From an uncultured delta proteobacterium (GTDB lineage: Bacteria > Myxococcota_A > Polyangia > Fen-1088), in contig CAVYGB010000002.1 in NCBI GenBank assembly GCA_963767925.1, positions 1,952,001 through 2,016,000 on the forward strand: DNA of 64,000 nucleotides, given 5' to 3'. Shown piece by piece: positions 1 to 64,000 of this stretch (the first letter of the stretch is position 1; every line of letters begins with the position of its first letter). The notes beneath the pieces were generated by a model that was not told the origin of the DNA, searched no databases, and was given only the letters and a program-made list of their open reading frames with translations. A program made the translations under genes and the position numbers.

Positions 1-1
1 C

Positions 2-862
2 GGCACCTGGGACTTCAAGTGGCGGAAGGACGCCATCATTCGAGTGGCGTTCCAGACTCCGCCCGGCGGCGAAGAGGGAGCCAGGATCTTTCAGCACCTC
101 GTTCCACGCGTCATCGAGGTTGCCCGGCGCTGGAAGACCCGGATCCGGATTGATTCCAGGTCTGCCGATCCGCCGCAATCCGTGCCTCTGACGTTGCACT
201 TTCTCCCGAACCAGCCCCTTCTGGCCGCCCCACCTCCAGTCGGGATCGGTATAGGGGACGCTGTCCTCTATGACGTCCTGATCTCCCTCGCGCCTCTTCC
301 GGTGCTGATTCCGAAGAGTCACAAGAGGCCCGAGCAGAAGGTCTTCCTCCCGCGTTCCGAGCTGGGTCGCTACGCGCGCCGGCTCGAGTACGGTACCCCC
401 ACAGCGTTCCTGGGGGTCCGTCCGGGTCGGTCGTGGGCGTCGTTCTCGGAGACTCCCGAATGGGAGCACACCGTGCTCCACGAATTCGGCCACATTCTCG
501 GCTTGGCCCATCCTTTTCAGCAGCACAACTCGAGGGTCGATTGGAAGGAGGACGCCGAGCTCAAGAAGATCCTTCCCGGCCTTCTGGATCTCGATCTATC
601 TGAAGACGAGACTCAGGACTTCATCCACTGGCAGCTCAAGGCACGGCTTCCATCTCCGGCGGCTCTTCCGAATGCAGTGGCAGGAGGAGGTCCGTATTTC
701 TCGGACGATTGGGAAGATGTGAGCGCGCCTTCGGTCATGAATCCGCCGTTCATGCACAAGCTCATGAGTCGCACCGGAACGGCCATCGAAGATGGCTGGC
801 GGGTCAGTCCTACCGAGGCTGACCACGCCCACCTTCATGCGATGTATTTCGGGCGCAACTGA
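2..862 (+). CDS. Zinc metallopeptidase (metzincin/astacin-like), 5'-truncated by the window edge
   Basis: HEFGHILGLAH matches HExxHxxGxxH, with a downstream SVM Met-turn. The frame is open from base 2 (GTWDFKWRKDAIIRVAFQ), upstream of the listed start at 44. Confidence 0.75.
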   Translation, partial: GTWDFKWRKDAIIRVAFQTPPGGEEGARIFQHLVPRVIEVARRWKTRIRIDSRSADPPQSVPLTLHFLPNQPLLAAPPPVGIGIGDAVLYDVLISLAPLPVLIPKSHKRPEQKVFLPRSELGRYARRLEYGTPTAFLGVRPGRSWASFSETPEWEHTVLHEFGHILGLAHPFQQHNSRVDWKEDAELKKILPGLLDLDLSEDETQDFIHWQLKARLPSPAALPNAVAGGGPYFSDDWEDVSAPSVMNPPFMHKLMSRTGTAIEDGWRVSPTEADHAHLHAMYFGRN

Positions 863-865
863 TCG

Positions 866-3800
866 TCACAGGAAGCGCAGCTCGACCGCCAGGCGAAGCG
901 CCTCGTCCCATGACTTCGGATCGGCCTCCGCCGGTTCCCGGAGGCGCTCGAGGGCGGCCTCCAGGGCCGGCGGAAGCCGCTGCTGATCGGGCTGCAGAAG
1001 CTCTCCGGCCAGGGCCCGGATCTCGGCGGCCTGCTCCCGATCGCGCGCCACCGCCAGCTCGACGAACAGGCCCACCCAGCGAAACGGATAGGCGTGAGGC
1101 GTGGACCGCCAGAGGGCGCCGGCCCTCTGGGCTCCCGCCCTTGCCGTTTCGAGCTCACCCCGGTGCAGGGCACACCAGGCCCGGCAGGCCTCGGCGACCG
1201 CCAGGTAGGGCGTGAGCTTCGTGGCCTCCGCCATGGTTTGCAGGACGTCGGCGAGCTGCTCGGTCCGGACGAAGTCGCGTTGCCGTCGGGTGGCGATCAG
1301 CAAGTAGTTGAGAGAGCGCGCGAGGAGGCTCCGGTCCTCCACCCGCCGAGCCCCCTCGATGCCTTTGTCGAGCCAGCCGACCGCGGCCGCGACCTCCTCG
1401 GGGCCGCCCCATAGCAGGGCGAAGCCGAGCACGCAATAGGCCTCGCAGCCGTGCGCGTCGATGACGCCCGTCCGTTCGGCGGCGGCGACCGCCTTCTCCC
1501 CCGCGGTGACCGCCTCGGGGGTGAAGAAGTAGCGCCGCCTGCTCATCAGCTCGCCGCCCTTCGATGAGTAGAAGAGGCTCCGCTGCAGGGAGGTGCCGGC
1601 GGACTCCACCACCGGTTCCATCTTCTGGACGATCTCGAGGGTTGCGGGGCCTACCCGTCGCGAGTAGTACAGGATCGAGAGAAAGCCGTAGTGGATCGCG
1701 ATCCACTCCTGCTTCTGCTCGATGGTCTCCTGGGCCTCGATGGGGCCGAGGAGGGTGTCGGCTTGCTGGAGGTGGGTCTCGGCGGGGGCGTATTCGTGGA
1801 TGGTCCAGTGGGACTCGCCGAGCTTGCGGTGGAGGCGGGCGGCCAGGAAGGTGTCGGCGGGGGCGGCGCAGGTGAGGGCCTCGGCGAAGCGCTGGCGGGC
1901 TTCCTGGTGGCGGGCCAGGCGGAACAGGAGGTCACCCAGGGCCTCGGCGGTCTGGCCCAGCCGCAGGGCGCGGGTGGGGTCGGTGGGGGGGGCGGCGCGG
2001 GCCTGCCGGACGGCCTGGCGGTACAGCTCCACCGCCCGCTCGTTGGCGTAGACCGCCTCGGCCTGCCGGGCGCCCAGCACGAGGTGGGGGAAGGCGCGCT
2101 CGGGCACGCCGGCCAGGGACCAGTGCAGGCCGATCTCGCCCGGGAGCGAGGGGGCGCCCTCGGCAGCGCTCTCGCGGTCGAGCACCTCGGCCATCTGCCG
2201 GTGGAGGGCTTGCCGGCGGGCGGGATCGAGGTTGGCGGCGTGGACGGCGCGGAGCTGGTCGTGGACGAAGCGGTAGCGGTCGGGACCCGACGCCTCCAGG
2301 ATGCGGCGGGCGATCAGCTCCTCCAGGGCCTCGGACGAGGCGGCCATCGGCTGGCCGCTCTCGCGGGCCAGGGCCTGCAGGCGGGCGCCCGACCACTCGC
2401 GGCCCAGGATCACGGTCAGGTCGAGCAGGTCGAGCGACCGGCGGCTGAGGAAGTCCAGGCGCCGCTGGAACAGGCGCGCCACCGCCGCCGGGGCCAGCGT
2501 GTCGGCCACGCCCTCGGTCGGATCGAGCGGCCGGGCCAGGGTCCACCCCGACGGGCTCGACCACTGCAGGACGTCCTCCTCGACCAGCCCGCGCAGGTGC
2601 TCGGCTGCGAAGAACGGGTTGCCCTCCGACTGGCGGTGCAGCAGCTCGGGCAGCCCCTCGGGCAGATGGGCGGTGGCCAGCATCTCCCGGGCCATCGCCC
2701 GCAGGTCGTCGAGGTCCAGGCGGCCGAGCGCCAGCCGCTGGTCGGCGGCCAGGGCGGCCAGCCGGCTGACGGCGGCGCCGTCGTCGTCGGAGCGGTAGGT
2801 CCCGATGAGCAGCACCGCCCCCAGCGGCGCGGGGGCCGCGCCAGCGCCCTCGCCGTCGAGACTCTCGAGGAAGGCGAGGGTCAGCTCGTCGGCCAGGTGC
2901 AGGTCGTCCAGGATGAGCAGCAGCGGCGTCCGCTGGCTCTCGATCTCGATGAGCCGCCGCAAGCTGGCCAGCACGCGCCGCCGGCCCGGGCCGGGCGCCA
3001 GCGCCGCCGGCCGGGTGGGGTCGACCCCGGCGATGGCGCGGAGGCTGCTTTCGTAGGCCGCCAGCACGTCGAGGGCCTCGACCGCCTCGGCGGCGGGCGG
3101 CGGGGCCTCGGGGGCGCTCCAGCGATCGGCGAGGCGCTGCAGGAGCGGGCGGAACAGCGACAGGGCCGAGGCGCCCAGGGCGCCGTCGAGGCCCAGCTCG
3201 GCGGCGCTGCCCACCACCACCTCGAGCTGGCGGGCGCGGGCCTGGCGGCCCACATCGTTGAGCAGCCGGGTCTTGCCGATGCCGCTCTCGCCCGAGACGA
3301 ACACGCGGCCGCCGCGATCCTGACCGGCCAGGGCCTCGATCCGCGCGGCCAGGGCGCGCACCTCGGCGGTTCGCCCCTGCAGGCGGGGGCGATGCAGCGG
3401 CGGCCGGGGCAGCAGCCGGGGATCGGGATCGCGCCCCAGGGCGCGTTCGATGATCAGGACCACCTCGATCGCGCGGCCCAGGCGGTCCTCCGGGGCGTGC
3501 TCGAGCAGCCGCCCCAGCAGCCGCTGGATCTCGGGCGGCAGCCCGGGCAGGCGGCGGGCGATCTCGGCGCCGCTCAGACTCTGGCGCGCGCCGGGCGGGA
3601 GCGGAGGGGCGCCGCTGAGCAGCTCGAACAGGATGCAGCCGAGCGAATACAGATCGCAGCGCGCGTCGAGGCTCTCGCCCGCCAGCCGCTCGGGCGCCAT
3701 GTAAGCGGGGGTGCCGGCGACAAGGCCCTCTTCCTGGGCGACCTCGCGGGCGGAGGCCCCCGCGCGCACGGACAGCGCGGTCCCGAAGTCGATCAGCACG

Positions 3801-4553
3801 GGGCGGGTCCCGCCCGCCAGGATCACGTTGCGCGGGCTGAGGTCGGCGTGCACGACCCCCTCGCCGTGGAGGAAGGCCAGCGCGCGCGCCACCTCGGCGG
3901 TCAGCTCGAGGGCCACCTCCAGCGGGTGGCCGCTGCCGGGGGACACACGATCGGCCTCGCCCGGAGAGTCCCGCTCGGGCGCCGGCGCACCAGCCCGCTC
4001 GCGCGCCGGCGCGCCGGCCACTCTGCCGTCGGCGCACCGGCCCACTCTCCCGTCGGCGCGCCGGCCCACTCGCGCGTCGGCGTTCCCGCGCCCCGGCCGG
4101 CCGCCGCATCGATCACCACGGTCCGGGACACCGTGGCCGAGCTCGGGCTCCCCGTGGCGGCGGACCGCTGCGCGATCACGGCGCCGAGGTCGGGGCCGTC
4201 GATGAGCTCCATGGCGTAGAACGGGACCGGGCCTTCCAGGTCGGCCTCGAGGACGCGAACGATGCCGGGGTGCTGGTGGCGCGACAGGCGCAGCAACATG
4301 GCGATCTCCCGGCGCAGCAGCTCGCGGTGAAGCGGGGTCTGCGAGCGCGGGACCTTGAGGGCCACCAGGCCTTCGCTGTCGTCCTGCTGACCGCCCCGAC
4401 CGCCTCGGGCAAGACGCTGCCGGCTTTTCCTGCCTCGACGTCCTCGCTCACGCGCCGCGCCTGGTAGACGATCCCGGTTCCGCCGCGGGCCATCTCGCGG
4501 ACCAGGAGGAAGGAGCCGCAGCGGGGCTGCGCGGCGGATTCGGCGGGGAGCAC
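866..4553 (-). CDS. Ser/Thr protein kinase fused to AAA/NTPase and TPR-like region; two apparent frameshifts
   Basis: Kinase motifs lie in three frames: MARGGTGIVY (ORF 4176..4553), VALK/HPGIV/YAMELIDG (ORF 3901..5409) and HADLSPRN, DFG, GTPAYMAPE (ORF 866..4069). These are followed by Walker A GESGIGKT and Walker B LLILDD. Confidence 0.8.
3981..4075. repeat. Four imperfect 24-bp coding repeats (EWAGAP-like), one unit 23 bp
   Basis: Units start at 3981, 4005 (23 bp), 4028 and 4052. Confidence 0.8.
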
Positions 4554-4701
4554 GGGGCCAGGTTGAGGCGATGTTTCGCCGGGCGCAAGCCCCCCAGAAA
4601 TTTCGATTCGAGGGAACAGAGGGTTGGTTTGGGCCGGAACTGCAGTATGGTCTGACCGGTCTTTCCAACTTCGGGCAAGGCACTAGGCAGAGGAAGAACA
4701 C

Positions 4702-5616
4702 GTGGCGACACTGTGTCGCGCTGATGGGGGACATCGCGTTACGCTGGAAGCGGAGCACACGGTCGGCCGATCGTCGGACTGCCGGCTCAGCATCGCGGCC
4801 CCTTACGTCTCCACCCACCACGCGCTGGTGCAGTGGTCGGGCGCCGGCTGGGAGCTGCGGGATCTCGGCAGCACCAACGGCACCTGGATCAACGACGACC
4901 CGCTCCGCAGCGGCGAGACCCGCATCCTGGGCGAGGGAGACGCCCTCTGCTTCGGGCACCCCGACGAGCGCTGGCTTGTCGAGAGCCTCACGCCCCCCCG
5001 CACGCTGCTGATCCCCCTGCGGGGCGGGGTCCCCACCGCGGTCGAGGGGGACTTTTGTGGGCTGCCCTCGGCGGACAATCCGCTGGTGACCCTGTTTCGC
5101 GACGGCATCGGGAGCTGGAAGCTCGAGCGCGGCGAGGGGCAGGTGAGCGATCTGCAGGCCGGGCAGGTGTTCGACATCGAGGGGCGCAGCTACCGCTTCT
5201 CGCCGGCCGAGGTCCGCATGCGGACGGTGACGCCGGGCCAGCGCTGGGACCTGACGCGGATGCGGTTGATCTTCGGGGTCACGCGCAACGAGGAGCACGT
5301 GGAGATCGAGGTCCAGAACGGCAACGGCCGGACGCTCCCCGCCCGGGCCCACAACTACACGTTGCTCTTCCTCGCCCGCCGCCGCATCGCCGACCTGGAG
5401 GGTGGCCACCCGCCCAGCGGCTGTGGCTGGGTCGACAAGGAGGAGGTGCTGCGCGCGCTGTCGATGTTGCCGTCGCAGCTCAACCTGGAGATCTTCCGCA
5501 TCCGCCAGCAGTTCGCCGAGCTCGGCGTCGCCGAATCCACCCAGATCGTCCAGCGCCGCCCCACCACCCGCGAGCTCCGCATCGGCGTCGAGCGCCTGGA
5601 AGTTCGCGTCATCTGA
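4702..5616 (+). CDS. FHA domain protein
   Basis: FHA motifs VGRS, VSTHHA and LRDLGSTNGTWIN; divergent from the kinase gene. Confidence 0.85.
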   Translation: MATLCRADGGHRVTLEAEHTVGRSSDCRLSIAAPYVSTHHALVQWSGAGWELRDLGSTNGTWINDDPLRSGETRILGEGDALCFGHPDERWLVESLTPPRTLLIPLRGGVPTAVEGDFCGLPSADNPLVTLFRDGIGSWKLERGEGQVSDLQAGQVFDIEGRSYRFSPAEVRMRTVTPGQRWDLTRMRLIFGVTRNEEHVEIEVQNGNGRTLPARAHNYTLLFLARRRIADLEGGHPPSGCGWVDKEEVLRALSMLPSQLNLEIFRIRQQFAELGVAESTQIVQRRPTTRELRIGVERLEVRVI

Positions 5617-5629
5617 GGGCCGGGCGCGC

Positions 5630-6805
5630 TCAGGCCGCGCGCTCGGCGGCGGCGAAGCGGCGGCCGAACACGAGCGTCAGGACCAGCGGGATCACCTCCA
5701 GGGCGGCCGCGGCCAGGAAGGCGGTCTGGGCGCCGCCGCCCACGTCGACGAGGAACCCCGAGCCCATGTAGCCGATGAGGTTGCCGATGCCGAAGGTCGC
5801 CGTCGTGTAGAGGGTCTGGCCGGTGGCGCGCAGCCGCTGGGGGACACACTCGGCCAGCCAGGCCATCGCCGACCCCCAGAACAGGCCGAAGGTGAAGCCG
5901 TGCAGGCTCTGCAGCGCCACCATGGCCACCGGGTCGGTGACCAGCGCCGTCAGCACCCAGCGCACGACGGTGGCCGCCGCCGCCGCGGTGAACAGGGCCG
6001 GCAGGCTGAACCGCCGCCGGATCCGCAGGAAAAACACGAACGCCGCCAGCTCCGCCAGCACGCCCACCACGTAGGCGTAGCTGATGGTGATGGCCGAGAA
6101 GCCACGCTTGAGCGCCAGGATCCCCAGGAACCCGTGGTAGGGCGACAGCGACGCCCAGTGTAGCGGCGCGATGACCAGCAGCAGGCGCAGGCGCGGGTTG
6201 CGCAGGAGCTGCCCCACCTCCCGGATCCGGGGCGCCTCCCGCTCCGGCTCGCCCGGCACCGCCCGGATGCCGAGGGCGGCCAGGGCCGCCAGCAGGTAGG
6301 TCCCCGTGATGACCACCGGCACCAGCGGATCCCCGCCCACCCGCCCACGCGCCACCAGGATCGGCCCCATCACCCAGCAAGCCAGCACGAAGCTGGCCGA
6401 CCCCCACAACCGCAGCCGCGTGTAGTCCACCCCGGTCCGCCGGGCCTGCGCGATCGCCAGACTGTCGGTCAACCCGACGATGGCCACCGCCGCGATCTGG
6501 TGGAGCGCATACACCCCCAGCATCTCGGGCATCCCCCGCACCAGCACCATCGGCGCCATCCCCAGAAACGCCCCCAGACAAGCAATCCGCAAAACCCGAT
6601 CCGGCCGCCGCGTCCGATCCGCCACCCACCCCCAGAGCAGCGGCACCCCGAGATGAAACACCGGCGCCACCGACATCATCAGAGCAATCTCCCGCCCCGA
6701 TAGCCCCAGCCCCCACAGATAAGGCGCAAAGAACGGAATCGAGATCCCGAACGCCGCAAAATAACAAACGTAAAAAAGCTGCAACATCGCCCGAAGCCGC
6801 CGCAC
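5630..6805 (-). CDS. MFS transporter (MFS_1-like / nucleoside:H+ symporter-like)
   Basis: About 12 hydrophobic segments; WGWVADRTRR, YTRLRLWGS and LQSLHGFTFG motifs. Confidence 0.85.
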   Translation of the reverse strand: MRRLRAMLQLFYVCYFAAFGISIPFFAPYLWGLGLSGREIALMMSVAPVFHLGVPLLWGWVADRTRRPDRVLRIACLGAFLGMAPMVLVRGMPEMLGVYALHQIAAVAIVGLTDSLAIAQARRTGVDYTRLRLWGSASFVLACWVMGPILVARGRVGGDPLVPVVITGTYLLAALAALGIRAVPGEPEREAPRIREVGQLLRNPRLRLLLVIAPLHWASLSPYHGFLGILALKRGFSAITISYAYVVGVLAELAAFVFFLRIRRRFSLPALFTAAAAATVVRWVLTALVTDPVAMVALQSLHGFTFGLFWGSAMAWLAECVPQRLRATGQTLYTTATFGIGNLIGYMGSGFLVDVGGGAQTAFLAAAALEVIPLVLTLVFGRRFAAAERAA

Positions 6806-6814
6806 TCATAACAC

Positions 6815-6920
6815 ACCCTCTCTCTCCCCCCGCTCCGTCCGTCCGTCCGTCCCCGTCCCCGTAAGCGTCCCCATCCCCGTCCCCGCCCCCGCCCCCCTCT
6901 CTCTCTCTCCGCCCCCACCG
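6815..6920. repeat. Low-complexity CCGT/CCCCGT/CT simple repeat tract (G-quadruplex potential on the minus strand)
   Basis: ccgtccgtccgtccgtccccgtccccgt...ccccatccccgtccccgcccccgccccc, plus ctctct runs. Confidence 0.7.
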
Positions 6921-6925
6921 CCGGG

Positions 6926-7975
6926 TCACTCCACCACCTCATCTACCCTCTCCCCCGCCCCCGGCCGCAGCCCATACCTCTCCCCCAACCGCGCCAGATT
7001 CGCCACCGTCACCGTCGAGATCGGCGGCTCCACCGGATGATCCCCCGCCCGCCACCCCGTCTGCGCCAGCTCGAAGATCAGGTGCGCACACTGCACCCCC
7101 AGCGCCTCGTGATCCGGCACCACCGCAAACGACCCGAACCGCGCCGCTCCCGCCGCCAGACTGGTCACCCCCACCACCACCGGCAGATCGAGCTGCGCCA
7201 GCTCCGGCCGCCAGGCCACCTCGAGGAACTCGGCGTCGCGCAGCAGCCCGCTGTCGCCGAGCACCCAGAGCGCGTCGAGCTGCGGGGTATCGCGCGCCGC
7301 GCGCAGGGCCGCGCGGACCTCCGCCGCGCCGGGATCGTCCCCCACCACGAAGGGCACCAGCGCGATCTGCTCCCGGGCCGCCAGCCGCTGCTGCTGCTCC
7401 AGGAACCCCAGGAACCGGCGCCGGCAGGGGACCGCCACCCGATGCACCGGGCGGGCGATCACCGACCGGAGCTGCACCAGCGCGGTCACCCCCGGCACCT
7501 CGTAGGCGATCCCGGTCGTGTTGGCGAGGTGGCCCAGGTCCCCCAGGAACGAGGTCATCACCGCCACCGCCGGGGGCGCCGGCCGCTCGGCCGGGCGGCT
7601 GTCGGCGTAGCGCCGGTACAGCGACAGGACCGGGTCGTCCATCACCACCACCGCCGCGAAGCGCTCCCCCTCGAGCGCGCGGACCAGCGCCGCGACCTCG
7701 GGCGGGCCCGCGAACGCCAGGGTGGTGAGGGCGAAGTCGGGCTCGAGCTCCTCGAGCAGCGACCGGTGCACGACCCGGAAGGGCGCCAGATCCGGCAGCG
7801 CGACGAGGATGCGCGGAGGGTGCGCCGGCGCGGGGGGATCGGCGGCGATCCAGCCCCGGGGTGGCCCGGCGCCCGGCCGCGGCGGGCGTGCGCCGAACCC
7901 CCAGCCGAGCGCCCCGGTCAGCGCGCGGAGCAAGGACCGCCGCAGCCGATCGACGGGCGGCGGCTCCCCCGTCAT
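6926..7975 (-). CDS. Exported ABC-type substrate-binding-like protein, paralog of 8749..9891
   Basis: Twin-arginine-like leader RRSLLR; shares NTTGxAYExPGVTA, DALWVLxD and SFAVVPDHExLGxQ with the paralog. Confidence 0.7.
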   Translation of the reverse strand: MTGEPPPVDRLRRSLLRALTGALGWGFGARPPRPGAGPPRGWIAADPPAPAHPPRILVALPDLAPFRVVHRSLLEELEPDFALTTLAFAGPPEVAALVRALEGERFAAVVVMDDPVLSLYRRYADSRPAERPAPPAVAVMTSFLGDLGHLANTTGIAYEVPGVTALVQLRSVIARPVHRVAVPCRRRFLGFLEQQQRLAAREQIALVPFVVGDDPGAAEVRAALRAARDTPQLDALWVLGDSGLLRDAEFLEVAWRPELAQLDLPVVVGVTSLAAGAARFGSFAVVPDHEALGVQCAHLIFELAQTGWRAGDHPVEPPISTVTVANLARLGERYGLRPGAGERVDEVVE

Positions 7976-8748
7976 CGTCCCTTCCAGCGGTCGAGGCCCA
8001 GCATCCCCAGGGTGGCGGCGTCGAGCCGCATCACCTGCTGGATGACCAGGTCACGCCGGCTGGTGTTCCACACCCCCAGCGCGGGCAGGCCGACCCGGGC
8101 CTCCGGCAGGGTGTGCACCCGCAGCCGCAGGCGGCTGCGCTCGGAGATGCTGCCGACCGCCTCGCCGGGGACCAGGACCGCGCCCGCCGCCGAAAACTGC
8201 AGGAGGGGCAGCAGGTCCTCGAACTTGGTCACCCGGCGCAGCTCCACCGTCGACTTGCCGAGCAACCGGGTGACGAGCTGCTGGGTCCCGGTGCGGCCCA
8301 GCAGGTCCACCACGCCGATCACCTTCGCGTCGGGCCCGCCGTCGGCGGCGCTCTCGTCGGACATCAGGACGTACGACTCCCAGTCGCGATCGCCGCGCAG
8401 GCCCTGCAGGGTGGGCGTCATCGACAGCATCGCCAGCAGCGGCTGCAGGGCGAGGATGGCGTCGGGCTTGCGGGTGGCGAGGGCGTCCTCGAAGTCGCGG
8501 AAGCGGCCGAAGACGGTCACCTCCAGGGCCGGCAGCCCCTGGCGCAGGGCCTTCTCCAGCAGCGACGACTTGAGCGACGTGTGCAGGTAGACGTAGAGCG
8601 ACGGCCGGGCCGGCTGGGCGAGCGCCGGTGGGGGCCCGGGGGAAAGGGCCCCGCCGCGGGCGGCGACGCCGCACAGCCAGGCCAGCCCGGCCGCTGCGGC
8701 GAGCAGCCTCCGCCGGCCGGTCGATGGCGTTCCCCCCCTGCCCACCAT
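7972..8748 (-). CDS. Exported hypothetical protein, possibly periplasmic-binding-protein fold
   Basis: RRRLLAAA signal and typical codon usage; overlaps the downstream gene by 4 bp and abuts the upstream gene. Confidence 0.65.
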   Translation of the reverse strand: MVGRGGTPSTGRRRLLAAAAGLAWLCGVAARGGALSPGPPPALAQPARPSLYVYLHTSLKSSLLEKALRQGLPALEVTVFGRFRDFEDALATRKPDAILALQPLLAMLSMTPTLQGLRGDRDWESYVLMSDESAADGGPDAKVIGVVDLLGRTGTQQLVTRLLGKSTVELRRVTKFEDLLPLLQFSAAGAVLVPGEAVGSISERSRLRLRVHTLPEARVGLPALGVWNTSRRDLVIQQVMRLDAATLGMLGLDRWKGR

Positions 8749-9891
8749 CTACTCCACCGGCTCGTCGATCAGGCTGGCGGCGTCCGGGCGCAGGCCCGCC
8801 TGCTCGCGCAGCCGGGCGACGTTGGCCAGGGTCAAGGTGGAGATGGGCAGCTCGACCGGGTGCTGGTCGGCTCGCCAGCCCGACTCGGCCACCCGCAGGA
8901 TGAGGCGGGCGGTCTGGATGCCCAGCTCCTCGTGGTCGGGCACCACCGCGAAGCTGGCGAACTCGGCCCGGGCCGCCACCAGGCTGGCCAGCCCGACCAC
9001 CACCGGGATGCGGAGCTGGTTGATCGCCGGTCGCCAGACCTCGTTGATGAAGCGGACGCTCTTGAGCAGGCGCCGGTCGCTCAGCACCCACAGGGCATCG
9101 ACGTCCGATTCGCGGGTCGAGGCCAGGGCGGCCCGCACCTCGGCGGCGGTGGGATCGGCCCCCACCTCGAGGGGCACCAGGGTGATGTCCTCCTTGGCCG
9201 CCAGGCGGGCCTGCCGATCGATGAACTGGCGGAAGCGCGGCCGGTAGACAACCGCCACCTTGCGCACCGGCCGGCTGATCACCGACCGCAGCTTGACGAA
9301 GGCGGTCACCCCCGGGATCTCGTAGGCCACCCCGGTCGTGTTGCGGATGCGCCGGAGCTCCTCGATGAAAAACGGGGTCATCGCCACCACCGCCGGCGGG
9401 ACCGCCTCGCTGTCCGCCTGGGCCTCGGCGTGGTGCTGGTAGAGGGCGAGCGCCGGGTTGTCGAGCACCAGCAGGCAGGTGGGGTGCAGCTCGGTCAGCT
9501 TGGCGGTGAACTCGGCCAGCTTGGTGTTGGCGTCCACCAGGGCGGTGACGACGTCGAGCTCGCTCTCCAGCTCGCGCACGACCGCCTTCCGCATGACGTT
9601 GAACGCCGGCGAGTCGGGCATCGCGATCAGGAGCAGCGGCCGGCCCGGCCGGCGGGGAGGGTCGGCGAACCGGGGGGGCGGCGGGGCCGCGGGCCCGCTC
9701 GGGACGCCGCCACAGCCCAGCCCCCCGGCCGCCAGGCCCGCCGCCAGCAGGCAGACCAGGGCCCGGCGCCGGCCCGAGGCGAGCGGGCAGCGGTCGGCCC
9801 GAGGTGGTGCCAGGGAACCCACTGACAGCCTCTGGCATCGGTCGATCGCGTCGCCGGCTAGATCGACAGGTGGGCCGGCGTCGGCCTGCAT
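8749..9891 (-). CDS. Lipoprotein, ABC-type substrate-binding-like (start uncertain)
   Basis: RRR plus hydrophobic stretch and LGC lipobox; paralog of 6926..7975. Confidence 0.7.
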   Translation of the reverse strand: MQADAGPPVDLAGDAIDRCQRLSVGSLAPPRADRCPLASGRRRALVCLLAAGLAAGGLGCGGVPSGPAAPPPPRFADPPRRPGRPLLLIAMPDSPAFNVMRKAVVRELESELDVVTALVDANTKLAEFTAKLTELHPTCLLVLDNPALALYQHHAEAQADSEAVPPAVVAMTPFFIEELRRIRNTTGVAYEIPGVTAFVKLRSVISRPVRKVAVVYRPRFRQFIDRQARLAAKEDITLVPLEVGADPTAAEVRAALASTRESDVDALWVLSDRRLLKSVRFINEVWRPAINQLRIPVVVGLASLVAARAEFASFAVVPDHEELGIQTARLILRVAESGWRADQHPVELPISTLTLANVARLREQAGLRPDAASLIDEPVE

Positions 9892-9926
9892 TAAAGCCAG
9901 GGCCCGGTTCGGTCGATCCGCCTGCG

Positions 9927-11567
9927 GTGGAGTCCCCTTCCGCTCCCCCCCCGCCCGGCCCCCGGAGCGTGCACGCCAAGCTCCTCCGCCTGGTGGTGAC
10001 GACCCTGCTGCTCGTCACCAGCAGCACCCTGGTCATCGTCGCGGGCTACAGCATGCGCCTGTCCCGGCGGACCCTGGCCGAGCTGGAGTCGCAGATCCGA
10101 TCGAGCATCGTCGCCCAGGGCCACAGCCTGGTGGCCGATCAGGCCGTCGCCCTGCGCAGCCTGGTCACCGACAACGCCTTCGGCGACGTCGCGGCGCTGG
10201 TCAAGGCCACCCGGGCTCGCGAGTCGGACGTGGTGTACGGCCTGTTTCTGGCCGCCGACGGCCGTCCCTGGGTCTGGGTCTCGCCCGACGCCCGGGGCGA
10301 GCCGGGGCTGCCCCCCTCGAGCGGCTGGAAGCAGCTCGGGGTGAACCAGAGATGGACCCCCCGGGCCCAGACCCGCCTGCGCACCTTCGACCTCGGCGGC
10401 GCGCCGGTGTTCGAGTTCTCGGCCCCCGTCCTGGCCGAGGACGGCGTGCTGGGTACGATCTTCTACGGCCTCTCGAGCGCCCGCCTGCGGGGGGCCTTGC
10501 AGCGGGCCCGGGGCGACGCGCGCTATGCGGCCGTGCGGACGGTGGCGCTGCTGGGATTGCTGGGCGTGGGCGGCCTGGCCCTGGGCTTTCTGCTCGCCCG
10601 GCGGGCGGCGGGCAAGATCACCGCCCCCATCGCCGTCCTGACCAGGGCGGCCCGCCGGATCGCCCTCGGCGAGCGGGACGTGCGCGTCGACGTGCGCAGC
10701 GGCGACGAGGTGGAGACGCTGGCCACCGCCTTCAACGCGATGATCGGGGATCTGTCGCGGGCCTACGGCGAGCTCGAGGTCCTCAACCGCGACCTCGAGC
10801 AGCGGGTGCGCGAGCGGACGGCGGAGCTGCAGCTCGCCAACTCCGACCTGGAGTCCTTCACCTATAGCGTCTCGCACGACCTGCGGGCGCCCCTGCGGGC
10901 CATCGACGCCTTCGCCCAGATCATCGAGGAGGACCACGGCACCACCCTGGTCCCCGACGCCCGCGAGCTGTTCACCCGCATGCGCAAGTCGACGAAACAC
11001 ATGGCCACCTTGATCGACGACCTGCTCAACCTGTCGCGGGTCGGCCGGGCCTCCATCGCGGTCGGCCGGGTCGACCTGCGGGCCCTGTCGAGCGCGATCG
11101 TCGAGGAGCTGCTGGAGGAGGAGCAGGCCCGGCCCGAGCGCTCCCCCGTCAAGGCCTCGGTGGCCGAGCTCCCCCCCTGCCAGGGCGACGCCAACCTGCT
11201 GCGCCAGGTGCTGTTCAACCTGCTGTCGAACGCCTTCAAGTTCACCCAGAAGAGCAACCCCGCCGTGATCGAGGTCGGCCACACCGTGACCGAGCAGGGA
11301 CCGGCCTACTTCGTGCGAGACAATGGGGCCGGCTTCGACATGAAATACGCCGACAAGCTGTTCGGGGTCTTCCAGCGCCTGCACCGCCAGACCGACTTTC
11401 CCGGCACCGGCGTGGGCCTGAGCATCGTCAAGCGCATCGTGCAAAAGCACGGGGGCGCCATCTGGGCCCAGTCGTCCCCCGGCAACGGGGCCGTGTTCTA
11501 CTTCTCGATCGGCGCCCCGCCCGCCTCCTCGGCCTCGACGTCTGCCAGCGCGATCGCCGCGGCCTGA
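9927..11567 (+). CDS. HAMP-domain sensor histidine kinase (start uncertain, 9804-9969)
   Basis: Two TM segments, HAMP, H-box SVSHDLRAPL, N-box NLLSNAFKF, DNGAGF and GTGVGL. Confidence 0.92.
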   Translation: MESPSAPPPPGPRSVHAKLLRLVVTTLLLVTSSTLVIVAGYSMRLSRRTLAELESQIRSSIVAQGHSLVADQAVALRSLVTDNAFGDVAALVKATRARESDVVYGLFLAADGRPWVWVSPDARGEPGLPPSSGWKQLGVNQRWTPRAQTRLRTFDLGGAPVFEFSAPVLAEDGVLGTIFYGLSSARLRGALQRARGDARYAAVRTVALLGLLGVGGLALGFLLARRAAGKITAPIAVLTRAARRIALGERDVRVDVRSGDEVETLATAFNAMIGDLSRAYGELEVLNRDLEQRVRERTAELQLANSDLESFTYSVSHDLRAPLRAIDAFAQIIEEDHGTTLVPDARELFTRMRKSTKHMATLIDDLLNLSRVGRASIAVGRVDLRALSSAIVEELLEEEQARPERSPVKASVAELPPCQGDANLLRQVLFNLLSNAFKFTQKSNPAVIEVGHTVTEQGPAYFVRDNGAGFDMKYADKLFGVFQRLHRQTDFPGTGVGLSIVKRIVQKHGGAIWAQSSPGNGAVFYFSIGAPPASSASTSASAIAAA

Positions 11568-11655
11568 AGGCGCCCCAGGGTGGGGGACGGGGCCTCGGGC
11601 GCCGGGGCCGTCGCCGCCAGGAACAGGAGGCCTTTCGTTGCAGTCATGGAGGGGC

Positions 11656-12114
11656 TCAGGTGCGGGTGCGGTTGGTGATCATCCAGTACAGGCCGAGGTT
11701 GGTCACGGCCTTGATGAAGCTGTCGTGGTCCACCGGCTTGCTCACGAAGCTGTTGGCTCCGTATTTGTAGGCGGCGGCGATGTCGGGATCCTCCGACGAG
11801 GAGGTGAAGACGACCACCGGCAGCTCCTGGAAGCGGGGGTCGGCCCGGACGGTGCGCAGGACGTCGAGGCCACCCAGCTTGGGGAGCTTGAGGTCGAGCA
11901 ACATCAGCCGGGGGATCGGCGCCGGCCCCCGGTTGGCGTAGGCCCCCCGGGTGAAGAGGAAGTCGATGGCCTCGGCGCCGTCGCGCATGACCGTCACCTC
12001 GTTGGCCAGCCGGAGCTTGCGCAGGGTGCGCAGGGTCAGGAACTCGTCGTTGGCGTCGTCCTCGACCACCAGGATCAGATCCCGGGTCGCGTCCAGCCCG
12101 TCCTGAGGGTTCAT
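11656..12114 (-). CDS. Single-domain response regulator
   Basis: ILVVEDD, LLDLKLPKLGG, FTSS and FVSKP; ATG at 12114. Confidence 0.9.
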   Translation of the reverse strand: MNPQDGLDATRDLILVVEDDANDEFLTLRTLRKLRLANEVTVMRDGAEAIDFLFTRGAYANRGPAPIPRLMLLDLKLPKLGGLDVLRTVRADPRFQELPVVVFTSSSEDPDIAAAYKYGANSFVSKPVDHDSFIKAVTNLGLYWMITNRTRT

Positions 12115-12286
12115 GGAGCCTCCCCCATGATCTTCGGCCGATGACCGCGCCGGGCTGAGACCGGCCCGCCGGACGCTCGACATCGGGGCGCCATCGGGGC
12201 AGACCCGCAGCGAGGTCTGCCGACACGGCGCCGCGCGAGCCGCTGCGCTCAAGCTGGGCGAGGGGCCGTCGATATCCGAGGGGGGG

Positions 12287-13636
12287 GTGGACGGCGTGAC
12301 GAGGGTCCATTGGGCGGCGGCGGCGGTGGCGTTGGTGGGGAGCGGGGCCTGTGGCGAGGGCGATACCGACGGCGGTCCGATCACCATCAACTACCTCCGG
12401 CAGGACAACCCGGACTTCATGAAGGCCGACGACGACGCCTTCGCCAGCTACACCGATCTGCACCCAGGGGTGAAGGTCGCCGCCACGACGATCAAGTACC
12501 AGTCGCTCTCGGCCAGCCTGCTGTCCGAGCTGAAGAAGGATCAGCTCAGCGCCGACCTGGTCGCGGTGACGCCCTCCTGGGTCTGCACCTTCGCCGAGAA
12601 CCTGGCGGATGTGCCCGAGGACATCGTCACGCTGAGCGCGGCGCAGACCACGTTCTTCGCGCCGCCCCTGGCGGGCGCCACCTGCAACGGCCGCCTCAAG
12701 GGGTTGCCGATGGAATACAACCTCGAATACGGGGGCGTGGTCGTCAACCTGGACATGTACCAGGCGAAGTTCCCGGGCCGCACGCCCGGCTGGACCGACT
12801 GGGCCAGCTTCATCAGCGAGGCGTCCGCCCTGAGCGAGGTCGACGCGGGGGGCGCCGGTCGGGCCAACGGCCTCGACATCGATCCGGTGTGGCCGCAGCC
12901 GGCCAAGCACCTCTTCCTCAGCCAGATCCTCCAGCGGGGGGGGACCTACTGGTCGCCGGACGGCACCCGGTTCGACTTCGGCACGGCGGCGGCCCGCGAC
13001 GCGCTGACCGAGATGGTCCGCTGGATCGCCGGGGCCAAGGTGATGTTCCGGGATCTGGTCCCCGACCGGAACACCTTCGTCACCACCCGGCTGGCGATGG
13101 GCGCCACCACCCACGGCTGGATGGATCTCGGCCGCCCGCTGAGCGCCATGGGCTACGCCGGCACCTGGGCCCTGCCCAACACCGTGGGGCAGGTGCCCTC
13201 CGGGACCGCCCGGCGGTTCGAGTTCGCGACCGTGCCCCCCATGGTCGGCGGGCAGCACCGGTTCGTGCAGAACTCGGGCTGGGCGCTCGTGGTCCCGCGC
13301 TCGAGCAAGAACGCCCGGATCGCCTGGGACATCGCCCGCTCCCTGGCCCTCGATCCGCAGGCCGCGCGGCGCTGGTCCGCCACCGCCGGCACCCTGCCGG
13401 CCCTGCGGGCCAACGGCACCCCGGAGGCGGCGGCGGCCGACCCCCTGCTCAGCAAGGTGCAGCCCCTGCTCGAGCACGGGCAGTGGGTCGGATACATCCC
13501 GGCGGCGGCCATCGAGACCGTCGAGGGGGCCATCGTGAGCAACTTCTTCGACGCCGCCACCGGCAAAAAGGCGATCGAAAAGGCGCTCTCCGACATGCAG
13601 GACACCGCCAACGCTGCGCTCGAGCAGCACCGCTGA
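12287..13636 (+). CDS. Extracellular solute-binding lipoprotein (family 1, sugar-type)
   Basis: SGAC lipobox; GRLKGLP...VVVNLD, W.D pattern and SGWALVV. Confidence 0.8.
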   Translation: MDGVTRVHWAAAAVALVGSGACGEGDTDGGPITINYLRQDNPDFMKADDDAFASYTDLHPGVKVAATTIKYQSLSASLLSELKKDQLSADLVAVTPSWVCTFAENLADVPEDIVTLSAAQTTFFAPPLAGATCNGRLKGLPMEYNLEYGGVVVNLDMYQAKFPGRTPGWTDWASFISEASALSEVDAGGAGRANGLDIDPVWPQPAKHLFLSQILQRGGTYWSPDGTRFDFGTAAARDALTEMVRWIAGAKVMFRDLVPDRNTFVTTRLAMGATTHGWMDLGRPLSAMGYAGTWALPNTVGQVPSGTARRFEFATVPPMVGGQHRFVQNSGWALVVPRSSKNARIAWDIARSLALDPQAARRWSATAGTLPALRANGTPEAAAADPLLSKVQPLLEHGQWVGYIPAAAIETVEGAIVSNFFDAATGKKAIEKALSDMQDTANAALEQHR

Positions 13637-13652
13637 GGCGGCGGCGCGGGTC

Positions 13653-14870
13653 ATGAGGGGGCGCCCGAGGGATCCGCGCCGGGTGGCGCTCCTGGTCGGG
13701 CTGGCCCTGGCGGCGCCGCTGGCCTGCGATCCGCCGGCCGATCCGGACAGCCTGCCGATCGGCCTGATGCTCTCTTATTCCGGCTACCTGGCGGCCAACA
13801 GCGTCAACTCCGAGCGGGCGCTGACCCTGGCCATCGAGACGGCCAACGCCGCCGGCGGGAGCGCCGGGCGCCCCCTGCGGATCCTGGCCCGCAACACCCG
13901 CAGCGATCCCAGCCAGGTCTCCCTGCGGGCGCAGGAGCTGATCGACGCGGGGGTGGTCCTCGTCATCGGCCCCGACACGATCGACTTCGTCACCCAGCTC
14001 CGCATCATCATGAAGGACCGGGTCCTCATCCTGCCGAGCTTCGCCACCGCCTCGGACATCGAGTGGAAACACGCCTCCTGGTTCGTCATGGGGCCCGGGA
14101 CCTCGCAGGTGGGCTGCGAGCTGATCGCCCGGCTGCGCGCCGACGGGCGGGTCAACCCGCTCGTGATCGTGAACTCCACCGGCTACAACGGCTGGCTGGC
14201 CTGGGAGCTCACCAACGGCTTCGGCTTGCAACGGGTCCTGCTGGCGCCCGACGAGGCCTCCACCAAGGAGAGCGTCCAGCCCATCGTCGCGTCGCCCGCC
14301 GACGCCTACGTGCTGGCGGCCTACCCGGCCTCGGCCACCTCGCTGCTGTACGCCCTGCTGGCCACCGGGGCCCTCGACGATCCCACGCGCTGGTACCTGT
14401 CGCCCACCTTGCACACCCCGGCCTTCCTGGAGTCGAGCCCGCGCGACGCCCTGGTGGGGGCCCGGGGCATCGCCCCCGGCACCGGTCCGGACGCCTTCGC
14501 GTTCCGGGCCCGCTTCCGGGAGCGCTGGCACGACGAGCCGCTCGACGACGCCCACCCCTTCTACGACGCCGGCGCCGTGACCGCCCTGGCCCTTGCCCGG
14601 GCCTTGCAGCGCGAGGGGGCCCTCCCCGGGGAGGCCGGCCTGAGCGCCCACATCATCGCCGTGACCCGGGCGGGCGGGGAGATCGTCCGCTGGAACGAGA
14701 TCGGCCGCGGGCTCGCGCTGCTGGGCCAGGGCCAGGAGATCGAATACGTCGGCCTGACCGGCACCATCCAGTTCGACCTGTCGGGGCAGATCCCGGTGAC
14801 CCGGACGAGCTGGTGGAACATCACCCCCGACGGCTTCGCCGACATCCCCCGCGACAGCACCTGCCGCTGA
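13653..14870 (+). CDS. Periplasmic binding lipoprotein (LivJ/Peripla_BP_6-like)
   Basis: LAC lipobox; IGLMLSYSG, LAIETANAAGGSAGRPL, YDA and GLTGTIQFD. Confidence 0.85.
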   Translation: MRGRPRDPRRVALLVGLALAAPLACDPPADPDSLPIGLMLSYSGYLAANSVNSERALTLAIETANAAGGSAGRPLRILARNTRSDPSQVSLRAQELIDAGVVLVIGPDTIDFVTQLRIIMKDRVLILPSFATASDIEWKHASWFVMGPGTSQVGCELIARLRADGRVNPLVIVNSTGYNGWLAWELTNGFGLQRVLLAPDEASTKESVQPIVASPADAYVLAAYPASATSLLYALLATGALDDPTRWYLSPTLHTPAFLESSPRDALVGARGIAPGTGPDAFAFRARFRERWHDEPLDDAHPFYDAGAVTALALARALQREGALPGEAGLSAHIIAVTRAGGEIVRWNEIGRGLALLGQGQEIEYVGLTGTIQFDLSGQIPVTRTSWWNITPDGFADIPRDSTCR

Positions 14871-14895
14871 CCGAGCCGGGCGGCCGAGCGCGCCG

Positions 14896-17088
14896 CTAGA
14901 TGTTCAGGTTGAGCTGCAGGAAGAATGAGCGGGGGGCCAGCGGGTAGTCGACGCCGGAGAAGCCGGGGGTGGGGCCGGCGGCGCCGAGCAGGTTCTTGCC
15001 CTGCAGGGCGACGGAGACGTCGTTGCGGCGGCGGCCGAACAGGTCGAAGGGGAGGCTCTGCAGCCCCGCCTCCAGCAGCAGGTAGGCCGGCAACGAGTAG
15101 ACCCCGTCGTTGAGGAGGATGTTCGTGTCGCTGGCCCGCCGCGCGCCGACCAGCGAGCCCTGCAGCGAGGCCCGGAGGGGGAGCCAGCTCGGCTGGGTGA
15201 CGACGCCAGCGTGGATCATGAACGTGGGGTAGATGCCCCCCGCCGAGCCGACCAGCGAGCCGGAGTACCCTTCTTGCCCGGTGTCGCGCACGGTGCGCTG
15301 GGCCTCGAAGCTCAGGTGGGCCCGGACCAGGTCCCGGTAGCGGAGCTCGGCCAGCGTCTCCCAGGAGAGCGTCTCGGCCCGGGCGATGTTGCGCGCCACC
15401 TGGCTGATCCCTTGCTGCACGAACTCGGTCTTGTTGGCCAGCACGCTGTAGGCCACGTCGCTCGAGAAGGCCAGCAGCGGCAGCGGCTCCCAGGTGACCT
15501 GCAGCTCGACCGTGCGCACGTGCTGGGGCTCGAGCTGCGGATTGCCCATGACGTCTCCGGCCGCCGACGGGACGGCGTGGAGGAGCAGAGGGGAGGGGGC
15601 CTTGAAGGCGCTGCCGTAGAGCAGCTTGGCGTGGACGCCGGGCAGGGGATGCGAGACGAGCCCGATCCGCTCGCTGGTCTGGCCCCCGTAGACGTTGTGC
15701 CAGTCGTAGCGCAGGCCGCCGGTCAGGTCGAGCCGGCCTTCGAGGGGGCCCCAGGCGCTCCAGATGCCGTGCAGGTAGGCCCCGCCGTTGAGGAAGGTCC
15801 GGCGCGCCTGGCGAACCGAGATGCTGTCGATGACGTCGCCTGGCTGCCCGTCCTCGGTGACCTGCTTGGAGATCCCGATCCGCGAGGGCAACAGCTCGTC
15901 GTCGTAAAAGCCGCTGGCCCCCGCGACGACCCGCAGGCGGCGCGCCGCCCGGCGGGGCGTCCACTCGAGCTGGGCGTCGAGGTCCCCCCCGCGAAAGCCG
16001 TAGGTCCGGCGCACGTAGTAAAACTCGCTGCCCACCTCCAGGCGGCTGTCGGGCCCGGGGCCCCCCCGGAACGCCGTCGCCCGCAGCGAGAGGCGCAGCG
16101 TCGCGCCGGAGGCCTGGGTCCAGAACAGGCCGGTCCGGAGCTGGGACTGCGCGACCCGGTTCTCCGAGAGGATGCCGTCGTTCACCCCGTGGGCGAGCTG
16201 GAACAGCGATCCGAACTCGGCGCCCCGGCGCATGGCCGAGTAGTACCCGAACAGGCCGAGCTCGCCGCCCTGGTCCGGGCGGTAGGTCAGGCGGAAGAGG
16301 GCGGCGGTGGAGGTCTGATCCAGCCCCTGCGCCTCGCGCGCGCCCCGGCGGTGTTCGGGCAGCGACGGCTCGGGCGAGCTGTCCGGCAGGCGCAGGCCCG
16401 ACAGATCTTGCTGCGTCCGCCGCAAGGCCAGCAGGACGTCGAGGTCGCCCCGCTCGAACCCGGTCGAGAAGTCGAGGTCGGTCGCGGGCTCCCGGCCCAC
16501 CCAGCCCCCGCTCAGCCCGGCGCTGGCCCCGCTCAGGCTGGCGCCGGTGCGGGTCCTGATGTGGATGACCCCCAGGAAGGCGTCCGCTCCGAAGAGCGCC
16601 GAGGCGGGGCCGCGCACGATCTCGATCCGCTCGATGGCCGACAGGGGCACCAGCTCGGGCCCCAGCCAGTTGCCGCCGGTCGAGTGGTAGGCGACCGAGT
16701 GGCCGTCCATCATCACCTTGACGATGCTGCTGTCCGAGTAGAGGCCCCCCGAGATGCCCCGCACCGCCAGGTTGGCGGAGCTGTGGTCGTCGACCAGGTA
16801 AAAGCCGAGCAGGTGGCCGAGCAGCTCGGCCACCGAGCGGTAGCCCCAGACCGCGATCTGCTCGCGGGTGACGGTGGTGATGACGGCGGGGGCCTGGTGG
16901 TTCTTCTGCTCGGTGCGGGTGGCGGTCCAGACCTCGTCGGGCACCGCCAGCAGCGAGGCCAGGCTCAGGTCGTCGCTGTCGATCTCCTCGGGCGCGCCGG
17001 GCTCCGCCGTGGTGGCCCGGGCCGAGGTCGGCAGCGCGCCCAGCAGGGCCAGCAGGACGGGGACCCGGAGGTGGGAACGGGCGGTCAT
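14896..17088 (-). CDS. TonB-dependent receptor
   Basis: Plug APAVITTVTREQI, IERIEIVRGPASALFGADAFLGVI; LLYGSAFKAPS; C-terminal beta strand. Confidence 0.92.
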   Translation of the reverse strand: MTARSHLRVPVLLALLGALPTSARATTAEPGAPEEIDSDDLSLASLLAVPDEVWTATRTEQKNHQAPAVITTVTREQIAVWGYRSVAELLGHLLGFYLVDDHSSANLAVRGISGGLYSDSSIVKVMMDGHSVAYHSTGGNWLGPELVPLSAIERIEIVRGPASALFGADAFLGVIHIRTRTGASLSGASAGLSGGWVGREPATDLDFSTGFERGDLDVLLALRRTQQDLSGLRLPDSSPEPSLPEHRRGAREAQGLDQTSTAALFRLTYRPDQGGELGLFGYYSAMRRGAEFGSLFQLAHGVNDGILSENRVAQSQLRTGLFWTQASGATLRLSLRATAFRGGPGPDSRLEVGSEFYYVRRTYGFRGGDLDAQLEWTPRRAARRLRVVAGASGFYDDELLPSRIGISKQVTEDGQPGDVIDSISVRQARRTFLNGGAYLHGIWSAWGPLEGRLDLTGGLRYDWHNVYGGQTSERIGLVSHPLPGVHAKLLYGSAFKAPSPLLLHAVPSAAGDVMGNPQLEPQHVRTVELQVTWEPLPLLAFSSDVAYSVLANKTEFVQQGISQVARNIARAETLSWETLAELRYRDLVRAHLSFEAQRTVRDTGQEGYSGSLVGSAGGIYPTFMIHAGVVTQPSWLPLRASLQGSLVGARRASDTNILLNDGVYSLPAYLLLEAGLQSLPFDLFGRRRNDVSVALQGKNLLGAAGPTPGFSGVDYPLAPRSFFLQLNLNI

Positions 17089-17094
17089 CGCGGC

Positions 17095-19350
17095 TCAGAG
17101 CTGGAAGCTCGTGGTCAGGAAGAAGGTGCGGGGGGCCAGGGGATAGTCGGCCCCGGAGGAGCCGGGCGCCGGTCCGGTGGCGCCGGCGAGGTTCTTGCCG
17201 GTGAGGGCGAGGGACATCTCCGGCCGGCGCAGCCCGAACAGGCGAAAGGGGACGGTGGCCAGCCCGGCCTCGAGCAGCACATAGGGGGGGAGCTGGTAAG
17301 AGAGCCGGTTGATGAGGATGTTGGTGTCGCTGGCCCGGCGGGTGCCGATGTACGAGGCGGCCACCATCGCCCGCACCGGCGAGCGGGGCGGCTGGGCGAC
17401 GAGCCCGGCGTGCACCATGGCCCGGGGGTAGATGCCCCCCGCCGATCCGAGCACCCAGTCCGCGTAGCCGACCTGCCCGGTCCGGCGCACCGTCCGCTGG
17501 GTCTCGAAGCTCAGCCGCGCGCCGAGCAGCGCCCGGTAGCGCAGCTCGAGGATCGACTCCCAGGACAGGGTCTCGGCGCGGGCGACGTTGCGGGCGACCT
17601 TGTTGATCCCCTGCTGCACGAACTCGGCCTTGTCGGACAGGACGTTGTAGGCGGCGCTGCTCGACAGGCTGATGAAGTCGGTCGGCTCCCAGGCGAGCTG
17701 CAGCTCGAGGGTGCGCCCGTATTGCGGGGCCAGCTCGGGGTTGCCGACCACGTCGCCGACCGCCGAGGGCACGGCGTACAGCAGGTTGGGCGAGGGGGCC
17801 TTGAACGAGCTGCCGTAGAGCAGCTTGGCCTGCAGCACCGGCAGCGGGTTCGACACAAGCCCGACCCGCTCGCTGAGCTGGCCGCCGTAGACGTTGTGCC
17901 GGTCGTAGCGCACGCCGCCGGTCACCCCCAGCCACTTCGGCACTGCGCTCCAGATGCCCTGCAGGTAGGCCCCGGTGTTGAGGAAGGTCTTGAGCCCCTG
18001 GCGGATCGAGACCGCCTCGATGATATCCCCCGGCCGGGTCAGCGCGGTCGCCTCCTTGACCACGCCGAGGCGCGAGGGCAAAAGCTCGTCGTCGAGGAAG
18101 GCGCTGGCCCCCGCCACCAGGGAGAGCGGGCGCGGGGTGGGCCAGCGGGGGCTCCAGTCGACCTGGGCTTCGAGTTCGGCCCCCCGGAAGCTGAACTGCG
18201 GGCGCAGGTAATATTGCTCGCTGCCGATCTCCAGGCGGTGATCCTTGCCGGGCCCGCCCCGGAAGACCGACCCCCGCACCGACAGGCGCAGCCCCTCGCT
18301 GAGGCCGGTGGTCCAGGACAGCCCCCCCCGAATCTGCGCCAGGGAGACCCGGTTGCCGGCGAAGACGACGCTGTCGCTCTGGCTGCGCACGAGCTGGATG
18401 ACCGACCCGAACTCCGCCCCCCGCTCGATCGCCGAGAAGTAGCCGAACAGGGCGAGCTCCGAGCCGGGCTCGCGCCGATGGGTGAGGCGGAACAGCACCG
18501 AGGTGGAGGTCTGGTCGAGCGCCCGGGAGGGCCCCCGGTAGCTCGAGGAGGGCGCGCTCGGCGGAGGGCTGAGCGAGAGCCCCGACAGATCCTGCTGGTG
18601 CCGGCGCGCCGCCACCAGGACGTCGACCGCCCCCCGGGCCAGGCCGGCCGACACGTCGACGTCGCCGGCCAGGTGGCGCCCGGCCCGTCCGGCCGCCAGC
18701 GTGACCTCGGCGCCGTTCACGGTCTCGCCCCGGCGGGTGACGATGCTGATGACCCCCAGGAAGGCATCGGCCCCGAACAGCGCCGAGGCCGGCCCCCGCA
18801 CGACCTCGATGTGCTCGACCGCCGACAGCGGGACCAGCTCCGGCCCCAGCCAGTTGCCCCCCGTGGAGTGAAAGGCGACCGAGTGGCCGTCGATCAGCAC
18901 CTTGACGATGCTGCTGTCCGCGTGCAGCCCGCCCGAGGTGCCCCGCACCGCCAGGTTGGGAGAGGTGTGGTCGTCGACCACATAGAAGCCCAGGAGGTGG
19001 CTCAGCACCTCGGCGACCGACTGGTGCCCCCAGATCGCGATCTGCTCGCGCGTGACGGTGGTGATGATGGCTGGCGCGTCCTGCCGCCGGAGCTCGGTCT
19101 TGGTGGCCGCCCAGACCTCCAGGGGGCTGTCGAGCATCGAGGCCAGATCCATCTGCTCGATGTCGCCGCCCGGCTCCTCGGCCCGGGCCAGCGCCGGCCA
19201 GGCCAGGCCGGCCAGCAGCAACGGCGCCAGCCGTCTCCGCCTCCGCGCCGGGCCTCGTTTGCCCACCCCCTGCCGCACGATCCCGCCAATCGAGTCCATC
19301 AGCGGAACCGGGACGAACCTTGAGGCGCGCGCTCCGCGGTCGGGTGTCAC
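17095..19350 (-). CDS. TonB-dependent receptor, tandem paralog (true start probably ~19250-19280)
   Basis: Same plug and barrel motifs, with a near-identical HSTGGNWLGPELVPLSA block. Confidence 0.92.
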   Translation of the reverse strand: MTPDRGARASRFVPVPLMDSIGGIVRQGVGKRGPARRRRRLAPLLLAGLAWPALARAEEPGGDIEQMDLASMLDSPLEVWAATKTELRRQDAPAIITTVTREQIAIWGHQSVAEVLSHLLGFYVVDDHTSPNLAVRGTSGGLHADSSIVKVLIDGHSVAFHSTGGNWLGPELVPLSAVEHIEVVRGPASALFGADAFLGVISIVTRRGETVNGAEVTLAAGRAGRHLAGDVDVSAGLARGAVDVLVAARRHQQDLSGLSLSPPPSAPSSSYRGPSRALDQTSTSVLFRLTHRREPGSELALFGYFSAIERGAEFGSVIQLVRSQSDSVVFAGNRVSLAQIRGGLSWTTGLSEGLRLSVRGSVFRGGPGKDHRLEIGSEQYYLRPQFSFRGAELEAQVDWSPRWPTPRPLSLVAGASAFLDDELLPSRLGVVKEATALTRPGDIIEAVSIRQGLKTFLNTGAYLQGIWSAVPKWLGVTGGVRYDRHNVYGGQLSERVGLVSNPLPVLQAKLLYGSSFKAPSPNLLYAVPSAVGDVVGNPELAPQYGRTLELQLAWEPTDFISLSSSAAYNVLSDKAEFVQQGINKVARNVARAETLSWESILELRYRALLGARLSFETQRTVRRTGQVGYADWVLGSAGGIYPRAMVHAGLVAQPPRSPVRAMVAASYIGTRRASDTNILINRLSYQLPPYVLLEAGLATVPFRLFGLRRPEMSLALTGKNLAGATGPAPGSSGADYPLAPRTFFLTTSFQL

Positions 19351-19389
19351 ATGTGGGGGTCCGCCGGGCGACGCGCGCGGCGTCCGGGC

Positions 19390-20226
19390 TCAGCGCAGGC
19401 CCAGGCGGCGCCGCAGGTCGCGGGCGGCCTGGCGCGAGACCTCGATGGCCTGTCCGTCGGCGGTGCGGGCCAGGAAGCCGCCGGTCTCGGCCGGCTCGAG
19501 GCGCACCACCTTGGCCAGGTTGAGCAGCGCGCGCCGGTGCACGCGCAGAAAGCCATGGGGCGCCAGCCGGTCGGCCAGCTCGTGCAGCGGCAGGTCGCAC
19601 AGGAACGGGCCGCGGGTCGTGTACACCGTCACCAGGGCGCCGTCGAGCTGGGCGTGGCTGATCTCCTCGGGGGCCAGCAGCACGATGCCCTGCCGGGTCT
19701 CGAGCGGCAGCCGCGGCGGCAGCCCGTCGCTGTTGCGGTCTCCGTTGCGGTCTCCGTTTCGCTCCCCGCTGCGCTCGGCGGCCCGGGCGCCGGGGCGGTG
19801 GCGCTCGGCCTCCCGCAGGAAGCGCTTGCGTTGCTCGGCCTGGCGGGCGCGCTCGAGCGCCTTGCGCAGGCGGGCCACCTCGACCGGCTTGAGCAGGTAG
19901 TCGACCGCCCCCACGTCGAAGGCCGAGACCGCGTGCTCGGCGTGGGCGGTACAGAAGATCACCACCGGGCCGTCGTCGGGCAGCAGCCCCAGCACGTCGA
20001 GGCCCGACAGGCCCGGCATCTGGATGTCGAGCAACATCACGTCCACCCCGCCCGCGCGCACCCGCTCGAGGGCCTCGTCGGCGTCGGCGCACTCGCCGCA
20101 CAGGCGCACGTCCGGCGCCGACTCCAGCAGGCGGATCAGCCGGCGGCGGGCGGTGGCCTCGTCGTCAACGACCAGCACCTGCAGCGGGCGCGGCGACCCG
20201 GCCGCGTCGTCTTCCTCCCGCTTCAC
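19390..20226 (-). CDS. LytTR-family response regulator
   Basis: VLVVDDE, LDIQMPG, AVDYLLKP and LytTR motif FLRVHRRALLN...EVSR; GTG at 20226 overlaps the kinase stop (GTGA). Confidence 0.92.
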   Translation of the reverse strand: MKREEDDAAGSPRPLQVLVVDDEATARRRLIRLLESAPDVRLCGECADADEALERVRAGGVDVMLLDIQMPGLSGLDVLGLLPDDGPVVIFCTAHAEHAVSAFDVGAVDYLLKPVEVARLRKALERARQAEQRKRFLREAERHRPGARAAERSGERNGDRNGDRNSDGLPPRLPLETRQGIVLLAPEEISHAQLDGALVTVYTTRGPFLCDLPLHELADRLAPHGFLRVHRRALLNLAKVVRLEPAETGGFLARTADGQAIEVSRQAARDLRRRLGLR

Positions 20227-21332
20227 GCCGGCGCCTCCCGCACCGGGCCGCCCAGCGGCAGGGTCAGCTCGGCCACCGTGCGGGCGCCGACCCCTCCGAT
20301 GGTCAGCGTCGCCTCCGCGCCCTGGTCGGGGTAGGCCAGCGCCAGGCGGCGGGCCACCATCCGCAGCCCCTCGCCGCCGGGCCGATGCCCCTGCCAGCGG
20401 CCCCCGTTGTCCAGGGTCACCACCAGCCGGCCGGCGCCCTCGTCGGTGGTCACGGTCATCACGACCGGCCCGCGGTTTCCGGCGGCGGGGCCGTGTTTGA
20501 TGGCGTTCTCCGCCAGCGGCAACAGCAACAGGGGCGGCAGCTCGACCGCCGGCAGGGGGGTGGGCGCGTGCAGCTCCAGCCGGTACAGCTCGGCGTCGCG
20601 CAAGCGGTAGAGGTCGAACAGCGTGCGGATCAGCTCCAGCTCGGCGGCCAGCGGCCAGCTCACCGCCCGCACCCCGGTCAGGATCTCGCGCAACATCGAG
20701 GAGAGCTGCAGCACCGCCCGCTCGGCAATCTCGCCGTCCTGGCGGCACCACTCGGCGATGGCGTTCAGCGTGTTGAAGAGGAAGTGGGGATCCAGGTGGG
20801 CCCGCAGCGCCAGGAGCTGGGCCCGCTCGGCCGCCCGCTCCAGCTCCACCGCGCGCGTCTCCGCCGCCCGCAGCCGGTCGTGAAAGTCGATGTCCCGGGC
20901 CAGCCCCCAGCCGCCCGCCAGGAACAGGGCCAGGCAGACGACCAGGCTGCCCCGCAAGGTGATCAGCGTCGGCTGCATGTCCAGCACCCGCGGGATCACC
21001 GCCCCGATGACCAGCACCACGCCCACGCCGACCGCCGCGTACAGCGACAGCCGGACCGAGAGCTGACCGAGCTGGGGCCCGAACGGGAACAGCACCCGCC
21101 AGGACACCGGCGCCACGAGCACGAACGCCAGGCACATCGCCACCCCCAGCGGCACCGCCAGGGGGTCGCCGCCGAAGCTGGCCTGGGCCGTCACCAGCGC
21201 CGCCGACACGAGGAGCACGGGGGCCAGCCGCTTGGGCTCGAGCAGGGCCCGCCAGGTGCGGCGCAGGATCGAGCCCGCCGGCTCCGGGCTGACCGGCGCC
21301 AGCGCGCCCCGGGCGGCGGGGGGCCCGCTCAC
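20223..21332 (-). CDS. LytS/YehU-family sensor histidine kinase
   Basis: LRAHLDPHFLFNTLN, LAENAIKHG and four N-terminal TM segments; GTGA overlap with the upstream gene. Confidence 0.92.
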   Translation of the reverse strand: MSGPPAARGALAPVSPEPAGSILRRTWRALLEPKRLAPVLLVSAALVTAQASFGGDPLAVPLGVAMCLAFVLVAPVSWRVLFPFGPQLGQLSVRLSLYAAVGVGVVLVIGAVIPRVLDMQPTLITLRGSLVVCLALFLAGGWGLARDIDFHDRLRAAETRAVELERAAERAQLLALRAHLDPHFLFNTLNAIAEWCRQDGEIAERAVLQLSSMLREILTGVRAVSWPLAAELELIRTLFDLYRLRDAELYRLELHAPTPLPAVELPPLLLLPLAENAIKHGPAAGNRGPVVMTVTTDEGAGRLVVTLDNGGRWQGHRPGGEGLRMVARRLALAYPDQGAEATLTIGGVGARTVAELTLPLGGPVREAPA

Positions 21333-21907
21333 GCCAGTCCAGGGGGCAGCGGGCGCGTGCCCCGGCGTTTGCCCACCAGGTTGATCCATGCGGTACGCAT
21401 CAGGATGGCCAGGTCCAGCCCCGGCGTCCACCGCTGCGCATAGTGCAGCTCGAGGGCCGACGTGAGCGCGGCACCCCGCGCGCCGCACACCTGCGCCAGC
21501 CCGGTCAGCCCCGGCGGCAGCTCGAGGCGGCGGGCCAGCTCCGGGTGGATGGCCGCCAGCCGCTTGAAGTCGTCAGGGGTCAGCGGGCGCGGGCCCACCA
21601 GGCTCATGTCCCCGGTCAGGACGTCGAGGAGCTGCGGCAGCTCGTCCAGGCCGTGTTGCCGCAGGTGGCGGCCGAGGCCAGTGGGCTTGCGCGCCAGCGG
21701 GTCCGCCTCGGTGGTCATCGAGCGCAGCTTGAAGATGCGAAACCGCCGCCCCCCGCGCCCCAGCCGTTCCTGGGGAAACATCACCGGCCGCCCGTCCACC
21801 AGCAGCACCGTGAGGGCCAGCAATCCGAGCAGGCCTCCCCAGAGCGGGAAGGTGAGGAGCGCCAGCGTCATGTCGATCATCCGTTTCTGAAAGAGGCGAA
21901 GCGGCAT
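21329..21907 (-). CDS. Bacterial sugar transferase (polyprenyl-phosphate glycosyl-1-phosphate transferase catalytic domain)
   Basis: KRMID, FKLRSM, LDELPQL, GDMSLVGPRP and PGLTGLAQV. Confidence 0.92.
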   Translation of the reverse strand: MPLRLFQKRMIDMTLALLTFPLWGGLLGLLALTVLLVDGRPVMFPQERLGRGGRRFRIFKLRSMTTEADPLARKPTGLGRHLRQHGLDELPQLLDVLTGDMSLVGPRPLTPDDFKRLAAIHPELARRLELPPGLTGLAQVCGARGAALTSALELHYAQRWTPGLDLAILMRTAWINLVGKRRGTRPLPPGLA

Positions 21908-21953
21908 GCCTTCAAGATGACCGGGGGCGGCCCGGGCACAGGCCCGCACTGGC

Positions 21954-22070
21954 TGGACGGTCGCGAGCCGCCGGTGAACGGCCGCAATCGCACCCGGGCG
22001 GCGGGACGTGCCGGGCCGGACCGTTCGCGGTGGCCGGGCGGACGCTCGCGCCCCCGGCCCGACCGGTCAC
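21954..22070. promoter_or_regulatory. Putative LytTR-type direct-repeat operators in the divergent promoter region
   Basis: Plus strand GACCGTTCGC (22019), GGACGCTCGC (22040), GACCGGTCAC (22061); minus strand CGGCCGTTCA (21984-21975) and CGACCGTCCA (21963-21954). Both sets have a 21-bp period. Confidence 0.55.
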
Positions 22071-22135
22071 CGGGATCGCCAGAGCGTACCGCGACGCTCG
22101 CTCGCACCATCGTCGAGAAAGCGAGGACATCCCCG

Positions 22136-23140
22136 ATGCCGCCAGCCGCCGCCCAGCCCACCCAGCCCGACCACGGTCGATCTTCAGACGATCGACTGCC
22201 CAGCAACGATCGATCGCCCGCGAGCCGTCTACCGTCCGCGGACAATAGACTGCCCGCCAACGATCGCTCGTCCGCGAGCCGTCTACCGTCCGCGGACAAT
22301 AGACTGCCCGCCAACGATCGCTCGTCCGCCGGCCCTCGACCGCCGTCCCCCTGGGAGCATCACCGCCAGCACTTCGAGCACAAGCAGAGCCGGCCGCTGC
22401 CCCCGGTGCCGGCCGTGCTTGCGCCTTCACCGCCCGGAGTGGCGGGGGCGTTCGCCCGGGTCCTGGCGCGGTTTCAGCTCGGCGAGGCCGGGGAGGGGCG
22501 GATCGCCCGCGAGATCCACGAGGTTCAGCTCCCCGGCGTCGACGCCGACTACCGGCGCGCGCTTGAGCTGTTCGTGAAGGAGGAGGGGCGGCACGCCCGC
22601 ATCCTGGCCGCCCTTGTGCGCGCGCTGGGTGGCAGCCTGCTGTCCCACCGGGCCAGCAACCACCTGTTCCGCTGGTGCCGGCGCCTCCTGGGCCTGCGCT
22701 TCAAGCTGCTGGTGCTGCTGGTCGCCGAGGTTGTGGGCGGCGAGACCTACGCCGCCCTGGCCCGGGTGGCCCGCTGGCCGGCCGCGCGCGCCGCGCTCGA
22801 GGAGCTGGCCGCCGACGAGCGCCACCACCTCGTCTTCCACACCGCGTTCCTGCGCAGCCAGGCGCGCACGCCGCTGGCCCGCCTGGCCGGCCGCTGCGCC
22901 CTCTGGCTGGTGGGCCTCGGCGCCCTCACGGTCGTGTTGCTGGAGAACCGCCGGGATCTGGGCGTCGTGACCCGGGCCTTCGCCAGCCCCCTCGACCCCG
23001 GTGGCCGCGCAACCACCCCGACCAGCGGCCGCCGCGCCCTCGTCGAGCGCATCGTCACGACCTTGCACCTGGCCGATCGAGCCGCCTTCGGCCGCACCCC
23101 GCCGCAAACCCTGATCCCGGTCCGGGCGGTGCGGACATGA
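22136..23140 (+). CDS. Ferritin-like (di-iron carboxylate) protein with low-complexity N-terminus (start uncertain)
   Basis: FQLGE, KEEGRH, AEVVG and DERHH give the E...ExxH...E...ExxH pattern; ATGA overlap with uppS. Confidence 0.75.
   Translation: MPPAAAQPTQPDHGRSSDDRLPSNDRSPASRLPSADNRLPANDRSSASRLPSADNRLPANDRSSAGPRPPSPWEHHRQHFEHKQSRPLPPVPAVLAPSPPGVAGAFARVLARFQLGEAGEGRIAREIHEVQLPGVDADYRRALELFVKEEGRHARILAALVRALGGSLLSHRASNHLFRWCRRLLGLRFKLLVLLVAEVVGGETYAALARVARWPAARAALEELAADERHHLVFHTAFLRSQARTPLARLAGRCALWLVGLGALTVVLLENRRDLGVVTRAFASPLDPGGRATTPTSGRRALVERIVTTLHLADRAAFGRTPPQTLIPVRAVRT
22205..22329. repeat. 54-bp tandem repeat, about 2.3 copies (NDRSSASRLPSADNRLPA)
   Basis: aacgatcgctcgtccgcgagccgtctaccgtccgcggacaatagactgcccgcc repeated. 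Confidence 0.85.
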
Positions 23141-23850
23141 ACCCCGCCTGCCACGTGGCCATCATCATGGACGGCAACGGCCGCTGGGCCGAACGCCGCG
23201 GCCTGCCCCGCCTGTATGGCCACGAGCGGGGCGCCGACGCCGTCCGGCGCACCGTCACCGCCGCCCGCAAGCTCGGCCTGGAGGCGCTGACCCTCTACGC
23301 CTTCTCGGAGCAGAACTGGGGCCGCCCCCCCGGCGAGGTCAAGCACCTCATGTCCCTCATGCGCGCCTACCTGCGCCGCGAGCGCGGGGAGCTGCAGAAA
23401 AACGGCGTACGCCTCCGCCTCATCGGCGACCGCACCCGCCTGCCCCCCGAGGTCCGCAGCGAGCTCGACGCCACCGAGGCCGCCACCGCCAGCAACACCG
23501 CCCTCCTCCTCTCCCTCGCCGTCTCCTACGGCGCCCGCGAGGACCTCGTGCAAGCCGCCCGCACCCTGGCCCTCGCCGTCCGGGCCGGCCACCTGCCCCC
23601 CGAGTCCATCGACGAGGCCTCCGTCGCCGCCGCCCTCACCACCCACGGCCTCCCCCCCGTCGACCTCGTCATCCGCACCTCCGGCGAACAGCGCCTCTCG
23701 AACTTCCTCCTCTGGGAGGCGGCCTACGCCGAGCTCTATTTCACCCCCACCCTCTGGCCCGACTTCGGCGAAGACCCCCTCCGCGCCGCCCTCGACGCCT
23801 ACACCCACCGCCAGCGCCGCTTCGGCCTCGTCGCCGAACAGGTGGGTTGA
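23137..23850 (+). CDS. uppS: cis-prenyltransferase (undecaprenyl diphosphate synthase family)
   Basis: HVAIIMDGNGRWA, YAFSEQNWGRP, DLVIRTSGEQRLSNFLLWE and RRFG. Confidence 0.93.
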   Translation: MNPACHVAIIMDGNGRWAERRGLPRLYGHERGADAVRRTVTAARKLGLEALTLYAFSEQNWGRPPGEVKHLMSLMRAYLRRERGELQKNGVRLRLIGDRTRLPPEVRSELDATEAATASNTALLLSLAVSYGAREDLVQAARTLALAVRAGHLPPESIDEASVAAALTTHGLPPVDLVIRTSGEQRLSNFLLWEAAYAELYFTPTLWPDFGEDPLRAALDAYTHRQRRFGLVAEQVG

Positions 23851-23865
23851 GCACAGCCCGCTGGT

Positions 23866-24549
23866 CTACCGGGAGCTGGCGCAGCGGAAGCCCTGGCGGG
23901 ACCAGGTGCCGCCGGGGAAGCGGTGGCGGAGGGTGGTCGTGTCGTTGGGGCTGACCCAGACGTCGGAGCCCATGTAGATGCGCCCCTCGACCCATTCCTT
24001 GGCATTGCCGTAGAGGTCGCAGGCGCCTTCCTGGCTGTTGCCGGCGGGGCGGCTGCAGACGGGGGCCGACCAGTCTGCGGCCGCCAGACATTGCTTGATG
24101 GCGGCGCGCTCGCAGCTCGGGGGCGCGTCGCCCCAGGGGAAGCGGCGGGAGGTGGTACCGAGGGCGGCGCGCGTCCACTCGGCCTCGGTGGGGAGGCGCT
24201 TGCCGGCCCAGCTGCAGTAGGCGATGGCCTGGTCGTACTTGACGGCGGTGATGGGCCGGTCTTCCTGGCGGCGGCGGTATTCGTGGCCGGGGCAGCGGGC
24301 GGCGCACGTGGGGCGGTCGGGGGGCTTGCACGCGCCGGCCTCGACGCAGCGGCGGTATTGACCGACCGTGACCTCGCCCTTGTCGAGGCGGTAGGCGGTC
24401 ACGCACACCTTGCGATCCTCCACCGTGATGCAACCCGCGGGGATGTCGACCATGACCGCCGCATCCCGGTCCGGTTCAGCAGCGGCTGCGCCCGTGCGCA
24501 GCGCAAGCACGACGAGCAAGACACGTGCGGGCATCCCGGTTTCCCTCAT
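23866..24549 (-). CDS. Secreted FGE-sulfatase (SUMF1-like) domain protein
   Basis: Signal peptide; EVTVGQY, KRLPTEAEW, FPWG, DLYGNAKEWV and GFRC. Confidence 0.88.
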   Translation of the reverse strand: MRETGMPARVLLVVLALRTGAAAAEPDRDAAVMVDIPAGCITVEDRKVCVTAYRLDKGEVTVGQYRRCVEAGACKPPDRPTCAARCPGHEYRRRQEDRPITAVKYDQAIAYCSWAGKRLPTEAEWTRAALGTTSRRFPWGDAPPSCERAAIKQCLAAADWSAPVCSRPAGNSQEGACDLYGNAKEWVEGRIYMGSDVWVSPNDTTTLRHRFPGGTWSRQGFRCASSR

Positions 24550-24618
24550 CCGTCACTCATGGACGCAGGGCATTCCTGCCTCCCTCTTCATCTGTCACCC
24601 ATGGACTCACTCCTGGAC

Positions 24619-25659
24619 TCACTCATGGACGCGGAAACCGTCGCGTCTGTTCCAGGTGGAGACGCTGGCGTACCTGGGGTCCACCCGGCTGGGGTCGTCG
24701 CCGTCGGTGAGGCTCTCCCAGGTGGCGAGCTGGCGGGGGGCGCCACCTTCGGCCTTGGGAGAGAAGCCGTCGTAGGCCCAAACACTGTCGAGGTTGGGGA
24801 ACCAGCTCCGGTATTTGGTGATGTCGTCTTCGCCGCCGCAGTTGCACGCCGATACCGCCAGGTGCTCGATCTTGCCGGCGCCCCCGGGGAAGATCGCCGC
24901 CACCTCGCCGACGGTGTCGAGCACGATCTCGTTTTCGCTCGGCGAGCTCGTGTCGCCGCCCCAGAGGGTGCCGCCGCTCTGGTGGCCCGAGAGCACGAGG
25001 CGGCTGGCGGGGACCGCGCCGGTGCCGACCTGCCAGAGGCTCACGCCCAGCAGGGCGACCTCGTCGCGGGCCTCCTCGACCTGGCGGCCGACCACCCGCA
25101 GCAGGGCGTCGGCCTGGGCGGCGGGCATGCCCTCGCGCACCAGGGCGCCCCGGAAGCTGGTCCGGCCGGACGCGGTCGCCAGGTCGTGGGTCGCGCCGCC
25201 GAACGCCACCCCGCCGTCGTAGTCGCCGGCGATCCGGTGGACGCCGCCACTGGTTGCCGGGTTGGCCGTGGCCAGTCGGTCCGCCTCCCGATACGACTCC
25301 GGCCGCATGCCGAGGTGGATGATACCGCGGGTCTGCGCCCCCAGTCGGTGGCGATTGGCCTCGTCCTTCAGCTCGTCGAACAGCGCGCCGGCCTTGGTCT
25401 CGGCCCCGGCGGCGTCGAACGCCCGAAAAGTTCCGGCGTTTCCGTCGGTGTCGAAGCCATCGACCAGCTTGAACAGCTTGCCCCACTCCGCGTCGCCCTT
25501 GATCTGCCCGTCCCCTCCCGCCACCCGGCGGAGGTCGCCGGCGTCGAGGCCGGCGGCGGTCAGGGCCCGCGTCATCTCGGGGGACAGGTCGTTGACGTTT
25601 ATCGCGCCGCCGTCCCGACCCAGGTCACCCGCGAACCCCCGCTTGCTGATGCTCGTCAT
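24619..25659 (-). CDS. Hypothetical protein with EF-hand-like N-terminus and possible caspase-fold (clan CD-like) domain
   Basis: DGFDTDGNAG; LVLSGH followed about 40 aa later by LAVSACN; typical codon usage. Confidence 0.6.
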   Translation of the reverse strand: MTSISKRGFAGDLGRDGGAINVNDLSPEMTRALTAAGLDAGDLRRVAGGDGQIKGDAEWGKLFKLVDGFDTDGNAGTFRAFDAAGAETKAGALFDELKDEANRHRLGAQTRGIIHLGMRPESYREADRLATANPATSGGVHRIAGDYDGGVAFGGATHDLATASGRTSFRGALVREGMPAAQADALLRVVGRQVEEARDEVALLGVSLWQVGTGAVPASRLVLSGHQSGGTLWGGDTSSPSENEIVLDTVGEVAAIFPGGAGKIEHLAVSACNCGGEDDITKYRSWFPNLDSVWAYDGFSPKAEGGAPRQLATWESLTDGDDPSRVDPRYASVSTWNRRDGFRVHE

Positions 25660-25723
25660 GAGTCGGTATCGGCTCCCCGGTGGTCGAGTTGCGTCTGTCG
25701 GGGTCTCGGCTGAAACTGGGGGG

Positions 25724-26815
25724 GTGAAGTTGCCGGTGGTGCCGCCTGTTCCTCCCATGCTGGCCAAGCTCGCGCGCGGGTTGCCGGAGGGGGAGGGGTG
25801 GCTGTTCGAGCCGAAGTGGGATGGGTTTCGCACCCTGGTGTTCCGGGACGGGGACGAGGTCTACCTGCAGAGCCGGGACGAGAAGCCGATGAACCGCTAT
25901 TTCCCGGAGCTGCTGGCCCCCCTGGCGGCGCAGCTCCCGGCCCGGGCGGTGCTCGATGGCGAGATCGTCATCGCGGGCGAGGGGGGGCTGCGGTTCGAGT
26001 CGCTGCTCCACCGCATCCACCCGGCCGCCTCGCGGGTGGCCATGCTGGCCGAGCAGACCCCCGCCTCGATCGTGTTCTGGGACCTGCTGGCCCTCGACGA
26101 CGAGGACCTGCGCCCGGCCCCCTTCTCCCGCCGCCGCCACCTGCTCGAGGAGCGCCTCGGCGCGGCCACCCCGCCCTTGCACCTCACGCCCGCCACCCGC
26201 GACCGGGCCCTGGCCCTCGACTGGTTCACCCGCTTCGAAGGGGCGGGGCTCGACGGCGTCATCGCCAAGCCGCTCGATCAGCCCTACAAGCCGGGCGAGC
26301 GGGCCATGTCGAAGGTAAAACACGAGCGCACGGCCGACTGCGTGGTGGCCGGCTTCCGCTGGCACAAGAACGGCCCCGGCACGATGATCGGCTCGCTCCT
26401 GCTCGGCATCCACGACGACAAGGGGACCCTGCACCACGTGGGCATCGCCGCCAGCTTCAGCGTCAAGGTCCGGCACGAGCTTGTCGAGGAGCTGGCCCCC
26501 CTGCGCGAAAACGCCCTCGAGCAGCACCCCTGGCGCCAGTGGCGCTTCGACCCCGAGGAGTCCCCCGGCAAGCGCATGCCCGGCGGCGGCAGCCGCTGGA
26601 ACCGGGGCAAGGATCTGAGCTGGGAGGCGCTGCGCCCCGAGCGGGTCTGCGAGGTGGCCTACGACCACCTGCAGGGCAGCCGCTTCCGCCACGCCACCCA
26701 CTTTCGCCGCTGGCGCCCCGACAAGACCCCCCAGGACTGCCGCTACGACCAGCTCGAGGAGACCCCCCCCTTCGAGCTGAGCAAGATCTTCGCCGAGGCC
26801 AGCAGCACCCGCTGA
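25724..26815 (+). CDS. ligC: ATP-dependent DNA ligase, LigC type
   Basis: PVPPMLAK N-terminus, EPKWDGFR adenylation motif, LDGEIV, DGVIAK, RWN.GKDLSW and RWRPDK. Confidence 0.92.
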   Translation: MKLPVVPPVPPMLAKLARGLPEGEGWLFEPKWDGFRTLVFRDGDEVYLQSRDEKPMNRYFPELLAPLAAQLPARAVLDGEIVIAGEGGLRFESLLHRIHPAASRVAMLAEQTPASIVFWDLLALDDEDLRPAPFSRRRHLLEERLGAATPPLHLTPATRDRALALDWFTRFEGAGLDGVIAKPLDQPYKPGERAMSKVKHERTADCVVAGFRWHKNGPGTMIGSLLLGIHDDKGTLHHVGIAASFSVKVRHELVEELAPLRENALEQHPWRQWRFDPEESPGKRMPGGGSRWNRGKDLSWEALRPERVCEVAYDHLQGSRFRHATHFRRWRPDKTPQDCRYDQLEETPPFELSKIFAEASSTR

Positions 26816-26820
26816 CCCAG

Positions 26821-27412
26821 CCGCAGACCCCTCACCCCCCCTCTCCCCGCTGCCGCGGGGCGAGGGCGAACGGGCAGGGGCCAGCAAGAATCTGGGACGA
26901 GTCGGCGACTGAGCGCGGCTCGGAAGATGATCGAGGCACGTGACCAATTGTTCGCCCTCGCCCCGCAGCAGCGGGGAGAGGGTGGGGTGAGGGTGGGCGA
27001 GGGCGAACGGGCAGGGGCCAGCAAGAATCTGGGACGAGTCGGCGACTGAGCGCGGCTCGGAAGATGATCGAGGCACGTGACCAATTGTTCGCCCTCGCCC
27101 CGCAGCAGCGGGGAGAGGGTGGGGTGAGGGTGGGCGAGGGCGAACGGGCAGGGGCCAGCAAGAATCTGGGACGAGTCGGCGACTGAGCGCGGCTCGGAAG
27201 ATGATCGAGGCACGTGACCAATTGTTCGCCCTCGCCCCGCAGCAGCGGGGAGAGGGTGGGGTGAGGGTGGGCGAGGGCGAACGGGCAGGGGCCAGCAAGA
27301 ATCTGGGACGAGTCGGCGACTGAGCGCGGCTCGGAAGATGATCGAGGCACGTGACCAATTGTTCGCCCTCGCCCCGCAGCAGCGGGGAGAGGGTGGGGTG
27401 AGGGGTCTGCGG
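26821..27412. repeat. REP/MITE-like element: four essentially identical 137-bp units bounded by ~52-bp terminal inverted repeats
   Basis: Units start at 26858, 26995, 27132 and 27269; 26821-26871 is a near-perfect reverse complement of 27361-27412. Confidence 0.9.
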
Positions 27413-27462
27413 TGTGACGGTGGGGACGGCGGGAAAACCCGGCTGTCGCTCCGCGGGTGACG

Positions 27463-29130
27463 TCAGACGCGGGCGGCGACCGGCACCACCACGTCGAAGA
27501 CGGTGCCGTTGCCCTCGCGTTGCACGACCAGGTGCCCGCCGCTGCGGTTGAGCAGGCGGTAGGCCAGGGCCAGGGCGATGTTGAGCCGCATGGTGCGCGA
27601 GCGGGTGTATTGCACCTCGATGCGGGGGTCGAACAGGCGGCGCATCTCCTCCTCGGTGAGCTTGAGGCCCTCGTCGGCGATGCGCAGGTGGGTGACCGTG
27701 TTGTCGGAGCGGGCGCTGATCCGGAGCAGGCTCCGTCCGTTGCCCGGGCTCCGCTCGGGGCGGCGCAGGAAGGCCAGCACGTTGAGCACGGCGGTGCGCA
27801 GGTCCTCGCTCGAGACCGCCACCATCAGCACCCCCGGCAGGTTGCAGCTGATGTTGGTGTCCTCGGGGTACACGGCCGCCAGGCAGTCCTTGACCACCCG
27901 GCTGACGTCGGCCTGCCCGCGGATTGGCTGTGGCTCGACGGTGCCCAGGCGGGTGAAGCCCGCCACCAGGTCGGCGATGCGGCGAAAGGCCTCCACCACG
28001 TCCTCCACCACCTCGGCGATGTCCCGCACCGCCAGGTCGTAGCTGTCGCCCTCGCCGAGCAGGCGCGCGGAGACCTCCCTGGCCTGGCGGTCGGGCAGCT
28101 CGCGCAGGTAGTCCGCCGCCGCCTTCGCCGACTGCCAGAGCTGGCTCACCTGGGCGGCGTAGTCGGTGAGCGAGCGCAGGTTGAGCTGCACGGAGGCCAG
28201 CGGGTTGTTGAGCTCGTGGGCCACCGCGCTGGCCAGCTCCCCGGCCAGCGACAGCTTCTCGGCCTGCACGAGCTGCTCGCGGGTCCGCACCAGCTCCTCC
28301 ACCTTGCGCCCCAGCTCCTCGTGCAGGCGGGCGTTGTCGAGGGCCAGGGCGAGCTGGCCCGAGAGGACCGTGCCCCGCTGCAGCTCGCTGCGGGAGAAGG
28401 GGGGGATGGGCAGGGTCCGCAGCAGCACCAGCGCGCCCAGGTGGGCGTCGCGCGCCGAGAGGGGATAGGCCAGGGCCGACCCCACGCCGGGGAAGCAGCG
28501 GGCCTCGTCGCCCGCCACGCGCAGGGGGCCCGTCTCCAGGGCCCGGGCGGCCAGGTTCCGGTAGGTCTCGGGGCTGGCCGAGTTGCCCGAGCGGTGCACC
28601 GTCGCGGTGGGGGCCACCGGGTCGCCCAGCACCAGCCCGGCGTCGTCGGTGTGCAGGACCCGCCGGGCCAGCTCGAGGATCAGCGTCACCAGGTTGTTGG
28701 GGTTCAAGGTGGCCAGCAGCGCCCGGCTGGCCTCGTACAGCGCCACCACCCCCTGCAGGTGGCTCTTCTCCATGGCCCGCCCGATCAGCGCCTTGAGGTC
28801 GTTGAGGTCGTAGGGCTTCTGGATGTAGTCGTAGGCCCCCAGCTTCAGGCTCGCCACGGCGGTCTCCACCGTGGCGTAGCCGGTGGCCACGATGACCTCG
28901 ATGTCGGGATCGATCTTGCGGAGCGCGTCCAGGGTGGCCACCCCGTCCATGCCCGGCATCTTGAGGTCGGTGATGGCCAGGTCGAACTTGCGCTCGCGCA
29001 GGCGCTCGACGGCGGCCATCCCGTTCTCCGCCGCCTCCACCTCGAACCCCTCCTGGGACAGCTCGTAGGCCAGCATCTCCCGCAGCCCGGGCTCGTCGTC
29101 GACGATGAGAACGCTGCCCCGAGTCTTCAT
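27463..29130 (-). CDS. Receiver-GAF-HisKA hybrid protein with degenerate HATPase domain
   Basis: LIVDDE, TDLKMPG, YIQKP; GAF-like ALALDNARL; AHELNNPL; no DxGxG or GxGLGL boxes. Confidence 0.85.
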   Translation of the reverse strand: MKTRGSVLIVDDEPGLREMLAYELSQEGFEVEAAENGMAAVERLRERKFDLAITDLKMPGMDGVATLDALRKIDPDIEVIVATGYATVETAVASLKLGAYDYIQKPYDLNDLKALIGRAMEKSHLQGVVALYEASRALLATLNPNNLVTLILELARRVLHTDDAGLVLGDPVAPTATVHRSGNSASPETYRNLAARALETGPLRVAGDEARCFPGVGSALAYPLSARDAHLGALVLLRTLPIPPFSRSELQRGTVLSGQLALALDNARLHEELGRKVEELVRTREQLVQAEKLSLAGELASAVAHELNNPLASVQLNLRSLTDYAAQVSQLWQSAKAAADYLRELPDRQAREVSARLLGEGDSYDLAVRDIAEVVEDVVEAFRRIADLVAGFTRLGTVEPQPIRGQADVSRVVKDCLAAVYPEDTNISCNLPGVLMVAVSSEDLRTAVLNVLAFLRRPERSPGNGRSLLRISARSDNTVTHLRIADEGLKLTEEEMRRLFDPRIEVQYTRSRTMRLNIALALAYRLLNRSGGHLVVQREGNGTVFDVVVPVAARV

Positions 29131-29507
29131 GTGCTCTCCCCCGCCCTCGCCCCTTCCAGCGCCGCGATCAGCTCGTCGAGGCCGATCGGCTTGTGCAGGC
29201 AGCAGATCCCCTGGCCGATCACCCGCTGCTCGAACACCCCCTCGAAGTCCGAGTTGCTGGTGACAACCACGATCGCCTGACCGGGCCGCAGCTTGCGAAT
29301 CTCGTCGAACGCCTCCGGGCCCCCCATGCGGGGCATGTGCACGTCCAGCACCACCACGTCGAAGGCCCGCCCCCGGATCGCTGCCACCGCCTGCAGCCCG
29401 TCGGGCACCGTGACGACCTCGTAGCCCAGCGGCTCGAGGGCAAAGTGGCACAGGTCGCGCAACCCCGCCTCGTCGTCGGCCACCAGGACGCTCCGCCCGT
29501 TGCCCAT
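29127..29507 (-). CDS. Single-domain response regulator
   Basis: LVADDE, LDVHMPRMGG and LHKP. Confidence 0.9.
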   Translation of the reverse strand: MGNGRSVLVADDEAGLRDLCHFALEPLGYEVVTVPDGLQAVAAIRGRAFDVVVLDVHMPRMGGPEAFDEIRKLRPGQAIVVVTSNSDFEGVFEQRVIGQGICCLHKPIGLDELIAALEGARAGEST

Positions 29508-31003
29508 CAGGCGCGCTCCGCCGGCAGCACCACCGACATGGTGGTCCCCTTGCCGGCCTCGCTCTCGACCCGCATGCTGCCCCCGTGCTGCTGCACGATC
29601 TCGTGCACCAGGCTCAGCCCCAGGCCGGTGCCCTTGCCGGGATCTTTCGTGGTGAAGAAGGGGTCGAAGATGCGATCCAGGATCTCCTGGGGGATCCCGC
29701 TGCCGGTGTCGATCACCTCCAGCGAGGCGGAGGCCCCGCTGGTCCGCGTGCGCAGGGTGAGGACCCCCCCGCCGGTCATGGCGTCGAGGGCGTTGGTCCC
29801 CAGGTTGACGATGATCTGCTGGAGCTGCGACTGGTTGGCGACGACGATGGGGGCGCTCGGCGCCAGATCGTGTCGCACCTGGACCGACTGGGTCTTGGCC
29901 CGCGACTCCAGCAGGACCGAGGAGTCCTTCACCAGCGTGTTCAGATGCACCGGCTCGAGCGTCTTCCTGGCCGCCCGGGCGAAGGTGAGCAGCTCCTTGA
30001 CCAGCGCCTTGCAGCGGAGGGCCTCTCGCACGATGGAGCCCACCGGCAGCCGCATGGGGTCCCCCTCCTTCACCCGCTGCTCCATGCCCTGGGCGAAGCC
30101 CAGGATGACGCCCAGGGGGTTGTTGATCTCGTGGGCCACGCCGCTGGCGAGCTGACCGATGGCGGTCATCTTGGAGGTCTGGCTGTGGGCCTCGGCGCGG
30201 GCGGCCCGCTCGGTGGCCGCCACCTCCCGGCGCAGGATGTCCTGCAGGTTCCCCGCCATGCGGTTGAAGGCCACCGCCAGGGCGGCGAACTCGGCGTCCC
30301 CCTGCTCGGGGATGCGGGCGGCGAGGTTCCCCTCGGCCAGCCGGGCGCAGCCGGCCAGCAGGTCGGACAGGCTGCGGCGAAAGCGGGAGAACACCAGGAA
30401 GACCCCCACCGCCACCAGCACGAAGACGAGCACGGCCGAGGTCCGGGCCACCGTGGCCACCCGGGCGTGCAAGGTCGAGGCGGCGTGCAGGATGCGGTTT
30501 CGCTCGGCCCGCTCGCTCTGGACCCAGCCGTCGAGCGTGCGTTGCAGCTCGGCGATCGGCAGGGACGGCGGCGCCTCGCGCGCGGCCCCCCGGAAGGCGC
30601 GGATCTGGGACACCAGCCGCTCGACCCGGACCAGGCGGCTGATCTCCGCCCGCCGGAGGTCATCCATCCCCTCGTGGTCATCCGGGTCGGCCCCGCCCTC
30701 TCGCTCGACGAAGCGGCTCTCGATCACCGTCGTCTTGCGCAGCGAGGCCATGGTCTCGGTCAGGGTGGCCCCTGCCCAGAGGCGCTCCTTCTCGCCGCTG
30801 CCTCCCGCCAGCGACAGGGTGTGCAGGTAGCGATCGAACGCCTCCCGCACCATCAGCACCGCCTCGAGCTGCGCCGTCGCGTGCCCGACACGCAGGTGGG
30901 TGTGCGCGTAGCTCTCCGAGCTGCGGTGGAGCTGCACTCCCAGCAGGATGATGGCCAGCAACACGGTGCCGACCAGCAGGTACACCTTTGTGAGAAAGCG
31001 CAT
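29507..31003 (-). CDS. HAMP-domain sensor histidine kinase
   Basis: Two TM segments, HAMP, AHEINNPL, DTGSGI and FFTTK..GKGTGLGL. Confidence 0.93.
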   Translation of the reverse strand: MRFLTKVYLLVGTVLLAIILLGVQLHRSSESYAHTHLRVGHATAQLEAVLMVREAFDRYLHTLSLAGGSGEKERLWAGATLTETMASLRKTTVIESRFVEREGGADPDDHEGMDDLRRAEISRLVRVERLVSQIRAFRGAAREAPPSLPIAELQRTLDGWVQSERAERNRILHAASTLHARVATVARTSAVLVFVLVAVGVFLVFSRFRRSLSDLLAGCARLAEGNLAARIPEQGDAEFAALAVAFNRMAGNLQDILRREVAATERAARAEAHSQTSKMTAIGQLASGVAHEINNPLGVILGFAQGMEQRVKEGDPMRLPVGSIVREALRCKALVKELLTFARAARKTLEPVHLNTLVKDSSVLLESRAKTQSVQVRHDLAPSAPIVVANQSQLQQIIVNLGTNALDAMTGGGVLTLRTRTSGASASLEVIDTGSGIPQEILDRIFDPFFTTKDPGKGTGLGLSLVHEIVQQHGGSMRVESEAGKGTTMSVVLPAERA

Positions 31004-31290
31004 CAGGCTCCCTCCGTCCTCCGCGCTCGCGCGGGCGACCGCGGGACGGACCGCTGGCGAGTGGCCCCGTCGTCGAGGGCCCTCGCGCCGGCCACCGGGT
31101 GCGCGCGAGGGTCATCCGCGGGCGCGGACCCGGCCGGGGAGAGCGGGGGCCCCCGCCCGTCCGCCCCCGGGGCGAAGGGGAGGGGGTGCCCATGTCGGTG
31201 CGGCATCGCGGCTGTCCTTGGATCCGGCTCCCACGTGGTCACCGGGACATCGGCCGCGTCGCCTCCAAACTGGAGGCTCCGGAGGGGGCG

Positions 31291-32883
31291 TCAGCGGTCG
31301 AGCGCGAAGACGAAGATGGCCTGCCCGGCGGGGATGGCGACGTGCTGGCGGCCGTCGATCTCGAAGGAGAGGGGGTTGGCCCAGATGAGGCCGCCGGTCT
31401 GGAAGCGCCAGAGCGGCTTGCCGGTGCGGGCGTCGAGCGCGAAGAAGTACCCCTCGCGGTTGCCGCTCCAGACCAGCCCACCGCCGGTCGAGAGGACGCC
31501 GCCCGAGGGGGCCGAGTGCAGCGGGAACTGCCAGGCGACCTTGGCGGTCAGCGGATCGATCGCCTTGATGACCCCGTAGTGCTCGGAGCCCTCCACGTCG
31601 CGGGCGGCGCCGCCCTCGAAGCGACCGCCCGGCGTGTAGGGGGCCTCGTGTTTGTAGAAGATCTGCGCGTAGTCCTCGTGGGCCTGGACGTAAAACAGGC
31701 GGGTGGCCGGGTTGTAGGCGGGGCTATACCAGTTGGTGGCGCCGGCCAGCCCGGGGAACACCTTGGTCCCCTCCTCGCTGGGGGCGGTGCCGGGCAGGCG
31801 CAGCGGGCGGCCGCGGGCGTCGAGGCCGCTGGCCCAGCTCTGCCTGGCGAAGGGCGCGCCCAGCAGGAAGGCGCCGGTCTCCCGGTCGAGGAGGTAAAAG
31901 AAGGCGTTGCGGTTGGCCTGGGCGATCAGCTTGCGCGGGCGCCCCCCGAAGGGCGCATCGATCAGCACCGGGACCTGGTTGCTGTCCCAGTCGTGCAGGT
32001 CGTGGGGTGTGAACTGGAAGTGCCAGCGCAGCTTGCCGCTGTCGGCGTCCACCGCCAGCAGGCAGTTCGAGTAGAGGTTGTCCCCCTTGCGCGCGTCGCC
32101 GTTGTAGTCGGGCGAGGGGTTGCCGGTGCCCCAGTAGATGAGGTCGAGGGCGGGATCGTAAGAGCCGGTGACCCAGGTGGGCGCGCCCCCGGTGCGCCAG
32201 CTCGAGCCCGACCAGGTGTCGTGGCCGGGCTCGCCCGGGCCGGGCACCGTCCAAAGGCGCCAGGCCCGCTTGCCAGTGCGGGCGTCGTAGGCGTCGAGGA
32301 AGCCGCGGATGCCGAACTCGCCGCCCGAGATGCCGACGACGATCTTGTCCTTCACCGCCAGGGGGGCCACCGTCATCGAGTGGCCGGTGCGGTAGTCGGC
32401 GACCTTGACCTCCCAGCGCACCTTGCCGGTCTTGAGATCCAGGGCCACCAGGTTGGCGTCGAAGGTGACGAAGAAGAGGGCGTCGTCCAGCACCGCCGGC
32501 CCCCGGTTCACGGGGCCGCAGCAGCTCTTGACGTCGCGAGCGGCCGGGCGGCGGTAGCTCCAGAGCGGCCGCCCGGTGCGGCCGTCGAGGGCGGTCGCGA
32601 TGTGCGGCTTCTCGGTCAGGTAGAGGACGCCGTCGATCACGATCGGCGAGGTCTCGAGCTTGCCCGCCTCGCGCGACTGGTACACCCAGACCGGCTTGAG
32701 CCCGGCCACGTTGCCTGGATGGATCTGGGACAGCGGCGAGTGCCGCTGTCCGTTGTAGTTGCCCGAGTAGGTGAGCCAGTTGCCCGGCTCGGCCGCGGCG
32801 TTGACGATCCGCTCGGCCGACACCCCCGCCGCGCCGGCCTGGGCGGTGGCCAGCAGCAGCACCAGGGCGGCGCCCCCGCCCAT
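31291..32883 (-). CDS. PQQ-dependent alcohol dehydrogenase family protein
   Basis: WLTYSGNY..RHSPL, vicinal CC (KSCCG), GGEFG, WGTGNP, TPHDLHDWD, Trp-docking repeats and a signal peptide. Confidence 0.92.
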   Translation of the reverse strand: MGGGAALVLLLATAQAGAAGVSAERIVNAAAEPGNWLTYSGNYNGQRHSPLSQIHPGNVAGLKPVWVYQSREAGKLETSPIVIDGVLYLTEKPHIATALDGRTGRPLWSYRRPAARDVKSCCGPVNRGPAVLDDALFFVTFDANLVALDLKTGKVRWEVKVADYRTGHSMTVAPLAVKDKIVVGISGGEFGIRGFLDAYDARTGKRAWRLWTVPGPGEPGHDTWSGSSWRTGGAPTWVTGSYDPALDLIYWGTGNPSPDYNGDARKGDNLYSNCLLAVDADSGKLRWHFQFTPHDLHDWDSNQVPVLIDAPFGGRPRKLIAQANRNAFFYLLDRETGAFLLGAPFARQSWASGLDARGRPLRLPGTAPSEEGTKVFPGLAGATNWYSPAYNPATRLFYVQAHEDYAQIFYKHEAPYTPGGRFEGGAARDVEGSEHYGVIKAIDPLTAKVAWQFPLHSAPSGGVLSTGGGLVWSGNREGYFFALDARTGKPLWRFQTGGLIWANPLSFEIDGRQHVAIPAGQAIFVFALDR

Positions 32884-33773
32884 CAGCGGCCCCCCCGCAG
32901 CGAAGCGAGGAAGGCCACCAGATCCTGCAGCTCCCCGGGCGGCAGCGTCTCGGCGTAAGACGGCATCGGCGAGCGGCCCCAGTCCTTGTGGAGCTGCAGG
33001 AGGTCGCTCTTCCAGAACGACCGCACCTGGTTGCCCGCCTCGCGGATCTGGATCGAGAAGGTGTCCTCGTTGACGCGCACGCCGATGATCTCCTGGCCGC
33101 TCCGGGGTTGCAGCCGCACCTGCAGGAAGTTCTGGGTGATGAGGGCGTCGTCCCGGTAAGGCGACGCGCTCTTCGGCAGATCCGCCTCCGGGTCGGTCAG
33201 GGCGCTCGCCAGGTGGCGCGCTCCCCGGCGGGCCCCGATGTCGGTGAGCTCCGGTCCGGTGGCCCCGCCCGTCCCCCCGATGGCGTGACAGAGGGTGCAG
33301 CCCCCCTTGCCGAAGTACAGCTCCCGCCCGCGGGTGGCGTCGCCGGGCACCCGCTCGGGCGGGCGGCGGCCGAGCTGGAGGACCCAGTCGGCCACCAGGC
33401 GAGCCTGGTGGGGCTGCAGGTGGGCGTCGGGCATCTCGGTGCCGTCGATGCCGTCCTCGACGATGTCCAGCAGCGCGGCCCGGTCGGCGGCCCGCGCCAG
33501 CTTCGGCACCGCCAGCACCGGCCCCCGGCCGCCCTCGCCGTTGGGGCCGTGGCAGCTCGCGCACTCGCGCTGGTAGATCTTCTGCCCGTCCGCCTCGCCG
33601 CCCCGGGCCTTCGCCGGCGGCCGGGCCGGCGTCGCGCGCTCGGCCCGTGACGGAGGCTGGTGCTGGGCCCGGGCCGGTCCCGCCGCCAGGAGGAGCGCCC
33701 CGGCCAGCGCCAGCGCGGCGGCTCCGGTGGTCCGGAAGGAAGGTTCGGGGCTGCTCGGGCGCGCGGGCCTCAC
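32883..33773 (-). CDS. Di-heme c-type cytochrome (start uncertain)
   Basis: CASCH and CTLCH motifs, signal peptide, SPMP...DLVAFL; stop overlaps the dehydrogenase start. Confidence 0.85.
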   Translation of the reverse strand: MRPARPSSPEPSFRTTGAAALALAGALLLAAGPARAQHQPPSRAERATPARPPAKARGGEADGQKIYQRECASCHGPNGEGGRGPVLAVPKLARAADRAALLDIVEDGIDGTEMPDAHLQPHQARLVADWVLQLGRRPPERVPGDATRGRELYFGKGGCTLCHAIGGTGGATGPELTDIGARRGARHLASALTDPEADLPKSASPYRDDALITQNFLQVRLQPRSGQEIIGVRVNEDTFSIQIREAGNQVRSFWKSDLLQLHKDWGRSPMPSYAETLPPGELQDLVAFLASLRGGR

Positions 33774-33817
33774 GTCGTCCCGGCTGTCATACCCCAGGAC
33801 GTCGCCCAGGTTTAGCC

Positions 33818-34309
33818 CTATGTCCGGGCGGGCGTGCCGGCAACGTTCCCCGCGAGGGCCGCGAGGCGCCGCGCGATCTCGGGGAGGGCGGTGCTCGAGG
33901 AGATGACCTCGAGCGGCGCGTGCGTCCGCTCGAGGAAGCGCACCTGGTTGTCGTCGTCGATGTCCGCGAACAGCAAGGTGGGCAGCTTCACCCCGGCCAC
34001 CCGCAGCGCGCGCAGGATGAGGATCCCCTGCACCTCGGCCAGCCGCCGCCGGGTCTCCTCGGGCCACACCTCGGCGCCGCTGGCCGCCCCCGACTCGTCG
34101 ATCAGGCGCTCGGGCGGGGCGCGCCGGAAGTCCAGGTCCAGCAGCAGGGCGGCGGCGTCGGGCGGGGCCCCGAGCTGCTCTTGCAGCTCGGCGTAATGGC
34201 CGGCCCGGTCGAAGCGGAACGAGCCGCCCAGCAGCCGCACGAACCGCTCGCTGTATTCGTGGCCGTCTTCACAGACCAGGAAGCGAGGGGGATCGCGCGG
34301 CGCCGACAC
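33818..34309 (-). CDS. Atypical stand-alone receiver-domain protein
   Basis: LVCED, LLLDLDF, and an insertion ending QGILILRALR that is shared with the receiver of 38550..40316. Confidence 0.65.
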   Translation of the reverse strand: MSAPRDPPRFLVCEDGHEYSERFVRLLGGSFRFDRAGHYAELQEQLGAPPDAAALLLDLDFRRAPPERLIDESGAASGAEVWPEETRRRLAEVQGILILRALRVAGVKLPTLLFADIDDDNQVRFLERTHAPLEVISSSTALPEIARRLAALAGNVAGTPART

Positions 34310-34317
34310 GGCGCCGC

Positions 34318-35445
34318 TCAGAACGCGCCCGAGAAGACCGCCACGCCGCCCGCTCCGGACGGGGCCACCCCCAGCGCGTAGCCGGAGCGGCCGAGCGCCA
34401 TCGCGCTGCCCGAGTCGGAGAAGTAATACAGCACGCCGGCGCCGATGATGGACGCCGCCCCCAGGCCCAGCAGGACCCGCGAGCCCAGGTAGATCTGGCG
34501 GATGCGGTCGACCCGCTTCTGGGCGCAGTTGGGGCGGCAGCTATCGAGCCGCTCGGTCCCGCCGTTGGCGATGGCGGTGCCGACGAAGAAGCCGCCCACC
34601 GCCAGGACCCCGCCGCCCGCCAGCAACATGCTCGTGAGGGTGATCTGGCGGCTGCCCGTGCGCCCGCTCTGGTCGGGCGGCGCCTCCGGCGGCTCCTCGT
34701 CCGGATCGACCGCCGGCCGCACCAGCGAGGCCGGCGACAGCTCCGCGCTGCTGGAGGACTCGGTCGACTCGCTCGCTTCGGAGGACTCGCTCGCTCGGGA
34801 GGACTCGCTCGACCCGCTGGCGCTGCTGGCAGCGCCGACCGACTCGAGGGGATCGGCGGGGGGCGGGGCGGCCGCGGTGAGCGGGATGCTGGACTTGGCC
34901 AGGGCGTTGCCCCCCGCCTGCAGCGAGACCTCGATGGTGCGGTTGCGCTGGCCCTGGACGAAGACCGTCTCGAAGCTGGCGAGCACGTCGCTCCCCGAAC
35001 GAAACGACAGCAGGTGGCGGCCCGGATCCACCGGCACCGCCCGCCCGTCGGTCTTGGCCTTCAGCACCTCGCCGTCGAGCAACATGGTCACGTCGGTGAC
35101 GGCCTTGCCCGCCTCGCTGAGGATGATCGGCACGATGGTGGGGATGTCGTTCTCGATGGTGATGACCCGCCGGGCGCACTCCCGCCGGACGTTGGGGCCA
35201 CAGGTCGCCACCGCACAGCGGAGCATGGTCGCCTTCGCCTGGCGCAGCTTGCCGGACTTGTAGAGCGCGTCGGCGTTGCGATAGGTGTTGATACAGGCTG
35301 GGTTGCCGCCCCCGCCCCCGCCCCCTGCTGCCGGGCCCCTGCGCGCCCGCCGAGGAGCGCCTTCGCCGATGGTGACGTTCAACAGCAAGACGGCGGCGCA
35401 AGCCGCAACCTGGACGGTTCGCCTCAGCAGAATCTGGTGCAGCAT
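34318..35445 (-). CDS. Exported myxobacterial-type protein with PEGA-like domain
   Basis: Signal peptide, Cys-containing helical N-terminus, LDG...PVDPGRH, Ser-rich linker, hydrophobic C-terminus ending in F. Confidence 0.7.
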   Translation of the reverse strand: MLHQILLRRTVQVAACAAVLLLNVTIGEGAPRRARRGPAAGGGGGGGNPACINTYRNADALYKSGKLRQAKATMLRCAVATCGPNVRRECARRVITIENDIPTIVPIILSEAGKAVTDVTMLLDGEVLKAKTDGRAVPVDPGRHLLSFRSGSDVLASFETVFVQGQRNRTIEVSLQAGGNALAKSSIPLTAAAPPPADPLESVGAASSASGSSESSRASESSEASESTESSSSAELSPASLVRPAVDPDEEPPEAPPDQSGRTGSRQITLTSMLLAGGGVLAVGGFFVGTAIANGGTERLDSCRPNCAQKRVDRIRQIYLGSRVLLGLGAASIIGAGVLYYFSDSGSAMALGRSGYALGVAPSGAGGVAVFSGAF

Positions 35446-35529
35446 GCCAAACCTCGTCGTCGTCGTCGTCGTTCGAGCCGAAGGCCGATCCTTAATACAC
35501 GGGCCGGGCGCTTCAACTCCTAATCGTCG

Positions 35530-38500
35530 TCAAGGGCCGTCAACCGCCGCCGATTCGCGGGCGATCGGGAAGGCGGCCCCGATGGCCTTGTAAAAGGGCG
35601 GTGATTCGCGTCGGACGACGAGGTGCCCGCCCCAGCGTCGGACCAGGTCGCGCACGATGCCGAGCCCCCGGTCGCCGTCGCGGCGCTCGATGTCGTCGAG
35701 GGCGACGCTGGTGGGCGCCGAGTCGGCCACCAGGAAGGTGACCAGGCGCCGCCCCGCCGCGTCCTGCGTCTCCTCGACCCGCAGCAGGACACGCGGATCG
35801 GCGGCGCCCCCGGCGGCCACCACCGCGTTTCGAACCAGGTTGGCGACGATGGTCTCCAGCGCCGCCGGCGTGACGGGGAGGTCGACGTCCAGCGCGGCCA
35901 GGTGCAGGCCGGGCGTGACCGCCGCCGGCCGGCCGGTGCGCCCCGCCCGGTCGGCCACCGGCCGCAGCCAGCTCGCCACCGAGGCCGGGTCGAGCCGGGT
36001 GCGGGGCGCCGCCGCCAGCAACGCCGCCAGGGCCGGGCCGCGCTCCTCGCGCAGCTCGCGATCGAGCGCCAGCAGCTCGCGGTCGCCCGCCCGGCTGGCG
36101 CTGCCTGCGGCCAGCAGCGCCTCGGCCCGGGCCAGGGCGCCGTGCAGGGGACCGAACACCGGCTCGCGGGCCAGCGGGACCACCGCCACCCCCGCCGCCG
36201 CCGCCGCCCGGCGCAGCCGCTCGAAGGCGGTGGCCACCGCGGCCGAGGCCGGGCTGGGCTCGAGCAGGGCGCGCGCCACCTCGGACCTCGGGGCGTCGGG
36301 CGCGCTCAGCATGCCCAGCGCGCTCGCCCGGTGCTTGAGCACGTCGTGGCGGATCTCGGCCGCCGCCAGCGCCACCTCGGGGTACAGGTCGGGCAGGCGG
36401 GCCAGGGCCCGCGCCACCGATCGGCCACGCAGCCGGCGCGCCAGCAGGAGGGCGGCGATCAGCAAAAGCGCCCCCGCCGCCACGACCATCCCGGTCCGCA
36501 CCCGGGCCGCCTGGGCCACCTGCCGGTCCTCGGCCTGCGCGTGCCAGGTGGGCAGCGCCCGCGCCGCCTCCTCGCGCATTGGATCGTCGGCCCCGGTGGC
36601 GCGCAGGAAACGCTCGCCCGCCGCCACCGCCTCGTCCCAGCGCTCCTGCGCCGCTGCCTCCCGGGCCAGCGCCCAGTCCGCCGCAGGCACCCCGGCCGCG
36701 CGCGCGGTTTGCAGATCCGCGGCGAGGGCGCGGTCCGGGCCTGCCTCGGGCGGGCGGCGGGCGGCGAGGCGGGCGATGCGGTCGAGCGCGGTCCGGCGCT
36801 CGCCCTCCTTGCCCGCGGCCAGCGCCTTGCGGTGACAGTCGAGCGCGTCGGCGGTCCGCTCCTGGTACTCGGCGATGCGCCCGAGCTCGATCAGCCACTC
36901 GGTCGCCACCCCGGCCCGGCAGCGTCCCCCCAGCGTGCGGGCCGCCTCCTCGGGCCGGCCGGCCAGGAGCTGGCGGCGCGCCCAGGCCACCGGCGTCCCC
37001 TCGCGCAGGGTCGGCTCGAGGTTCGCGCGCAGGGCCCGCGCCTCGGCCAGCCGGGCCGGCTCCACCTGCGAGCCGACGTAGGCGGTGAGATCGGCGAGCG
37101 CCCCCGCGCTGTCCCCCTCGCCCGCGCGCAGGACCGCCCGCTCGAAGCGCGCCTCCACCGCCCCCAGCGCCACCGCCCGATCGAGCCAGGGCTCCACCAT
37201 GCGGAGCACGTCGTCGTCGTGGCGGATCTTCAGCAGCTCGGTGGCCAGCCGGGCCAGCCCCTCGCCGTCGCCCCACAGCGCCACCACCGTGGGCCGCCCG
37301 ATGGCCCCGCCGAGCGAGAACAGCGAGGCGGCCGCCTCGACGTAGCCGGGCGAGTCGGCCAGCGCCTGGGCCAGCGCGGTCTGGGCCATCGAGGGGACGT
37401 CGTGGGCGATCCAGCGCTGCGCCTCGGACAGGAGGGCCTGCGCCCGCGCCGACGGAGGGCGGCCGGCCCGGGGCGCCTGGCCGCTGCCGGCGGGCGCGAT
37501 CTTGCTGGCCAGCTTGCGGCGCACCTCGCGCAGGTCGTTCCAGGAGGGCTCGAGGGCCAGCGCCTTGCGCAGGGCCTCGTCGGCCCGGGCGGCCTCCAGG
37601 CTGCCGCCGTGCTCGGCGAGGATGGTGCCGAGCAGCCGCCAGGCGCCGGCGTGCGAGGGGCGGAGCTGCAGGAGCAGCAGCAGCTCGCGCCGGGCCTCGT
37701 CGTGGCGGGCCAGCGCCACCAGGGCCCGCGCCCGCAGGAACCGCGCCCCGCTGGCGGTGGGGTGCTGCTGCACGAGGCCCCCCGCCAGATCGAGCGTCAG
37801 CTCGGCGTGGCCATCCAGCAGGTGCTCGCCGGCCCGGCGCAGGGTGCTGGCCGCGGCCGGCGGCAGCGTGGCCTCCGGCCAGTCGGCCAGGGCCAGCGCG
37901 CGCTCGTCCTCCTCGATGGCCCGCAAGGTGTCGTTGGCCCGCTTGCGGAGCTGCAGGGCCAGGCCGGCGGCGGGGAGCTGCGCGATCCGGCGGCGCGCCT
38001 CGGCCAGCCGCCCCACCCCGCGCTCGAGCTCGGCGGCGGCGATCAGCACGCTGTAGCGGCCGTGGGGATCCTCGCGCAGGGCCAGCATGGCCCGGTCGAT
38101 GAACGTGAAGATCTCCTCGCGCCGCTGCCAGCGCTCGGGGCTGTCGGTCATCAGCTCCAGGAGGTTGACGTAGGCCAGCCAGCGGCGGGGATCGAGGGCG
38201 ATGGCCTGGCGGTACATCCCCTCCGCCTCCCGCCGGGCCCCCAGCTTGGCGAGGGCGAAGCCGAGGTCGTTGGCGATGTGGGCCTGCCGGGGATCGAGGG
38301 CGTGGGCCCGGCGCAGCAGCTCGACCGCCTCGCCCAGCTGGCCGGCGTGCAGCCGGGACTTGCCCGCCGCGTGGTCGCGCGCGGCCGCCGCCGGATCGGC
38401 GGTCGGCTCGGCGGGGGCGGTCGGCGCTTGTGTCGCGGGCGCTGAGGGAGCTGCCGGCGCCGCCGCCGGTCCCGCGTCGGGCGGCGGCTGCCAGGCGGCC

Positions 38501-38549
38501 GGGGCCTGGGCCAGCGTGCCCCACAGCAGGGCGGCCGCGGCCGCGCCGG

Positions 38550-38553
<4 letters not shown>
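35530..38553 (-). CDS. Large TPR-containing membrane protein with C-terminal histidine-kinase-like module
   Basis: Signal peptide, many TPRs, one TM (GMVVAAGALLLIAALLLA), EIRHDVLK, ANLVRNA, VADSA and RGLGIVRDLV; ATG at 38553 overlaps the upstream stop. Confidence 0.8.
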
Positions 38554-40316
<1,763 letters not shown>

Positions 40317-40335
40317 GTTCGTCCGGAACCGTGCC

Positions 40336-40674
40336 CTATTTCACGTTCCGGGCCAGCGCCTCGAAGGCCGGCTCGAGCGCCAGCACCCCCGCCAGATCCC
40401 CCCGCCCCGCCGCCGCCTCCACCCCCGCCACGGCCACCCCGAACGCCTCCAGCGGCGCCACCGGCAGTCCCGCTGGGGCAGCCGCCCGCAGCGCCTGCCA
40501 CAGCCCACCCGGCGTGGTCGCCCGCCCCTCGTCGTCGGTCAACGCGACAACCAGCTCCCCCGCTCGGACCGCGCCGCCGAGGTCCCGCCGATCCCGGGCC
40601 GGCCAGAGCAGCCGCTTGCAGAGGTCATGACGCACGCGCGCCAGCCAGGCCCGCACCCCGTCGTCGTCGCTCAC
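40336..40674 (-). CDS. Small hypothetical protein with H-box-like RHDLCK motif
   Basis: Co-oriented and ends 19 bp before the activator start; the motif resembles RHDVLK in 35530..38553. Confidence 0.6.
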   Translation of the reverse strand: MSDDDGVRAWLARVRHDLCKRLLWPARDRRDLGGAVRAGELVVALTDDEGRATTPGGLWQALRAAAPAGLPVAPLEAFGVAVAGVEAAAGRGDLAGVLALEPAFEALARNVK

Positions 40675-40719
40675 GCAATATACATATCACATATCGTTAA
40701 TGTAGACCCCTCCCAGTTC

Positions 40720-40795
40720 CGTCTACCCCGTCCCCGTCCCCGTCCCCGTCCTCGCTCCGTTCCGTCGTTCCCGCTCCCGTTCCCGCTCTGCCCCG
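40720..40795. repeat. CCCCGT/CCCGT simple repeat tract
   Basis: ccccgtccccgtccccgtccccgtcc...ttcccgctcccgttcccgct. Confidence 0.7.
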
Positions 40796-40812
40796 ACGCC
40801 GCCCGCGAACCC

Positions 40813-40828
40813 CGGCACGCCCGCTGCA
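40813..40828 (+). promoter_or_regulatory. Putative sigma54 -24/-12 promoter
   Basis: CGGCACGCCCGCTGCA versus consensus TGGCACG-N4-TTGCW, with GG at 40814 and GC at 40826; about 30 bp upstream of the ATG at 40861. Confidence 0.6.
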
Positions 40829-40860
40829 ATCGACCGATCCGAAAGGAACTCGGTCCCAAA

Positions 40861-41259
40861 ATGTCCATCACCGGTCTCGCCTTCCTCATCGCCGCCACCT
40901 CTTTCGCCGGGGAGCTCGCCGCCCTGCCCGCGCCCCACGTCACCCTCGCCATCGGCTACCAGCTCGTGGGCCGCGAGCTCGCCCGCGTCGAGCGCGGCCA
41001 CGTCTTCGTGGCCGGCGACCGGGTGGTAGCCTGGTCCGCCGTGGCCGGCGTCCCCGCCGGCTTCATCGAGCACGTCTGGTCGCGCGACGGCGTCGAGATC
41101 GCCCGCCAGGTGCTCCCGGTCGGCTCGGGTCGCCGCTGGCGGAGCTGGTCCCGCCACACCGTCAAGCCCGGCAGCTACGAAGTCCGCCTCATCGGCCCCG
41201 ACGGCGCCGTCCTCGGCAAGACCCGCTTCGAGGTCGCCGAGCTGGAAGAGGACTGCTGA
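40861..41259 (+). CDS. Exported DUF2914-like protein
   Basis: Signal peptide; HVW...L.V...RWRSWS, G.YEV and G.VL...F pattern. Confidence 0.75.
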   Translation: MSITGLAFLIAATSFAGELAALPAPHVTLAIGYQLVGRELARVERGHVFVAGDRVVAWSAVAGVPAGFIEHVWSRDGVEIARQVLPVGSGRRWRSWSRHTVKPGSYEVRLIGPDGAVLGKTRFEVAELEEDC

Positions 41260-41426
41260 CTGCTGACGACCGTCGCAAGAAGCCCCGTTCCCCGAGCCAA
41301 CGCCACACCCCGCGACCTCCACCTCCACGCGGCCGCGCCCAGCTGGCGCGGCCGCATTTGTCCCCTCCGCCGAGGGGCGCGCCCGGGTAAGATCGGGCTC
41401 GTGGGGCGCGGGGGCTGGCGTCGTGT

Positions 41427-42212
41427 GTGCTGATGGCGCTCGTCGGGAGCCTGCCGGCCGCCCGCGCCCAGCCCGGGCCCGATCTGCCGCTCGGGCGTTC
41501 CAACGTCGAGCTCACCAGCGCACTCTTCACCGGGGCGCCGCCGATCCCGAGCGGCGCCTGGTGGTCGCCAACCGCTCACGCTGAACGCCGACCTGAGCGA
41601 CCGGGCCGGCTTCGCCGGAGGGTTCGGCTGGGTCACCCTGAGTGAAAAGGACCGCGGCGGCCTCTGGGACAGCACCACCGCGATCGGCAACGGGTTCCTG
41701 ACCTTCTGGTGCCAGTTCGAGATCCCGCCGACCTGGCGTCTCTCGGTGGAGATCGCGGGCACCGCCGTGGCCGGCATCTCCGATGCGTCCCGGCCGGCGA
41801 TGCACGCGGCCTGGGACTCCTGGGTGTCGCCGACGGGAGGCTCGGGTTCGTGTTTCCGCTGCGGGCGGCGCGGGCCGCTGGGCTGGGCGGGCGGCCGGGG
41901 CAGGTCGAGCTGCAGAGCGGGCTTATCTTCATGCTCCCCCAGCAGAACGCCGAGGGCGACCCCTTCCGGAAGATGTTGCAGCTCGCTGGGCTACCGGCTC
42001 TGGCCGGGCGAGCGCTCTGCGCCCACCACCTTTACACCTCGGGCGAGGAGCCGAACGCCTGGGAGTCCCGCTCCGCTGGCGGGCGATTGGATCTGGCTGC
42101 TCTACGACGACAGCGCTCGGGTCTTCACCTTTTCTGGCGCTTGCGCGCGCCCGGGATCGCCGACTCGCCCCTGGGCCCCATGCTGCGCGCCGCCGCGAGC
42201 CGCCGGTGCTGA
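41427..42212 (+). pseudogene. Fragmented exported, beta-rich hypothetical gene (multiple frameshifts)
   Basis: Signal peptide in ORF 41427; protein-like sequence continues in other frames (GFAGGFGWVTL...TTAIGNGFLTF, then RLGFVFPLR). Confidence 0.35.
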
Positions 42213-42564
42213 ACGGCGACGACCTGCTGTTCTGGGAGGGCCCTCGATCCCGACCAGGTGCAGGCGGCGAAGGCGCGCCTCGTTTGCGCTCGTCCGGGAT
42301 TGAGCGGCATCGCCGTGACGCGAGCGGTCTTCAGCGAAGGCGCTGTCCCGATTTCTTGTCGCTCCCTCGGGTGCTCGGGCGATACCTTCGCGCTCCCTCC
42401 ATGCCGAGGCGATCGACCTTGGCGTTCAGCGGCGGGCAACCGAGGGAGCGGAGCGACTGAGGTGCTCGTCCGACTGCAACGCCTCAGCTGGGCGGGAAAT
42501 GAGGACGCAACGGTGGAGGCAAGCGACCTGACTGACGCGAGAAATGCGCCCCTGAACCTGAGGA

Positions 42565-43155
42565 TTAAACCCGTTCCCCAGTCGGCTTGCTTTGCCCGTG
42601 GAACTGGCTGTCGTTCCTTCTTGGAATGCCATCGACACGCTCGAAAATCAATTGTCCGATCGCGATGTCGGGATGGAGCATTATGTCGTGCAAACCAAAA
42701 TTCATTATTTCAAAGGTGATGGTACCCGTGAATCCGGCATGGATCGTGGGTGCCGTGAAGTGAATCAAAAGACCACATCGAGCGAATGAGCTTCTTCCTT
42801 CCACACGGGCAGCAATCGCGGGTCGTCCGTCCCGGATCGGAAGGGTAAGGGTCTCGACGGTATTTCCAAGCAAGAACTGCTGCGGCTTGAGCGCATATCC
42901 GCCGTCGCCATCCATTGTGACCTGTTTATAAATTTGACCGAGCAATTTCGGTAGTCCCCGACTTCGAAGGTCGAACGCGATGGGGCTCTTTTCTTTGCAA
43001 ATGCTCAGCGTCGGACCTAGTCGGATATTGACGGCGGTTGTGTCGTACGGCGAGTCTGGTTGCCCAAGAGAAGCGAATCTGGGGCGAGGCTCTGGATCGA
43101 TGAGGATGTCACCCTCGTCAATCGCGCGGTGAATCTCGACGTTTGACAGCACCAT
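42565..43155 (-). CDS. dcd: dCTP deaminase (trimeric dUTPase-like fold)
   Basis: MVLS N-terminus, ARVEGRSSFARCGL, TAPTIHAGFTGTITFEIMN, IGQLIF and FHGQ; low GC. Confidence 0.9.
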   Translation of the reverse strand: MVLSNVEIHRAIDEGDILIDPEPRPRFASLGQPDSPYDTTAVNIRLGPTLSICKEKSPIAFDLRSRGLPKLLGQIYKQVTMDGDGGYALKPQQFLLGNTVETLTLPIRDGRPAIAARVEGRSSFARCGLLIHFTAPTIHAGFTGTITFEIMNFGLHDIMLHPDIAIGQLIFERVDGIPRRNDSQFHGQSKPTGERV

Positions 43156-43157
43156 TG

Positions 43158-43415
43158 CTAGCGACCCGTCATGGCGTCTTTAGGGATTCTGGCGGTGGAC
43201 ATACCACCCTGAGATGGAACCTGGATGAGCGCGTTCCTTTCGTCCTCATCTAGCAACGTCACACTCAGAAGCTTTCGGCCTTCGTCAATCTGACCAGCAG
43301 TTACGAAAGCCGATACTTCCTCGCCCTCAGACGTTTTGAAGAAAACGGTCCTCTCGCTGGGAAACAACCCCTCCTCAACCCTCACTTTCAACCACCTTCT
43401 CTCCAGAGTCATCAT
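43158..43415 (-). CDS. Small (85 aa) hypothetical protein coupled to dcd
   Basis: AGAGGAGG RBS before ATG 43415; stop 2 nt before the dcd ATG; same low GC. Confidence 0.75.
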   Translation of the reverse strand: MMTLERRWLKVRVEEGLFPSERTVFFKTSEGEEVSAFVTAGQIDEGRKLLSVTLLDEDERNALIQVPSQGGMSTARIPKDAMTGR

Positions 43416-43608
43416 CGATGGTCCTCCTCTGGCAGCGGTCAGCCACCCTGTAGCGTGAAGGTGCACTCGTCGGATCCGTCTGACTTCGACGGCCAGAGTA
43501 ATCTGGACAAAAGTTCAGGTCAAGGTTCCGCGAAAGATCAAGGGCCACCACGCAGGATGGTCGCATCGCTGGGCTTGACTTTCGTTCCGGAGGAACCGGG
43601 GTTGGCGT

Positions 43609-44175
43609 GTGCCGCCCAACGTTCCGCTTGGCGGCGCGGCCCTGGTGTCGTGGCTCCTCGCCGGCGGGACGGCCTGCCGGGAACCGGTGCGTGACGGCTT
43701 CCCGGCCTCGCTCGACCGGCGGTGTCCCGACGGCTTCGCGCTGCAAGGGGATCGCTGCTACCGGACGCCATCCGCGTCGCAGGCCCAGGACGCCGCCGCC
43801 GCTAATCCCGGCGCAGGCGGAGATGCCGCTGCGGGGCCGCCGCCGGGGACAGGCGGCGCCGATGCGCCCGCCGGCGCAGGGCCGCCGCCACCAGAAGCGG
43901 CGACCCTGGACGCGGCCGCCGAGCACGCCGCCGCCGACGTCGCCGGGGCGGCCGCCGATCCCCCGACCCCTGTGGGGGGGGCGCGTGCCTCGACGAGGTC
44001 GTACAGGTCGTCGCGGCCCCCAGCCATGCCTGCGCCCGGCGATCCGATGGATCGGTGTTCCGCTGAACTGCGGAGGGCCCCCGCCCCGCCGCGCGCGGCC
44101 GCTACTTCGATGCGGTGGCGGTGGCGCCGAGGTTCTGCAGGCGGGCCAGGTCGACCTTGCCGGCGGCCTCCTTGA
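43609..44175 (+). CDS. Possible small Cys-containing lipoprotein (3' end uncertain)
   Basis: Hydrophobic leader with GTAC, CPDGFALQGDRC motif and an Ala/Pro/Gly tail; overlaps the convergent gene. Confidence 0.4.
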   Translation: MPPNVPLGGAALVSWLLAGGTACREPVRDGFPASLDRRCPDGFALQGDRCYRTPSASQAQDAAAANPGAGGDAAAGPPPGTGGADAPAGAGPPPPEAATLDAAAEHAAADVAGAAADPPTPVGGARASTRSYRSSRPPAMPAPGDPMDRCSAELRRAPAPPRAAATSMRWRWRRGSAGGPGRPCRRPP

Positions 44176-44887
44176 CCGCCTCCATCGACACGCCGTTGCC
44201 TTCCGCCTCGACCATGAAGCGGCTGCCGACGATCACCCGCACCTCGCCGTGTTTGTTGCGGCTGTCCCACTTCTCGAGGGCCTTGTTGCCCGCCAGCGTG
44301 GTCGTGCGCTCGTAGCCATGATCGGTCTCCTTGTCGATGTCGACCGCGGCGAGCCCCATCCCGGCCAGGGCCAGGCTGCCGATCCCGGCCATGTCGATGA
44401 TCTTCAGCGTCAGGCGCGTGCCGCCTTCGCCCTCGTATTTGCCCTCCGCGTGGGAAGCGCCCATGCCGAGCGCGGCGTTCTTCTCGCCGGTGGCGCTGAC
44501 CCGCTTGAGCCCGCCGAGCGTCTCGGGCAACAGCGTCTTCAGCGCGCGGAAGTCGACGAGCGTCGTCTTGGCCGCGCCGGTCAGCCCGCTGATCGCCGCG
44601 GTGGCCGCCTGCATCCCGGCCGCCGCCGCCTGCATGCCCAGCGCCGCGCCTTGCGCCCCCAGCGCCGCACCCTGCGCCCCGAGCGCGCCGCCCTCCTTGC
44701 CCAGCCGGGCGGCGCTCTCCGCCATCTGCGCCTCGGCCTTGGCGAGCTGCGCCTGCGCGAGGTTCGCATGCTCCCTGGCCAGCTCGAGCTGCGCTTGCGC
44801 TGCCTCCGCCTGCTTGTCCACCTCCGACTTGCAGGCCGTGGCTCCTCCGACACAGAGCCCCAGCAACGCTGCGTAGATCCGTCTCAT
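44102..44887 (-). CDS. Lipoprotein with coiled-coil/GAALGAQ repeats and globular C-terminal domain
   Basis: MRRIYAALLGLCVGGATAC lipobox; LKTLLPETLGG...IIDMAG...EKWD...RFMVEAEG. Confidence 0.75.
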   Translation of the reverse strand: MRRIYAALLGLCVGGATACKSEVDKQAEAAQAQLELAREHANLAQAQLAKAEAQMAESAARLGKEGGALGAQGAALGAQGAALGMQAAAAGMQAATAAISGLTGAAKTTLVDFRALKTLLPETLGGLKRVSATGEKNAALGMGASHAEGKYEGEGGTRLTLKIIDMAGIGSLALAGMGLAAVDIDKETDHGYERTTTLAGNKALEKWDSRNKHGEVRVIVGSRFMVEAEGNGVSMEAVKEAAGKVDLARLQNLGATATASK

Positions 44888-45139
44888 GTATGCACGCCTC
44901 CGCCTCCGATATTGTCCGACCGCCGCCTCAGGGCAAGCCGCGATGGTCACACCTCCGAGATCGTTGGCAGACTGGGCGCGCGCCGCGCAGGCCGAGGTGG
45001 CGCGCGGCAGGTGGCGCCCGCGCCATCACGGGGAGTCGGTAGGGTCGCGACGCGGAAAACCGCCGGCACAACCCGGTTGACGTCCGGTAGTGGGGCCCCT
45101 ATCGTCGCGAGGATTCGCAACCGACACCTCAAAGAGCTG

Positions 45140-45700
45140 GTGCGTACCGCTGCGGCGCTGCCCGGACCGAAACTGGACATCCCGCTGTGGGCCTCGCTTC
45201 GAGCCATCGATCTCGGGACCGCGCCTTCTCCCGTGACACCAGCGGGCGAATCGGGCGGAGCTTTGCCGCCCGTCCCGGCTGACGTCCTGAGGGAGATCGC
45301 CGCCTTGCGCGGGCTGGTCTCCCATTGCCTGCAGCGGCTGTCGGCCCGGATCGAGGACAAGCTCGGCGCCGCGCTGGCCGAGGCGCGCCGGGCCTGGGAC
45401 CAGGCCGACAGCGTCACCATCGTCGACGCCGACCTCGGTCGGACGCTCGGCGACGCGCGCCGCAAGCTGGGCGCCGCTGCCGCCGCCACCGGGCCGGAAC
45501 GGCGCGCGCTGGCCGCGGTCGGGCTCGAAGGGCTGCTGGCGCTCGAGGCAGCCTGTGGCCTCACCACTTTGGCCGAGCGGCGGCTCTCGTCGGTCATTCG
45601 CCTGCGCCTGCGCGCGCAGGACGAGGACCTCTTGCCCGGGGGACGCCCCTTTCTCGATCTGAGCGCAGCATTTGCGGAGGCGGCACGCGCATGGGGTTGA
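45140..45700 (+). CDS. Hypothetical helical protein, first gene of the MotAB/ZorAB-like operon (start uncertain)
   Basis: 3' part of ORF 43607..45700; stop overlaps the next ATG by 10 bp. Confidence 0.6.
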   Translation: MRTAAALPGPKLDIPLWASLRAIDLGTAPSPVTPAGESGGALPPVPADVLREIAALRGLVSHCLQRLSARIEDKLGAALAEARRAWDQADSVTIVDADLGRTLGDARRKLGAAAAATGPERRALAAVGLEGLLALEAACGLTTLAERRLSSVIRLRLRAQDEDLLPGGRPFLDLSAAFAEAARAWG

Positions 45701-47847
45701 GCAGGATTCGCTGGATTCTCTCGGGCGCGATCGGCGTGCTGACGCTCGTCGCCACGGTGCAGGCCCTGCGCACCTACCTGGCACACGACCTCACGGTCGG
45801 TGTGCTGTCGGTGCTGGCGCTGGCCATCACCCTGCTGGTGGGGCTCGGCAGCCTGTTCTGGGCCCGCCGCCGCATCGAGCACGAGCTGGTCGCCCTCAAG
45901 CTGCCGCCGGCGAACACTCCATCGATCGCCGCCGCGTCCGATGCAGCGAGCGGCGACGCCCCCGCCGAGGCGGGCGGCGCGACCCCGACCGAGGCCAGCG
46001 TGGTGGTCAGCGGCGAGGTCGCAACCGAGGTCGCGGTGATGTCCAGCGGCGCCGCCCGAGAGACCGCCGTCGGGGCGCCCCCCCGCGAGGTGTCCCCGCC
46101 CATCGCCCCCCGTCCCGCCAGCGTCCTGCTGCGCGAGCGGCGCGAGCGCCTGCTGGCCATCCGGGCCTCCGGTGTGCGCCCCGATCGTCAGGTGCTGGCC
46201 GAGGCCACCGCCGCCGACGAGGCCGGGCGGGCTTATATCGGCCGCTACTTCGTCGCCACCACCGTCCTCATCGGGCTGGTCGGGACCTTCGCCGGCCTGA
46301 TGGCCACCCTCAGCAAGGTCGCCCCCCTCCTCCACGAGAAGGAAGCGGGCGGCCTGGCCCTGCTGGCCGCGCCGCTGGCCGGCCTGCACGTCACCTTCGG
46401 CGCCAGCCTGGTGGCCATCCTGGCCACCCTCGCGCTGGCTCTGGCCCAGGGCGATCTCGCCCTGCACGAGGAGCAGGCCCTGGCCGCCCTCGAGGACCGC
46501 ACCACCCACCACCTGATCCCCGAGCTTTGGCCGCCCAGCGAGGAGCCGGCCGAGCGAACCGTGCGGGCGATGGCCGACATGAAGACCTTGCTCGCCGAGG
46601 CGGTCGCCCAGTCGCTGGAGAAGAGCGCCGCCCGCATGGCCGAGACCGCCCGGGGTGAGTCAGAGCGCGCGGCCCAGGCCCTCGAGACGACCGCCCGCAC
46701 CGTCGAGCGGCAGATCAGCCAGCTCGGCGCCACCGTCGGCGGCGCCCTCGAGGCGACCGCGGCCAGCGTCGAGAAGCAGCTCACCAAGCTCGGGACCTCG
46801 GTGGGCGGCGTCCTGCAGACCAGCGCCGGCACGGTCGAGCACCAGATGACCCAGCTCTACGCCACCGTGCGCTCGGCCCTCGAGGCCAGCGCCAGCTCGG
46901 TGGAAAAGCAGATGACCCAGCTCAGCACCGCGATGGGCGGCACGCTCGAGGCCAGCGCCGGTTCGGTGGAAAAGCAGATGACCCAGCTCAGCTCCGCGGT
47001 GGGCGGCACGCTCGAGTCGAGCGCGAGCTCGGTGGAAAAGCAGATGGCCCAGCTCAGCGCCGCCGTGGCTGAGGCGCTCGAGGCCAGCGCCGGCTCGGTG
47101 GAGAAGCAGATGACCCAGCTCAGCGCCGCGGTGGGCGGGGCGCTCGAGGCGGCCACCACGCGGCACAACGCCGCCATGGCCGAGTCCGCCGCGGCCGCCG
47201 CCCGGCACGTGAGCGAGGCCGCCGAGGAGTCCGTGCGCCGCTCGACCGCCCTGGCCGAGGAGGCGGTGCGCACCACCACCACCGAGCTCGCCCGCACCTT
47301 GCAGCCGATGCTGGCCGCCGAGGCGCAGCGGCTGGAGGTGATCAAGGAGGCCTTCGGCCAGAGCGTGAGCGGCATCCAGCAGGCCACCGAGCGGCTCGCC
47401 GAGCTGCAGGGCGTGCTCGAGGGGACCGCCCGCGCCCAGGCCGCCGCCATCGAGAGCGCCGGGCAAGCGGTCATGGGCGCCTTCGACAAGACGGTGGTGG
47501 GGGCGGGCGCCTCTCTCGACGGCGCCGCCACCAAGCTGGCGGGCGCCGCCCAGCAGCTCAGCACCGGCTTCGAGACCTTCGGCCCCCGCATCGCCACTCT
47601 CTCCACCGAGCTGAGCGCCCTCGGGCGCGAGCTGGCTCTGCAGTCGGCCCGGGGTCCCGAGGGGGATCTCGGGGCGGTCGTGCTCGGCGAGCTCGAGCGG
47701 ATCGGCGCCGGGCTGGACCGTCTGGCCCAGCTGCAGCGGCTGGGCAGCGGCGCGGCCGGGGTGGGGGCCCCGCCGGCGGCCGAGCTGGGGGCGTCTCCGT
47801 CGGCCGAGTCCTTCGGGGCCGACGCGACGGAAGAGACGCATTCGTGA
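45691..47847 (+). CDS. MotA/TolQ/ExbB-type ion-channel subunit with very long helical tail (ZorA-like)
   Basis: Four TM segments including LIGLVGTFAGL and GLHVTFGASLVAI, then ~465 aa of Ala/Glu/Gln-rich helix with 22-aa repeats. Confidence 0.85.
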   Translation: MGLSRIRWILSGAIGVLTLVATVQALRTYLAHDLTVGVLSVLALAITLLVGLGSLFWARRRIEHELVALKLPPANTPSIAAASDAASGDAPAEAGGATPTEASVVVSGEVATEVAVMSSGAARETAVGAPPREVSPPIAPRPASVLLRERRERLLAIRASGVRPDRQVLAEATAADEAGRAYIGRYFVATTVLIGLVGTFAGLMATLSKVAPLLHEKEAGGLALLAAPLAGLHVTFGASLVAILATLALALAQGDLALHEEQALAALEDRTTHHLIPELWPPSEEPAERTVRAMADMKTLLAEAVAQSLEKSAARMAETARGESERAAQALETTARTVERQISQLGATVGGALEATAASVEKQLTKLGTSVGGVLQTSAGTVEHQMTQLYATVRSALEASASSVEKQMTQLSTAMGGTLEASAGSVEKQMTQLSSAVGGTLESSASSVEKQMAQLSAAVAEALEASAGSVEKQMTQLSAAVGGALEAATTRHNAAMAESAAAAARHVSEAAEESVRRSTALAEEAVRTTTTELARTLQPMLAAEAQRLEVIKEAFGQSVSGIQQATERLAELQGVLEGTARAQAAAIESAGQAVMGAFDKTVVGAGASLDGAATKLAGAAQQLSTGFETFGPRIATLSTELSALGRELALQSARGPEGDLGAVVLGELERIGAGLDRLAQLQRLGSGAAGVGAPPAAELGASPSAESFGADATEETHS
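46678..47139 (+). repeat. Seven 66-bp (22-aa) coding repeats, ALEASAxSVEKQMTQLSxAVGG
   Basis: Read directly from the translation; the unit boundary recurs every 66 bp to 47140. Confidence 0.9.
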
Positions 47848-48476
47848 TCCGTCGGGTCCGCCGCAGCCCACTCTTCCCGGTCAACGTCTGGCCCCCGCTC
47901 GTCGACGCCCTCACCATGGTGCTGGCGGCCTTCGTGCTGCTGATCCTGGTGGCCCTGGTGGCCCAGCGTGGGCTGCTCGGGCGCCTGCGCGAGCGGGACC
48001 ATGAGCTGACCCAGCTCCGCGAGGAGAAGGCCCGCATCGAGCGGCGCCTGCGCGCGCTGGCCCCCCAGTCGGCCATCACGGTCGACGACGGCAAGGTCAT
48101 CTTGCAGGGTGAGGTGCTGTTCGCCACCGGCTCGGACGCCCTCACGCCCGAGGGCGACGCCCTGACGGCCGACATGGGCAGCAAGCTCGCCTCGCTGCTG
48201 GCGGCCGAGCCGGGCCAGATGGTCCTGGTGGGCGGTCACACCGACGACCGCCAGATCCACGGCGGCCGCTTCCGGTCGAACTGGGAGCTGTCGTCGGCCC
48301 GGGCCCTGGCCGTGGCCCACGTGTTGACCCGGGCGGGGGTGCCGCCCGATCGGGTCGTCGCCTCCGGCTTCGGCGAGCACCACCCGCGCGCCGACAACCT
48401 CGACGAGCCCGGCCGGGCCAAGAACCGCCGCATCGAGGTGCTGGTGGTCCCCATCCACGCGGTGTCGTCGCGATGA
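47844..48476 (+). CDS. MotB/OmpA-family peptidoglycan-binding stator subunit (ZorB-like)
   Basis: TM with conserved Asp (WPPLVDAL); VLFATGS, GHTDD, NWELSSARA and NRRIEV; GTGA overlap. Confidence 0.9.
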   Translation: MIRRVRRSPLFPVNVWPPLVDALTMVLAAFVLLILVALVAQRGLLGRLRERDHELTQLREEKARIERRLRALAPQSAITVDDGKVILQGEVLFATGSDALTPEGDALTADMGSKLASLLAAEPGQMVLVGGHTDDRQIHGGRFRSNWELSSARALAVAHVLTRAGVPPDRVVASGFGEHHPRADNLDEPGRAKNRRIEVLVVPIHAVSSR

Positions 48477-49015
48477 CCGCCGCCGACGCCCCCGCAGCCG
48501 AGGTCCCCGCGCCCGACGCTCCCGCCGAGGTCGAGCTTCCGCCCGTCGCCGATCCGGCCGACGACCACGCCACGCTGGCCCGGGCCCTGTTCCGGCACGC
48601 GCTGGCGGCGTTCAAGGTGGTGCCCGAGGAGGCGCGCGGGCTGGCCCTGACCGCCCTCGATCGCTTCATCGCCAATCCGGGGCCGGCCGCCTTCGTGGCC
48701 GCGGTGCGCGAGCTGCGCGATACCCGGCGCCGCGTGCTCATCGCCCAGTTCGGCGGGGGCACCTTGCGCCGCGCCCTCAGCGGCGGCATCGCGGCCCTGC
48801 GCCGGGTGCCAGGGCTTCCGTCCGCGGTGGCCGATCGCCTGGCCGCCGACCTGCCCCTCGACGCCCTCACCGGGCAGCGGCTGTTCGCCCTCGTCGCGCT
48901 CTCGCGCACCTACGAGGCGCTGGCCGGCCGGGTGGCCGCCGACACCGAGGACATGCGCCGCCGCTACCAGGCCGCCCCGCCCCGCAAGCGCCGCCCCCCG
49001 CGCGACCGCTTCTGA
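48473..49015 (+). CDS. Hypothetical helical protein with basic C-terminus, last gene of the operon
   Basis: ATGA overlap with the MotB-like gene; typical codon usage. Confidence 0.7.
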   Translation: MTAADAPAAEVPAPDAPAEVELPPVADPADDHATLARALFRHALAAFKVVPEEARGLALTALDRFIANPGPAAFVAAVRELRDTRRRVLIAQFGGGTLRRALSGGIAALRRVPGLPSAVADRLAADLPLDALTGQRLFALVALSRTYEALAGRVAADTEDMRRRYQAAPPRKRRPPRDRF

Positions 49016-49063
49016 CGGCGCGAACGAGATGGGGCGAGGACGGACGCGGCCTCGGTCCCGCGC

Positions 49064-49972
49064 TCAGCGGCAGGGCGGGAGGTAGTTGTCGAAGCGGAGG
49101 CTGTAGACCACGACCTGGTTGGCGGTGTTGCCGACGAAGTCGAAGATCGTCGCGCCCCGCACGACGTCAGCCAGGGTGACCCGCGGCCGCCCCAGGCCCG
49201 GCACGAAGGTCCAGTCCTCGGGCTGGAAGCGGGCGGAGAGCGTCTTCGTCTCGCCCCCGGTCGCCGGCAGCTTCACCACGTGCTGATCGCCGCCGTGGGG
49301 CTGGATCCCGCCGCGCATCTGCACGTGCAGGTCGGCGGTGGCGCTGTAGCGGATGGTGAAGCCCTTCGACATCGTGAGGTTCGCGGTCATCGCCTCGTTG
49401 TTGGCGATGGGGACCACCACCTCGCTCCAGGGCCCGCCGGGAAAGCGAACCTTGGCGACGTATTGATCGCCCTCCCGGACCAGCAAGCTGCCGGTGGCGG
49501 GCACCGTGTTGGCGTGGGCCTGCCACTGCTGCAAGCGGCCGATCGAGGGGGTGGGGCACTCGGTGAGCGGCCCGCCGCCAAAGCCGTCGGAGGGAACCGC
49601 CGCCGACACGTCGCTGGCGCCCGCGTCGGCCGTCCGGGCTCGATCCGCGCCAGAGGCGGCGTCCCGGGGACGCCCGTCGGGCGTCCGGCCATCGGCTCGC
49701 CCCGCGTCGGCCCGGGCGCTGCCACCCGAGCCACCCGACGGCGCGCTGCCGCCGCTGCCGGAAGATCCACCGCTGCCACCGCCGCCGCCGCTGCCCGCCA
49801 CCGGGCTGCCGCCCGAGCCGCTCTGTCCACCGGACCCCGCCGGCGCGCCGGCCTGTCCGCCGGTGCCAGCCGTGTTGCCACCGGTGGGCGGGTTGCCCGA
49901 CGAGCCGGGCGCCTCCGCGGTGCAGGCGACGGCGAGCGAAAGCAGGAGACTCAAGGGCAAGACGCGCTTCAT
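49064..49972 (-). CDS. Lipoprotein with Gly/Ser linker and beta-rich (possibly carbohydrate-binding) domain
   Basis: MKRVL...AVAC lipobox, GGSGG linker; GGAGG RBS-like sequence upstream. Confidence 0.75.
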   Translation of the reverse strand: MKRVLPLSLLLSLAVACTAEAPGSSGNPPTGGNTAGTGGQAGAPAGSGGQSGSGGSPVAGSGGGGGSGGSSGSGGSAPSGGSGGSARADAGRADGRTPDGRPRDAASGADRARTADAGASDVSAAVPSDGFGGGPLTECPTPSIGRLQQWQAHANTVPATGSLLVREGDQYVAKVRFPGGPWSEVVVPIANNEAMTANLTMSKGFTIRYSATADLHVQMRGGIQPHGGDQHVVKLPATGGETKTLSARFQPEDWTFVPGLGRPRVTLADVVRGATIFDFVGNTANQVVVYSLRFDNYLPPCR

Positions 49973-50269
49973 TTCAGACAGACCTCCGATAGGGGGAAAC
50001 CCGAGCCCCGGATACTATCGCGCCCCCACCGCCGCGCCCCTCCTGACCGCCGATGATGCACGGATCGAGCATTTTCGACGCCTCCCCGCACAAAACGCAC
50101 CCCGTCGCCCCGCCGCCGTCGCTCCGCGTTCACGCCACCTGCCCCCAGCGCCCGGGCGTGCCACTCCGGCGCATCTCTCCGGCCCGTCCAGGTGAGGGGC
50201 GCTTGCCACGCCGCAGGCCTCACCCTCCGCGGGGGAGGGTGATGGTCCGTCGCGCCCAGCGGGGGAATT

Positions 50270-50288
50270 GATAATGAGAGTCGCAATC
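50270..50288. promoter_or_regulatory. Fur-box-like site
   Basis: GATAATGAGAGTCGCAATC matches 14/19 positions of GATAATGATAATCATTATC, in an AT-rich patch. Confidence 0.45.
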
Positions 50289-51421
50289 CGATTGTCCGAT
50301 TTATCCAAACGGCGCGCATACGTGACCGCGTGGACGTGAGGCGACCTGCCCGCCCGCCGCACGTGCGGATCCGGCAGAGTCGGCGCGAATCACGCCCGTG
50401 ATCATCGCCGGCAACATGCCCATGGCCGCCAGGCCGAAAGGGTCACGCACCTGCGTCGGCTCGAAGAAACTTTGGTGAATCTTCCTTGCCGGCGGTGACA
50501 AACGTCGGGGTGGGGAAGCGATCTTCAGCGACAACGGCACCTCTCCGACTCCCCGGCGACCGCGACGCGATCGCTGCCGGATCATCGCCTCTGCCAGATC
50601 CGTTCCCCGAGTTTGCGCAACTGGCGCGCGAAAATGGCTCAGGGTTCGTTCGGTAATTCCCGCCCCCCCACGTACGCCGTCGAGACCCATTCAACACAGC
50701 GCGGGCTGGTCTGCTCGCGGAGCCGCTGCCTCCCCTTCGTGTTCGCGCGCACCGGCCAGGCCTGCTGACGATGGCCGTTCCGGGGGGCGGTCAGCCGGTC
50801 GTCCCGCCCCATCAGGTCGTCCCCCCGTCCCACCTGATAGTCGGAGGGGTGGTGCGCCCGCGCCCCGGGCGGCCCCGGCGCGAGCGGCGCTGGTGGACCT
50901 CCTGAAAGGCGCGAGCGAGACCTACTGCGGCACCTCGCTGCCGCCGACGTCCGCGAGCACCTCGACACCCTCTCGGTCGTCCATTCGAGTCCGCCCTCCG
51001 CCTCGACACCCAGGCTCCGCACCCGCTCCCGCGGGCCTGAGCGCGAAGCCGCCCTGTCGGGTCGACGCCGGTTCGTGGGGCGCGCGGGCCGTGTGAACGG
51101 GCGCACGCCCGCCTCCACGCGCGCCGCCTGTTACCTGCTGCTTGCAACCGCGGCACCTGCGCGATACCAGACGACGGCCGTGCAAAACCTGGCTCGCGCG
51201 CTGGCACTTTCTCCGCGACCGACGAAATCGTCCGGCGCTTCCGCGGGTTCCATGCGGCGGCTATTCCCGTCGCTGACGACCCGATTTGGACGCGAAAACC
51301 GACTGGTGCAAAGGTTCGACCTGCCGCAATCTGCGCCCGTCTCGACGCCCTAGACGTTTAAGCGTCGAGTGGTTTGGCAACTAACAGACAACTAGCAGGA
51401 CAGACAAGGAGGGATCGACCG

Positions 51422-51658
51422 ATGCGGAGGATGGTGGGGCCGACTGGGTTGTTGGACGGATACGAGATCAGGCGGGCGTTGGATGCGATGGAGGGGCCGG
51501 GTGATACGAATCGTTCGAACGCGCTCTTCGAGCAGGTCATGGTGAAGCTCGTTGCGCGGGAACGGCGGTATCGTCGCCTGCGCCAGCTCGTCCAGGTCGC
51601 ACGGGCAGCCGTGGCGGCCGTGATGGGCGCCGGAGCACTCCGGCTGCTCACGCACTGA
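51422..51658 (+). CDS. Small hypothetical protein with hydrophobic C-terminus
   Basis: AAGGAGG RBS upstream of ATG 51422. Confidence 0.55.
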   Translation: MRRMVGPTGLLDGYEIRRALDAMEGPGDTNRSNALFEQVMVKLVARERRYRRLRQLVQVARAAVAAVMGAGALRLLTH

Positions 51659-51752
51659 ATGAGCGGAGAGAAGTAGCTCCGGCGCGGCGGCCGGGTGGTG
51701 TGAAGCCGGTGACACTGGCTTCCGCAGGCTGGGTCAGGCAAGCTGGCCAGTC

Positions 51753-52076
51753 ATGAACCGCCCGCCGCCCGCGCCGCCCGAGCACGCTCAGACGCCGCGC
51801 TCGCGCATCGCCTCGGTGCTGCGAGAGGAGCTGGTAACGGCCCGCGAGCTGTCGCAGCGGGTGGGAGTACCGGAGAAGGACGTGACGGTCCACCTCGAGC
51901 ACCTCGCCCGGTCGGCGCGTCGAGAGGGCGAGCGCATGGTCGTCGCCCCCGCCGGGTGCATAAGCTGCGGGTTCGCCTTCGCCGACCGGGAGCGGTTCTC
52001 CAAGCCCGGCCGGTGCCCCCGCTGCCGGGGCACCCAAATCTCGCCGCCCCGCTTCGCGCTCGACGCCTCGGCCTGA
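51753..52076 (+). CDS. HTH plus Zn-ribbon transcriptional regulator (COG3357-like)
   Basis: TARELSQRVGVPEKDVTVHLEHL, CISCGFAF and CPRCRG. Confidence 0.85.
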   Translation: MNRPPPAPPEHAQTPRSRIASVLREELVTARELSQRVGVPEKDVTVHLEHLARSARREGERMVVAPAGCISCGFAFADRERFSKPGRCPRCRGTQISPPRFALDASA

Positions 52077-52107
52077 CGCCCCCAGCGGTCAGAGGGCGGG
52101 GCGCGGC

Positions 52108-52242
52108 CGAACAATCAGACAGGTGCCCCGGGCATCCTCCGAGCGGGCGCTCCTGCCGGATTCGCCAGCGATTTGTGCTCCCCCCGGACCGTTCGCCCTC
52201 GCCCCGCGGCAGCGGGGAGAGGGTGGGGTGAGGGGTCTCCGG
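52108..52242 (-). repeat. Diverged copy of the REP/MITE-like element
   Basis: Terminal gttcgccctcgccccgcggcagcggggagagggtggggtgaggggtct; the preceding core aligns to the reverse complement of the 137-bp unit. Confidence 0.75.
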
Positions 52243-52665
52243 TCAACCGTTGGCGCGCCAGGGCCGAGGGGACCGAAGGGGGGGCTGATGGCAAAATTCG
52301 CCGCTGGCCAGCGGGATACCTCTCCCGCCCGGCGGGATGTACGCCCACGACGGTTCTTCTCCCACTCCGCGAACCGGTCGTGTTATGGTCCGGTTTCTCA
52401 AGTACCGGCTCCGGCCGCCGATTGTCCTGATGTTTCTGGGGCGCGTGGTGCTGGCGGGCATTGCCCGGCGGCACTTCCCGCGGGGGGTGAAGGGACCCTT
52501 CGAGGGTCCGTTGCCAGTTGGTTCGCGGGGGCGTCGGGTGAGGCTCGCCGGTCCCGGTCCGAGACGCCATGTCAGCCGCCTGCCTCGCAGCGCCCGCGAC
52601 CCCCGTTCGCAGGCGCGTCGACCAGCGCCCCCCGGGTAGGGGGACGTGAGGGTGCCGTGAGCCGC

Positions 52666-54918
52666 ATGGCCTCCGAGTGGCCAGAGGGAACCGAGGCGCC
52701 TCCCGGACTGGGTGGCTACCGCCTCCTGCAGCAGCTCGGGCAGCGCGGCCGGGCGGCCACCTTCCTGGCTCGGCGGAGCGGGGCGGACGGGGTCGAGAAG
52801 ACCTTCGCCTTCAAGTGCCTGTTCGACGCGCTCGAGGGCTCGGCCGAGCTCGAGGCGCGGCTGCTGGACGAATGCCGGCGGGTGGCCGCCCTACGCCATC
52901 CCAGCATCGCCGAGGTCTACGACTTCGGGGCCAGCGACGGGACCTTCTACGTCGCCATGGAGCACGTCGACGGCCGCGACCTGGGGGCCATCCAGCGCCG
53001 CCTGCGCGAGCTGGGCCGCAAGATGCCGCTCGGGATCGCCCTGCGGCTGGCGGCCGACGTCTGTGCCGCGCTCGAGCACGCCCACGGCCGCACCGACGAG
53101 GTGGGCGCCCCGCAGCCATTGGTGCACGGGGGCGTCTCGCCCGCGAACGTCATGGTGACCCGGGAGGGGGTGGTCAAGCTGCTCGACTTCGCCACCGCCC
53201 GGGTCATGGGCGAGCGGCAGCCCGGACGCTCCGGGACGAACCCCGAGGAGCAGCCCGCCTTCCTGGCCCCCGAGCAGCTCCGCAGCGAGGGCGCCAGCTC
53301 CGGCGTCAGCGTGGGCGCCAGCGTCAGGGACGACGCCCGCGTCGACGTGTACGGGCTGGGCGCCGTCCTCTACCTCCTGCTCACCGACCGCCGCGCCTCG
53401 GACGAACCGCGCGACCTGAGGGCCCTGCGCCCCGAGTTGCCCGAGTCGGTGGTCGAGCTGACCCGCCGCGCGCTCGAGCCCGATCGGGAGCGCCGCTTCG
53501 CCAGCGCCACGGAGATGGGGCGGGCCCTGGGGGCCGAGCTGACTTTGCTGGCCCCCACCACAGGCCCGGCCAAGGTGGCCACCTTCGTCACCGATCTGTT
53601 CGCACCCGAGGCGTCCCGCGCGGTGAGCATGGTGGCCACCCGCATGGGATTGCCGGCCGTGACCATGCCCCTTCCCACCCTGCCGGCCGCCGCCCCGGCC
53701 CCCGACGCGCCGGCGAGCGCGCCCGCGGCGTTCGACTCCCTCCCGCCGGCGCCGCAGGTGAAGCCACAGCCGATACCGGCGGTGCCGTTCGAGGCCCTGC
53801 CGAAGCCGCAGCCGCTGTCGTCGTCGTACGACCCCCTCCCGCTCCCGCCGGAGCCAGCGCCAGCGAGCGTCATCGCGTACGGCGCCCTCCCGATGCCAGC
53901 ACTGGCCAGGCCGCAGGCGGTGCCCGGGACCGCGTTCGACCCGGCCAAGCCGCAGGCGTCGGGGGCGTTCGACGTCGCCAAGCCGCAGCCGCAACCGCAG
54001 CCGTCGGGGGCGTTCGACCTGAAGCCACAGGCGTCGGGGGCGTTCGACCTGAAGCCGGCGGCGTCGGGGGCGCTCGACCGGCACCGGCACCGGCAGGGGC
54101 AGCCGGAAGCGGCGATCCTGCTGGAGCGGGCGGTGCGCGTTGAGAAGACCGAACGTGCCGAGCGGCGCGATCGGCGCGCCACCCAGGGCATCCCCCTGCT
54201 CAACATCCGGCGGCGCTTTCGCCGCAAGCGGACCCTTTTGACGGTGTCGGCCCTCGCCGCGCTGGCCATCGTGCTGACGGGGGCCTTCGCCCTCCGCCGG
54301 GGCACCCCCCACCCCGACCCGCAGCCCGGGAGCCTGCCCGCCCCCGCCGCAACTGCGCCCGATCCCATCCCCCCTTCGCCGCTGACCCCGCCCTTGCCGG
54401 TCGCCGCGCCACCGCCCGCCCCCCCTGCGCCGGTGGCCCCGCTCGCCGCGGCCCCTCCGGAGACCCCTCCTGCGGTCCCGCCGGCCGTGACTCCCCCGGA
54501 AGGACCCCCTCCCGCCCCACCCACCTCCTCGACCCGGGCCGCGCTCCCGCCCCTCGACGATCCGATGGAGCTCCCTTCGGCCGAGCCCACCCGTCGCGCG
54601 CCCCCTCTGACCGGTCCGGGCGGCGTGTTCGACGGCCGGGTCCTGCAGAAGATCGTGCGCAAAGCCCGCGTGAAGTTCGCCCGCTGCCTCGCCTACCACG
54701 GCGAGAGCCAGGCCAAATCCCGCCGCCAGCTGGCAGTCTTCCTGCGTGTCGCCAGCACCGGCAAGGTCACCGCCGCCGACGTGAACCTGGTGGGCGTGAC
54801 CGACGAGCCCCTGGCCACCTGCCTGGAACGCGAAGCCTCCCGCCTCCGCTTCCCCCGCCACCCCGAGAAGGAAGTCCGCTTCTCCTTCCCCGTCTCCGGC
54901 ACCCGCCCCCTCCGCTAG
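52666..54918 (+). CDS. Membrane Ser/Thr pseudokinase with Pro-rich linker and C-terminal AgmX/PglI-like domain
   Basis: Kinase fold (HPSIA, YVAMEHVDG, APE, DVYGLG) but HGGVSPAN and DFA; one TM; C-terminal C...G.V...C...LRFP...FSFP. Confidence 0.85.
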   Translation: MASEWPEGTEAPPGLGGYRLLQQLGQRGRAATFLARRSGADGVEKTFAFKCLFDALEGSAELEARLLDECRRVAALRHPSIAEVYDFGASDGTFYVAMEHVDGRDLGAIQRRLRELGRKMPLGIALRLAADVCAALEHAHGRTDEVGAPQPLVHGGVSPANVMVTREGVVKLLDFATARVMGERQPGRSGTNPEEQPAFLAPEQLRSEGASSGVSVGASVRDDARVDVYGLGAVLYLLLTDRRASDEPRDLRALRPELPESVVELTRRALEPDRERRFASATEMGRALGAELTLLAPTTGPAKVATFVTDLFAPEASRAVSMVATRMGLPAVTMPLPTLPAAAPAPDAPASAPAAFDSLPPAPQVKPQPIPAVPFEALPKPQPLSSSYDPLPLPPEPAPASVIAYGALPMPALARPQAVPGTAFDPAKPQASGAFDVAKPQPQPQPSGAFDLKPQASGAFDLKPAASGALDRHRHRQGQPEAAILLERAVRVEKTERAERRDRRATQGIPLLNIRRRFRRKRTLLTVSALAALAIVLTGAFALRRGTPHPDPQPGSLPAPAATAPDPIPPSPLTPPLPVAAPPPAPPAPVAPLAAAPPETPPAVPPAVTPPEGPPPAPPTSSTRAALPPLDDPMELPSAEPTRRAPPLTGPGGVFDGRVLQKIVRKARVKFARCLAYHGESQAKSRRQLAVFLRVASTGKVTAADVNLVGVTDEPLATCLEREASRLRFPRHPEKEVRFSFPVSGTRPLR

Positions 54919-54980
54919 CGATTTTTTCGCTCCGACTTCTTCGTCTCCGTCCCCGCCCTTCCCCCCCCCACGCCCCCCGT

Positions 54981-56243
54981 TCACTCCGCCTCCAGATCCT
55001 CCCGCGGCTTGAGCACCCTCGGCTCCCCCGCCCGGTGCAAAAACGCCACGAACACCGGCACCGGCCCCTCCCCCTTCCCGAACGCCGGCGGTGGCGGCGG
55101 AAACCGGATCCCCGGCTTCACCCAGGCCACCGCTCCGCTATCGAGGAAGTCCACCCCTGCCGAGGCGACAACCACCCCGTCGACGAGCACCCCCTGCCGA
55201 TCGAGCCGCAGCCGCACGACCGTCTTGCGCTCCACCTCGGACGTCGCGGCGAAGGCCTGCGAGGGGCGCCAGTGCTCGGCGATGGCGTGGTGGAGCTTGT
55301 TGGCGAAGCGGAACAGCCCCACGTCGAGGTGAAACGAGCAGCGCACATCGAACCCGCCGCTCGCATCGACGAGCTCGTCGGGCAGGGGGGGCATCGGCTG
55401 CATGCGGGCGACGGTCCCCTGGGCCTCGTGATCGAGGTCGGGGATGCCCGACGAGTCCTTCAGCTCGGCCCGCTCGACCGTGCCGTTGGCGCGCAGGCGG
55501 ACCTGCAGCCCGGAGACGAACATCGACCCCTCGAGCCTCCCCGTCGGGTCGACGCGGGCGTAGACCTCACCCGCCCGCCAGGCGGCGCGCAGGTGGCGCT
55601 TGAGCTGGGCCAGGAACAGCGAGCGCGGGGAGGGGACCGGCGTGCCGGTGCTGGGCGCGCTCTCCGGCGGTGGCGCCGGCACGGCCTTCTCGGGCGCGGC
55701 TGCCGGCGGCGCCGAGGCGGCGGCGGTCGGGCTGCCCGCCCGTGACGCCCGCCGGACCGCCCGGCGGGCCGGCCCTGGCCGGGTCGCGCCTTCCCCGGCG
55801 GGTCGCACCTGCGCGGGCGCCGGATCCACGCCGGCCACCTGGATCGAGTCGATGGCGCTCGCCGCCGCGCCGGAGGCGCTCGCTGCGCCCGTGACGCTCG
55901 CTGCTGCGCCGACGGCGCTCGGCTCGCCCCCGGTGGTACTCGCCCCGGCGCCGAGAGCGGGTGGCCCCTGGGCCAGGGCCTCGGCCAGCGCGCTCTCGTC
56001 GGCGCTGCTGATGCGGATGATTTCGTGGGGGTCGACGTCGACGTTGGCGATGCCGCCGCCGGGGAGCGTGCTGCCCGCCCGGGTCACGAACGCGGCGAGG
56101 CCGGCGAGGGCGAGCAGGTGGCAGGCCGCCGACAGCGCAAAGCCCAGCCCCATCCGTCGGCCGGTGCCGCGGCGGCGAACGTTAGGCTGTGGCTCCCAGG
56201 CTGGCAGGCCCAGCGCGGGGAGCGGTTCCGTCCGGGAACCCAT
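54981..56243 (-). CDS. TonB/TolA-like protein with two C-terminal domains
   Basis: N-terminal TM with SxxxH (SAACH), Ala/Pro linker, and two repeats of W...G.....SSG/SAG..LD..A...P.PP. Confidence 0.8.
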   Translation of the reverse strand: MGSRTEPLPALGLPAWEPQPNVRRRGTGRRMGLGFALSAACHLLALAGLAAFVTRAGSTLPGGGIANVDVDPHEIIRISSADESALAEALAQGPPALGAGASTTGGEPSAVGAAASVTGAASASGAAASAIDSIQVAGVDPAPAQVRPAGEGATRPGPARRAVRRASRAGSPTAAASAPPAAAPEKAVPAPPPESAPSTGTPVPSPRSLFLAQLKRHLRAAWRAGEVYARVDPTGRLEGSMFVSGLQVRLRANGTVERAELKDSSGIPDLDHEAQGTVARMQPMPPLPDELVDASGGFDVRCSFHLDVGLFRFANKLHHAIAEHWRPSQAFAATSEVERKTVVRLRLDRQGVLVDGVVVASAGVDFLDSGAVAWVKPGIRFPPPPPAFGKGEGPVPVFVAFLHRAGEPRVLKPREDLEAE

Positions 56244-56347
56244 GCTGCGGCCCTCCCTGGATGCATCTTACCCTCCGCCGGCCCGGAAAAGGGGAAGGGT
56301 GCCGCGCCGGCGGCCGCTGGGCCGGCGCGGCAGATTCGCCCGTTCCC

Positions 56348-57899
56348 TCAGTTCCCCGCGGCGGCGTCGCCAGCCGGGACGCCGGCATCGGCCGCCGGGA
56401 CGCCGGCATCGGCCGCCGGGACGCCGGCATCGGCCGCCGGGGCGTCGGGCCGCGTGCCCGCATCACCCGCCGGGATGCCCGCGTCGCCACCGGGCGCCGC
56501 ACCGCCGTAGCTCACGCGGTAGATGACCCCGTTGGTGTCCTCGGCGAGCAGCAGCGCCCCCGTGGGATTGACCGCCAGGCCGGCCGGCCGGCCCAGGTAG
56601 GTGCGGCCGGCGCTGTCGAGGAACCCGCTCAGGAAGTCCTCCACCACCGGGCCGGTGGTCTCGGGGCCGGTCTCGGAGAAGCGCACGCGCACGACCTTGT
56701 AGCCGGTAGGCACCGACCGGTTCCAGGAGCCGCGGAAGGCCACGAAGGCGTCCCCCCGGTATTCGGCCGGGAACTGGTTGCCCCGGTAAAACAGGAACCC
56801 GATGGGCGCGCTGTGGGCCTGGTACTCGAAGCGACTCGCCTCGGTGGTCGGGCAGTAGGTCTCCTTGCTGAGGTCCACGCGTGGCTGGTCCACCACCGGA
56901 TCGACCGAATTCTTCGCGTAGCAGAAGGGCCAGCCGTAAGTCTTGCCCGCCTCGATCAGGTTGATCTCGTCGGGCGGGATGTCGTCACCGAGGCCGTCCG
57001 AGCCGTGGTCCGAGCCCCACAGCGCTGCGGTCGTGGGGTGCCAGTCGAACCCGATTGTGTTGCGCAGGCCGCTGGCGAACACCCGCGGCGAGGTCATCGC
57101 CATCGGGCTGCGGGCCAATATGGGGTGCTGCGGGTTGGCCGGGTTGGCGCTGGCCGTGCCGGTCAGCTCGAGGCGCAGCAAGGTGGCGTGCTCCGGGTTG
57201 GTCTCCGCGCAGGCGTTGCAGCTGCTGCCGACGCTGACGTAGAGCTTTCCGTCGGGGCCCACCGCCAGGGTGCGGTTGGGGTGTTGCCCGCCGTCGGGCA
57301 GGTCGGTCAGCAGCGCCTGCACGCCGGTCAGGCGCCCGCCCGCCGGGGTCGCCGCCAGCACGCCCTTCACGGTGGCGAGGTAGACCCGCCCCATGTGGTA
57401 GCTGATGCCGTGCACGCCCATCAGCGCCGGCGTCTCCATCGCCGAGGCGGCGATGACCCGCTCGCCGTCGTCGCTGGCGTCGCCGTCGTTGTTGAGGTCG
57501 CGCAGGCGCAGGACCTGGCCCTGCTCGCGCAAGGTCACGTAGACGTCCCCCTCGGGAGCCACCGCCATCATGCGCGGGTTGCCCAGCCCGGAGGCGAACA
57601 CCTGCACCCGGAAGCCGGGCGGCACGCGCAACTCTTGCACCGAGGTGGCGGAGAACTCCCGCCGCTCGGGCCGGTTCGCGGTGATCAGTACCGGCGTCGC
57701 CGGTCGGGCCGTCGCTCGATCCCGGCCGCGCGTCGCCCGCGGGGGCGTCCACCACCCGCGCATCGGCTGCGCCCCGCGCGTCGGCGGCGCTGGCGTCGCG
57801 GACGCCGCCGCCGGGGCCGGGCTCGCCCTCGTCGTCACACGCCCCCCCGACCCCGACCGCCACCACCGCGAACAACCATCTCGACGCCTGTATCTTCAT
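56348..57899 (-). CDS. Glucose/sorbosone dehydrogenase-family beta-propeller lipoprotein; one apparent frameshift near 57695
   Basis: LYVSVGSSCNAC, GLRN, YGWP, AHSAP and GSWNR; the lipoprotein leader (MKIQ...GGAC) is in a different frame (ORF ending 57899). Confidence 0.85.
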
Positions 57900-58053
57900 G
57901 CCCCGGAGGTGGGGATTGCCCCCACCTGCGGCAAGCCGCCTCCCAAAAAGTGGCAGCCACCCCTAAGGACGGCTCTGACGGTCACCGCCCGGCCGAGCGA
58001 CTGATGCAGAAACAGCCGGTCGCTCGCCACGCTCGGGCCGGCCAGCGCGTCGG

Positions 58054-59769
58054 CTACGCGGCCGCCGTGTAGCGGGTCTCGATTGCGGTGCGGATGCGGG
58101 CCCGCGATTCGGTGGGGGGCCAGGGTGGCGTCCGCCTCGACCGCGGCCGCCTCCTTGGCCAGCTCGGGATCTTTGATCGCCTCCTGGAACCAGCGCGAGT
58201 AGTCCCGCTGCCGCAGGTGGTGCATCCAGGTGTCCTCGTCCACCCCCTCGGCCATCTGCACGAACAGCTCGAGGTTGTAGGCCCGCAGGTTGAGCCGGTC
58301 CTCTGGCCCCTTGAAGTAGAAGCTCTTGTCCGGGCCGAGCTGGCCGGCGGCGTATTTGCGCACGTGCCGCCGCCGCTCCGCCTTCGGCACCCGGCAGGTG
58401 ATGGCGATCGGCGGCTTGCCCCGGAACCAGACCACGGCGTGCCCCGGCTCGGGCGTCGCGGGCAGCGGCCGGGGCGCCTTGTCCCCCAGGATCCCGGCCA
58501 GCTCCCCGAGGGCGTCGGGGGCCAGCTTGCCGAAGGTGACCGCCCCCTCCACCTCGGTCAGCAGCGCCGGCAGCACGTGACCGGGGTGCACCGTGATGTA
58601 GAGCAGGCCCCGGGACCCGTCGGGCAGGCTCAGCCCGCTGGCCTGGCGGCTGGCGGGCGCCACGTGGTGGGTCTCGTCGACGACGATCCAGTGGGGGCGG
58701 CCGGTCCGCGCGCGCAGCTCCAGCAGGCGCGGCAGCAGCGACTCGAAGTAGGCGGGCCGGTCCTCGAGGGGCACCCCCACCAGCGACACGTTCACGTTCT
58801 GGCGGGGCCGGGACAGCAGCTCGAGCACCTCGGAGACCGAAGGGGCGGCCCTGGCGTCCCCCAGGGTCATGGCCGAGGGGAAGATCGCGCATGTCCCCCT
58901 CGGGATCGATGATGCAGGTCTGGTAGCCCCGCTCGTCGAGCGCCTCGATGAAGGCGGTTGCCAGGCTGGACTTGCCCGCGCCCGAGCTGCCCGCGAACAG
59001 CAGCGGGCGCTGGTACGGAGAGACCGAGACGGTGGTCCCCACCGGGTCGGTGCCGAGGGGGATGGCGTGGCGGGCCAGCACCTGCTGCGAGGAGGCCAGG
59101 TCGTCCTCGATGATCTGCCCGATCAGCTCCTCGACCCCGCCGCCGTGGTCGGCCTTTGTCACCAGGTCGGCGCGCTGCCTTGACCGAGGGCAGGGCGTTG
59201 GCCACGGCCACTCCGCACTCGCAGCACCGACAGGAAGGCGTGGTCGTTCTCGGCGTCCCCCACCCCCACGGCGTTGCGCGGGCGACAGCTCGAGGTCCTC
59301 GAGCGCGGCCTGCAGCCCGGTGGCCTTGTTCAGGCCCGACGGCAGCACCATGACCGCGCCCTTGTTGAAGATCACCTGCAGCTCGAGCCCCATCTCCCGG
59401 ATCAGCTCGAGCACCTCCACCTCGTGCGGCTCCCAGGTGGCCACGATGACGTGACCGGCGCCGACCGAGACCGGCACGCGTTCTCTCAGCCGCTCGGTGA
59501 ACAGGAGGGCGGGCGGCTCGCCCAGGGCCCGGATCGCCCTGGTGGAAGGGGGTGTAGAGCAGGGCCCCGTTCTCCGCCACCACCCGGTCGAACACCCGGT
59601 CCACCTCGGGGAAGTTGGCCTGCAGGTCGTCGAGCTGGCGGCCGGTGACCATGACCAGCTTGCGCCCGGAGGCCTTCAGCTTGTGCAGGGCGGCCACGGT
59701 GGAGGGCGCCATCCGGCCGTGATGGGCCAACGTGCCGTCGTAATCGGCAGCGAGCACACGAAATCGCAT
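58054..59769 (-). CDS. HAD-IIB phosphatase fused to a P-loop domain; about six apparent frameshifts
   Basis: DYDGT, VTGR, AENG, NKATG, GDAEND, GSSGAGKS, IDPEGD, VDETHH and RHVRKYA lie in alternating frames; the reconstructed end is ...IETRYTAAA-stop at 58054. Confidence 0.8.
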
Positions 59770-59776
59770 CCGACAG

Positions 59777-60154
59777 TTATGGGTTCCGCGGGCGGAGCTG
59801 GCTCGTTACACGTTTGCCATCGGCCAGCCTGGTCACCAGGTCGGTGAGCTGCTGCTGCTCGCCGCTGTCGGCCACCGTCCCCGCCACCTCGATCCCGCTC
59901 TCCTCCACGACGATGTGGACGTCGCTGAGGTCGATCTCGGTGGCCTGGGCCAGCCGCTCGCGGAGCTGCTCCCCCTCGTCCGCCCCCGGCCGGGCGTGGC
60001 CCCCGTGTTCGCCCGGACGGAGCTGCTCGGGCAGCTCGGGGCCCAGGCGGCCGTGGATACGGAACCGGTGCCCGGCGTTAGCCCCTTCGGGCTCGTCGCC
60101 CGCCGGGTCGGAGGTGCCATGCTCGGCTTCCCAGACGCTGGAGGTGGTTGCCAT
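59777..60154 (-). CDS. BON-domain protein
   Basis: DEGEQLRERL...IDLSDVHIVV...VAGTV...VTSQLR pattern. Confidence 0.7.
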   Translation of the reverse strand: MATTSSVWEAEHGTSDPAGDEPEGANAGHRFRIHGRLGPELPEQLRPGEHGGHARPGADEGEQLRERLAQATEIDLSDVHIVVEESGIEVAGTVADSGEQQQLTDLVTRLADGKRVTSQLRPRNP

Positions 60155-60390
60155 GATTGCCGAAACATGCGGGTGACCCCATCTCCTGGCAAGGAGTGAC
60201 CGAAGGAGCCCTGAAGGGTGCCCCTGGGCGAGACCGGTTTGGGCGCGGGCGTCGCGAACCGGAAGAGGCGGTTACCACTGGGAATCGGCAGTTACTCCGA
60301 CGTAACGGTCGCCCCCGCCGAAAGCCGCGACAACCCGTGGCTGTAGGGCGTTGTCGGGCTGGCCCGGAACATGAATGAGGGCCAGACGAC

Positions 60391-61467
60391 ATGAAGAACG
60401 AAAGCAACGAACTCGAAATGGGGGAGGCTCCGGGTAAGGGGCGGTCTTCGCGCCTGGCGATGCGGATCCGCCGGGCGGCTCAGCTCGCCTCGCGCGCGAA
60501 AGCCAAGACGTCTTCCGAGCCTCGAGAGGTTGTCCAGTTTCCCGCCGCCGACGGGACCCAGCCGGCCAAGCCGAAGGCCACCCGGTCCGCCGCGGCCCGA
60601 GCGCCCAGCGTGGGAACGGCCAGCGTCTTTCACCGCTACCTGCGCAGCCTGCACGCCGCCGAGGTCCTCCCGAACGAGGAGGAGAAGCGGCTGGCGCTCA
60701 TTTATCAGGCGACCAAGGACTCCGACGCCGCCGGCCGCCTCGTGCGGGGGAACCTCCGCCTGGTGGTGAAGATCGCCGAGGAGTACAGCCGCAACGAGGA
60801 CCAGCTCATGGACCTCATCCAGGAGGGCAACATGGGCCTCCTGCACGCGCTCGAGAAGTTCGATCCCAACCGGGGGGTCAAGCTCTCGTCGTACGCCGCC
60901 TGGTGGGTTCGGGCTTACATCCTGCGGTTCGTCCTCGGGAACTTCCGCATCGTCCGTCTGGGGACCACCCTGGCCCAGCGCAAGCTGTTCTACCGGCTCC
61001 GCCGGGAGCGCGAGCGGCTCGAGCGCAAGGGGGTCGAGGCCGACGTGAACCAGCTCGCCGATGCCTTGCAGGTGCGCCCCAGCGACGTCTCCGAGATGGA
61101 GCTGCGGCTGGCCTCGCCCGAGGTGTCGCTCGACGCCACCCCCCGCAACGACCGGCCCCACGCCACCTCCAACGTCGTGCCGGCCGACCCGTCCGTCCGC
61201 CCGGACCTGCAGCTCGAGAAGTCCGAGTTCCACGGCCGCCTCAAGAACTTCGTGGCCCGCTTCAGCGAGGGCCTGTCGGGTCGGGAGCGTCAGATCTTCT
61301 CCGACCGGCTGATCAGCGACCACCCGCTCACCCTGCGGGAGCTGGGCCGCCGCTACGGCGTCAGCCGCGAGCGCGCCCGCCAGCTCGAGTCGCGCCTGAA
61401 GGAGAAGATCCGCGTCTACCTCGAGTCCGAGTTCGCCGACGCCGGGGTCCTGGAGGAGGCGGCCTGA
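60391..61467 (+). CDS. RNA polymerase sigma factor, sigma32/RpoH-like (myxobacterial SigB/SigC/SigE type)
   Basis: NLRLVVKIA, DLIQEGN.GL, KFDP, RpoH box IVRLGTTLAQRKLF and region 4 TLRELG..YGVSRERARQLE. Confidence 0.93.
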   Translation: MKNESNELEMGEAPGKGRSSRLAMRIRRAAQLASRAKAKTSSEPREVVQFPAADGTQPAKPKATRSAAARAPSVGTASVFHRYLRSLHAAEVLPNEEEKRLALIYQATKDSDAAGRLVRGNLRLVVKIAEEYSRNEDQLMDLIQEGNMGLLHALEKFDPNRGVKLSSYAAWWVRAYILRFVLGNFRIVRLGTTLAQRKLFYRLRRERERLERKGVEADVNQLADALQVRPSDVSEMELRLASPEVSLDATPRNDRPHATSNVVPADPSVRPDLQLEKSEFHGRLKNFVARFSEGLSGRERQIFSDRLISDHPLTLRELGRRYGVSRERARQLESRLKEKIRVYLESEFADAGVLEEAA

Positions 61468-61854
61468 GCGGGCCGCCCCTCGCCAGGGCGTGATCGGGAC
61501 CGGCGGAGGATGCGGATCGCGGAAGTCAGTCCGCTCCACGAAGTGTTCCGCCCCGGCTGTACGGGAGGACGGAGCAAGTGCTCTCCTTCCTGACCGACGA
61601 GCCGGTCCGACAAGGCCACGACGTCACCTGTTCGCGAGCGGCGACTGGCAGACCGGCGCCCGCCTGGTGCCCGGCCGCCCCCGGTCGCTTCGGCTCGACC
61701 CCGCCTGCCAGGACTCTGCCGGGAGACGTTCGAGCGCCGGTTCACCGCGGCCCGGATGGCCGACGCAGCCCGTGGGGCGGCCGGGAGAACACCAGCCGGG
61801 TCTGGCGCAGCCAGTCCGGGGAGCGCGAAAACCTCCCTCGAACCCACCGCGAGC

Positions 61855-61933
61855 CCCTCGGATGATGACCGGGGCACCTGGCTGATCGTTCGCCCTCGCC
61901 CCGCGGCGGCGGGGAGAGGGTCGGGGTGAGGGC
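61855..61933 (+). repeat. Diverged partial copy of the REP/MITE-like element
   Basis: ctcggatgatgaccggggcacctggctgatcgttcgccctcgccccgc...ggggagaggg versus unit ctcggaagatgatcgaggcacgtgaccaattgttcgccctcgccccgc. Confidence 0.75.
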
Positions 61934-62131
61934 CTCCGGCGTTCGCCGGCGACCGATCGGTGCCCTTTGTCGCGACCCGGGCCGGGCGGGGCAGGCCGAG
62001 GCCGCTCCCGCTCCCGGCCCCGGCCCCAAGACCCCGTGCAAAATCCTCGCCGCAGCCGGTCTAACGCGCTGGCGCTCGGAACAAACCCTGTATAGTGCCG
62101 TGTCACTCCCGGCTGTTGAAAAGGAGTCGAT

Positions 62132-63460
62132 ATGCGCGCGCCACCTGCTCTCCGCGTCTTCCTCCCGCTGGTCTGCCTGGCCGCCGCATCGGTCGCCGGC
62201 TGCGCCGCGGAGCCGGAGCCCGACTCGCTCGCCACCGGGCCCGAGGTCGAGGCGGTCTCGGCGCCCATCGTCGGTGGCACCCGGCAGATGGCCTGCCAGT
62301 GGCCCACCGCGGTCGGCGCGCTCGGCTGCACCAGCACCCTGGTGCACCCGCTGGTGATCACCACCGCCGACCACTGCGTGGCGGGTGGCGGCCCCCGCGC
62401 CATCACCTTCGGTGAGACCTGGAACGGCGCCGGCGTGGTACGCCGGGTCAACGTGCGCCGCTGCTTCCGGGGCACCACCAGCGGCGTGCGCGGCGACTTC
62501 GGCTTCTGCGTGCTGGCCGAGCCGGTGACCGACGTGCCGATCGTGCCGATCCTGTTCGGGTGCGAGACCGCCGTGCTCAAGGCCGGGCAGAAGGCGACGC
62601 TGGTCGGCTACGGCCGGCTCAACGGCACCAGCAACGCCGCCGGCACCAAGTTCGCGGTCGAGGTCGACATCAACCGCGTGCAGGGCAACGACATCCTGGT
62701 CGGCAACGCCACCTCCAGCGCCTGCAACGGCGACTCGGGCGGCCCGGCCTTCGTGAAGCTGGCCGACGGCACCTGGCGGGTGTTCGGCGCCACCAGCCGC
62801 GGCGCGGCCCGCTGCAACGCCGCCACCATCTACACGTTGATCCACCCCTTCGTCCCCTGGATGGAGCGGACCTCGGGCATCGACGTCACCCCCTGCCACG
62901 ACGCCGACGGCCGCTGGAACCCCGGCCCCGCCTGTCGCAACTTCCCGGTCAACCCCGAGGCGACCAACGGCGCCTGGACGGCCATGTGCAACAGCGTGAC
63001 CAAGGGTCCGCTGGGGGCCACCTGCGGCGAGCCCTTCGACGGCGAGGTCCCCGACGGCGGCCCCGTCTTCCCGCTGCCGCCCGACGGCGGAGCCGGCGAC
63101 GGCCGCCGCGACACCAGCGCGCCCGGCGATGCCCGTCCCGCCGACGCCTCGCCGCCCGACAGCACCCCGGCCGACACGGCGCCGCCGCCGCCCGATCTGG
63201 CCCCCGACACGCCCGTCTACCAGGAGATCGACGCGGCTCCGCCACCCCCTCTGGCAGCGCCCGTGGCGCCACCGCCCGCACCCGCCCCCGCGTCGGCTCC
63301 CCCGGTTGCCGAGCCGGTCGTGCCGCAGATCGAGTCGGTGCCGCCGGGCTGCCAGTGCAACCTGGCGCCCGGGCAGGGCGGACCGGGCGGCTCCGCGCTG
63401 CTGCTCACCCTGGCCGGCGCGTTCGGGCTGACCCTCCGCCGCCGTCGCCGCCGGAAGTAA
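62132..63460 (+). CDS. Trypsin-like (S1) serine protease lipoprotein with MYXO-CTERM-like tail
   Basis: AGC lipobox, IVGG, TADHC, GDSGGP; C-terminal GCQC, TM segment and RRRRRRK. Confidence 0.92.
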   Translation: MRAPPALRVFLPLVCLAAASVAGCAAEPEPDSLATGPEVEAVSAPIVGGTRQMACQWPTAVGALGCTSTLVHPLVITTADHCVAGGGPRAITFGETWNGAGVVRRVNVRRCFRGTTSGVRGDFGFCVLAEPVTDVPIVPILFGCETAVLKAGQKATLVGYGRLNGTSNAAGTKFAVEVDINRVQGNDILVGNATSSACNGDSGGPAFVKLADGTWRVFGATSRGAARCNAATIYTLIHPFVPWMERTSGIDVTPCHDADGRWNPGPACRNFPVNPEATNGAWTAMCNSVTKGPLGATCGEPFDGEVPDGGPVFPLPPDGGAGDGRRDTSAPGDARPADASPPDSTPADTAPPPPDLAPDTPVYQEIDAAPPPPLAAPVAPPPAPAPASAPPVAEPVVPQIESVPPGCQCNLAPGQGGPGGSALLLTLAGAFGLTLRRRRRRK

Positions 63461-63529
63461 TGCCGGGCCGTTCGGGCTGACCCTCCGGCGCCGTCGCCGC
63501 CGGGTGTGATCAGGATCGCCGCCGGGTGC

Positions 63530-63757
63530 TCACTCGGCGGCTTCCAGCGCCCATACCGGGTCGCCGGCGGGCTCGTTCACGACGGGGCGCTCCCGGTCGA
63601 GATCGTCCCCTTGCCGGAAGAACTCCAGCTCCAGGTCGCTGAAGACGTCCGTCAGCGGCAGCGCCACCTCCGGACCGGGATCGCTTGCCGGCGAGAACCG
63701 CGACGAAGGCCAGGTATCGTGCCTTGCGCCCGGTTTGCGCCGATTGCCTCGAGACAT
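63530..63757 (-). CDS. Small hypothetical protein (FSDLELEFFRQGD motif)
   Basis: GGAGG upstream of ATG 63757; protein-like acidic helix. Confidence 0.5.
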   Translation of the reverse strand: MSRGNRRKPGARHDTWPSSRFSPASDPGPEVALPLTDVFSDLELEFFRQGDDLDRERPVVNEPAGDPVWALEAAE

Positions 63758-64000
63758 TGCTTCCACCTCCAAGAAATGGGGCCTGGCCCGAGCATCGTCC
63801 AGCGCGCCGCCGCCGTCTAAATACCCGCGCAAAGTTCCGGCGACACCAGGCCTGCCCCACCTACAACGTCCCCGCCCCCCACTTCTTCCAGCCCGCCTTC
63901 TGGCGGGGTGGCTCTTCCAGCGCCGCGTGCCGGCTCTTCAGCCGCCGCGAGGCGGGCCGGGCCCCAGGTCCATCACCTCTCCCCTCCCCATCCTGACGAC

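Follow-up and report, generated by a model that had tools for sequence, protein, structure and literature searches.

The question raised by this locus is whether four overlapping genes, two of which resemble the ZorA and ZorB motor subunits of Zorya, encode a new Zorya-related system, a form of a known Zorya type or an ion-driven motor with another task. The first-pass annotation of the window (a stretch of 64,000 nucleotides of contig CAVYGB010000002.1, from an uncultured delta proteobacterium of the Polyangia) had proposed the first of these. The proposal stands in so far as the two partner proteins go unrecognised, but the layout is already that of type III zorFABG. Because of this layout, and because the type III models score best on the motor proteins, the locus is read here as an offshoot of type III rather than as an unrelated system: with a probability of about 0.6, it derives from type III Zorya and is specific to its lineage (Polyangia, Myxococcota).

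Type III Zorya was described as a zorAB pair flanked by small genes for DUF3348 and DUF2894 proteins (Payne et al. 2021, PMC8565338), in the order zorF-zorA-zorB-zorG (Hu et al. 2024, PMC11946911), an order that was also observed in Ralstonia and in most of 52 further canonical loci. Of the Zorya types, it is the one least understood in the accessible portions of the literature: anti-phage activity is recorded for a single system, from Stenotrophomonas and assayed in E. coli, both partners carry only DUF designations, and mechanistic work on the type did not come up there.

The locus consists of four co-directional, overlapping ORFs on the + strand (45077/45140-49015), with the following features.

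45077..45105, + strand: sigma-70-like promoter hexamers, TTGACG-17 nt-TATCGT (motif and conservation)
45077..45700, + strand: P1 (gene 1, zorF position), start at TTG 45077 or GTG 45140 (coding signal)
45691..47847, + strand: ZorA-like protein (gene 2), 718 aa (PADLOC ZorA3, hhalign of the head)
46678..47150, + strand: tandem 66-nt (22-aa) repeats in the ZorA tail (Tandem Repeats Finder)
47844..48476, + strand: ZorB-like protein (gene 3), 210 aa (PADLOC ZorB3, Pfam OmpA)
48473..49015, + strand: P4 (gene 4, zorG position), 180 aa (protein family, predicted fold)

All four ORFs carry a strong coding signal (right-frame third-position GC of 0.85-0.98). The P1 stop codon (TGA, 45698-45700) lies downstream of the overlapping zorA ATG (45691); zorA and zorB share a GTGA (47844-47847), and zorB and the P4 gene an ATGA (48473-48476). 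Such ATGA/GTGA couplings were also seen in five relatives. At 0.72-0.75, the operon has the same GC content as the window as a whole, and Pfam detected neither flagellar genes nor a helicase or an HNH nuclease among 26 neighbouring ORFs. The initial description of the locus, as four overlapping genes of host-like GC with none of these three adjacent, was therefore accurate.

The motor pair

The ZorB-like protein matched the PADLOC ZorB3 profile (PDLC00651) with 146 bits (E 2.6e-43), its residues 14-205 aligning to profile positions 14-206 of 215. The runner-up model was ZorB1, with 55.9 bits, and genome-wide the protein was the only full-length ZorB3 match. It is collinear with canonical ZorB3 proteins, at 32-36% identity, and carries a Pfam OmpA domain of the peptidoglycan-binding type (62.6 bits). 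Its single membrane helix bears Asp21 (codon 47904-47906), and both W16 and D21 were invariant in all 11 aligned ZorB sequences; the MotB/OmpA protein with a transmembrane Asp that had been noted at first pass is thus borne out. Asp21 provides the conserved membrane Asp by which the B subunits of 5:2 motors of the MotAB/ExbBD class are recognised, and a 5:2 stoichiometry would apply here as well.

The evidence for the ZorA-like protein is thinner. It matched PADLOC ZorA3 (PDLC00648) with 58.1 bits (E 1.7e-16), and three ZorA3 models in all matched it, at 58.1, 50.2 and 32 bits, scores that derive partly from its repetitive tail. Its head, a putative channel of the MotA class, was homologous to the heads of canonical ZorA3 proteins when compared by hhalign (96.4%, E 1.2e-9, 110 columns). 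The motif GLVGTFAG occupies residues 195-202, and hydrophobic segments span residues 8-59 and 186-259. Neither Pfam MotA_ExbB (E<=0.1) nor DUF802 matched the protein, a homologue scored 17.9 bits against the MotA_ExbB cut-off of 22.9, and a sequence search of the PDB with the head profile found no MotA, ExbB or ZorA chains. Its apparent link to the MotA/ExbB/TolQ family runs through ZorA3 only.

The ~460-aa tail of this protein, predicted to be cytoplasmic, contains 7.2 copies of a 66-nt (22-aa) repeat (Tandem Repeats Finder score 454). Hydrophobicity along it recurs with a period of 3.66-3.67 residues, without a signal at 3.5, in line with an 11-residue coiled-coil periodicity; this agrees with the right-handed coiled coil that the tail of E. 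coli ZorA is reported to form (Hu et al. 2024, PMC11946911). The length of 718 aa, the motif and the long tail, first put at ~465 aa, all agree with the earlier reading.

Ion-driven motors of the same MotA/ExbB superfamily serve other tasks in Myxococcota, among them the Agl/TolQR gliding and Tol-Pal motors, which combine short MotA/TolQ proteins with ExbD/TolR-type partners. For the pair itself, an identity as flagellar stator, Tol/Ton system or Agl-type gliding motor is very improbable. The pair shares with flagellar MotAB/PomAB the ion-conducting A and B subunits, the membrane Asp of the B subunit and the OmpA-like peptidoglycan anchor, and the top PDB matches of the ZorB OmpA domain were flagellar MotB chains (66 bits). 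However, the NCBIfam MotB, MotS and MotD models all remained far below their cut-offs (e.g. 81.6 versus 301), ZorB3 outscored every other model, and Pfam placed no flagellar gene among the 26 neighbouring ORFs. To our knowledge, flagellar, Tol/Ton and gliding motors also lack a cytoplasmic tail of ~460 aa. The genome holds 11 Pfam MotA_ExbB/TolQ paralogues elsewhere, and the same Pfam model that detects these ordinary proteins misses the ZorA of the window.

In a tree of 106 ZorB sequences, all 46 ZorB proteins of the variant formed one clade (support 1.0) on a long stem (1.69); together with the ZorB proteins of Myxococcota loci of the DUF2894 type, they were split from proteobacterial type III (0.995). 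The variant ZorB thus groups with type III of its own phylum. The first-pass reading of a long-tailed motor of the ZorAB type, as opposed to a flagellar, Tol-Ton or gliding stator, agrees with these results.

A further comparison is type I, E. coli ZorABCD, in which a peptidoglycan-binding proton motor of the ZorA5B2 type depends on an essential membrane Asp of ZorB and relays a signal through a right-handed coiled-coil tail to soluble partners (Hu et al. 2024, PMC11946911, as far as its accessible text goes). The variant motor may by analogy act in a similar way. Unlike in type I, ZorC and ZorD (a DNA-binding protein and a nuclease/helicase) are absent, and the ZorA1 and ZorB1 models scored far below the type III models on the variant proteins. 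Among 14 neighbouring ORFs, PADLOC gave no Zor match that would correspond to the ZorC/ZorD or ZorE of types I and II.

The two partner proteins

P1 is a cytoplasmic, all-helical protein of 186-207 aa (pLDDT 80.4), whose family (34 members aligned) shares the motifs AWDQAD and LLPxGRPFLDL. P4 is a cytoplasmic five-helix protein of 180 aa with a basic C-terminal tail (pLDDT 90.6), and its family comprises 119 cluster representatives (E<=1e-3), each of at most 243 aa. As had been supposed at the outset, both are novel to standard models: neither had a match in Pfam, PADLOC or NCBIfam, and no enzymatic fold, whether of a nuclease or of another effector, was recognisable in either. P1 and P4 each belong to a helical family of their own.

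The two proteins are predicted to bind each other. Structure prediction of the P1-P4 complex gave a median ipSAE of 0.82 (best control 0.00), with at least 83% contact agreement across runs and a pLDDT of 74 or more for the partners; in calibration, 116 of 157 solved complexes and 2 of 215 mismatched pairs attained the same mark. Conserved positions in the predicted interface are R169 and R175 of P1, and L123, R136, L137, L140, L143, L150 and R153 of P4.

In most other respects the locus resembles type III Zorya. In both, zorA and zorB follow each other between two small genes, the overlaps and the approximate gene sizes are alike, the ZorB3 match is full-length, and the ZorA tail is likewise long, repeat-rich and of variable length. 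The differences are concentrated in the partners: P1 is without detectable DUF3348 and P4 without detectable DUF2894, and both are shorter (186-207 and 180 aa, versus 246 aa for ZorF and 219 aa for ZorG). In addition, the variant ZorA lacks a DUF802 match, and the variant ZorB clade is long-branched.

It is a serious possibility, although one that we doubt, that the locus is an ordinary type III system, in which P1 is the orthologue of ZorF (DUF3348) and P4 that of ZorG (DUF2894), both having drifted past sequence detection. Their equal positions, translational coupling and helical nature would suit this explanation, and a faster co-divergence is suggested by the length of the stem on which the ZorB clade sits. 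Moreover, the ZorF position evolves fast even in Myxococcota loci with a clear DUF2894: among four upstream ORFs in such loci, two had no Pfam match, one had a sub-threshold match to DUF3348, and one, which may not be a ZorF, contained a metallo-beta-lactamase domain only. When 860 ORFs from canonical Myxococcota loci were searched with the P1 profile, the top match (E 0.011) was the same ORF that the ZorF profile picks out, but this hmmsearch link was not reproduced by hhalign. Indeed, the P1 and P4 profiles gave less than 1% in every pairing with all ZorF and ZorG profiles (three ZorF profiles included), whereas distant Myxococcota ZorF and ZorG, used as positive controls, were recognised at 96.1% and 99.1%. 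The difference in length likewise speaks against orthology. DUF2894 and DUF3348 matches were found in none of 16 P4-family and none of 7 P1-family members scanned, and neither domain occurred among the best 25 of the 44 families that matched 95 P4-family members; within those 25, no family was matched by more than two of the 95. Genome-wide, there was no match to DUF3348 at E<=0.01 or to DUF2894 at E<=0.001.

A bolder and rather unlikely extension is that the locus represents a fourth Zorya type, in which a type III-derived ZorAB pair has had ZorF and ZorG exchanged for two unrelated helical proteins that act as a pre-formed heterodimer. If so, the partner module of Zorya would be swappable even between non-enzymatic partners, and the output, in defence or otherwise, would be nuclease-free, with the heterodimer acting upon either the tail or a target in the host. 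Even as a derivative of type III, the variant combines a type III motor with two small, confidently folded partners and a strongly predicted mutual interface, and so offers a tractable case of how a Zorya tail communicates with non-enzymatic partners. Defence annotation by HMM would report a bare ZorAB pair at such loci.

Distribution and possible function

The four-gene order is conserved, as expected if the flanking genes belong with the motor. P4 directly followed ZorB in 44 of 46 Myxococcota loci, with one of the two misses at a contig end (44 of 45 judgeable loci); P1 preceded ZorA in 34 of 46, the misses comprising nine contig ends and three real absences (34 of 37 judgeable). One genome (G033) deviates: there, an SLT/LysM lytic transglycosylase, and not ZorB, comes after the P1-ZorA pair.

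The distribution is patchy, and the variant is restricted to some families of one Myxococcota class. Within the class, 40 of 401 genomes carry P4, among them 19 of 71 in the taxonomic family of this genome and 9 of 20 in one genus, as compared with 2 of 401 genomes in a sample of the phylum; ZorA was present in 8 of 41 relatives. The P4 family is thereby present in about one-tenth of the sampled genomes of the class; so far as we know, phage defence in these bacteria has received little study. Synteny of the locus is kept within the genus; across loci its flanks are variable, 211 flank proteins falling into 181 clusters. Patchy presence and unconserved flanks are typical of dispensable cassettes.

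The linkage to defence islands that had been suggested as a further indication did not emerge: PADLOC gave no clear linkage for the neighbours in the window or for the flanks of the 46 loci. On 14 neighbouring ORFs of the window it returned only two generic matches, to a Ser/Thr kinase and a sigma-54 activator. In the flanks of the 46 loci, 14 of 150 proteins had a match at E<=1e-5, and only two of these looked defence-specific, one mREase_IV-like (L100) and one PbeA-like (L092).

These surroundings bear on whether the same machine could have a role outside defence, as an accessory envelope motor with P1-P4 as its cytoplasmic regulator, which would link inner-membrane ion flow either to work at the peptidoglycan or to the signalling of envelope stress. 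We regard such a role as unlikely. The host-like GC, the synteny within the genus and flanks without enrichment in defence genes would all be expected of it, as would partners without a nuclease or other effector fold; the lytic transglycosylase that replaces ZorB in G033 would fit the same kind of work, and the neighbours of the canonical Ralstonia locus are likewise ordinary (LysR regulator, MFS transporter, hydrolase). Set against this are the variable presence inside family and genus, flanks that differ between loci, and the defence function of the closest relatives that have been characterised. Furthermore, the 11 ordinary MotA/ExbB/TolQ paralogues are already available to the genome as housekeeping motors.

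For the derivative of type III Zorya that we favour, an anti-phage role is suggested by analogy with these relatives, and the following mode of action is proposed. Asp21 of ZorB would accept protons, and the OmpA domain would anchor ZorB to peptidoglycan; ZorA would form a channel ring with a right-handed coiled-coil tail of ~60 nm, reaching into the cytoplasm. P1 and P4, as small non-enzymatic helical proteins, would form a soluble heterodimer that contacts the tail as its cytoplasmic partner (adaptor or regulator). As in the studied Zorya systems, a perturbation of the envelope, e.g. phage entry, would cause ZorB to engage peptidoglycan, upon which ion flow would turn ZorA together with its tail, and the signal would reach the partner proteins.

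The start of P1

The first gene had been described as encoding ~186 aa. The ORF itself is upheld, but the start at GTG 45140, which gives this length, is doubtful. The motif L..LV..AR.LPG, which is kept in relatives, begins four codons 5' of GTG 45140, and the GTG is not kept in a genome of the same genus; the true start of P1 therefore probably lies upstream. TTG 45077 is a candidate, which would give 207 aa. Since this codon overlaps the conserved promoter-like element TTGACG-17-TATCGT, the start is given as either TTG 45077 or GTG 45140. The element, a putative promoter, is the sole such site within 44700-49300 (chance expectation 0.1), and both of its hexamers are kept in the genome of the same genus, with a variable spacer.

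Organization of the operon and its relation to type III Zorya

The window has a G+C content of 73% and a myxobacterial gene content, including Ser/Thr kinases, sigma-54 activators, TPR proteins and TonB. Within it, four consecutive ORFs on the plus strand, each with a high third-position GC content, form the operon:

About 45077/45140-45700, plus strand, gene 1 (P1, in the zorF position), ORF with high third-position GC
45691-47847, plus strand, gene 2 (ZorA-like), ORF with high third-position GC
47844-48476, plus strand, gene 3 (ZorB-like), ORF with high third-position GC
48473-49015, plus strand, gene 4 (P4, in the zorG position), ORF with high third-position GC

The genes overlap at their junctions (in order, ATGGGGTTGA, GTGA and ATGA), and identical couplings were found in relatives. 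Since both flanking genes (44102-44866 and 49064-49609) lie on the opposite strand, the four genes constitute a self-contained unit. A promoter-like site just 5' of the operon (45077-45105), whose hexamers are kept in a genome of the same genus, was the sole such site in 44700-49300; no terminator-like sites were detected in the same interval and no tRNA in 40000-52500. The start of gene 1 had been placed at GTG 45140 in the first-pass annotation, but this truncates a conserved N-terminal motif, and the GTG is absent from the same-genus genome. The candidate start lies a few to 21 codons 5' of 45140, and an upstream start is also argued for by the predicted complex described below, in which residues 9-21 of P1 would contact P4.

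The operon is real and is not a categorically new system, but most likely an offshoot of type III Zorya particular to this clade. The layout had originally been taken as new. However, in the published definition of type III Zorya, zorAB sits between genes for a DUF3348 protein (ZorF) and a DUF2894 protein (ZorG), and one such system, from Stenotrophomonas, was shown to protect E. coli (Payne et al. 2021, PMC8565338); the canonical order is given as zorFABG (Hu et al. 2024, PMC11946911). A Ralstonia record carries the same arrangement with overlapping junctions (DUF3348 protein, 246 aa; DUF802 protein, 698 aa; OmpA protein, 215 aa; DUF2894 protein, 219 aa), as do most of 52 further loci collected with the Ralstonia ZorG as query. 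The layout of the operon is therefore that of known type III systems. No relevant "type IV" Zorya or "Zorya-like" systems appeared among the literature matches listed. New elements are the families of the two partners, the heterodimer predicted for them and the taxonomic confinement.

The ZorA- and ZorB-like motor pair

The earlier assignment of genes 2 and 3 to the ZorAB family proved right. Gene 3 encodes a 210-aa protein with a single N-terminal membrane helix bearing Asp21, followed by an OmpA domain (Pfam, 62.6 bits). Its alignment to the PADLOC ZorB3 model ran from end to end and scored 146 bits, versus at most 56 bits for the ZorB1 models, while all curated MotB models scored it far under their cut-offs. 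The protein is collinear with canonical ZorB3; all 11 aligned sequences share W16 and D21. No other full-length ZorB3 match occurs in the genome.

Gene 2 encodes a 718-aa protein whose hydrophobic segments span residues 8-59 and 186-259. It carries the motif GLVGTFAG (195-202) and ends in a tail of ~460 residues. Pfam detected neither MotA_ExbB nor DUF802, and in a PDB sequence search the solved MotA and ZorA chains were matched neither by gene 2 alone nor by the head profile. Gene 2 scored 58 bits against the ZorA3 models, and a profile built from 28 heads of the clade gave a probability of 96.4% (E 1.2e-9) in an alignment with canonical ZorA3 heads that spans both channel helices. The tail holds a 22-residue repeat in 7.2 copies. 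Its hydrophobicity recurs every 3.66-3.67 residues and shows no period of 3.5, a pattern characteristic of an 11-residue repeat. The periodicity agrees with the right-handed coiled coil described for the E. coli ZorA tail (Hu et al. 2024, PMC11946911). Across 35 loci, about 330 to 870 residues separate the channel motif from the C-terminus; tail length is likewise variable in canonical ZorA (full length, 643-1240 aa).

The partner proteins P1 and P4

Neither partner was recognizable as ZorF or ZorG by any of the sequence tests run, and both fall outside type III membership as judged by sequence. P1 and P4 had no match in Pfam, PADLOC or NCBIfam, and seven P1-family and 16 P4-family members gave no matches to DUF3348 or DUF2894, even at E<=10. 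For 95 P4-family members, neither domain occurred among the matches listed (25 of 44 families), among which no family was matched by more than two members. In hhalign comparisons, the P1 (34 members) and P4 (95 members) profiles aligned with canonical, Myxococcota-only and pooled ZorF/ZorG profiles at probabilities below 1%. This test has power, because in control comparisons the canonical ZorF profile recognized the Myxococcota ZorF-position proteins at 96.1%, though most of these fail Pfam, and Myxococcota ZorG was recognized at 99.1%. When 860 ORFs from canonical Myxococcota loci were searched with the P1 profile, the top match (hmmsearch, E 0.011) was the same ORF picked by the ZorF profile; this link, a single weak sign of possible kinship, had no hhalign support and was rejected as proof.

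In two Myxococcota loci, ZorF-position proteins of 310 aa (L139:2949-3881) and 345 aa (L136:2597-3634), located upstream of a clear DUF2894 ZorG, escape Pfam DUF3348, and their ZorA proteins escape DUF802, so that standard models miss some type III systems in Myxococcota generally.

Both partners are confidently predicted to be all-helical, P4 with five helices (pLDDT 90.6) and P1 with seven (pLDDT 80.4). Foldseek searches against the PDB gave no match at E<=0.001 for either, and an ESM Atlas search with P4 gave no usable match. Since the fold searches returned only generic helical bundles, there is no sign in them of a nuclease or other enzyme. P1 and P4 are predicted to bind each other: the modelled complex had a median ipSAE of 0.82, versus 0.00 for the best of three controls, with at least 83% of contacts common to the runs and partner pLDDT of at least 74, values that gauge the confidence of the model. 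In the calibration of the tool, 116 of 157 solved complexes but also two of 215 mismatched pairs passed the mark, counts that apply only roughly here owing to the use of our own alignments. Memorization by the predictor is an unlikely source of this result, because no similar complex is known. The predicted interface involves the N-terminal motif, helix 143-176 and the C-terminal helix of P1, and residues 104-161 of P4, all conserved in their families.

Distribution, genomic context and possible role

Five related genomes carry all four genes in this order. Further loci were collected by a pattern search based on the ZorB alignment of the variant clade, since the P4 alignments lacked a sufficiently conserved stretch; the genome contigs searched yielded no locus for P0130, a divergent P4 representative. 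All 46 loci recovered are labelled Myxococcota, Polyangia or older names of these. P4 follows ZorB in 44 of them (one contig stops at ZorB, and L079 carries ZorAB only), and P1 precedes ZorA in 34, the remainder being nine loci cut by contig ends, L079, and two (L111 and L113) with ZorB and P4 only. The survey bears out four-gene conservation. The P4 family comprises 119 cluster representatives in an exhaustive profile search, each of at most 243 aa, so that no fusions to larger domains are present. A phylogeny of 106 ZorB sequences placed all 46 sequences of the variant in a single, long-stemmed clade (support 1.0), which grouped with the Myxococcota DUF2894-type ZorB versus the proteobacterial ZorB (support 0.995).

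In samples that include many incomplete genomes, P4 was present in 40 of 401 genomes of the class, with family-level counts of 19/71, 10/23 and 7/15, and 0/67 and 0/33 in others; in one genus it occurred in 9 of 20 genomes. Phylum-wide, P4 was found in 2 and DUF2894 in 17 of 401 sampled genomes. DUF2894 was not found in the source genome, itself 84% complete.

Several loci depart from the common arrangement. In L079 (SHYY01000027.1, 4019-6606), P1 and P4 are absent though flanking sequence is present. In a genome of another family (G033), the cassette is split over two contigs, which suggests P1-ZorA and ZorB-P4 sub-modules: L018 (G033:C122, 5470-9988) carries P1-like and ZorA-like genes followed by an SLT/LysM lytic transglycosylase, and L113/L142 (G033:C69) a Ser/Thr kinase, ZorB and a weak P4-like gene. 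Two Myxococcota loci, L137 (G030:C33) and L140 (G274:C15), encode a ZorF-like protein, a short ZorA-like protein and a DUF2894 ZorG with no ZorB detected between, and may represent a three-gene type III form. In three loci (L085:7076-7678, L089:1386-1991 and L102:4924-5538), a ~200-aa gene with a weak match (25 bits) to the C-terminal part of BrxHI lies right after P4 on the same strand (gap of 1-17 nt), and may be the fifth gene of a sub-clade.

A role in defence or in sensing envelope breach is placed ahead of a housekeeping role, though not by much. The host-like GC of the operon and its synteny within the genus count against a defence-like role or are neutral, as does the lack of a defence-island signal in the window, where the PADLOC matches among 14 neighbouring ORFs were generic ones of a kinase and a sigma-54 activator; the one canonical locus examined in this respect, from Ralstonia, also lies among ordinary genes. 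Presence that is patchy down to the genus level, flanks unrelated between loci (211 flank proteins in 181 clusters) and defence systems as the closest characterized relatives count instead for an accessory, defence-like role. Linkage to defence islands, raised in the first-pass annotation, gave no signal: of 150 flank proteins encoded up to about 3.2 kb from the cassette at the 46 loci, 14 had any PADLOC match, and only two looked defence-specific.

About 1.5 kb upstream of the operon lies a low-GC islet (42200-43600; GC about 0.55, versus 0.73 around it), which looks like a small foreign insertion:

42565-43155, minus strand, dCTP deaminase-like gene (Pfam DCD, 98.6 bits)
43158-43466, minus strand, 102-aa ORF

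A defence-type deaminase was rejected, there being no PADLOC match; the 102-aa ORF likewise had none, and no tRNA lies nearby. Downstream of the operon, the stretch 50000-52600 is weak in coding signal apart from a 107-aa PF0610-like winged-helix and zinc-ribbon protein (51753-52076). A 753-aa Ser/Thr kinase (52657-54918) matched many PADLOC PD-T4-6 kinase models, at up to 143 bits, which probably reflects generic kinase similarity in a kinase-rich genome.
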